This document shows, one piece after another, positions 1 to 64,000 of a stretch of 64,000 nucleotides of DNA. How positions within the stretch are numbered: the first letter of the stretch is position 1; each line of letters opens with the position of its first letter. The DNA is from Lingula anatina (taxonomy: Eukaryota > Animalia > Brachiopoda). Made by a program: the position numbers and the translations under genes. The stretch is from positions 2,643,721 through 2,707,720 of the forward strand of contig CM120648.1 of NCBI GenBank assembly GCA_051362555.1, read 5' to 3'. The notes under the pieces are model-generated. The model had not been told where the DNA came from. It saw only the letters and a list, made by a program, of their open reading frames with translations, and ran no database searches.

Positions 1-209
1 TATAAAACATGCACCTGCAGGTACAAATAAAAAGTTTTTTGGCTGTTGGTTCTGGCTTCCCGCTGAGAGTTAACATATCAGACAATCTCTGTTTCTTGTT
101 GTATAAACACCCAGGTGATAGCCGCAGGTGAAACAGAGCAGAGGAATGAGCTTTATGTGCCAGCTTAGTACACGTATGATCAGAGAGACGGCTGCAGGAC
201 TGGGTGGGA

Positions 210-385
210 GAGCTACAAGGTTATGTCTGACAACGACCCCAATGTTTTTCTTCTTCCACTACACCCTGATAAAACACCGACCCTAACAACTATGAGCTGC
301 TGTACAAGGTGGTGTCTGACATTGACCCCAATGTTTTTCTCTCTCTAATTCTCCTACATCCAGATAATTCACTCTGATTCTGACA
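210..385. repeat. Degenerate tandem duplication, unit about 88 bp
   Basis: TACAAGG..TGTCTGACA..GACCCCAATGTTTTTCT occurs twice. Confidence 0.7.
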
Positions 386-1126
386 ACTTTGAACTTCTAT
401 CTTAATATTTGTTAGCGTGTGTTCAAATGGCTCGATCACTTCTCCAGACATGAGCCTAGGTTATAAAAAAAACCTTGGAACATTTTTCATGGGACCCAAC
501 ACCTAACCTTGACGAATCTCAGGAACCATCAGAATTGAATTTAAAAAAGCAGATTTCTGCTTTTCCATAGAAAAAGCTCATGTCTGCTTCTCAATCCTGA
601 TCTGCTTATCTGAAAGTTGAGAACAATTTTACAGCTCAAAATCTTTGTGAAAATGAAGCCCAGGTACAAAGATGTGATCCAGTACATATTTCTTTCAGCA
701 CCTCAAATCCTACTACTACAGGATCTAGTGCAGATTTCACACTGTACCTGAGGTCTTATTACTCAATGAGTACTTGATGTCAGGTGCACAATATCAGCTC
801 AGGTAGATGTGTGTAGATAGAGGACTGGAAATAAAACACACCTGAAGGGGAGGCCTCAGCTCTGCTCTCGTACAGATAGTACTACAATAAAACTAGCTTG
901 GTAGTTCAAGACTTCTTTCCAATTTTTTAACACACATAATTTTCTTGCACTCAGTATAAAGCAAGAATTTTTTCACTAAATGAAACCACATATTAAAGGG
1001 AACACAAAATTTACAAAGAGATAAACTATGGACTACACAAAGCAGAGAGAGGTAATGACAGATAGTTGATTATAGGGTTGGGGATGGGTGTTTTTTTTTC
1101 TTATTTTCATTTTTACTGTCACCTAC

Positions 1127-1261
1127 CTGTATTGTATTAATGAACTCATTTCGCTGACAGGCAGATAGCTGTAGTATCGGTTGTTGTTCAGAAGCATCCA
1201 GCAATCGAGAGGCAGGCCGTCACCTGGCGTCCTTGTGGGGGGTATGGGTCAAAGGTCACGC
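1127..1261 (-). CDS. Probable first coding exon of an unidentified gene that continues left of the window (MLLNNNRYYSYLPVSEMSSLIQY...)
   Basis: Acceptor tttattcattgtttttaag, 135-nt GC-richer exon, donor CAG|gtaggt. ATG at 1197 with an in-frame second ATG and an upstream in-frame TGA. Peptide too short to identify. Confidence 0.45.
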
Positions 1262-2561
1262 CTTAAAAACAATGAATAAAATAAATATATTTCCAGATAT
1301 AACTTTGATCAAACAACACCTAACATATTACAAGTATGGTTTTAAAGATGGAAATATGAGAACTTTCCTTGAATTTTTTTTAGAAATCTAATATATGACC
1401 AATGATCAAAAATAACCACCAGGTGGCAGTGCTCTAACCAAGACAGGCTAGCTGCATGATATTAGGACATAACCTCATTCAGGGGTTTTTCCAGGATTTG
1501 GAGCACAGGGATCCCGATGTGTTGATCTGCACTTTGGTCATGATTTCAGTGTCATGTTCATCTGTCAATCTCATTGCTTTCAGAAAGAGTCCCCATGGAG
1601 TTTGTGCACATTAGCCTGATCCATAAAACTCAATGTGAACAGTCCCTGAGTCAAACATTATAAATGTGGAGAAAATACTTTCAATGTATCAGAGACGACA
1701 ACTGCGCAATCAAGAACAAAACACCCAAAGGCTTTAAAAATATTACATCAATAAATATGATGCACCTTATTACACTGAATTATATTGAATAATTGATGAG
1801 CTCATCCTCCGTAGAATCCATTAACAAGGTGAATTCAATACCTGTTGGGAAAGTGCAGGGCGGTTACAATGCCCGTGTGGTGTTAGACTTACTTAAGTAT
1901 TAATTAGAATAACAAAGAGGAATCACTACTGTTGAGAGGCTGCTGGATTGCCTGGAAGAGCTCAAAGATATTTTTTAAATGAAAGTACAAAATTGGTGAA
2001 GGGAAATCTGCAGACCTGGGTGACGAGGGAAAAACAGCAGCCATTTTGTTGCTTTAATAACAGGGATTTTAGCCAGCAATTTGAAAGGGTGGTTGCTTTT
2101 TCTGAAAAAGTGGAAATGAGGCCTTTGCATCCCTCAATCAAATTTTTCCCAGAGCGGATTTTTTTCTGACACACTAGAACAGTTCCAAACAAATTTGCTT
2201 TTAAACAGATACAAAAGTTTTCTGTTTCAGAGATGAGCTTCAAACAGAACAGAGATAAAAACTTTGTGAACAAGAACAAAACACAATAAGGCTTGTGCAG
2301 TTAGAGTAAAACAATTGATTACTTTAATTTTTTTTCTTCCTACACTTGCCAGCAACATCCAACTTTATTATTAACATCCCCACCACACAACTCATTAAAA
2401 TGATTTGTACATGAGACCTGATTATTAAAATAGCATCTGTTGTAAGTTTCTGAACTGTGTTCGTGAAATTATACCAATGACAGATAGTTATTATAGTTAG
2501 TTAGTAGTGATTTTTTTTTAACTGTCACATACTAAGACAACTATACTACTGTAGGCCAAAT

Positions 2562-2593
<32 letters not shown>

Positions 2594-4341
2594 ATCCCTA
2601 TCTTCATTATAAACAAGCACATCTTCAGTTTTTAAAATGTCAAGAGACTGTTCAAGTGATTTCACCATAAAAATTCTCACAATCTCCACAGCTCTATAAT
2701 CCACTATGATCACCTTTAAAGGCGACTTTTATCTCCACACAGCGCTTGAGGAAAATAGGTTAATTCCTTTCATGATCACTTTTTAAAGCCCCAGGATGAG
2801 CATCTTTTTCCAAAGAGTACTCCTTTGCCTTGGGAGTTGAAACCCAGACAGACTTTAAAGGAAAGAAGAAGATCCACGACAACGGAAATTCAGTGTGCAG
2901 CCCTCTGAATATCAATTACAGGCGGACTGAAGCAGGCACAGAATCACCTCATCAAAAAGTATAGATTTTTTTCCTCGGGTTTCAGGAATTCTATCATTAT
3001 AGTCAGTCAATTTCTCACCGATATGAAGGGAAATAACAAACAAAAATGTCTTTAAATCCAAAAGATAAAATAAATAAAATTAAGCAGCGATAAAAAAATA
3101 CAAGATAGCGACTATTAACTTACCAGTACATGATATCAGGGTACATGTTAACATTCCGTGTGGCTTTAACCTTCACAAATATCCACCAAAACGCTCCAGT
3201 CTAACCTGGTAGTTAATACACCACAGCTCTAACCCCTCAATCCTAGAACACCGTATATAACGCAAGTCTACTAGATCTACGCTACGTCTGACCCATGCTA
3301 AGAATACAGGTAGTATATAGTACCAGTAGAGATGATATATGGTCTACCTCTCACTCCACTCTTAAAGTCACTAATTGGTTGTTTCCATGGTGAAGTCGTT
3401 TTCCCTGATCTTCTACTCAATGCTATGAAGATGTGGAGTATGTTGTTCTTGGGTACTTACTAACAACCACTGGGCACTGAGCAATACATCATTCCAGTAA
3501 CATGATCCACCTTTGATGTTCAACCTCAGAAATCATTTTTTATCATTAATGAGATTTGGATGTTCGTCATTAAATAAAGATTTGCTGTACTAGTATACAT
3601 GTATATAAATTGTCCTTTTATGTAAGGATATACACATATCGCAAGGAAAATGCTTTACAGTGAACTACAGTAATGATGAGGATGCTGTGGACTACCTAAA
3701 AATGTTCCCAACAGCCTGGGTAGCCACATTATTGCACTAGGAAAATGATCTTGCTGTAGCCAATGTACCAGAGAAATGGGTTTACTGTAAATTACCGGTA
3801 CGAGGTTTTTCTGAGGAAGTGTTTAGTTTTGATCTATGGGTGGTATATGACTGGTGAAACTTATAACTATGTATACTTATGACATGGTCCATCAAAAACT
3901 ACAGGTTCATTTAAAATATAATAAACATATAAATAATAAAGTAAAATAATATTTGCAAGAAATAACAGACTACAGCACCTTTCTTGTATACACGCATAAT
4001 AAATAACCTTGCAGGAGATAATGCACTCAACTTTCTACAACTTATAAATCAGATAGAAGTTCAACCATGTAATATCAATATATATGCCCGTCCCCCCTGT
4101 GGCAAACTTTCGAAATTTGCTGGATCACCTACCTTTCTTTAAAACCCTCATCTACATCCACCTTTTTTCTCTTTCCTATCTCTTACATAGCCACACATCA
4201 TATTCATACTTTTCTTTTACTTTTTTTTTATCCCTTTTTCAATCTCTCCAGCAAAGTTGATTTGCTCTAAACGTTAGATAGAGTGAAACTGTCAATGCAC
4301 GCCAACAAAATTTTCCAACAGAATGTCCTATAGGACAGTGG

Positions 4342-4413
4342 GACTCTACAGGAACTATACAGGACTCTACAGGAACTATACAGGACTCTATGGGACTCCA
4401 CAGGGCTTCTACA
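4342..4413. repeat. Short tandem repeat (GGACTCTACAGGAACTATACA)n
   Basis: Degenerate 10-11-bp subunits visible. Confidence 0.75.
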
Positions 4414-4542
4414 GATTCCTTTCTAGGTCTTCAGGACCCTTAAGGATTTGGGGCCTTTTTCCTGTAGGACCCTATACGAAATTTCTATAAGGGGATACCT
4501 TTAACAATGCCATCTACCCCCCAAACACCACCATAATGAAGA

Positions 4543-4707
4543 TCTAGTATAGCCTTCATCATCACATGATCTCCTAACTCTCCCTGTTATCTAACCCTCA
4601 TTAACTGTGTTGATATCACTGAGTTCTAGTATAACTAGTATAACATCATCATATGATCTCCTAACTCTCCCTGTCATCTAACCCTCATTAACTCTGTTGA
4701 TATCAAG
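4543..4707. repeat. Tandem duplication, unit about 89 bp
   Basis: CATCATCA(C/T)ATGATCTCCTAACTCTCCCTGT(T/C)ATCTAACCCTCATTAACT(G/C)TGTTGATATCA occurs twice. Confidence 0.85.
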
Positions 4708-7700
4708 GCAGATCAATAGCAGGTATTGATCTGTGGTGTCGGGCTTTCCGTGGGTGTGACTTCTAAATGAACTCCGCATTTCTCCCCAAGAGTTTTAGTG
4801 AGTAGTAGCTAGGTCACTGACATTTATCGTGAAATGCCCCTAATAGGACCTTATTATGACAGAGTGTTGTTTTGAGACTGGAAGACTGAATTTTGGCGGC
4901 TATCCTTACATTAGTTCTTAATGGGAATTGAGCACCTTGGTGGAGGTCTGTGTGCAATGAGTGCCTTGCAATATTTATTTATTCACTATATATATACCCA
5001 ATATATATTTTTAATCAATATCATTATAACTACTTATAGTGCAGTGCAGTTAAAAAATTTGTAAGTTCACAATATATTGTAAGCATGTTTGTCTTTGTTT
5101 TTTTTATTATATTTACTCACTGACTGTACCTCAAAGTTTGAGGTTATTACAAATTATTTCATCCATAATCTACCATCTTTGGAACTCTCTGTATTATTAT
5201 TATTATTAGTAGTAGTAGTAGTAGTATCTATTTTATTACCAAAATGAAGATAGTCCTTGGGGACATAAAATACTTCTGCTCAGAAAATTCAACCACCATA
5301 AGCAATATAATTCATACGTAGATATGTGTGCTGTTTTGTTAGCTACTGCTGGTGCATAAGCTACATGAATATTCTGCAATAGTTCTGGGGGTATTTGAAG
5401 GCAAAGATTTACAGTTTATTTCCTTTCCAGGAATTTCAAAAGAGTCACGTCAGGTCAGTGAGTGTAAATTCTACTTAAATATTATTATATACAGGTTAAA
5501 TGACAGGAAACTGCTTATTTAATAAATGTCATAACTTGACATGATTTTAATTCTAGAACTACTGTCCTTGTTCAGCACTTGAGCTTCGTATTGGTGTAAA
5601 ATATTGTGATCTGTGAACAACTGGTATGAACGCATCTGTTATTAATTCATTCAGGCTCGACTTCCTGTGACATCTATTAGATAAAAATAACACAAGTGTT
5701 GCCCACTTTAAATGGAACAAAATCATACCTTTTTTAAATAGTGTTCACCTTTTACTTATCCATCCAATTGAATTGCTGCCAGTATATTTTAATTAATTTT
5801 TTTAAAGTCAGTAATAGTTCTACTGAATAAAAATAGGAAACAGATCCTCTATAACTACTGACTGTGATGTTATGTCTCTTACTGGAACCTGTACTTGTTC
5901 TTGTATGCAGTAATTACTTGAAATTTTCAATGGGGAACATTGTGAATTTTACAGATGTTTTTTTTTTTTTAATCATTATTTCTAATAATAAGAACATTAC
6001 TATTGAGTGGTAGCAACAAAAATTAAAGCAGACCACTCAATAGTTCTATTCCATCCAGTAAAAGCACAAAAATGCTATATAAAATTATGTACTAGTACCT
6101 GAAATTAATTTATCTGACCATTTTTGCCCATCTTAAAAGTTATTTTTGTATTTTACCAACAGGAAATGCCTGATGCTAGGTCCCAGTCAATATCAAATTA
6201 TTTTATAAAATATTTCTAAAAGCTGATTTTAGTATTTTACTAATAGTTTCGGAGTATAAAAGCAGTAGGACACCTTCAGCTCTGGAAATATAGTATTCTG
6301 GCTAATGCTGGGCAGAAAAGATCAGTTTTGATAAATCATTAATCTTTAAATCTGCACCCTGAGAGCCCAAGTTCTCATAAGAATTTATTCTGCTTGCTAA
6401 TTTCTGCCTTGACTGTTGGTCAATCGATATGTGAAGTAATTTTTCTGATAAAGCTTCAGAAACACCGCAACACAGAACTTCACATAACATATTCTACAAC
6501 TGAGTATTATCTTAACTAGCGACCATGCAATTAAACGTGGGCTGAATTCACAAGTCCCCCCCCATCCTTTAATGTAACTTTTTTATTACTCCTTTTTCAA
6601 TTCACTTTCTCACTCTGCTAGGTGGGGAAAGGAGGAGGGGGCAGCAACTTTATTGATCTAAATATGACCCGACATGTTTTTGATTGTGTGTCAAACAAAC
6701 AGCTTGGGGAGATACTGAAGAAATATTGATCTTGCATATGACCCTCGTAGACTTCAGTCCCGGTTTTGAAAGTTGGAAAGAAAACAAGGACTGGGAAGTG
6801 AACCCAAGAAATATTTTCATAACTTAAATCGTTTATTTTTCTACAATTAACCTGTATTTGCAAAGTCCCCAGCATACAATGTACTTCACAAACAGTTCAA
6901 CAAGAGAGATCAATATTTCCCTCTGGCTCTCCCCTAATAATCAAGGTGTCAGACAATTAAAAGGCTATGGCCATGAGGAGATCAATAGAGTATTGATCCC
7001 CGGGTGTGGAGATGACATCTGGCTATGGTGTCAATGGGAACTTAAGCCCTGAGAAGCCACAAGCTGGATTCACGAGGTCAGATCCAGGGGGGGGGGGGGA
7101 GGGGGGGGGAGGAAGCCATCTTCTGGGTCTTCTGAAAGATGGTTATAATTTTTAAGTTAATATGATGGACGACGTATAATTATTTTCTGTTAGAAGAGGG
7201 TCAAAAATGGAGGATGGATTAACATAGGATAATTTGGAAAACTGTCTGAAAATATCCTGCATCTGCCCCTGTGGCTGAAACTTTTATTCAAAAAATCATG
7301 GAGAATAAAAACTGGTTATGTCACTTTTTTTTTTATTGCCCTATTGGTGTTAAGTTAAGGTATATATAATGTTGCATCAAATTAAATGCAGATGAATACT
7401 GGCTGTTAAAAGGGTATGCAGTATACCCAATGCATTTCAATATGTAATTAAGATTTCACTACACATAGCAAGCCTGTCTGGTCGCATGGGACTTCCATCA
7501 ATTACAATAAGTGGGTGGGACAACAGAGAGTTTAGACTGTAAATCATCATCCTGCCTGCAGAAAACACTAGGAACTGAACTAGAGTGTCACATATAGACT
7601 AGAAATACACCGTACAATGGGAGAACTATGCTAGTCTGTCATATCAGGCTACCATATCCAAGTACTGCATAATCTGTCACATCTTAACAAGAAATGCGCC

Positions 7701-7857
7701 TTACAGATGATATCAGATCTCCATCACAATAAGCCATGATAGGACAGGCCTGAGATATTCTGTCACGACTTGACTAGAAATGTGCCTTACAAATGACAAT
7801 AGATCTCCATTATAGAAGGCTTCCTCCTTGCTCCACACTAGCTTACTAGTAGGTTTA

Positions 7858-8053
7858 AGGGTGCATTCAGATTCAAAAGTGCAATCAGTGGAGTCGGCTT
7901 AATCAGCACACAATAGTTAATTACAGCCTAGTTGCTAAGGAGGCCTATCAGACAATTACTGTAGCCAATTCCATTGGTGGCACTTTAGCCAGAAATCCCT
8001 CCACAGAGTTGGATCGACCCAGCTAGTACAATGTGTGAATCTGAATGCTGTCT
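7858..8053. mobile_element. MITE-like element
   Basis: Inverted ends GCATTCAGATTCA / TGAATCTGAATGC, TAA/TTA flanks, and the CAGAGTTGGATCGA family core. Confidence 0.5.
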
Positions 8054-9102
8054 TATGAGATATTGAATTTTGCATCAGTGCATTACCAGCTCGGAGTGCT
8101 GATTGTAATTATGTTTGGCTGCCTGGGGTGCTATTTCACAACACTTGACACCATTCCCCGCTGGCACTAGCTGCCAGAACAGATACAGAGTGGTACTAAT
8201 TTATTGGAGAATCTGCTTTTTTGATTTTTTTTTTTTTTTTGGGGGGGGAAGGGTAAAAAACATTAGGCCATTCAGCTGCATGATCCTTAGAATAAAGAGG
8301 GAATGCACATTACAACCAATCGATGAATAGTCCCTGTACTCAGCAGTACAAAATTCACCAAAATGCAACCTCTTTTGCGCAGTGAAGGGGGATGCAGATT
8401 GCCCCTCCTCCATCTTCATCTCCTCTCAAACACACACATACATGCGTGCACGCACACACAAACACACACAAACATACACACACACAGATAACATCAACTA
8501 CACAATTAGAAAATGGTAGTGAATTGCTTCCTTTTCTGCAAAGTCTACAAATGTACACTTGCATTTGCCAGGGTGGTTTCTGTACCAGCCGAGTGGTTCA
8601 AATGAGGAAACAGTTGTTGCAGTTTATTTTCCTCATTCCTTCAAGTTGAACTGACAAGTGAACCCGAGCAAATGTCAGTAAAAGATACACCTTTGGTTTA
8701 CTTCTTTCTGACGGGATAAGTGCCAGGAATACCTGTACCTCAAATTACAGTACATTGAACCCTTGGCTAAATTCAGCCACATGCAACGCCTGAATTCGCC
8801 CCCATGTTTCTCTCTCTTGCTTGTCGTAACATGAACACACGAGCGTGTCATAACACTGTCACTGCCACTTCCCCCATCACTTCCCTCGACCCTTTTCTAC
8901 GAGGCTACATTACGCTTCTGAACGAACGGACAACAATTCCATTTTCTATTTTATTAAATTGGACATTAGGAAAATATTAGGATAATAACATAAAGAGTAA
9001 TGCAATTATCACTGTAATGTTTTAAAGAGTGTGCGTTGTGTGTCACAGCCTGTGTGTGTGCATGTAGACGTGTGAGTGCGACTGTGTAAATGAGAGAGAG
9101 AA

Positions 9103-9137
<35 letters not shown>

Positions 9138-9151
9138 CTGATTCTGCTTAC

Positions 9152-9320
9152 CTGATTATTCACAAATAGCCAAGTCTATATCTCAGTCTCTCTTCCGAAT
9201 ACATGAACTCCAAATGAGAATGGAATCGCTTTATCGATCGATTCCCTTTTTTCTTGCCGCCATGTTGTTCCAGGGGAATCTCGGCCACTGATTGGCCAAT
9301 GAGAACCAATCAAATGGAAC
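9152..9320 (-). promoter_or_regulatory. Putative promoter and non-coding first exon of the leftmost minus-strand gene
   Basis: Clustered CCAAT/ATTGG boxes (9291-9310), YY1-like AACATGGCGGC (9256-9266, minus), donor ATCAG|gtaagc at 9152, local CpG enrichment. Confidence 0.45.
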
Positions 9321-9586
9321 CAAGACGAGACAAATCCCGATATAGTCTGTTGCGCCATCTATTGATACAAAAGGGAAATTATTCACTTTCGCTTTTGGGA
9401 CGTAAAACTAAAAAGTCTTGGAGAAATGAATATTCAAATAATATTAAATAGGCATCTTGTAACGAATTAAACGCTATTAATTTTAAAACTTTGTCTATAT
9501 CTAATTTCGTTACTTGAAATTATATATTGGTAAAATGTTGGATCATAGCCATATTTAAATAGGCCCTACACTAGAACTTTAATAAT

Positions 9587-9602
<16 letters not shown>

Positions 9603-9681
<79 letters not shown>

Positions 9682-9700
9682 TTATTATTATTATTATTAT
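9603..9700. repeat. (TA)n followed by (ATT)n microsatellite
   Basis: Seen directly; a similar poly-A plus (TA)n lies at 61761-61846. Confidence 0.95.
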
Positions 9701-11040
9701 TTTTATTATAAAAAGGTGCCCTGTACGAAATTTACCCACCATCATGACTTTTCCTCGACAAAAAAAAATTTTCTCCTATTCACGAATAAGTGCTGGACGC
9801 CTACCTGCACCTCAATTCGATATTTTATTCTATTTATAATTTTATATTTCAATTCTTAATGGCTGGCCAGTCATTTGGGTTCTAAGAACAGCCATGTCTT
9901 CCTGTGCAGTCCATCCTTTTGACGCAACGTACTTTTATTTAAATGGTTTATTGTTTTTAAGGTCTGAATTGGGAAATATTTGTAGCTTTGCAGAATTCAT
10001 GTATGCAGACGTGGAAGGGATTTTCAAACGCGCACAGTACAGTAAACCTTTAAAGATACGAGTAATGGCACTCGAGTTAAGATTAAATGATAACAGTTTA
10101 TAAAAGAGTTTTTATACAAAGACACTGATTGTATGGCATTATATTTTGACCATTGTCCATATTGTTGGCGGCGCAGACTGACACTTCCGATGTTCACCCT
10201 ATGACTGCCGCTGTAAATGGTTAATTGGTAAAATAAGTTTAATATTATTATGATCTTTCATTGTACATGTAGATATAAATTGCTTATCCACACTTTTGTT
10301 TTACCATGGGTTTTGTTTCTTTCAAAAAATCTTTCAGCAATCAGCGTGATCGGATAATTTTAACAAAAGTTATACGTTTTTTCTATGCATTTTATATTTT
10401 ACAGTATTTTGGTGACGCTCGCCCCGTAGCGTCAAGCTGTAATTTTGTTTTACTTCAAATTTTTTGAGTGCTTTTTGTGGTAAAGGGAGTGACTTTTTGC
10501 CAGCTTTGCTGTCTTGTTGTTTTTAATTTCCTTTACAGATTATCATTTTCATATTCACAATTTAAAAAAAGGTCAATTGATGACATATAGCCACAGTATG
10601 AAGTTTGATTTACAGAAATTACGGTTTTAAAGTCGTGGTTAATGTTTTCTACAATAACAACTAAAACTCACATGTACTGATCGCAATTTGCGGAGGGCAT
10701 TTGCACAGTTACTGGCCTTTTCGCGAAGTGAAATAGGTAATTGCATAAAATTCCTGGTCTAATATACGTTTAGATAGGTGTTCTTATCTGTATCAGCCTC
10801 TGCGGGTAAGCAGAAATTCGATTGTTTGATTTAATCAGGCAATTTTGAAACGTCGACACAAAAGTTCAAACCATTGTGCTTCTTTTTCAAGTGTATACCA
10901 GTACCTCCGTCTATACGGGTATCAAATTAAGTCATGTGCACGGCAGTATGTTCATCTACCACTGAAACACATGTCGACAGCTCTGAAGCTACACATATTC
11001 AGCAGCGTCAACGCGCTAAATATTTCAAAAGTCAAGTATT

Positions 11041-11240
11041 AACGGCCAATCAGAACGCCGCGCGCTGTTTCTCTGTAGTTAGCGTTCGCCGCGCTGAATA
11101 ATTTAAACTCATACTGGTTGAAAGTTTGGCGTTGTAACAAGCAGTGACATTGGATGCTGCTGAAGGTAATCCGCTGTCTTCAGTCGTCTTCTTCCATACA
11201 GGTCGCTGTCGTTTTGGCCGCCTTCATCCCGCTGTATGAG
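11041..11240 (+). promoter_or_regulatory. Putative promoter and 5'UTR exon of the sulfotransferase gene
   Basis: GGCCAATCAG CCAAT box at about 11044, CpG-rich tract, candidate donors AAG|gtaatc (11165) and GAG|gtaagc (11240). Confidence 0.4.
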
Positions 11241-13568
11241 GTAAGCAGGGTGGTCCTAGTGACTCAGTTCAGGGTCGGTTCTTGTCCGCGGTGGATTAAC
11301 ACAAGGCGTGGTTGGCACTGCGTCGCGATAGAAAAAATGAACGTGGGCCGTTACCGAGCGACACGTGGCAACATTCTGTTACATGGTGCGCTCCATTCGG
11401 AAGCTTTATCTGACGCTTTTGATGTCGAGAAATGCCCAACTAAACAGAGGTAAATTACTGAAGACAAGAAAGGGTACACTTCGAAAAGGTTTGGACTAGA
11501 ATTAGCCTTTTCAAATGCGTTTTTAGGAATTGCGTACCTATAAAAATATGTTTTCTTTGAAGGAGTTGGAATAGGCTAACTGTCCATACAAAAAAAAAAA
11601 AAAAAAAAGATACCCGACGATATTTTTAAAACCATTTTACTAAAAGTTTAGTTTTAAAGTCAATTGTTGTATCAGTGGTGGTGAAAATAGGCTTAAATAA
11701 TACCTAAATATAGTTTGGTCATTTACGGCCCGTTTGATAGGGAGACAGTCGCTATGCACGGCGCGGTTTGGGAATCATAAATAGTAGCTTAAATTTTATA
11801 CAATTTTCGGAGTATCATGAAAAAGCATTTTCACTTGTATTTGAAGAAGATAATAGAATGAACACTGAGACGCTGATAAATGTGACGTTTATAGTTAAAT
11901 GGATTCCACAATTCCGCTTTGCAACCTGGTTCTATATCATGTGGTAAGATTGAGAAGAAAAGTCGTTCACATTAGTCAACTGAAACTCAATCATCTTGAC
12001 ATTGTTAATACGTATCTAGTCAGTTTTTGTGAATCGCTGTACTGTTGATCAAATCAAGTTTAAGGTCCCAATGATCAATCCAGGTAAAACGTATTAATAG
12101 CCAAAAAGAGGTGAGTTAAATGGAGTCGCGCTGGTATTTTGTTATCCAAAATTTTATAACATATTCATTTACGTCAGCAGAAGACTGCATATTAAATGCG
12201 TTTAGGCCTAAATGTTTAAACAAAGATCACCACCCCCACTAAAAAGCAGCATTATTGCAAGAAGACATGGATGCCATGCATGTTACGCGTGCACTAAAGA
12301 AAAAGGAGGTCGAAAGACCGCATATTTATTAAATATTTCTATGTCAGGAACTCGACAGTAATGGTGGGTAAGTTAGAAGTTGTTGCTGGTGACGTCATGA
12401 AATTTCAAATTTGTTAATATGGTTTGGGGAATAATCATATGAATTGTAACTTAAAAAAATTTTTTTGACAACGTGCATTTAACAGACAGGTCCAAGGTGC
12501 GTTAATTTATTGTTATAACAGTCATGGTCTCAGAAACTAAAAGAGAAGGGAGCGCGTGAAATCAACACCCTATCCCCTTTGACTTTGCCAATATTACAGA
12601 ACGGAATTTTCAATAGATAGCCTACCGGTAACCATTTGGTCTGAATGACTTAATTATCAGTTAAATATGTAGCTTTCATTTGCCGCAGCTTATGCTATGC
12701 ACGTATGAAAGCTGACGTTCATTAATGTGTCGTCATTAATTTTTAATCATATCGATCGTTTAATATTGTTGGGCATTTAAAGGCGTTTTAAAACGACTTT
12801 AATATCATCTCTAAAGGCGATTTTTCTGTTCGTAAATTATTGCATGAAAATGTAGTATCATGGCATTTTCTGTAATTTTGTCTAAAAGCAAGACATCGTA
12901 TTTACAAATCTAGTGGTAGGCCTAGCACGCCTTCACAACGTATCTTGTTGATTATTATTTATAAATGTACAAAGTTTGGCTGTCTTGCTGTACATGTGGA
13001 GGTGTTTTAACTGTGTTCCTGGTTAATTATCAGAATTGTGCACTGTCAGAAATACGTGATTAATTAATCAGATATAATAATAATGAGTATATCTACTTTT
13101 TATACACCCTTTTTTCAATTGTTTTGATAAATGATATACAACTTTATCTTAAGAAAGGCAGATATGACATCCCGTCTCCCAAGTGGCAACTTTCAACTGT
13201 TTATCACAGTGGGCAAAAACACTTCATTTAAATATACTAGTTAAGCCGGTGTGACTGAAATGGTCGTCCGGTACAAATCTCAGTCCGTTCCCCATTACTT
13301 GATACAGGCATAGAAGTATGACGTTAGTCCCATATATTAACCCCAACCTGTAGTAATCATATGGGAACCCGGACTTTTATTCGTAGGACTACCATTCCTG
13401 TCACACCTGTCTTAAAACTCGTTCTGTACCCGTCTCTGCTTTCCTCCTTTATAATTACTTTTTTTTTAATTTTTCTTTCGGAATGCCTTCAACGTTCAAC
13501 CAAAAATGTTGTCATTGGCATATTACATATCTTAAATCTTGCTCTTTTTATTCTTTTCATTTTTCAGA

Positions 13569-15305
13569 ATGCGTGTGAAATCGATATTCCGCCGTATTCC
13601 GCCAGGAGTTCGTTACCTTGTGCGGATCCTGGCCGTGTCTGTCCTGTTCATCACCTTACTGGCCTTGTTTTCTCATAGTATGGGGGGAGAGGGTAAGTAT
13701 GGGGGGATTTGAGTGCTTTAAGGTAAAGATGGCTTTATTTATTTATTTTTTGGCGTGAATTGGCATATTCTAGTAGGCCTACTACAATGTTAATCTGGAA
13801 CATACATGTATACGTGACTTAATCCTACTATGAACGTGACCCCTGTTTCCATCCTTGCATATCACTTTAATTACCACTATCTAACAACTTGTCCTTTTCC
13901 TCCACTCAAAACGCTGTTAAGTCAAGCCTCTTCGTGATTTGATTTTGGATTTCCTTTGATTCGAACCAAAGTCCTTGCCATTTCCCCAGATTACCCCATG
14001 ATCAGTTACTGCATATCTTCTTTAAGTCTGCTGTTTTATTACAACTACTGCAAGTTAAATGCACTAGGCAAACATCTTAGGTCAATTTCAATTTAAAACT
14101 TTGACGGCCATTCTATAGCAAAATACTCTAATTTTGCTTACAAAGAAATAACCAAGAGCAAACCTAAAAATTTTCGTATATATTTCCTCATTATGGAAAA
14201 GACTTCTTGACGTAGGACATATTTCCTTATTATGTTTTCAGACGAGATAGCCCAAGGAGCGGCCGCTAACGCACGCCGGGTCCGGAGGATGGAGAAAGTG
14301 TGCGAGATGCAAGGTTTGGCTGAAGGAACATCCAAGCTAATGTCAAAGCTGCGAGAACCGGAAGGATTGATTTTGCCCATCCAGTTCGTAGTCGACGACG
14401 TCTTTAACGTTCTTTACTGCCAAATCCCTAAGGCTGGCTCCACAAATGTGAAGCGAACTTTTCTTTTAGCGCATGCGCTGAAGAACGATACCGAGGCAGC
14501 CAAGAAGGACGTCATCGACCTTCAGGACATGAGCCCTGATCAAACCTGGAAGAACACCAAAGTAGAGTTTTCCAGGCTCACAGAGAAAACGGACGAGGAA
14601 GCAGCGAGAATATTAAGCAACTACACCCGTATGATCATAGCCAGGCATCCGTTTGAGCGGCTCCTGTCGTTTTATAAAATGTTGTTTGTTGCCAGTGGTT
14701 ACGAAGATTTCAGCATGAAGGTCAACACTGTGAACCTGTATCGTCAGATTTGCGAGAGGTACGGATGGGAACCACCCCCTAAAAATATCAAAATGATCAC
14801 GGAGCCGATCAAACTACCTTTCCCGACCTTCGTACAGTACGTCATCGATCACGACATCCGCACGCGCAGGGGGGAGTGGCAAATCAACCACAATTTGGAC
14901 GCTCATTGGCTGCCCATGTGGAGGCAGTGCTGGCCTTGCACCGCCCACTTTGACGTGATTGGTCAAGCCGAGACCATGGACCGCGACATCGCTTTTATCA
15001 CACGAAAACTTGGCGTCAAGCAGCGCATAGTTTACCCTGATGATTTAAAAAGGCGCACCGCCAGTGAGGTTCCTATCTGGTTTTCACAGAACATTACTTG
15101 CAATCAACTCGAAGCCTTAAATGAACTTTATTCTCTAGATTTCGATTTATTTGGATACGCTCCATTTGATATTAAATCCGTGGACTGTATATGGGAAGAC
15201 CCGGCAGCCATACGGAAGAGGGCGGCCTCGATACCAATTCAAAATCCGGCAGGAGCGCCGGCAGCACCTGCTGCTGGCGCGGCGCCAAATCCACCTGCGG
15301 CATAG
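13569..15305 (+). CDS. Carbohydrate sulfotransferase, CHST8-14/HNK-1ST (Sulfotransfer_2) family, CHST11-like type II Golgi protein, about 395 aa
   Basis: Two coding exons. 13569-13692 encodes MRVKSIFRRIPPGVRYLVRILAVSVLFITLLALFSH (basic tail plus TM anchor; donor G|gtaagt, phase 1). 14242-15305 has the 5'-PSB motif CQIPKAGSTNVKR, the 3'-PB motif RHPFERLLSFY, and HWLP, CWPC..FDVIG..ET and LYSLDFDLFGY. Orthology to a specific CHST is not resolved. Confidence 0.9.
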
Positions 15306-18300
15306 TGGCGCCGCCTAGACTGAATCTGTGACGTAACTATCTGTGCTTTTAAGCTGTTCTCAATAGTGCGGTCTCAAAACTTTGTCCAGTTTCTTGTTCT
15401 TTTTCCCTTCCCCGTTTCACTTGTTTGCATATTGTCTAGCGCACAAGGGTACGTTCTTAGACAATGCAAAAACTTGTGACGCCACACACTCCTTAGCACA
15501 CAATGTCAATTTGTGCTAGAAATCTGACGTCACGTAGCTCTCTTCCAGATAAATCTTCCAGCTCCTTTTTGCAGTCAAAATTGGGATTCGTCACGTGTTT
15601 TTATTCAATGTGTATACGTCGAGGGATAGTTTGAGTAGAAAAAAATTGTGAATAAATGTAAAACCAGTGTAGTATTTAACAAATTTTTACGGCCTACTGA
15701 GAAGTGGAAATAATAAGTGGAAATAATGTATGGATATCAGAAGACGTTTTACAATAAAATTATTGAAATAGAGTGGCGTTTGATTTGAAGATAAAGATCG
15801 GCATTGACTGTTATTTTTCACCTTTGAGTGTGGATTGCCAATGGAAGTAAGAGAAACATGACAGTTGACATCCGATGGAAGATGTGCGATGGATTAATTC
15901 CCGGACAGATGCTTTTAACAGGAGTAGATGTCCCCATGTTAATGCCAATGTCTCTGCACATACACAATAGAAAAAGTATCTTTAAAAATACAAAAGAGGT
16001 AAACATTTTATTTTCTTTTATTTCCCAAATCCCAGTCAGCTTGGACCACAGAAAGTACTCCTGCATTTAAATTTCCTAATCAGTTGACTGCTTTTGCTGC
16101 AAGAAATGACACTAAATCTTCACATATCTCAAAATGAATAATTATCTTCTGGAGTGCAAACAGGAAGATTGTAGAGTACAAAGTGGAACTTTTTATAGCT
16201 GTACAAGTCCTGCCATTCTCACCAGTGTTACAGTCAGTTTAGGTCTGCAAATCCATAAATTCTTACAAAACTGGACTATCAAACTATAACAATATCAGTC
16301 AATGCTGAAGAATGGTAGTACAGGGACTACTTTAATATTGCATGTTACAGAAAACAAATTGACTAGTAATAACATATAACTACCAGTGGTGTCTATACTG
16401 AGTTTAGAACAGGCACAAACTGGATTTTTTTATCCTTTTTTAAAATACAAAATTTCAGGTCTACGAACATATTTTTCAAGATGTATCACTCATCCAAAAT
16501 GTGGTTTCCAGCAAAACACTAACTTCTCTTACGTAACATTAATTTTTTTAGTAATAAAAATTAAACCATTTTGGGGTAATTTTATCCTGGTATTGGTACA
16601 GCTGTAATCCCACAAAACTACCAATGTCTACTGATACAACAATATACTATTTCATAAAAACCAAAGTATTATGAAAAATGGACACTTCTACCCATGTTAG
16701 AACTTCTGTACATAGCACCAAAATTCCCTGTTGCCTTTCATCATTCAAAACTGTCAAACACACCAGAGTTTCTGTGATAATACTTAAAGAAAGTTTCATG
16801 TTCTACAGGTTAGCATGCCTTCTTTACCAATTCTCTGATACAAAAGGTATTCTATTTCTATGGTACTATTCCAAATGAGACTTTCTTTTAGCATTAAGAT
16901 ATAAAATTCGTTTACAGTGGACACTTTCAAAACACATGAAAATCATTTTCTGCTAATTTAAGTTGATCACGATGTACCAAAAGAAAAGCATTTTACTTGT
17001 TCATATTGGCAAACAATAACCACTTGATCCTGCTTACTAACAGCGCAACATAGATGAAATAAATTATGTGAAAGTTTTCCCATGAAAGAGGGGAGAATGT
17101 CTATAAAATATATAAATCACTTCAACTTGTACATTAACCTATCTGTGGGCATTTCCTGTGACCTAATTTAAATGAAATGATTTCATTTGAAGGTTATTAA
17201 CAATTTCATACATAATGGGATACTGAAATGTGACTGAAAACATTGCCTTTCAAATTTTTACTAAATACAAGGAGCACTGTATTCAGGATATGTTCTAAGA
17301 GCTACAAAGACAAAGAAAAACAAGTAGATTATCTTGCATAGAATTATCATTAATTAAAAGCCCAGTTAGGCTAGATTTTGATTATATAAATGCCCAGACA
17401 AAGAATGAGATTCTAAACTTAACCGTCCTCAAATAATTTACAGTTATTCGTGAAATTATTCTAGATTTGTATAACAGTTCTATGAGAAGTTTCTACAAAA
17501 TAAAGATTAAAAACTTTTGACACTAAAAATGAGCTACCATAAAAAAAGTTCACTTCTTAGGAATCTTCACTTTCTGCTTTTTCCCCCTCTTTGAGTATTA
17601 ATATATCAATATTTTCCCCAGGAAAATAGAAATTAATTGCATAGCAAAGTAATATATAATAAATGCACTTTAAAAATTTTTTCTCGTACACTTATAATCC
17701 AGACTTTTATCACTGAAATATGGAGCTTTTTTGACATAAAATGTAACACTGCTGTTTGTCAGTTGAATCCTGTAATGTTTAACTCTTATTGCTAACCATG
17801 ACACAGCCAAACAAAGCTGATTGTATTTGGATGTGAAGTAGATTGCGTTAGATGTGATAAGGTGCTCAATGTAGCAATGTGTTAGTTGTGATAATGTGTT
17901 GCAATGTGTTAGTTGTGACACTATTTATGGACACAGATTTCTCACTAACTTAAAAAATGTTGTTAATGATACACTTAATCAACAAATACCTTATTCTAGA
18001 TTATTTGTAAATCTGTCAATAACATCCAGTAAAGTCTCACTTTTTCTGTCCAAAAATTCAAAATATTACATTCACCACAAAATACTGGAAAGAATTGCAT
18101 CTGTAATGTTTTCTTTTCTAACAAAATTAGAGTTAAAACAGTACATTCTATCATCTAATTGAACACTGTAGGTGTATCAAGAGATGTCATTGTGGCCTGA
18201 TTAAAATCTTTGAGACAAACTGCAGTGTTTCCATGGCAACTTGGAATATAACAAACAACACATTAAGTAGCACATCAGAAGAATTGCATCACACTTGGAC

Positions 18301-19308
18301 GTTTCTATTCCCATTTTCTGACAGCAGTAACATCAAATGTTAGCAGAGAAACATAAAGCATAAGACCATAAAAATTGTATATACATATCATGTGGTTATA
18401 TGAAGCAGCAAATGTGCATAAATATTAAAGCAGATCCCAGTAAAGAATAGAAATAATAAACCACCACCACCAGACTCTGTGTATGTAGATAGTTAACACA
18501 GAGTGAAGTACTGAACACAGTACTATATCACATTATATCATAGTGTACACTGGCATGGAGGTAAAAAGGTATGATATCAATAGACAAATGGTAACTGAAT
18601 GTGTTATTTGTTGTTAACATCTTGACAAAACATGAGTCTTGAAGGGATGATTTCCAAACATTTTGTGCAATGAAGTCAGTCAAGTACAAAAGTTTTTTTT
18701 CTTTTTTTTTTGGTTGATGGACAGTTCTTAAAGTTACAAATATTCTATTGGTATCATAATTAAGGTTGTGATTCATTAGATTCTATCTGAATTGAGTTAG
18801 TTCTGTTCCATGCCAATGCAGATATAATATATAGAAGCACACATAGTGTGTGTAAATATGACACACATGGTGTGTAGTTTTATCTCTCGTCCACTGACGT
18901 AGGTGGAGGTGGGTTAGAAGACACAGGGCAGTGTAAGAAAAGTGAGATCAAGATTGAAGCATCTTTGATTAAACCAAAAAGAAAACAAAAATCCCCAATG
19001 AGATAATTATTTCTCAGTGTGTCTTTTGGATTATACAGAAAAGTGAGATTGTGTTAAACTGAAAAAGCAGTTCTAACTTAGTACTCATTATTTTCACAAT
19101 AAATAAAAAATAAATAAATAAATAAAATAAAATAAAATAAAATAAAATAAAATAAAATAAAAAAATTAAATACAAAAATGGGTCCCAGTACTGAAAGAAG
19201 CTAAAATCTGTTAGATGACTCAATCTGGGTCCTAGGATTATTTTGATTCACTTAATGCCGATGATGCAATTCTTCCGACCTGCCCATTACCCAACATGGG
19301 ACAAGGCT

Positions 19309-19464
19309 CTAAGGGTCGACAAATGAAATCATGATATATCGTGTTCCGCTGGTCGTTGTCAGGCCTTCGTGGTAATGAGTTAGACGGCCAGGGTGTAATA
19401 TAGCCCATCCTCGTTTTGTGTCCGATACTGCACAATTTTGTCGTATAAAATTGCTGCCTCCACC
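19309..19464 (-). CDS. PLOD: PLOD terminal exon 20b (distal): [51 protein letters not shown]
   Basis: Acceptor ccttctctaattcag, 156 nt ending in TAG, phase 0; 38/51 aa identical to 20a. Confidence 0.92.
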
Positions 19465-22400
19465 CTGAATTAGAGAAGGAGGGAGACAGTTGGGTTAAAT
19501 TGCTTCAATTGTGTTTGTTGTGCTGTGCTTGGATTGTGTTCTCTCATCCCACCTAGCACAATATTGCTCTAACTGACACTGTATAAGACCTTAATACTAT
19601 TTATAACCAGTGTTTTGGGCTGTCTTACAAATAGCAATTCTTCAGTCTTCCAGGATATTTCACTGAAATACAATGTGCTGAGCTCTCACACCTAACACAA
19701 TATAATATAACTGCAATCTCAAGGCACAACTAACACAATCAAAGTGGAATATGACACCCTTCTGTACATCTCGCACAAGATGCTGTAAAAAATATCAAGA
19801 TGTTGTCATATCTAAAACGGGTACACTTTCCCTCCAATAGCACCTTTCGATAGCACGCTTGTAAAACATAACCTACACAGATTGCATCTATTTACTGTTT
19901 TGGAATGGTATCATCTCTCTTGTGTATGCCATGGAAACTGCTGTACAATAGTTACATAGAAAATAGAAATATCTATATCATAAATACATACTGTATATAT
20001 ACTAGCATGGATAATTAAATACACATATGCTTCCAAAGCAATTGTGGCATATTGCTGCAAATAGTGAAGAAATCTCAAGTGCACATTTCAAAGTTCTCCG
20101 GCGTAGTTGGGGTCTCTTCTCGTCTTGAAGTTGGATTTCTCTGGCACGGAGTATTTGAAATCCTACAACTTGACAGATCTCTTTTGTGTCTTTTCTACCA
20201 ATAACTCTTGATTTAGAAGCTGATTGCCTTGCACAATAAAATATCTACATCAGCAGTAGCATTTACTAGAAGTTTGTACACCACAAAGAAAAAAGACTGT
20301 GAGAAAACCTGTCACCCATACAGAAAACACTGTATTATCAATATATATACTTTACTATAAATATTCCATTTTGCTATAAATAATGATATGAAATATAAAT
20401 CAAGGCATTCAGCTATTTTACCAAGTCCTAATCATTTTCCTAGAAGCCACCCTGACTATGAAATGTGAAAGCTACCCTGAATATGAATTATCTAGAGCCA
20501 GTATTAAGGATCCACAAAAGAGATCATGATATATCTTGTTCCCTTGGTAACAGTAAGTCCCTCGTGTAGGTGGGTCAGACGTCCTGGGCTGATGAGGCCC
20601 CAGCCGCGCTTCGTTTGTGTCACACTGCAGTTCTGGCGTACAAATCTTACACCGCCTCCCTGTAGAAACAACTGCCTTCAGTCATTGTGAACTATAGTGG
20701 CTGTCTTGCCTGACACAATTGTCACAATCAACACAATGTCTCTCATTTTTCCCATGTGCAACACCTGTCACACCTAACACAATTGACACAACCAAAACGA
20801 AGTCACACCTAACACACTTCCACTGTTCAAGACTTAAAACAAATGTTATGCAGCACTTTTAACAACCTCATTTGACTATGGCATTTTAAATCTAACATCA
20901 GACTCATGGCACAATTGCTAAGAAAAACTTTATAGAAAATCCATCCAACCATCTCTCACACACGCGCACACGTGCGCACACACACGCACACACACACACA
21001 CACACACACCAGGATAAGGCATTGCCACACTTCATGCCAAATACTTTACACTGCCATCTTTACCACAAGCAGCTAGTCAGATAGTCTTGGTGCCAGCTCC
21101 TTGGCACCTTAAGCTGTCCTCTCCAGCCACTAGACTAAATCAACACATTGGGAAGGATGGGAAATGCCAATTCATTAGTACAAAATACCGATAAATAAAG
21201 CTGAAATTAACAAAGCACTTTTGGGATAAATACATGGCACTGAAATAAAATGGATAAGGTTATAAGCTGCAGCAAAGGGAAAGCACTTTAACTGGCATGC
21301 TGGAGCAATCAAGCATGATATATCAAGCAAATTGCACTGAAAATATGATTAAGGAAAAAAATCAATATGTAAATAAAATCAATGAAATATGCATATATAT
21401 AAGATACTGCATATTATATTTACTAGATACTACAAAACAGACAATGACATACTACTTAAAGTACATAACAGTTTTATCATTCATCAAAGTGGTACACTGT
21501 AATACCACAATTTTACATGAAAGCCATATAGGAAGTAAAGCAGCTTTAAATACCGCATCAGCTAGTCAACAGGTAAACTTTTGCTGAGCAACACATGTAC
21601 GAACTTAGTGCTTTTTAGCTTACTCCCTAAGTTCACATCTGATTCAATGACCAAGTTTTGTGCCCAGTATATCACCTGTTGCAATTACATCAGCTAAGCA
21701 ATAATTAATAACAGTTTTATGTGCTGTTCACTTTATATAAGCAATAAAGATTGGCCGGGAATTCTAAGCTAGCAAAAACAACTCCCATATAACCACATTA
21801 GTTCACATCCTGTTCCATACTTCCTGTTAACTACTTCCTTGTTACCTACTTACCTACTTTTACCTACTTACTATCATCAAAATCTTGCCATATGTTGTGA
21901 GGAAAAGTTTTATGAACATATCACAGCCATACCTATGAAACTGGCAATGCACATGTAACACACCGTCACACCTAACACACTATCACATCTACCACATTGT
22001 CACAACTACCACACTGTCACATCTAACACACTGTCACATCTACCGAACTCCAGCACATACCTCATAATCAACACCAGGCGTGTTTAGAGCTATATTGATG
22101 GTATATGTTGAAGAATCATGATGTGGACGTAGACTTGGTTGTTCATCAGGCCTGTAGCGGACCACAAAGTTCATGACTGCATGTGGAGGCTGAAAATGTA
22201 GAATATTCCATAATATTACAATTTCTACCAAGTCTTGTTATCTTTACATACAGTCTTACATTTCTAATTTTACGGGGAATAAGACTTGTAAACAGAACAT
22301 GGCATTTTTGAATCGGTCACATTAAAAGCTCTTAGATTAAATACTGAAAGTGTACTATGACATACAAAAGCAACACATTTTGAAACATTTTCTACGAAAA

Positions 22401-24229
22401 AAGGCAGTAAGAAATCAGATTTGTAAAATATAGTTATTTGTATTTAAAATTCGGATATATCTATTAACATTTTTAACTAAAACAATTTGTATTGAAAGTT
22501 GGACATATATTTGTGCTTATTTTCAAAGAATTCACCAAACTTTACTCACGTCATGGTAATATCCTACAAACACCTTCTGCTGCACCGGCTGTACGTACAC
22601 ACGTAGGAAATGAAGCCAGTGTCGCTCAAAGCCCACTTGGTTCATGTGGATATCACGTGTTGGTACGTTCTCGTAACCTCCATCTAGACGAGAATCCTAA
22701 AAATACAACAGCACAACATTAACAAGGTCCCAATGCTGACTGAAAACATAATATCATATGTAACACTGTTTACTATTACAGTAACTTAGTGAACCTGTAA
22801 ATATAAAAACATTTCTGTGCTCAAAATAATATCACTTTTATACTGAGCATATAATACTTCATTATAATTCATCACTTTACAGTTGTACGTCGACAGGAAA
22901 CTCGAACTGCATTGTGGGAGGGGGAAAGAGCGTGAACTCATGGCGCGAAGGCTTTTGAACACAAAATAATGACTACCTGCTGTGTTTCAAGTTGCAGAAA
23001 TGATAGAAGGTATCGAGAAAGGTAATTTCCCGCTAATTTTACAATCATGGACCAGAGTGTGTGATCGTCGAGGTTATTCCCCATTATTCGTATACTCGCT
23101 GTTTTTGTTTTGCTCTATTTTTTCCCACAATGCAATTCTCACGCATGCGCGCAGCGATTTTGTAAGTATCTGTAAAGTGGTGAATGGGCATATAATACTT
23201 TTTGAATGTCACATGCTATCACACCCAACACAATGAATTCCATTCTGTCACACCTATCACAATGACATTATAATACTGTTTGAATGCCACGCACCTCATT
23301 CTTGCCATTGGACCACTGGCCAAACCCCTCCATCTCTTCTATCAGGTGTTGACAGAATGTTTCTGATAATACTGGGAACCAGTACACGTCAGGGCACGGC
23401 TGAAATAGCAGCACAATTTGTATAGCATACATAACATGACTTGATGTGGAAGGCTAGGATAGCAATTTCTTTCTTTTTTTTTTATACATATTTTTTTAAT
23501 TGAGAAGTCCACATTTTTTTTAATCTTAGATTTTAATATATAGATGTTCACTGGATGAAAAAGAAAATTCTCATCCCAGTTTTTACCATGTCCACTTCAT
23601 ATTCCTCCATCAGGACTCGGCTGTAGTTTTCATGGATGTATTTTTTCTCCCAGTCCTAGAGATATAGAAAATATAGACTAAATATTAACATGGAATAAAT
23701 CTGGATATGAATGAAAAATTTTTCAAGTAACAATCATGGCTAAGAAGTGCTTAAATTTAGTAACACTTCAAATAGCCCAGCCTCCTTTTGTAAACAAGCA
23801 ATACATTTTAAAATTTCATGCCTATGAATTCCATCTTGTCACACCTAACACAATGAAACATTCACTCTGTCACACCTACCACACTAGTACACTCACCATT
23901 GGGTTGCTGAACATCTCGTACATATCTGGGTGTGTACGCGTTGTGTCATAGTTATCACCGTCTATAAGATGGCCGTAGTTCAACTGGTTACTCACATACA
24001 TAAACATGTTCTAAAATAAATAAACAAAGACTTATCAGCATTTCATTATCTCACTGTTGAAGAGATTTTTTAGAGTTTTAACTTGAGTAATATAATACAA
24101 AACATAGTTGTTTCATTCTGAACTGAAGTGGACCAACATTTCTGACTTGTATCTTACTCCGACCCAATATCCTTGGTTATATTGCCAGACCACCGCCTGC
24201 TCTCTCTCTCTTCCTGCCTTATCCTTAAA

Positions 24230-24289
<60 letters not shown>

Positions 24290-27200
24290 GCCTACCTTGT
24301 CTCTCATGGTCTTACAGATGGCCATATCGTGGTCTAGGTGGTCATTCCTGTATCCTCCCTGCAGCTGTTTTATCTTGTTTCCTTGGATCAGGTAGACATA
24401 GCGTACATAGGGGACATTCCACAAGCCTCTGGAAATACAACATACTTATTCAATCAAATTTCAGAAATTAACAATAAATATAATACACAACCCCCACCGA
24501 CACATGCTCATTGACACACACATATTCACTAATCAAGCACTTTCAAGCACCTATTCTGTTAATGCTATGCTTTTACAGATATATTTTCTTTTAATAAATT
24601 TTTAATTCTATTACATTATAAATAATGTTTTTATTGTTACCTTATCCACCATATAACATACCTTTTGTTGGGGGGGGGGGGGGGGGGGGTGAGGGATAAA
24701 ATAACAAATTTTCTCTAAATTACATAATTTCACAATATCCATGGACTCACAACCAGAGTAACCACTAACACTTACATCCTGTGGCTGTTCACAATGTCCA
24801 GGTAATCTTCTGACCGGGCGTAGAAACCGTTACTGCTGAGTGACCCCCAGAAGTTAGACCACAGCTTGCCTGGCCGCGTAAACATGGGGGCGATGACTGA
24901 CCTGGAGGGTCAAAGTTCAAGGTCATAAGGCAAAGAATATCTACTTCTTTTGTTTGAAACAACTTGGTATAATTATACTGACATTTAGTTTCTCTTTTCA
25001 ATATTTATTGCTTTTTTCTTTTTATAATAAAAAAAATCACAACATTATACTGAAACAAAAGGCAACCTGAAAAAAAAGCCTTGGAAAAGCTGACCTTATT
25101 ATTTAAAATACCAAGTTGATTTGTAATCAATTGAAAATAGCCAAAATCGTTTTGTTGTCCTCTATAATGTGTGCAAGAAGAGCCTACCTGTTCTGTTCAA
25201 TGAGCAGTTGTAATGTCTTAGAGTTGTCAAGATGAGCCTCTGGCTCCAGAAACAAGTAATACTGGCAGTTCTTTTTCAAACAATGATCACTGGAACATGA
25301 AAGAAAGAAATAATGACACTGTCCAGAAGAAATACAATAAAAGTGTGAAGATATTGAAGTTGCAATGGAAATTCAGTGACAAACAATTCAGCCAGTTTAA
25401 TCCTGATCATGTGCGAATAGGTCCCTCCCCTCAAGTTTATATTAAAAAAATTAATACTTTGTTTTTATGAAAGGGAGCAAAAGACAACAAAACCACTTCC
25501 CATTCATTTTTTTCCAAGTGGTCACATTTTGACCTAATTTTCTTAGCACTGGAGGAAATTTTTCTCAAATCCACTCACATGCCCATATTCCTGGCATCAT
25601 ATGCATTGACCCCTCTCTCGGGTGGAACAGAAGTGAATGAGTTGTATTTCTTCTCATACTTGATCATAAAGTTTTTCACATCTTTGGCATGGAAGTTAGC
25701 CTAGGAAAAGAAGTTAAATACATATTTCATTTTAAAAAATATCCTTTCTCTCAGGAGCTTGCAATCATTCTGTTAAAAAGATGGATGTTCTCCAGAATAG
25801 TAGGTTGTTCTGATTTAGACCTGTATACTGAAAACATTTGGAAAGAATCCAAACTTCTCAATCTGATTTCATCCTTATTATCATTGAACTAAAAACTCAC
25901 ATTGTTGTATACAAACACATCCATTTTCTTCTTAGGGTATTGTTGCCCAGCAAGCTTCTCAAAGAACTCGGCTATAAAAGGCACGGGCTGGTCAATGAAG
26001 ACACCAACAAATACCGTGGGGTAATCCTGCTCCTGGGGGGATTAAATATATTGTTAATAATCTATTATAAAAAAATTGATACTCTTTAATTGTTTTTTGT
26101 ACAATTAAGGCTTCACCATTTTAAAATTCTAGCTCATTTCCAAGTTAAAATAAATTTCAAATGATATTATTACAACTACACATATATAAGAGAAATTATG
26201 AGACATTCATTTGAACTGCAATATATTTACAAATACAATGTTCTTCAAAAATGTTATGCTATGTATGCTTGTGAAACTTGCAAGAGAAGAAAAACTTTTC
26301 TGTGCTTTAATCCGCTAATAGTAAGTACTTTTTTGTCAGTTCCTTCCTGAATAGAGAATGGAATGGTTACTGATTGGAAAACCTGAGAATCTATACACAT
26401 TTGACAGCTATATCTAGGAGAAACCCAGCTTCTGCAGATTGGGCCTGTCTTTCCAAGAAGACAGAACACCAGCAAGTGCTGCCACCTAGTATTACCTCCA
26501 CCTCCTGAAGATTGATTTTGTCCTCCCCACAAGCAAGACAGCCCTGAGTGGGGGTCCAAGAATCTGCCAAATAGTTCCCCAACGTGTTGAACTGGGGCTG
26601 AGAGGAGGAACAAGAAAATACTAAAGAGTACAAGACAAGAGCAACTCAAGACAAACATATCCAACTGCCAGCCTAACCTGAAACCATCGTCATCAACAGG
26701 AAAATGAAAGGAAGCTAAAAGTAAAAAATCAGACCACACCCACGTGAAGAGAACAATTGCAACAAGAAAAAGGTTTTGGACTGCAAACTAAGACAAGCAA
26801 TGGTTAAGATAGATACAACCATATAGAAAATTATTGCAGAGAAATCATATTCCATTATTAGTGTTATTGAACTAAATGAGCAAAAAAGAAATCCCAAGAA
26901 GAAAAAGAAATGAGAAAAACAGAGAAAAAATAACAGAGGCAAAAATCACCATGTGGCTCTATTGTTAAAAGAAAGTAAAGGGCATGCAAGATCCAGGAAA
27001 AAGCATATAAAAGCAATTGTGCAGCTACGAAAGTCTGCTTGGCGTTTACAGGTGATAGAATTTCAAGCAGCCACACGCACACAAGTTGGGCTAACGCGAG
27101 GCACTAGGTGTTAAAAACATGCTGTTATCACCATGAACTACACCCTATACAGCAGCATTTCTACCTTGAATGTGCCTAGATTGATATAATCTTCTTTACA

Positions 27201-30135
27201 TGCAAGACAGCCATGGGTGGGTGTCCAGGAGTCGGCCAGGTAGTTCCCCAGCCCATCCAACCTGTGCTGAAATCAAAGGTCAAGCAAGGTTAAGGTCAGT
27301 CCATGTAGGTCAAGGTCAAAACTCCCATCAGTCTTTGCGCTTTGCTGCCAAAATGGAGGTGAGGTATGTCATGCACAGTCCTTGAAGTTAACTTTTTTTC
27401 ATTAAAAATGGGAATTCACTCCCCTAATCAAAAGCAGTAAGTATTACAGGGCATGCACAAATTTCCCTGAAAATAACAACATCATTGTGGTATATTGTGT
27501 CACTTTTGTCTTGAAAATACGGTAAAACTGCTGACATTGAAGGGTTAAACAAAATATGAAAAAGTTTTAAATATAATAATAAGTATTATCAATTACACCT
27601 TGCAGTTCATTTTTTGTGGAATTTCTAATGAACTAATTTAAATACGACTGAAAATTATTCTTTTTATGAGGTATAAATTTAATTCAAAGATCAAATGAAA
27701 TTGTTTAAACACTCCAGCATATAGTTCACTTAAGATAATTTATCATTAATAGGACTACTTAACAGCTTTAACACTTCTTAATCCAAGTAAATCTCACCTT
27801 AATGGGTCCATTGCCGTGAACCACAAGTGGCGTTGTACCTGTCTTCACATTGTACAGGTAACTGTTGGCACCTTTGAACTTGAGCGTCACTTCATCTACA
27901 GACAGGAACAAACAGTTTAATATTCTGTTGTACATAAGTGTCTACACTGACAGCTGGCTCGATTCCTTTTATCACACTTAAATTGTTCATATATACCTAT
28001 TGTGACTATTCTACATTTTCATGTCTTTTTAATTTAATTTAATTTTAATCAAATTAAGTTCATAATGTGATACATACTAAGTGAAACATGACAGACAAAA
28101 TGTGTTTTAGTTTCTTCCACTAAATAAATTCCCATGCTTTGTCTTATAATTACCCAGAGCTCCATTTAAATTCTGGAAAATCTCTCCTCTGGTGTCTAAC
28201 TTGATATTCCATTTTTTCTATATTAAAATAATTAATTTACAAGATAAATTCACTTATTAATTCATAATATTGGCTTCAGTTAATCAATAACTAAATTGAT
28301 AAATAATAACAAATTACACAAGTCTCATTTAATTTGATCTATAGACAACACAAAAGCAGCATTGCATAGGTCTGATGTTTTCATTGGATTATTCTGATGT
28401 CACCTTTAACAGAAATAAAGCACATTTTTAACAAGTCCCTAGTCAATCCTATCCCATCTCACCCTGAGGTTTTCATCCAAGAAGATGTTTGTATAAACCA
28501 GCTGGTCATCATCCTTGTCTCCAACTTCATTGTGGGTGATGATCTCGTAAATGTCAGGGGCGTAACCTATATATCCTAGAAATAAAACAGTATTATGTCA
28601 CAAATACTAGAAATACCAGTAATCCTAGAAATATGACACCAACTGTAAAATTTCAAGGGTACTCGTAATACTGATCAATGATGATATATAAATCAAAGCT
28701 TGTTATTCGTAATTAAGAGAATAAAATTATCCCATTATACAAAAACATGTATAAGGAATATGAGAGGCTCTTTGTACTAGAAAACTCCATGTAATTTCCA
28801 GGTTATTTAGTCAGAAATGTTGTAGAAAAGTTACCTCCTGAGTTCAAAAATCTTTTCTCGTTCATCTTCACTTCTGGGTATTTGTCCTGGAAGAAGAACA
28901 TAACATTAGGACCTTTTCTCTGATAAATTCCCAGCAATCACAGATTACCTACATTTGATGTTTAGTATATTAATTTGATAACTGCACTTTTGGATGCTTC
29001 CTAGGGGCACACTCCCAGTGAAACTTTTGATTTACATAGATCGATCCAACTTCATGGGGACTCTTGCTGAATGCAGTCAGATTAACTGAATGACACACCT
29101 TGAGCAGCAATGGGGTGAAAAATATTTGTGCATGTTTGGTTGCACTCAAAATGAAGTGAAACAGCTTCTAGAAGTAAGGCACACAGGACAGTTAATCACA
29201 CCTTAGCTCACAAAGAGAATAGTGAATGGGCGAGCTTCTGAAGGAGAGAGGATATTTAGGTTATCTGATTTCATTCAGCAAGAGTCCCTGCAGAGTTGGA
29301 TCGATCTACATGGAATAATATTTTCATTGGGAACCGTCCCTAAATCATCATGAGCCCAATGGCTGGCATAGTGTGTGGGTGATAGGGACCATTCCCACAG
29401 ATTTTTGGATTGATCCATCTCCCTGGGGAGTCTCACTAAATTGCTATCAACTTAAACAACTTAAATGTCCGTCACATCCATCATCTTTACCCCCTAGCTG
29501 ATTCGGGAGTTTCACCGATCCAGATGGATCAATCTAGGCATGGGAACCCAGTCACAGACGCAATGTGTTATCTACATCATGTAATACAATCAATCAAGGT
29601 TCTGCATTAAGTCCTTACCATAAGAGAGGCGTCCGGCCAGCAGAAACCCTCCGCAGAAAATACCACTCTGGCATTGAACTTTTTAAACATTTTCAAGATT
29701 TCCTGAGCTCCACCAGTAAAAATCACGTCATAGCTGTGAAGAGAAAAATGACATGAATCTTCAGTTATAATTACTTAACTGCAGGCCATTTTATAGGGTA
29801 TGCCACGCAAGTGTAAAACCAGAAATCAAAAATTATTTTTTTTTATAAAAGCATGATCACCATTCACATAAGGTTCAGAAAAATAAAACAATTACTAAAA
29901 GCTGAATAAGTGGCCTAATTTTTCTCAATGCAAGTTATTATAAAATCATCAACACCAAATCATAGTATCCATACCTGTCAGTAAACATAAGCACCAGGTC
30001 CTTCTTATCCTTGTATTTCTTCAAGCCTTCTTTCAGGAGGTTGATCTTGTACCCACCACCAACGGACACTGCCATGTCTCCGCCTCTCCACTCCTTCCCC
30101 ATACCTAACACCTAGAGGCATCATCATCATCATTA

Positions 30136-30209
<74 letters not shown>

Positions 30210-31259
30210 GGGACCATTCCCAGAGCCTATCGTACTAACTTTGGATCGATCTAACTCCAAGGAGATTCTCACTAAATTGCTATCAAGTTAAGCAGCTTAC
30301 TAGTAGATGTCTGTCACACCCACTGAAGCTGCTAGGGGGTAATTAACTTTGTTTAGCAGCTTCAGTAGGGGTGTCAGACATCTAAGCCATTTAAGCTAAA
30401 AGGAATTTAAAGAGAAAACCCTTCAGAGACAGATCGATCCTGTTAGATCGATCTAGGCATGGGAATACAGTCTTATTGTTGTTGTTTTTGTTATTATTAT
30501 TATTAATTTCATCATAATTATTATCACAAGGTTTTTGGGAAGAATATATGACAAGATGATTGTCACAATTTTTGTATCTTTGAGCTAAACATAAATCACA
30601 GGGGAATAGCAAGTAAGTCAGGTGACAAATATACGCCCACTGTCCAATATGCAGCAATTTTTCATTTTCTTCAATTTAATGTCGGGGAAGGATGATGAAT
30701 AAAAATCCAATTCCAATGTGTTTAAGACTGAACAATAACTATAAAGCCAAAATGTCTGCATTGCCTTACAGCTTCCTTCCTACACATAACTCCGGTCAAC
30801 CGACCCACGTCTCACTAAAAAACTATTTCCTTTTCAAAGTTCACCTAATGTTAGACTGTGGTATGCCAGAACAGAAGGAAAAAAAATTCTACACAATGCT
30901 TCATTGTTCAAGGTAGAATTTACTTTTATATTCTGTGACTCTTGCGTCATTATCTTAACTGATAAATGGTGAAAGGGAAAAGTTCAGGCTAATGCTAGTG
31001 AAGTATTTTGCTACTCAGTACTGGGCAGTGGAGCCCCCGTGAATTAGTAGTCTGTAAAAAGTGTTTATATAGTTAAAGGTCACATGGAGTAGACACTAAA
31101 ATAGTCCAGCTCACAGTAATTCCAAAGCACTGATTCCAGAGGAAATGGTTCATCTCCCCACATCAAACAGGTTCATTTTCACCAAGTATTACTACCACTA
31201 TTTACAACTTAAAGGAAGTGTGTTTGCCTGTGCGCATGTGTATGTTTGTGTCTAGTGAC

Positions 31260-31298
<39 letters not shown>

Positions 31299-31564
31299 AG
31301 AGGGAGAGAGAGGAGCCGGGGGAGGGGGTGTAAAAACTAACCTCCACATCCAGTCCATACTTGTTTGCTGACCTCATGTACCTCTTGAATCCATCAGTTT
31401 CGTCCGAGGCCACAGTGACCAGCAGGAGGCCTGTAAGGTGAAGAAAATGTTAATATATTATGTTGATTACTGATCTACCTCACACTATGACAAAATACAA
31501 TATTCAATATCTTAATTGGTTAAATGTCCCCTGTAGAGTGATAAATACTATCTGTAGTTTAACA

Positions 31565-31634
<70 letters not shown>

Positions 31635-34600
31635 GCAAATGTTTGTAATTGCATCTTAATATTAGTAATAAATTGTAGAATATACTTCTCTTTGCAAAAA
31701 TGCTCATAAAATGGACAAAGGGTGTTACTGAAGAGCATTTTGTTTCAACAATATATTGTTGATATAAAAAAAAAAAGAAATATATAAACAGTTAAACAAG
31801 TAAAACATTGTGTACTTCATCTATTACCATTCTGGACTAGATCACAATCCTTTATCAATATTCATCTGTTCTCATGCATCAAATCAAACACTAGTCATAT
31901 GCCACATAGCTTCAGGGTATGGAGGTCCTCAGGCATAGCTAGATATATGGCTGTAATTCTGTACCAGTGTAGTACCAGATACATACTACAATAACTAAGT
32001 GGGCTGGTTTCATAAAACACTGTGAATCTAAAAGCTGGTCTTTGACCGAAAACATTTATTCTTAATTTCATTCCACACTCTGATTTGGCCTACAATAAAA
32101 TGAGTTGTCTAGCTAAGAAGGATTTGAGTCAAAGTCTATTGTATGTTTTTTATGTTCCTTTAGTAGCAAGATACTTAACCATGATATACTGTTGAATTTC
32201 TAGACAAGGGACAATAGTTTCAGCTGCTCTGAGGATAAAAAAAAAAAAAACTCTGGAACTTTCCTTTTATTTACACTGACAAGTCACATCATGCAAGCTT
32301 CATGCACACCATTTTCCAATTGCCATTTTCTCAAACAAGTTGAGAATGGATGGAAAATTCCTACAATCTTGACTTAGCATTATAAGAGAAGCCTGATGTA
32401 TAACATGTAACATTAGCATGTACTCCTACTGGGGGTACATGTTCATCGTTTTCTCCATAGAATTTTCTGAGCTTCGGTGACTTGGACTGTGTTATGTTAA
32501 AAAACATGGACTCCATCAGTAAATTTCACTTCCATACATGTCTACTGACAGTATGCAAGAGTGCAAGAATCAAAACTTGCGTTCTTCTAATGTGACAATC
32601 TTTTACTAAATCTCTTTCATCCCAGTACCTCACTTTTCAAAATTCTAAGTCAACAATTATGCCCATAATTAACAACAGACTATTTTAAAGATTATCACTT
32701 ATTAATTTTGTTCAAAATTAATAAACATTCAGTAACAAGCAGTATTAGTGATACCTAACACAAGGTTTTTGTTGCAATGGGGAAGAGTTTATTTTCTACT
32801 GAGTGCAATATTTCCTGATCTGTCTCAATATACCAGCGGGCTATCACATGTACTCAGCATGGAAGATTCTACATTCTAACTGTACCAACTTAATACAATG
32901 ATAACATAATAGGGCATTATTTTTTCATGCGACGCTTAATTTATCACTCTGTTCCTAATGGCAGGGCTCAGAATAAAAGTGTCTTTATTTAACGCTGAAG
33001 AGTCTAGTCTAAGAGTTCTATGTAAATGATGAGATCATGATGGAAAGTTAATAAAGGCCTCTTTCTTTCTTTTTTTTTAAGTTCAACTGAAAATGTCACT
33101 CTGAAAATAATCAATGTTGAAATAAACGGTGACTTGTTGCTTTGAGTCATTTGACAAAATGCACATTTTCATTCCTATAGGACAAAAAGTAATTACTAGT
33201 AAACGTCCCTCCCAGCATTTGGTTTAGTTGCCTACCACTTACTAGTACTCTGTCTCTTCACAGACATCATGCTGTTTGCTGCCTGCATTAAAATACGAAA
33301 ACATTTTAGTAATTCACATCAACATTTCCTATATGTGGCCTGAAGTGGAATTTGACTTCCTCTCTCCTCTACAAACACACACACACACACACACACACTC
33401 ACACACACACACTTAACTTAAATAAAAACCTCTCTTTTCAAGGTGACCGTACTTTTTTACCATCTTAACTTGCTACATGACAGAGCACTCGTTTCACCCA
33501 GACAGGAATCAAATAAGTAACTAATAACATGACATTAAAGTCCCGACATGATAATTTTCTACTATATTTGCTGCCCTGATTCTTCCAACATTTTACAGTG
33601 TATAATTTGATGGGAGATAAGACACTGTCACAGTCTTCCCTACAGAAATCTCATAAGATCAGTTGTTCTACATAATTTGTTGCAGCAGTATCACTTGATA
33701 AGGGAGGTGATTTCTTTTTCTATTAATTCATAGCATTCCTATCAATCCCATTTTGAAAAAAAAAAAAAAAAAATTGAGAAAACACAATTTCTCATAGATG
33801 TCTTTTAAAATCAAAATCTGTGATGTCAAGAGCCTGCAGTACACAGATATCATATATGTGGATTGTACATTTTCTTACTTAAATGTTTGAAACTTTTGTT
33901 CAATAAACGAATTTGTGTGTAATTTGACATAAATATATTCAACTGAACCCTGTATTTTTAAAGACTTTATGCAGAAAACATCCCTTTTATTACATCAAAG
34001 TTGTACGTTTTTTTATGAAGTGCAATTTAAGCATAAGATATGGTAGCTCTGGTACTTTTGCAAGGTCAAAGACCCAAATAGTCCACTGCCAGGGATTTAC
34101 TAGTATATATATCTTGGGTTTTAAAATGGGTGCAGATGGAAAAACAATTTATGAAAGTCAATCCAGTATATGGCCAAAGTTTATGACATTTACCACTTTA
34201 ACTGCAGCTGGCATTTTAACCTAGTCCCAAAGCTGCAGTTTGAGCATATCCCATCTTACCTCAGGTAACCTTACTGGTATAAATTAAAATCTCAAATTTC
34301 TCACCCATTTTTTACTTTTTAAAATACATCATCTTTAAACACTCACAAAAACTGCACATTCTCACATGAAGCCACCTCACTTTTAAAATGATTACATCCA
34401 CATTTTAAAATATCACTAACGAAACCTGGTGGGTTATTAATTTACATCAATTTAAATTAATAGAGCAATTACCATAATGTACAGTAAAGGCGATCTGGCT
34501 TAGAGATTAGACTGCTATCAGGAAGTCAGCTACCCTGGTAGCTTATGTGCAATGCATTATGATATTAACTACAGGCTAGGGCTGCCTACATTACTAGACT

Positions 34601-37600
34601 TTATGTATCAATCAACAGTTAGAGGTGGGAAAACGGCAGGATTCAAAATACTTAAATTGTGTAAAATATGTGTAATTGTGTTAGAGTTAACCAATAACAT
34701 TAACAGAATTGAAATAAACAGACACAGAACTTTTTTTTTCTCAAAAAAGAACTTTGGCAGTTTCCGACTACTTCAGGTCAAGATTAATCCTACTTAAATA
34801 AATAACATACTGGTCTCAACCTTTGGCTGTGGCTTTCTTCTCTTAAATCAAGAGCAACATTTGATTTGAACTGGTTACTAGTACTACTGGTTTACCTGTG
34901 GTCTTAGTAGACTCAAACTTGGGTCTAAAGGTTTACAACAATTTCCCTTCTTTCATGAAACATGTTCATAGCTAAATTCTACTTTAAGAGAAATTCCACA
35001 GAATTCTTACTCCACACTGGAACTTGTATGTATATAAAGTATACAGACAGAGGAATGCACCTTCAACTGACCTATTACTGTTAAAACAATAGCAGTCAAG
35101 TTTCCACTTGAGGCAAATCACATTAATACGTGACTCTATGTGGACAAACCATGTGATTTGGATTTCTAACCACATGAAGCCAATCTAGTCTACTCCACTA
35201 CCACTGTGATATAAAATCGGTCTCAGACACTAACCACTGGATCCACATGAAGTTCCCGTAAAATAAGAACCAGGCCAGTAAAGTTTTTTTTTCAGTTTGC
35301 TCAGTTACTGGCCATTGTTTTAAGCATTAGTCTAGCAGATTCTTAAGGACCATTCCCAGACCCTATCGTACTAACTCTGGGTCGATCTAGGTATGGGAAC
35401 ATAGTCTCAGAACCTGGTGGACAAACAGGTCAGTCGTCTTAAAAGTTTTTGGTGATGAGAACGCAAAACCATCATCTGCTCAGGAGGTGGTGGGACTGCC
35501 AAACCCTCATCTGCTCAGATGCCTTAGGTTAAACTGTCTCAGCTTGACTGTGAACCTGTCTTAGAGCGCATTCTCAACGAATTAAGCCAGGCTTTACAAA
35601 GCCGGTGACCTAAAAATGGCGGACGTACATGAAAGAAAAACCGCCTAATCTTTTAATAGTCTCTCCGCCTCCCCACACGTCGTCCCTGCGGGGCACAGTA
35701 ATTAAATCTCGGCTCCGTTCGCCATGCGGAAGCTACCTGAGAAATATTAAGTGCGCATGCTCATCAGTTAAACTCGTGGTGAAGAAAGCGTGGCGGCTGA
35801 AGGCGATCGAAGGAAAAAAGCTCTTCTGTTCTATTATCTTTGAAAACAGAGACGAAAAAGGAATAATTTGGCCCGTAGAGCAGCAATGAATCGACTATCT
35901 ACGGAGATAATATCACCAGAGATATTCACGGAAATATTAATGTTCGGAGCCGAGATTTAATTACTGTACCCCGCAGGGACGACGTGTGGGGAGGCGTGTG
36001 AGAGGCGGAGAGACTATTAAAAGATTAGGCGGTTTTTCTTTCATGTACGTCCGCCATTTTTAGGTCACCGGCTTTGTAAAGCCTGGCTTAATTCGTTGAG
36101 AATGCGCTCTTATAATCTGGTATCAGACCATCTACTCTATCTGATTTTTATCTTTACTACACTGTATGTTAACACAGAATGTTCTAAGATAAACTGCTTC
36201 AACTTGACTGGGAACTCGCCCTATCATCTGATCTCAGATTTTTATCTGCTGTACAGTTGGGATAGAACTGTAAACTCCACATATATCCCTTAATGAGGGT
36301 TTAATGCAGACTACTTGATTTAAAACAGATCCTTACTAGTAACATACCACACCAAAGCATAAATTAACAGTGGATTTTTATTAAAGTACTACTACGTGAT
36401 TATATTAGTACAGACAGTGTCTCCTGAAACTGAGATGCAAAAAAAAAAAAGGTACCTGCAAAGAAAAACAATCCAATGAAATAAATGGGCTATTAAGTAA
36501 GCCATCAGAATTTTAATGTCTACCATCATATCACCACTGTATTAACATTTCGCATCAAGTAAGTAAATAAATAAACTATTTACACTGAATTTACATAATA
36601 AACAAAGTCACCCTGATTTTTGCTTCAGCATTTTAAATACAATCACATGCTTTAAATGTCTTCAGAATTTTAATGATGATCATCATTTCGCCATAATGTT
36701 TACATCTAGAACAATCCACTGGTTAAAGATGTGGTTTTCACTACATTGGCTGCTGGGGTTACCTTAGGGTTTTGATGAAAAAACTGAGTACGAGTCTCCG
36801 AGTTTCATAATGAGAGCTTTAACTGACCAAAACCACTACACAAGCAGTAAAATAAGGCTCACTGTGCTCTGTTCTGCATTCAGTTTCATGCATGTTGCGA
36901 GTTGTTAAAATGGAGCATGGCACAATCCCTTGATTTCTATGCAAACCAAAACAAGCCATGCTGATAACGGGTTGAGATTTTTTCTATTAAATCTAATTTG
37001 CATGGAAGAAAAAAAAATCCTCCTAAACATGAATAATTACCTGACCTATTCCTGCAATTGATTTTAATGATTTGTATCATTTCTTGTCAAAAATAATTTC
37101 AAATGCCTCATCCAGACTGCTAGGTTTTCCTGACATTTCAGAGGGGCGACACTGACATCAGGTCATTTTATTTGAGCAGTTTAATTTTGTTAAAGGTGTG
37201 AGTGGAAACAGGTAAGAAGCATTACAGGGCAAAAAGACAAAAATATGAATCAGGGTCATTTACAATCTTTGAGAGGGCGGTTCTAAAGGGCTCAAAAATT
37301 GCCCTGAGGGAAACCCTGTATTGTATCAAATGTACCTGGGGTAGCGCTAACACTCACCAATTTAGCCAAATGCTAAAACTGACTTAAATTGGCTAAACAA
37401 AAAAGGCTTGATTTGACTAATTTTAGTCAAATTAGAACCATTTGGATAACAAATTGACAAAAAAGTGATGATTTGGCTAAGGGAAAAAAATTGCTAGCGC
37501 TACCCCAGTGTACCCTGCCCACATCGTTTACTTCTTAGATCAACACCACATCAACAAAGAGGATTACCTCCCACCTGACCACATAAACTGGTTATAACTG

Positions 37601-38700
37601 AACAACAGCCTTATTATAACACCAAACAGTCCCACCCTCCTCCTCCTCCATATAAAACTCACTTAACCTGGGGGCCATTTCACCCGAGAATAAAAGATGG
37701 AAAATTAATCAAATTCCTTTGTGGAACTGCCCCCTGCACAATTGTTTGTTGTTATTAGCTGTAAATGTGTAAAATTAAGAACTAAACTAGCCAACAGTAT
37801 CAAATACTACACTCACTTGCCAAGTAAAGTCTAAAACCACATTCAATATCACATCTTAATCTTTCCCCCAAAGTAAATTGTTTTATCCAGCCCCCTTTAT
37901 CCATTAATCTTATCCAGGGATTGACATTAAGGGCGGCCCACTGGCCCTGGGCTACTGAAAACCAACCTAGGGCCATTGAATCGCTGGGGTCACTGGCCCA
38001 AAGAGCAAGTAAAATGTCATGTACCAAATAACCCTTGCAATATTTACAGATATCTCAGGCATATCTCAGTACTGAAAAAAATATTGTCAGGCCTTAATTG
38101 TTATCAATCTTACAAATAACTTTTTTTTTTGTCTCCATTCTATATTTTCTTTTTGCCTTGGGTCAAAATGTCTGTATTTGAGTTTCAAAAGTCATTCACC
38201 ACGAGAGAACTATATATTTGGAGATATTTAACAAGTACGGTTAACTGAGGCCATGCGGTTATCAATTATTTCCGTCTAGCTCATTTGCATCTGTCAAACC
38301 ACAACGCCACCGGCAAGAAACTTTTAAAACTACTTTCTACTTACATTTACAATTGCTTTAAAGTTATATTAAGAATTTTAATTCAAATCCTACAAAAATG
38401 CAAACGGGTTGAAATTCATCCTTCTTGTTCTGGTCCGCGAGTTTGGATCAAGTGGATCAGATTTCTCGCGACTTTGAAAAAGTTTGCTGTTTCGCACGTA
38501 CGCAGAACTCGTTCGGGGCACTTCTAAACTTCACGTTTTACTCCATCCATGAGTAAAGCATGATCGCATAAAACTATCAGTAGATACGTACCATCATCCA
38601 CGCTCGATGAGTGAACTCCAATGCTAGGCGAACTCCATGGTGGGAAGAAAACAAAGAAAATCGGCAGACACACCATAAAGAGTCTACTGATCAACGCCAT
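19309..38700 (-). CDS. PLOD: Procollagen-lysine,2-oxoglutarate 5-dioxygenase (multifunctional lysyl hydroxylase/glycosyltransferase), about 737 aa, 20 exon positions
   Basis: Phase-consistent GT-AG exons: 38592-38700 (signal peptide), 31342-31430, 29975-30111, 29619-29733, 28835-28886, 28463-28575, 28154-28217, 27798-27895, [27165-27266 or 26496-26597], 25901-26032, 25579-25700, 25188-25289, 24776-24901, 24296-24428, 23897-24010, 23587-23655, 23295-23399, 22550-22696, 22061-22189, [20504-20659 or 19309-19464]; total 2214 nt. Motifs: [77 protein letters not shown]. Confidence 0.97.
20504..20659 (-). CDS. PLOD: PLOD terminal exon 20a (proximal): [51 protein letters not shown]
   Basis: Acceptor tgtttctacag, 156 nt ending in TAA, phase 0 matching exon 19. 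Confidence 0.92.
22880..23160. mobile_element. CpG-rich insertion with internal inverted repeats (MITE-like), PLOD intron 17
   Basis: GAACTGCATTGTGGGA (22904-19) and TCCCACAATGCAATTC (23123-38); composition differs from the flanks; boundaries approximate. Confidence 0.4.
24231..24289. repeat. (ATT)n microsatellite just downstream of the PLOD exon 14 donor
   Basis: Seen directly. Confidence 0.95.
26496..26597 (-). CDS. PLOD: PLOD exon 9b (duplicated exon, copy B): [34 protein letters not shown]
   Basis: Acceptor ttcctcctctcag, 102 nt, donor GAG|gtaata, phase 0/0; 22/34 aa identical to copy A. Confidence 0.9.
27165..27266 (-). CDS. PLOD: PLOD exon 9a (duplicated exon, copy A): [34 protein letters not shown]
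   Basis: Acceptor tgatttcag, 102 nt, donor AAG|gtagaa, phase 0/0, no stops; paralogous to 26496-26597. Confidence 0.9.
29004..29341. mobile_element. MITE-like element, GATCGATC-core family
   Basis: Imperfect TIRs (GGGGCACACTCCCAGTGAAA / TTTCATTGGGAACCGTCCC), internal inverted GATCGATCCAACT / AGTTGGATCGATC, TA/TAA flanks; related copy at about 59189-59425. Confidence 0.65.
29384..29553. mobile_element. MITE-like repeat (GGACCATTCCCA...CTAGGCATGGGAA family)
   Basis: Shares both ends with the copies at 30210-30473 and 35347-35407. Confidence 0.55.
30136..30209. repeat. (AAT)n/(ATT)n fold-back microsatellite
   Basis: About 15 AAT units abut about 9 TAT units, which are self-complementary. Confidence 0.9.
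30210..30473. mobile_element. MITE-like repeat, same family
   Basis: GGGACCATTCCCAGAGCCTATCGTACTAAC...GATCGATCTAGGCATGGGAATACAGTC, with an internal hairpin CTGAAGCTGCTA/TAGCAGCTTCAG. Confidence 0.6.
35347..35407. mobile_element. Internally deleted 60-bp derivative of the same MITE family
   Basis: The left and right ends of the 30210 element are joined directly. Confidence 0.55.
35564..36109. mobile_element. Young MITE, probably PIF/Harbinger (Tourist-like), in PLOD intron 1
   Basis: Near-perfect TIRs of about 154 bp (GAGCGCATTCTCAACG...CGTTGAGAATGCGCTC; 1 mismatch and an 11-bp indel), flanked by TTA on both sides (35561-63, 36110-12). Confidence 0.88.
37336..37508. mobile_element. MITE of about 173 bp with 14-bp TIRs CTGGGGTAGCGCTA
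   Basis: Perfect TIRs, TGTAC direct repeat on both flanks, second copy at 55423-55597. Confidence 0.75.
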
Positions 38701-38770
38701 GTTGCTGCGTGCATTAACTCCCCTAACTCCTCCGCAGTTGATTATCACCTCGCTCTCTGATTGGTTAAAA
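38695..38770 (-). promoter_or_regulatory. PLOD proximal promoter and 5'UTR
   Basis: CCAAT box (plus-strand tgattgg at about 38758-38764), AACATGGCG overlapping the start codon, CpG-enriched region. Confidence 0.4.
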
Positions 38771-41700
38771 ATAAATTGTGTCAGCTTAGTTCAGAGGTTC
38801 CAGACGATTCTGCTTGCGTGGAAAGTCTCAATTACAGCCACATGAACTCTGCCAGAGGTGGCTTGTACACGTAGTTCCGCTTTTAGTCCGAGACTATATT
38901 TTTAATCTCAGTTTTGCCTGCCCGTGTGGAAGTTACTCATAGTTGACAACAATGAGAGCGCCACACCCACGCAACACGCTCTAGCTGTAGCCACGCCCTA
39001 TTTGTAAGACTGGTCCAATATAAAACTCGTTCAAATTGTGGGCCAGTTTTAATTGAATATAATTTACGTAGGTGTTCAGTGCTAGACTGGGGTGTATAGT
39101 GCTACCACATATATTTAATTCTGGAAGTGATTTTTGGTGAAATGTATAGGCCTATATATATAGGCCTACAGGGCCTATAGCTTTCATTCAGTTTAAATAG
39201 CAGATAGGCCTACTCGACACACACTGGCGGGATCAGGAGATACAAAAGGGTTGTGCATGTTCATGTGTAAACAGAAAAACCGACACTAAAAATAAATAAA
39301 TAAATAAATAAATGATAATTATAATAATGATGATATCTCTACCAGACAGAATGAGAGTGCAGATATTTGCTGATCCATTTTTCCTATTTTTTTTATTTAT
39401 TTTTTAAGGGGGTGGGAGTTAGGGGGAAGGGTTGGATGTCCAAGGGGGCGATAATTGTGGGAAGTTTGGTAAGAGAGGAGAGAGGGAAGCAGGGGGTAGG
39501 CCTACCTCCGCTCAGGGAGGAACAGGTGTCCGTTTTGTCCTCCCCTGAATCCTCTGTGGATCATGGAACTGAGCGAAGAAAATCTTTTTGAAAATCTATC
39601 TGTAAGTTGATATCAATATATAGTTCTGAGTTTGAGACTAGGTACAGTTGTGTCGCTGGAACATGAAAACACAAGCAAACCCAAATCACAGGTCAACATC
39701 AATGATCGTGTTTTTCTAACCCATTCAGCGTAGGAATATTGAATTAATACATGTGGCGAGAACTAACACTGCATCCTGTGCTGTGCGTCTGTTAACTGCT
39801 CTTCTCTGTCTCTTCTATCTGTTGGAGTAAGCCTAGCAGAATATTTCAATAATTATATTGATTAGAATTTGTTTAATTCCATCCCGAAATTCAGAAGTTT
39901 CTGGACTCTCCCATCCACCCTACCCCCATTTTTTAGATTTCTAGAAATCATATGCTGATGATTGAAGTTAGCTTTCAGATTTGTCTAAAACCCAAGGCGA
40001 TTTTTGCGTGCCAAAAGACAATTTTTTTTCAGGTGTATATAAAACATTTTCTGGTTAATTTAAAGAATGAGTGTATAGTGGGAAAATGCTCCCGTACTCA
40101 AACGAATATCTATTTACGACTCTTTGCTAATTCAAGACCTCGCAGACCTAACAAAATCTAGTAGCCATTTCACGTCGCTCTGAAGATCTACATAATGTTG
40201 ACATTTGTATCACTTAACATTAAATAAATAAAGAATGGTGTGCACCAAACCTCAATGTTCCCACATAAAACTGGTGTATTTCTAACACTGAGCAACGGGC
40301 ACGGGTGCAACACGTCGTCTGCATTTGTCTATGAGCTTAGAGGCGATCATCTCTTTTAATTTTTACGTTGAACGAGCATATTTTCCGCTCTTAACGAATA
40401 TTGTCAATATTATAATGCCACTTTACCAAATGTGATTACACTTACGACAGCACTTCGTCCTTAGGTCTTGACCAGTGATTATTTTGATACTAAATTTCAG
40501 AGGCCAAGCAATATTACCGGGTTTCAAAACTCATTGAAAGATCAACTACATCTATAAAATCAACCCCATAGTATTCTTATTATTTAGTACGTCTCTGATG
40601 AGCGGGATCGGCCTTGGTAGCATCAAACAGTTCTTGGTAGTATGGTGAGTAGTCTCCAGTGACGTCTTAGACCCGGGGAGAGGGGCAAACACCGTACTGT
40701 GAAAAGGAGAGAGTAAAAACCTGTCACATTTTGATAAAAAAGTTTATTTCACGTACTTCTTCTAGATGTAGGTCTGAAGTCGACAGTACTGGCATCAAAC
40801 AAACACGTTATCGAATGCTACCGGTAATAATGATGGCTTTAATAACTGTCAATAATTCAATAATTGAATAATTAATAAATACGATTCGCTAAAGTGCGAA
40901 TAAATAATCAAAAACCCTTGACTAGCACAACAGTAAAAAGCTTATACAATCGTAATAATTTCATACGAAGTCATTCTATGGCTTCTCTTTTAAATGGCGA
41001 AGATTTCATAACTTTGACGTAATTTAAACAGATGTTAACTAGCTCAGGTTTTCCTCGATATGAGAGTCTTAGAACACAACGCAACAACACAACGCAACGC
41101 AACGCAACACAACACAACGCAACACACGGACGTCCATACATTCATGGACCATGCACCCTAGAGAGACACACCACCGCAATTGTTCAACTCTGCCAGTCCC
41201 GCTGTTAACAATCGGGAACGAAGGCTGTCATGGAGGAAAATGTGAAAGCTATCCTGCTTAATACATCTATATTATCAATAAGCTTAAAAGAGGACGGTAA
41301 TTTCTAAAAAACATGATGCATAGACTGTAAAGATTACGTGGAAAGAAATTAACTATAAAATCAAGGAAGCAAGGAAAAAACGTAACAAGAAAATATAAGA
41401 AAAGAAAAGAAAACTTAACACTGGCATTTTCTTATCATGAAAAAAATATTTAGTGATCAAAACCAATAACAAAGCCAACAAAAATACATATTAAAGCTTG
41501 GATACATTAGCTTGCATTGCACAAAGTACAAATGGGGAATTAAGTCACTAATAAAAAAGAAAACGTTTGGTCCATATTTATAATTCTTGGTCTTGCAGAG
41601 AAGATGTATAACATCCAATAACAGTGGTATTTGCTATTGAAGTGGTCTGATATGGACATTACCATTCTTATTTTGCACTTTGTACTTTACCGTCCGAAAT

Positions 41701-42629
41701 CTAGTTCCCACGCAGAAGAAACCAAAGACTGGCAGACGACACTGCAAGACGGGCCCAACACCGAGGCTGACTCAATAAGTACCAACTAGCCTTGATAAGC
41801 CCACAAATAATTTAACAATACAAAATATGATACAGTCAAGACACCAACTACATATATGTTCACCCAAGTCTTTATCTTTGATCAATGAGCAGCACTTGTA
41901 CTGGCCTTTATAAATACATTCCAGTAATGCATATAAAGCTGATGGCATACTTTGTGACTAAGGTACACTGTTGTTAAGTAAATAATAGTCACCTAATCAT
42001 TTATATTGGAATTAACAGTAGTGTGTATTCTTTTTGCTTACATTGTTGTATCAGCTCTACTGTTATAAACCTAAAGTTAATACTTATTTCAACTCAGGAT
42101 GAATGAAACTGGCACACATAACTGGATTGAATATTTATAGAGACTGTCAAAAACACATGGCATTAAGTATCTTTAAATTTCACAATTAAAGCTAGAACCA
42201 ACCACATTTATTATTGCATTTTATTATTGTTTTAACAGAGAAATTCTTATCTCCTTGTTCTCTGTAAAATAATAAAATAAATTTCAGATTCTACGAGTTT
42301 AGATTCTTGAATGGTGAGGAATACAAGTGGGTTATTCACTTGCTTTCGATGGTATGCACTATCTACCCATTTTATTATTGGCAGTAAATTTGGTACTATT
42401 TGACTCATCCAGCTATCTAAATTATCTCCAAGTGAAGATCTGTAATATTCAGGATCAAACTGATAAATAAAATTTACTAGACCATTACTCAAAAAAAATT
42501 ACTGGTGAATTTGTCAAGAGATCAAACTCCTTTTCAGAAGTTGTTCATACTAGTATATACTATAAATAAACTGTTGTGCTTTTCATCATAAATAGAATAA
42601 ATTCAACCTTCAGACACCACTGGGATTAG

Positions 42630-60292
<17,663 letters not shown>

Positions 60293-61765
60293 CGTATTTT
60301 TGGTAATGTCAGCGATCAATCATACCGCCGTCCGTCCCACTAAATGGTGTGTAGCAGAATCCTCGCCTACTACAATACTATAGGCGGCGCTCATTGCAAG
60401 ACAAGACAAATAAAAGGCCGAATTACTTCAGTGAATACTGTGAAGCATTTAAAGGGATAACAACCGTTCGTAAAATATTCATATTTCACAATAAAAACAT
60501 TGTAAATATCTCATAGAAATATAATAAATTCTATTTTACTCCAAAACGGCGTTTAACACAATTATTCTAGAATTTGTGCTTGACATCACATCACGTGACC
60601 TCCATAGATTGCTAAGAGACTATCACACACACACAAAAAGCGAACTTTTTAGGGAAAAAAAAGGGGGGGGACTAACTTTGAATGTGAGCATTCAAAGTAA
60701 CCATTGGCAAGTATGGGAAAATTGTCCTTCACCCTAGGAAAATCCTTTTTTTTTTTTACCAAAATGAACAGTTGTTATCCTATAGTTTAATCTATAGGGG
60801 ACTATAGTGCATGTGTACATGCACCTGTATTGCTAATTGACCCATATCTTTGCATCTGATGATCAGATGTTTTTTTCACCACTTTTAATTAAATAACTAA
60901 TTAATTCTTATTTCATACCGAAGACAGTGTCGACATCAGGTACGTATTTAGGTAGACGAACAGAATTTTTCAAGTGCACATTGACGGACACCTATTTTTA
61001 CCTGTCGGAAAACTGTCTAAAATGGAGGGTGGACCAACAAAGATAATTTGGAAGAATGTCAGAAAATATCTCTGGATCTGACCCTGTAAATTTGCTTTCA
61101 ATGCCTGAATTGTGAAAGATAGACCTACATGATTACAAGTGGCATTGCAGGATATCTAGACATACAATTACGTACGGCTTTGGTACATTTTCAAATGCAT
61201 TTTCACTGTCGGTCCTCGTCACCCAATGCATTCAAAGTAATATATCAGTTGTACTCGGTGTACTTTGCTCCAAACGCGATGTAAAGATTATTTTAAAGAT
61301 CGCTCTGGCCAAGACAAAACCCTGTCGCCACCTCTCGCCTCCATGCGATATCCAAAAATTTAAATTCTTTTACAACAAATTTAAAAGTATCATTTATATT
61401 CAATATTGGGTGAGCTACTACATGTAGATCTGAAACAGTTGAATTATTTAGAGTTTAGAACAAAAATTTAAAATGAAATTGGTTTGAATTTATCATTCCC
61501 GTATTAATAAATTCACCTCACTATTATACGGTTGTTATGAGAATAATAACAATAGTTTAATGACGTTAATTTGAAAACGAGATATTAAGACAATGCCAGC
61601 CTCTTACAGTACGATTTTATTTTGGGGAAATGAAACAAAATTACAGTATAATATATAAAAGAAATGACGACAGGCTCATCAAGATACTTTTGTGATAAAT
61701 AATATATAATAAAAATGGCAAACAAGACTTTTAAAAAGTCCAATGAACAAATACCCAAGCAAAAA

Positions 61766-61849
<84 letters not shown>

Positions 61850-62653
61850 CATATGTACAATAACAAATATCTCAGATAACTAAAAGGTTCGTACAGTGTG
61901 TACATCTTTGTGCCGGTGGAGTAACAGTCACATCGCACAATAAAACATAAAACAAAGGATGGCGAACGAAGTAATGCCTCCAATACTTCAGCATGTCAGC
62001 CAGATGGTAACCTGAATATTCTGATAGTAAAAATGATTACAGAATCACTAGTTCAGAAACATACGTTAATTATATACTAGTACAGTATATGTATATTATA
62101 TAGTACTTTTATTAGTCCGAAACCGAATATATTTTCATATTTATATTGTCAAGCCATAAATGTACCTGTAACATGTTGCAAAGTTATATAAGTAAAAAAT
62201 AAAAATAAGAATATTCTTTATCAATGTCATTCCATTTTTCTCTTTCAAAATGGTGTTGAATTCATAAGTCGACAGAAAATTCAAAATACGGCATTCTGTA
62301 CAGACACAGATGAAATAAAGACATGCACTATCAAATTTAATTTTAAAAATGCGATTGTCTTAATTGAGTAGTAAACCTGGTTTTCTCTCCCTGAAAATAG
62401 TAAGTTTCAGATTGCAATGTTTGTTAAAGATTTAATTTTATAAAACTGTATATCCCTAACTATAGAAGTTGCACCTCTCACTATGTCGGCGGATTTCTAG
62501 TCCAGTAAGTCCTAACAGGTCTTTAAATCACGTTTCTTTGTAATGTTGGACTTAAGGACGGAAATTTACCGGGATTTTGTCAGTAGAGAGGGTCAAATAG
62601 CCAAAATTCGAAAGAAAACCCCCTGTTGCAGTTATTTCACCACATCTTGAGTT

Positions 62654-64000
62654 CTAGTCAGATTTGTGAGTGGACAGTTTGGCGTTCCTGCCGAACACAG
62701 AGCGCACGAGCCTCGTTCCAAACGCTCCGTAGACGTAAATATCCTGACTTGGATGCCCGCCTTCGCGCAGAATCTCCAAAATGGTGACGACAACTTGCGG
62801 ACCAGCACATATCACAAACTTATTTTTATGCCCATTATGGACTGGCAAATACGGTGACAAGGTAGAGCGGTCGATCAGCCCTTCCAATCCGGTCCACTTG
62901 TCGTCCCCCTCGTCAACACAGAGTGCAACGTTGATGTTTTTCTTCTCCGCGGCGTACTTTGTGAGCTCATTGCGACAGAGGAGCTGTTCGATGTTGCGCG
63001 CGTGGTAGAAGACTGTCACGCGGGTGAGGTCATCAGGATTCTGCGCAATGCAGCGGACGAGTTGGATCACGGGGGTGGCTCCGATACCTGGGAAAAATTG
63101 AAGATTAGCTTGAGTCATAAACAACAACTCAAGTTTCAGATTAAGTTCCACATCCGCACGTACATTAGTCTTACTTTCTAGTCCTGGTAACTATATATTT
63201 TATTTCAAGGAGGTTGTGTTTTATCGACGTCCTATGTAGGCATAACTTATATTCATATTTACACACTTAGCAACAATTAACGTGCTATTTTGGGCACAGA
63301 ATCAGTGATTCGAAAGATTCTCTCCTATTTCAGTATGATTTACTGAAGAGTGTAACAAATAAGAGGACAAAAGTCAGCCTGTAAAATGTGTTACCCGTGG
63401 CAATCAGGACCAGGTTGTCCAGAGTTCCAGGAATATACTCAAAGCCACCACAGGGCCCGCGGCATTCCAATATGTCGCCTGGGAAATATGCAAGAAAAAA
63501 AAATCATGTACGTTGCCGTCATCAGGGTAATATTCTTACAAATGCCGCACCAAATCAATGACACAATAAGACTAATTAGTTGGCTACATTTCCGTCTCTC
63601 TTTTGTATACTGCAAGCAGTAGAAACACTTTTGTTTAAGTGATGCATGCTTCTATCAGATGTGTAGTAGGCCCCTGTCAAACTGACTGACAGACAGACAA
63701 ACTCCTACAAACATAGGCCTAATTACCTTTCTTAAGTTGCCTGAAAGCGTCGGAGATTAGACCGTGACTTTCAAGACGCATCCCCACCTCCATCACCGGG
63801 CTGTCAGGGCGGGACATGGGTGACAGGTAGCGCTCCTGTATCTTCCCCTTCACCTGAACTTTGACCTGGACATATTGTCCGGGCAGGCATCCGGTGTGGG
63901 TGGCCTGTCTTGGCAGCTGAAACAGGAAGCGCTCAACGCAATCCGTTTCTGGTATCCTCTCGAGCAAGGTCAAAGGGGCGTAGACGTCGGGATCCAGGCC
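62654..64000 (-). CDS. FNR-family flavoprotein, NADH-cytochrome b5 reductase-like (3' part; begins beyond the window)
   Basis: Exons 63727-64000 (truncated), 63395-63478 and 62654-63087, all phase 1. Motifs: LPGQYV, ERYLSP, HGLIS, RGPCGGFEY, IATGIGATP, ICAGP. Confidence 0.85.

Follow-up and report, generated by a model that had tools for sequence, protein, structure and literature searches.

Architecture of the gene and its duplicated exons

The window, which is the entire 64,000-nucleotide (64-kb) stretch of Lingula anatina DNA analysed, carries a single 20-exon PLOD gene on the minus strand. Matches to PF25342 (GT_PLOD, E 8e-113) and PF03171 (C-terminal 2OG-Fe(II), E 4e-11) place its product in the PLOD family. 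Exon 9 and the last exon are each present in tandem copy, and the placement of exon 1 at 38700-38592 indicates that the numbers 9 and 20 are correct. Residue numbers are those of human LH3, assigned via alignment, and this mapping drew on parts of PMC6082870 and PMC9453210. The features of the locus, all on the minus strand, are as follows.

38592..38700, minus: coding part of exon 1, signal peptide (tblastn of RefSeq isoform)
27798..31430, minus: exons 2-8, GT domain (spliced model, tblastn, PF25342; exon 7-8 junction reads)
27895-27798, minus: exon 8, ending with the equivalents of His253, Gly256 and Lys259
27165..27266, minus: exon 9a, 102 nt, equivalent to LH3 260-293, dominant form (junction reads, alignment)
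26496..26597, minus: exon 9b, 102 nt, closer to consensus, minor form (RefSeq isoform X3, exon-shaped RNA depth)
22061..26032, minus: exons 10-19, constitutive, AC and LH domains (spliced model, RNA reads, LH3 alignment)
22696-22550, minus: exon 18, capping loop 597-645 (LH3 mapping)
22189-22061, minus: exon 19, with His667/Asp669 and E660/P662 (LH3 mapping)
20504..20659, minus: exon 20a, proximal terminal exon, TAA stop (spliced model, junction reads)
19465..20503, minus: stretch between 20a and 20b, likely 3' UTR of 20a transcripts (RNA depth)
19309..19464, minus: exon 20b, distal terminal exon, TAG stop (spliced model, junction reads)
16500..19308, minus: long 3' UTR, likely shared (read coverage up to the edge of the mapped stretch)

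Both copies of exon 9 have phase 0-0 and AG/GT flanks. Exons 20a and 20b are 156 nt each including the stop, begin in phase 0 after an AG acceptor, and have no donor site. The first-pass annotation described two tandem exon duplications with open frames and matched phase, and this description is confirmed: all four exons were found, and each of the four spliced models is one open frame of 700 amino acids counted from exon 2. Its statement that all four exons have canonical splice sites holds for the acceptors and donors of 9a/9b and for the acceptors of 20a/20b, but not for donors of the latter pair. These are not internal cassettes with donor and acceptor; both carry a stop and end the protein. 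A tblastn search with the RefSeq protein revealed no further PLOD exon copies in the window.

The copies have diverged substantially. Exons 9a and 9b are identical at 67/102 nucleotides and 22/34 amino acids, and 20a and 20b at 100/156 nucleotides and 38/51 amino acids, with a pair divergence of dS about 2 or saturated. Synonymous change exceeds nonsynonymous change in 9a/9b (pS 0.70 vs pN 0.24, Fisher p 8e-5) and in 20a/20b (pS 0.82 vs pN 0.20, Fisher p 7e-12), as expected under purifying selection. These comparisons support a model where both exon pairs are old and have remained under such selection. It is extremely improbable that two haplotypes were instead set in tandem during assembly. 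The species is polymorphic, and in RefSeq a second model, identical but partial (295 aa), lies on a different contig. However, the copies are 64-66% identical whereas read alleles differ by a few percent, and run X1 alone joins exon 19 to both terminal exons. In addition, blastn detected no similarity between the flanking introns of the copies other than a dispersed minisatellite, which argues against an artefact. Of the refuting outcomes named at the outset, an artefact is ruled out by the unrelated flanks and the junctions to both terminal exons, and, in place of a dN/dS near 1, both pairs have pN well below pS.

Use of the alternative exons in RNA

RNA evidence comes from raw-read runs under the same species label, of which seven of nine were mapped (X5 and X6 were left out); 6-30% of each run was read, and counts are small. 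Reads joining exon 19 to 20a number 8 in run X1, 11 in run X3, and 0 in runs X8 and X9. Reads joining exon 19 to 20b number 6, 1, 3 and 25 in runs X1, X4, X7 and X2, and loose read ends carrying 20b sequence are present in runs X3 (22) and X8 (5), so that this joining is seen in six runs overall. The proposal that both copies are used is therefore borne out for the terminal pair, and the reads support unequal usage between runs. When pooled, runs X1 and X3 give a 20a:20b ratio of 19:28 vs 0:8 for runs X7 and X8 (p 0.04), a comparison in which reads are non-independent and the X7 zero is inferred from a bin depth of 0.11. Reads over 20a carry two variants, both synonymous. The SNP sets of studies P1 and P3 differ, and thus the differences between runs may reflect populations or cryptic species rather than tissue regulation.

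The terminal pair consists of alternative last exons, in that the exon 19 donor can join one or the other of two acceptors separated by 1.2 kb. The stop codon in each last exon makes the proteins exclusive, and no special pairing mechanism is needed for this. Read depth between 20a and 20b is 2.1-5.6 vs 0-1.0 in intron 19 (runs X1 and X2). A hexamer scan found no canonical poly(A) hexamer directly after 20a, the first ATTAAA and AATAAA being at 16336 and 16022. We infer that, when 20a is chosen, 20b is left unspliced within a long 3' UTR that runs to a distal poly(A) site common to both forms. Pairing between a docking site and selectors, the Dscam type of switch, was also considered. The best such duplexes were reached by 4/60 and 3/60 shuffles, and a candidate element at the exon 19 donor was equalled by 25/30. 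Allowing for several tries, inverted repeats and duplex scans did no better than shuffles and give no support for RNA pairing as the switch.

For the internal pair, the 8-9a junction is covered by 15, 0, 4 and 23 reads and the 9a-10 junction by 11, 0, 6 and 16 reads in runs X1, X4, X7 and X2. Exon 9b has exon-shaped depth of about 2 reads in run X8 and about 6-7 reads in run X9, and none on its body in runs X1 and X3. A depth of 0.37 in the 9b bin of run X1 was initially a candidate for 9b use, but finer bins place those reads in the intron. Among the junctions listed, none involves 9b, and none represents inclusion of 9a with 9b or skipping of both, although either event would keep the frame. 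The likely role of 9b is that of a less-used alternative to 9a.

RefSeq, by automatic annotation, already includes three of the four possible forms (isoforms X1-X3: 9a+20b, 9a+20a and 9b+20b), and its 20a-containing Lingula anatina isoform has an exon identical to ours. The fourth form, 9b+20a, is absent in 5/5 RefSeq cluster members. Exons of the two choices lie 1179 nt apart, beyond phasing by short reads. Junctions to 20a (runs X1 and X3) and coverage of 9b (runs X8 and X9) fall in separate runs, which leaves free 2x2 combination unsupported. The choices look sample-linked, yielding three forms.

Residue differences and competing explanations

Exon 9 begins right after the UDP-binding residue Lys259 and encodes the last GT helix and the GT-AC linker. 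It includes none of the catalytic residues named in PMC6082870, which argues against the earlier view of one switch per catalytic site. Exon 9a has Asp where 235/259 homologous segments have Asn. In the LH domain, the iron triad His667/Asp669/His719, Arg729 and dimer residue Leu715 are kept in both 20a and 20b forms. The two terminal exons differ at 13/51 sites, including position 691 of the 2-oxoglutarate pocket, the dimer-interface segment 694-702, and positions 708, 711 and 718. Exon 20a has Val691, Gly708, Ser711 and Leu718, the last three forming a rare set, and 20b has Ser691, His711 and Tyr718. LH2 probably also has Leu at 718. Cys691 is conserved in human LH1-3 and is replaced in both Lingula exons; because it occurs in 224/251 segments, it is not strictly required in invertebrates. 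A single-sequence AlphaFold model (pLDDT 33.9) was left unused.

We also considered a telopeptide switch like that of PLOD2. However, R680 and R682 of LH2, as given in parts of PMC8055892, fall in constitutive exon 19, which has E and P at LH3 660 and 662 (LH1/LH3-type) rather than Arg. The LH2-LH3 offset of 20 was derived from the D689/D669 and L735/L715 pairs in parts of PMC8055892, PMC5802723 and PMC6082870.

We consider it somewhat probable that a single PLOD gene had exon 9 and its last exon duplicated long ago, that both last exons are used with 9b as a minor form, and that the resulting forms tune the enzyme rather than turn it on or off. The 20a/20b differences might change cofactor or substrate handling by an active hydroxylase. 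An exon 9 swap would replace the helix after Lys259 together with the disulfide linker leading into the AC domain, and so might modestly shift acceptor access for the glycosyltransferase. Tuning is the likely role of exon choice in Lingula. The earlier proposal of a free 2x2 system, in which independent choices adjust glycosylation apart from hydroxylation in each tissue, appears unlikely. All four frames are open, run X9 combines 9b coverage with about one read pair on 20a, and a precedent at the level of annotation comes from the nemertean Lineus longissimus, whose RefSeq isoforms make up a full set of four through swaps at the equivalents of exons 13 and 20. These points are offset by the missing 9b+20a form, the separate runs, and the lack of a catalytic residue in exon 9.

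A quite unlikely alternative is that 20a yields a hydroxylase-weak or dead subunit that still works as a glycosyltransferase and, in mixed dimers, could hold hydroxylation down. His711 is kept in 244/251 distinct segments of a set rich in fish LH3, and thus 20a, with Ser711, could be impaired while its dimer residues Leu715 and Arg714 remain. A residue other than His at 711 is also seen in one Lineus terminal exon (Gln) and in a fused Taenia model, at its second unit (Phe), and changes at the equivalent His700 of LH1 presumably lower activity. We found no paper on His700/His711 mutagenesis in the open-access literature, and nothing on it in the supplement text of PMC6082870. However, 20a retains the metal ligand His719 and Arg729, and 38/51 residues are conserved despite saturated synonymous sites. 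Moreover, every distinct segment with Ser711 also has Gly708 (5/5). Three of these segments belong to choanoflagellates, whose proteins carry the identical Gly708/Ser711/Leu718 set, and the pairing favours a variant that is compensated and still works. It is very unlikely that the copies are functionally equal, near-neutral and kept because both are used, with run differences reflecting genotype. Most 20a/20b differences are at variable sites, SNPs differ between P1 and P3 animals, and PLOD genes often gain tandem exon copies, but redundant copies are not expected to be retained this long without divergence in use, and recurrence clusters on LH-domain exons.

Relation to other PLOD genes and known systems

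The first-pass annotation proposed the arrangement for this lineage; that it is unique to the lineage is not supported, since exon swaps recur across invertebrate PLODs. Among 33 chosen PLOD isoform sets (RefSeq models, with internal repeats judged by motif counts), 19 have swapped homologous exons. Exon 18, the capping loop, is swapped in 17/33 sets, from pancrustaceans, Mya, Mercenaria, Dreissena and amphioxus (3 copies), whereas it is single in Lingula. Terminal-exon swaps are present in Lineus, Artemia and a concatenated Darwinula model, and the exon 9 swap is found only in Lingula (1/33 sets). Judging from these gene models, the Lingula gene is one case of recurrent single-exon duplication in PLOD genes. 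No support was obtained for the view that the terminal pairs of Lingula and Lineus share an origin: 20a and the Lineus Gln copy are joined in 0% of 200 bootstrap trees (51 columns, low resolution). The grouping of 20a with choanoflagellates (95/80, 51 columns) is read as probable convergence, not descent.

A broader and more doubtful idea is that single-PLOD animals repeatedly rebuilt paralogue-like diversity by duplicating single exons (9, 13, 18 and 20, depending on the phylum). Terminal exons that lack His711, in Lingula and in Lineus, would then be convergent specificity switches, and 20a, with its choanoflagellate-like Gly708/Ser711/Leu718, would have an altered substrate preference. If true, these natural swaps would map what decides which lysines PLOD modifies. 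The basis of site preference among LH1-3 is only partly known because these enzymes have active-site residues in common (parts of PMC13382579). Isoforms that are alike apart from a single exon of 34 or 51 residues amount to controlled swaps made by nature, and they lend themselves to direct assay. Recurrence over phyla suggests that selection generally favours having several PLOD activities, which would then be no vertebrate specialty. Duplicated exons used as alternatives are nonetheless a widespread arrangement.

Human LH3 (PLOD3; PDB 6FXK, 8ZGC; PMC6082870) is the same three-domain enzyme, and its His667/Asp669/His719, Arg729 and Leu715 are in all Lingula forms. Lingula differs in having alternative copies of 260-293 and 688-738, in the replacement of Cys691 by both terminal exons, and in the replacement of His711 and Tyr718 by 20a. 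According to parts of PMC8055892, PLOD2 exon 13A (LH2a/LH2b) is a case of PLOD splicing that alters glucosyltransferase activity, and thus offers a parallel for tuning by splicing close to that active site (GT). That exon is a 21-aa insert in the AC domain that is included or skipped, whereas Lingula has duplicated exon pairs. In the open-access literature, we found no relevant description of a duplicated-exon splice system in PLOD. Another collagen-modifying Fe/2OG dioxygenase gene, P4HA1, has exclusive exons that we assume to be homologous duplicates. As described in parts of PMC9189910, the mutually exclusive exons of P4HA1 may resemble the Lingula PLOD pairs, although they belong to a different enzyme and are internal cassettes, whereas one of the Lingula pairs is terminal.

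Duplicated exons of the Lingula PLOD gene

A PLOD gene of Lingula anatina carries tandem copies of exon 9 (9a and 9b) and of the last exon (20a and 20b), a genuine duplicated-exon arrangement that is both old and used in transcripts. Exons 2-20 were set at AG/GT boundaries and exon 1 was located by tblastn. Both pairs claimed by the first-pass annotation are present, and each of the four exon choices gives one open frame. A tblastn search of the window revealed no duplicated exons besides 9 and 20.

38700 to 19309, minus strand: PLOD gene
27266-27165, minus strand: exon 9a, 102 nt, phase 0-0
26597-26496, minus strand: exon 9b, 102 nt, phase 0-0
20659-20504, minus strand: exon 20a, 156 nt including the stop codon
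19464-19309, minus strand: exon 20b, 156 nt including the stop codon

The exon 9 copies are identical at 67/102 nucleotides and 22/34 amino acids, and the exon 20 copies at 100/156 nucleotides and 38/51 amino acids. The exon 9 pair has a pS of 0.70 and a pN of 0.24 (dS 2.06, dN 0.28), and the exon 20 pair a pS of 0.82 and a pN of 0.20. Synonymous sites are at or near saturation in both pairs and replacement sites are conserved, a pattern which indicates that the duplications are old and that selection has acted on all four exons. An assembly artefact is excluded by the divergence of the copies and by the introns flanking the duplicated exons, which do not align between copies.

Exon 20a matches a RefSeq protein assigned to Lingula anatina at 100% identity. 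The cluster of this protein has five members. Three are isoforms: X1 (9a+20b), X2 (9a+20a), and X3 (9b+20b). The other two are an identical but partial model of 295 aa with 9b on another contig, which is likely an uncollapsed haplotype, and a divergent fragment. Three forms of the proposed 2x2 system are annotated, but the fourth, 9b+20a, is absent from all five members.

Choice between the copies

Exons 9a and 9b look like a classical exclusive pair. The intron between them measures 567 nt, and a transcript with both copies or with neither would stay in frame, so exclusivity would need regulation. Candidate RNA duplexes that might act as the regulator were equalled by 4/60 and 3/60 shuffles. 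The last exons differ in kind. A stop codon lies inside both 20a and 20b, and the choice is therefore between two acceptors, with exclusivity at the protein level being automatic. Both pairs of the suggested 2x2 model are real, but with 20a/20b a terminal-exon choice and the fourth form unseen, its scheme of one switch per active site is supported only in part. Read depth between 20a and 20b is 2.1-5.6 (runs X1, X2) versus 0-1.0 in intron 19, the first canonical poly(A) hexamer is at 16336, and RNA coverage continues to 16500, the edge of the stretch covered by read mapping. Judging from depth and hexamer position, 20a transcripts would retain 20b unspliced within a long shared 3' UTR.

Evidence for exon use comes from seven of the nine listed raw-read RNA runs, with 6-30% of the reads in each. 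Reads crossing the exon 19-20b junction number 6 (X1), 1 (X4), 3 (X7), and 25 (X2), and loose read ends carry 20b sequence in X3 (22) and X8 (5). The exon 19-20a junction is crossed by 8 reads (5 starts) in X1 and 11 (8 starts) in X3, and by none in X8 and X9; the two variants in 20a reads are both synonymous. Counts for X1, X4, X7, and X2 are 15, 0, 4, and 23 at the exon 8-9a junction and 11, 0, 6, and 16 at the 9a-exon 10 junction. No 9b junction is among the junctions listed. Depth over 9b is exon-shaped in X8 and X9: in X8, two bins that include 32 and 70 nt of the exon contain 66 and 141 bases, equal to two reads, possibly one pair, and X9 has about 6-7 reads with zero in the adjoining intron bin. 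The body of 9b has zero reads in X1 and X3. Thus, 20a use is seen in runs of study P1 and 9b coverage in runs of study P3. Because these studies also differ in SNPs and tissues are not given, the differences are between samples and cannot be read as tissue regulation.

A repeat family and a neighboring gene were mapped as well.

17844-23883, 45798-46056, 47230-47293: 17-bp minisatellite
about 42633-52034, minus strand: P-type ATPase gene upstream of PLOD, with domains PF00122 and PF13246, presumably of ATP13A/P5 type

The minisatellite family (35 matches versus 2.05 expected) is UG-rich on the sense strand, adjoins the donors of exons 15, 17, and 19 on their 3' side, precedes 20a and 20b, and recurs in inverted orientation within the 3' UTR (17844-17919). 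It may have a role in splicing. It also occurs in the neighboring gene, in opposite orientation, and in reads of other loci, and so is likely a dispersed repeat. A stretch of intron 17 (22867-23186) is heavily covered by RNA reads, at a depth of 15-18 in X1 and X3, and is flanked by loose ends on either side; it is likely a transcribed dispersed repeat.

Protein segments encoded by the copies

Exon 9 aligns to residues 260-293 of LH3 (human PLOD3), where it carries on helix 257-276 and spans the Cys279-Cys282 linker and loop 285-292. PMC6082870 assigns Mn and UDP binding to His253, Gly256, and Lys259, whose equivalents fall in exon 8. Antibodies against the region equivalent to exon 9 reportedly lower GT activity. 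Exon 9a has Asp at a site where 235/259 segments have Asn.

Exon 20 aligns to LH3 688-738. Leu715, His719, and Arg729 are kept in 20a and 20b alike, and the copies differ at 13 sites. Among these is site 691, a Cys of the 2-OG pocket in LH3 that is Val or Ser in the Lingula copies. Four differences lie within 694-702, part of the dimer interface (PMC9453210). Sites 708, 711, and 718 also differ. His711 is retained in 244 of 251 distinct segments, and Ser711 is found in five, all with Gly708: 20a itself, P0038 (a Logan protein), and three choanoflagellate segments. This pairing suggests a compensated, working variant. Changes of LH1 His700, the equivalent of 711, reportedly lower activity, and residue 718 in LH2 is reportedly Leu. 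The choanoflagellate proteins (P0021, P0096, P0110; Hartaetosiga and Salpingoeca infusionum) have PLOD-like LH domains with the Gly708/Ser711/Leu718 set of 20a. Site 711 is also changed in Taenia asiatica model P0006, in which two tandem PLOD units are fused and the second has Phe, a case of gene rather than exon duplication.

The telopeptide determinants of LH2 are R680/R682 (PMC8055892). Their equivalents map to constitutive exon 19, with E and P, and thus neither switch reproduces the known LH2 mechanism. PLODs of Mya, Mercenaria, and Dreissena and two other proteins have Arg at both positions, and these three bivalves combine Arg/Arg with an exon 18 swap. Judged by sequence, the clams possibly have a convergent telopeptidyl hydroxylase.

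Proteins with Arg/Arg at the LH2 R680/R682 positions: P0171, P0177, P0184, P0267-P0270, P0274, P0154, P0156

Exon swaps across the PLOD family

Homologous swaps at Lingula exon boundaries occur in 19 of 33 annotated isoform sets, a biased sample picked for having several members, in which the swaps of other species are read from predicted proteins. Exon 18, which encodes the capping loop, is swapped in 17 sets from crustaceans, insects, three bivalves, and amphioxus, which has three copies of it. Terminal-exon swaps occur in Lingula, Lineus, and Artemia, and one Darwinula model contains the exon twice. In Lineus, swaps of the equivalents of exons 13 and 20 give four isoforms, and one of its terminal copies has Gln711. 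A poorly resolved tree (43 terminal segments, 51 columns) lends no support to a common terminal duplication in Lingula and Lineus. The exon 9 swap is found in Lingula only among the 33 sets.

Searches of an open-access library listed nothing on duplicated invertebrate PLOD exons or Lingula PLOD (related papers: PMC13382579, PMC5802723, PMC3459649). Known precedents are exon 13A of PLOD2 (PMC8055892) and the mutually exclusive splicing of P4HA1 (PMC9189910). On the likeliest reading, the exon pairs adjust one PLOD finely and differently from sample to sample, and the gene would exemplify the repeated duplication of exons across the PLOD family.

Follow-up and report, generated by a model that had tools for sequence, protein, structure and literature searches.

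Old, alternatively spliced duplicate last exons in the lysyl hydroxylase gene of the brachiopod Lingula anatina

The PLOD locus and its duplicated exons

The window, a 64,000-nucleotide stretch of the Lingula anatina genome, contains the PLOD (lysyl hydroxylase) gene of this animal. Mapping of the RefSeq isoforms resolves 20 exons on the minus strand, from about 38700 to 19309. Two exon pairs are duplicated, 9a/9b and 20a/20b, and the features referred to below are listed here in the direction of transcription.

27165..27266, minus strand: exon 9a of a duplicated, mutually exclusive pair, with junction reads in RNA runs X2, X3 and X8
26496..26597, minus strand: exon 9b, the alternative copy, found in RefSeq isoform X3; RNA depth is limited to this copy in run X5, where 9a has none
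22061..22189, minus strand: exon 19, common to both forms, with the HxD iron ligands, E659/P661 and the donor for 20a and 20b
20660..20686, minus strand: acceptor region of 20a, pyrimidine-poor (11/22), the lowest among 12 acceptors scored
20504..20659, minus strand: exon 20a, proximal alternative last exon, 51 residues and TAA, RefSeq isoform X2; Val at LH3 position 691, Ser at 711, Leu at 718, NCS sequon
19465..20503, minus strand: intron in the 20b form and apparently 3' UTR in the 20a form, with RNA reads up to the 20b acceptor
19465..19491, minus strand: acceptor region of 20b, pyrimidine-rich (19/22), the highest among the 12 acceptors scored
19309..19464, minus strand: exon 20b, distal alternative last exon, 51 residues and TAG, RefSeq isoforms X1 and X3; Ser at LH3 position 691, His at 711, Tyr at 718, without the sequon
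16007..19308, minus strand: long distal 3' UTR, likely common to both forms; AATAAA starts at 16022 and 16012 only, and the poly(A) tail itself is not seen

Both last-exon forms are already in the automatic annotation: the RefSeq cluster holds three isoforms of 737 residues each, of which X2 ends in 20a (a protein matching that exon at 100%) and X1 and X3 end in 20b, isoform X3 additionally carrying the second copy of exon 9. The 9a/9b pair encodes the helix and CxxC linker that joins the two N-terminal domains, glycosyltransferase and accessory, when mapped onto LH3 as described in PMC6082870. Another Lingula contig carries a partial PLOD model of 295 residues. Within the window, RNA depth on both strands at 22701-23100, in the region of intron 17, reaches 19 in run X5 and exceeds that of adjoining exons, possibly reflecting a repeat or a separate transcript. 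Downstream of the PLOD 3' end, a GC-richer, long coding-like stretch at about 14280-15340 (minus strand) has a short upstream exon at about 13600-13690; judged by eye from its motifs, it may be a carbohydrate sulfotransferase-like gene.

Exons 20a and 20b are each 156 nt long, follow an AG acceptor in equal phase and end in their own stop codon. Residue identity is 38 of 51 and base identity 100 of 156 (64%). The 38 shared residues and the stop give 39 codons of equal meaning, 27 of which are written differently in the two copies. At fourfold degenerate sites 17 of 22 differ, and the silent divergence is saturated (pS 0.86) at a dN of 0.23. Saturated silent sites combined with a conserved protein indicate an old duplication with constraint on both copies. 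Of the read-level variants, the five listed within 20a and 20b change no residue. The final 12 residues are the same in both, and the residues aligned to LH3 Arg714, Leu715, His717, His719 and Arg729 are retained in both. The first-pass annotation had described duplicated terminal exons that swap the hydroxylase C-terminus, with many silent differences at 38/51 identity, with the iron-ligand His and the 2-oxoglutarate-binding Arg in each (the equivalents of His719 and Arg729), and with NCS and SPG..THLH in 20a against NCA and HPG..THYH in 20b. On these points the description is accurate, and so are its coordinates. The pair is real, old and expressed, and is a fresh case of a known mechanism; our literature search, in the library it covered, returned no account of Lingula PLOD or of any PLOD gene with duplicated last exons.

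Transcripts and the choice of last exon

Junction reads were counted in seven of the nine RNA runs with the species label, run X2 having been mapped twice and counted once. The two junctions singled out in the first-pass annotation are both present, with 27 reads for exon 19 to 20a (22061>20659) and 63 for exon 19 to 20b (22061>19464). Per run, the 20a:20b counts are 8:6 (X1), 6:25 (X2), 11:21 (X3), 2:1 (X4), 0:2 (X5), 0:3 (X7) and 0:5 (X8). The ratio is heterogeneous among runs (chi-square 13.1, permutation p = 0.03), on small counts and among runs that bear no tissue label and are probably different individuals. X1 differs from X2 (Fisher p = 0.017, uncorrected), and X1 and X3 alone show no significant difference (p = 0.20).

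These counts also bear on whether one copy could be an assembly artefact, such as a second haplotype, or a decaying pseudo-exon. The RNA runs contain many polymorphisms relative to the window, and X5, X7 and X8 have no 20a junction reads, as such a reading would expect. However, 64% nucleotide identity with saturated silent sites far exceeds allelic distance, both junctions occur together in runs X1-X4, and the listed exon variants are silent. Junction reads to both exons refute the artefact reading, to which we assign a negligible probability.

The first-pass annotation gave each exon its own 3' UTR, which the data do not support as the main form. No AATAAA or ATTAAA lies between 19465 and 20503, and coverage reads through; the sole AATAAA hexamers are the two at 16022 and 16012, and RNA depth reaches the 15901-16300 bin. 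At position 19488, which is 24 nt before the 20b acceptor, unspliced reads number 4 in X1, 9-10 in X2 and 10 in X3, compared with 20a junction counts of 8, 6 and 11, and the intron 19 bins at 20801-21800 have a depth of 0-1.3. Given that the unspliced reads roughly equal the 20a junction counts and that intron 19 is nearly empty, read-through of the 20a form is the simplest reading: 20a transcripts appear to continue through 20b as UTR to a common 3' end near 16000. None of the short reads or read pairs connects the 20a junction with the sequence ahead of 20b. The depth in run X1 drops from 19 at 20573 to 4-6 beyond, and weak hexamers occur between 20a and 20b (AGTAAA three times, TATAAA and AATACA), so some transcripts may end at a poly(A) site between the two exons.

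With read-through of 20a transcripts, the choice is likely one between competing acceptors, and the pyrimidine content of 11/22 for 20a and 19/22 for 20b fits 20b as the default. The exon 19 donor would thus join one of two last exons, under competition between a weak proximal and a strong distal acceptor, to give two full-length lysyl hydroxylases. Where 20a is used, 20b would be read through as 3' UTR to the common end, adding about 1.2 kb of UTR. A 17-bp repeat by both acceptors was considered as a specific splicing element and rejected, as it belongs to a dispersed minisatellite with 34 matches in the window. This minisatellite occurs in both orientations, with an array at 45806-46040 and further copies at 17845-17919 on the plus strand, and copies at 21965-22029, 20767-20815 and 23218-23882 on the minus strand; the RNA reads at 21958-22042 that are antisense or have loose ends are probably derived from copies of it elsewhere.

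Human capping protein beta (PMC3228551) has the same arrangement, with two homologous, equal-frame last coding exons after one common donor, and as in Lingula the transcript carries one or the other as coding sequence. That paper attributes cases of this kind to the presence of several poly(A) sites, whereas the Lingula reads point to competing acceptors.

The C-terminal swap and its likeness to human lysyl hydroxylases

Folded with a 68-row alignment, the 20a form gives a model with a pLDDT of 91.5 (single-sequence folding of the Lingula form gives 34), a TM score of 0.90 to human LH3 at 51% identity, and the GT-AC-LH three-domain fold of PLOD. The iron triad HxD..H and the 2-oxoglutarate Arg (LH3 His667, Asp669, His719 and Arg729) are present in exon 19 and both last exons. 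Human LH3/PLOD3 (PDB 6FXR and relatives; PMC6082870) and LH1/PLOD1 have in common with Lingula this fold, the triad and Arg729, as well as the Leu715 dimer lock and E/P at the positions of the LH2 arginines. In LH3, Cys691 positions 2-oxoglutarate, His719 is an iron ligand, Arg729 anchors 2-oxoglutarate and Leu715 locks the dimer, according to PMC6082870.

Across 304 distinct PLOD last exons, Cys691 is kept in 265 and in neither Lingula copy: 20a has Val, and the Ser of 20b is the only one in the set. His711 is retained in 282 and is Ser in 20a. Vertebrate PLODs are separate genes in which Cys691 and His711 are kept, whereas the Lingula variants come from one gene and neither has Cys691. Other PLODs have Leu, Tyr or Phe at 718 and Val, Thr or Ala at 691, and with such variability the Lingula changes at these two positions may be nearly neutral. 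LH1 histidine-to-serine mutants were reportedly assayed in a 1996 paper, from which we draw nothing here. Co-variation of non-Cys691, non-His711 and Leu718 was dropped as a candidate signal: the rare states at these three positions co-occur strongly when simply counted, but not significantly in six phylogenetically independent pairs (sign test; 116 of 386 rows kept, comprising all 46 rare-state rows and 70 random others).

A predicted dimer of the 20a and 20b hydroxylase domains scores 0.62, against 0.01 for the best of three controls. Of solved pairs 51 of 78 pass the mark, as do 2 of 108 mismatched ones (39/65 and 2/126 in eukaryotes); contacts agree by at least 81% between runs, and the partner pLDDT is at least 83. 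Given that LH3 and L230 dimers are already solved, this pass shows likeness and not binding. The predicted interface includes Lingula 693 and 717 (LH3 694 and 718), both differing between 20a and 20b, and Lingula 711, which adjoins the Ser/His site. The proposal in the first-pass annotation that this segment contributes to dimerization agrees with PMC6082870 and with the predicted interface. It had also linked the segment to ER retention; lysyl hydroxylases are described in the literature as being without a canonical ER-retention signal. It had further set the Y/L and H/S differences next to the active site. Mapping puts position 718 in the predicted dimer interface, turned towards the partner subunit and not towards the iron.

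The most far-reaching proposal was that 20a parallels the telopeptide hydroxylase LH2 and 20b parallels LH1 or LH3, and hence that an LH2-like isoform arose convergently by exon duplication. R680 and R682 determine LH2 telopeptide activity, which is lost when they are replaced by E and P as in LH1 (PMC8055892). By offset from the HxD aspartate, their equivalents fall in exon 19, common to both Lingula forms, as E659/P661; the same offsets give R/R in a bat PLOD2 fragment and R/S or R/A in fish PLOD2-type rows. On this main test the convergence proposal fails. Of the 13 last-exon differences between 20a and 20b, only Leu718 matches PLOD2 alone, where the PLOD2-type rows comprise one named PLOD2-like by its source and two assigned by grouping with that row, human LH2 not being among them. 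Exon 20a is identical to these three rows at 32-33 of 51 residues and to four PLOD1 rows at 32-34.

Some likeness to LH2 (PMC8055892) does exist. Vertebrate PLOD2 does read THLHEG; 20a has Leu at LH3 718, as in fish PLOD2-type rows, and the NCS sequon; and Leu718 is absent from the compared PLOD1 and PLOD3-like rows (the label PLOD3-like being our own assignment). Leu718 falls within the predicted dimer interface, and collagen binds in the cleft of the dimer (PMC5802723). Telopeptide activity in Mimivirus L230 means that non-human routes may exist, and a tree joining 20a to PLOD2 is not rejected (p-AU 0.10). However, the known determinants are E/P in the common exon, and Leu718 is widespread, occurring in 34 of the 304 last exons, including those of flatworm, rotifer, ostracod and choanoflagellate. 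The sequon is common among PLODs: one of the N-x-S/T type at 697 is found in 262 of the 304, PLOD1 included, and its loss in 20b is the oddity. Exon 20a is equidistant from PLOD1, PLOD2 and PLOD3-like exons, and in the exon-level tree the vertebrate exons form a starred clade of their own. LH2 itself has R680/R682 and keeps His711 and Cys691, both absent from 20a, and its known splice variant is a cassette exon 13A in the accessory domain rather than a duplicated last exon. The likeness of 20b to LH3 stands, at 78.6 bits to human LH3 compared with 66.6 for 20a. Overall, a convergent LH2 telopeptide hydroxylase in 20a alongside an LH1/LH3-type enzyme in 20b is improbable, and the Lingula pair gives no evidence for convergent LH2, which would have been the surprise.

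Three lophotrochozoan proteins (P0290, P0315 and P0380) have Arg at both R680/R682 equivalents and, judged by these residues, would be better candidates than Lingula 20a for true LH2 convergence. Rotifer PLODs have Arg at the first telopeptide position together with Leu718.

Duplicated PLOD exons in other animals and what the pair may do

Last-exon duplicates occur in other PLOD genes as well. Lineus longissimus has alternative last exons with His711 in isoforms X1/X2 and Gln in X3/X4; its proteins (P0076 and P0125-P0127) derive from two independent exon pairs, exon 13 and the last exon, giving four 733-residue isoforms. A fused Darwinula model contains two last-exon copies, both with His711 and Leu718. 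We kept 80 of 138 genomic PLOD loci; in 17 of them an intron precedes the last exon and 1.5 kb or more of sequence is available downstream. One of these 17, animal locus L041, has two last exons after exon 19. They are 793 bp apart, and both have their own AG and stop:

4466-4621, plus strand: first last exon of L041, His711
5259-5414, plus strand: second last exon of L041, Phe711

An AATAAA/ATTAAA hexamer lies between them, at 5067. One copy is without His711 in three of the four last-exon pairs (Ser in Lingula, Gln in Lineus, Phe in L041), and the order differs, the non-His copy being first in Lingula and the His copy first in L041. Artemia isoforms X3 and X1 differ across exons 18-20 and were left out of the pair count. 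Among the isoforms listed for Mytilus, scallop, Haliotis, spider and shark there is no alternative last exon.

Exon trees of 51 columns do not distinguish a single from a repeated origin of the last-exon pairs. The p-AU is 0.43 and 0.41 for the Lingula pair as one clade, 0.66 for the Lineus pair, 0.58 for 20a with Lineus X3/X4 and P0034, and 0.26 for 20b with Lineus X1/X2. The lophotrochozoan protein P0034 has the Gly708-Ser711 stretch in common with 20a, and in a 48-row tree 20a groups with the exons of P0034, flatworm and choanoflagellate (99/89), a placement that carries a long-branch warning. Elsewhere in the gene, insect and crustacean models carry tandem copies of exon 18, and shark and fish PLOD1 carry tandem copies of exon 19. 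As in Lingula these are tandem duplications in the hydroxylase domain, but the exon-18 and penultimate-exon pairs are internal, mutually exclusive and carry the capping loop or the HxD strand, whereas the Lingula pair is the last exon. Flatworm P0002, P0134, P0136 and P0138 appear to be tandem whole-gene PLOD duplicates, fused in some models.

The two Lingula proteins could be nearly equivalent biochemically, either copy being sufficient and any effect acting through mRNA level or location by way of the extended 3' UTR of 20a transcripts. The two do not differ at any catalytic or core dimer residue, most substituted residues are found in other, single-exon PLODs, the 20a form has the extra UTR, and molluscs, spiders and sharks have no alternative last exon among their listed isoforms. 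However, purifying selection would not be expected to preserve a redundant copy for as long as silent sites take to saturate, and His711, kept in 282 of 304 exons, has been lost from one copy in three of four last-exon pairs. We regard near-equivalence as unlikely, albeit less so than LH2 convergence.

We favour, at a probability of roughly 0.68, two old tandem last exons that are alternatively spliced to give two hydroxylases likely differing in 2-oxoglutarate handling and dimer contact, both predicted to be of the helical-lysine type. Judging from the residues in exon 19, both forms would hydroxylate helical collagen lysines, as LH1 and LH3 do, and the 13 substitutions would tune the enzyme rather than redirect it. 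The tuned sites would be 691 in the 2-oxoglutarate pocket, 711, and the predicted dimer positions 694 and 718, and the likely function would be a fine tuning of pocket and dimer face. Because Arg714 and Leu715 are kept in both exons, both homodimers and a 20a/20b heterodimer would be possible.

More tentatively, and with the odds somewhat against it, the PLOD hydroxylase domain may be a hotspot of exon duplication in which last-exon duplication, either repeatedly or once early in spiralians, gives copies with and without His711. If so, the lysyl-hydroxylase pocket and dimer face would have an undescribed second state, switched by splicing and with mixed dimers possible, and animals with a single PLOD would obtain by splicing what vertebrates got from three genes. 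Invertebrates are treated as having one lysyl hydroxylase in PMC5802723 and PMC7619536; Lingula PLOD has up to four forms from its two duplicated exon pairs. Its last-exon pair is a natural swap experiment at LH3 positions 691, 711 and 718, which have been little studied in catalysis and dimerization, although the enzyme family is a drug target for both fibrosis and cancer.
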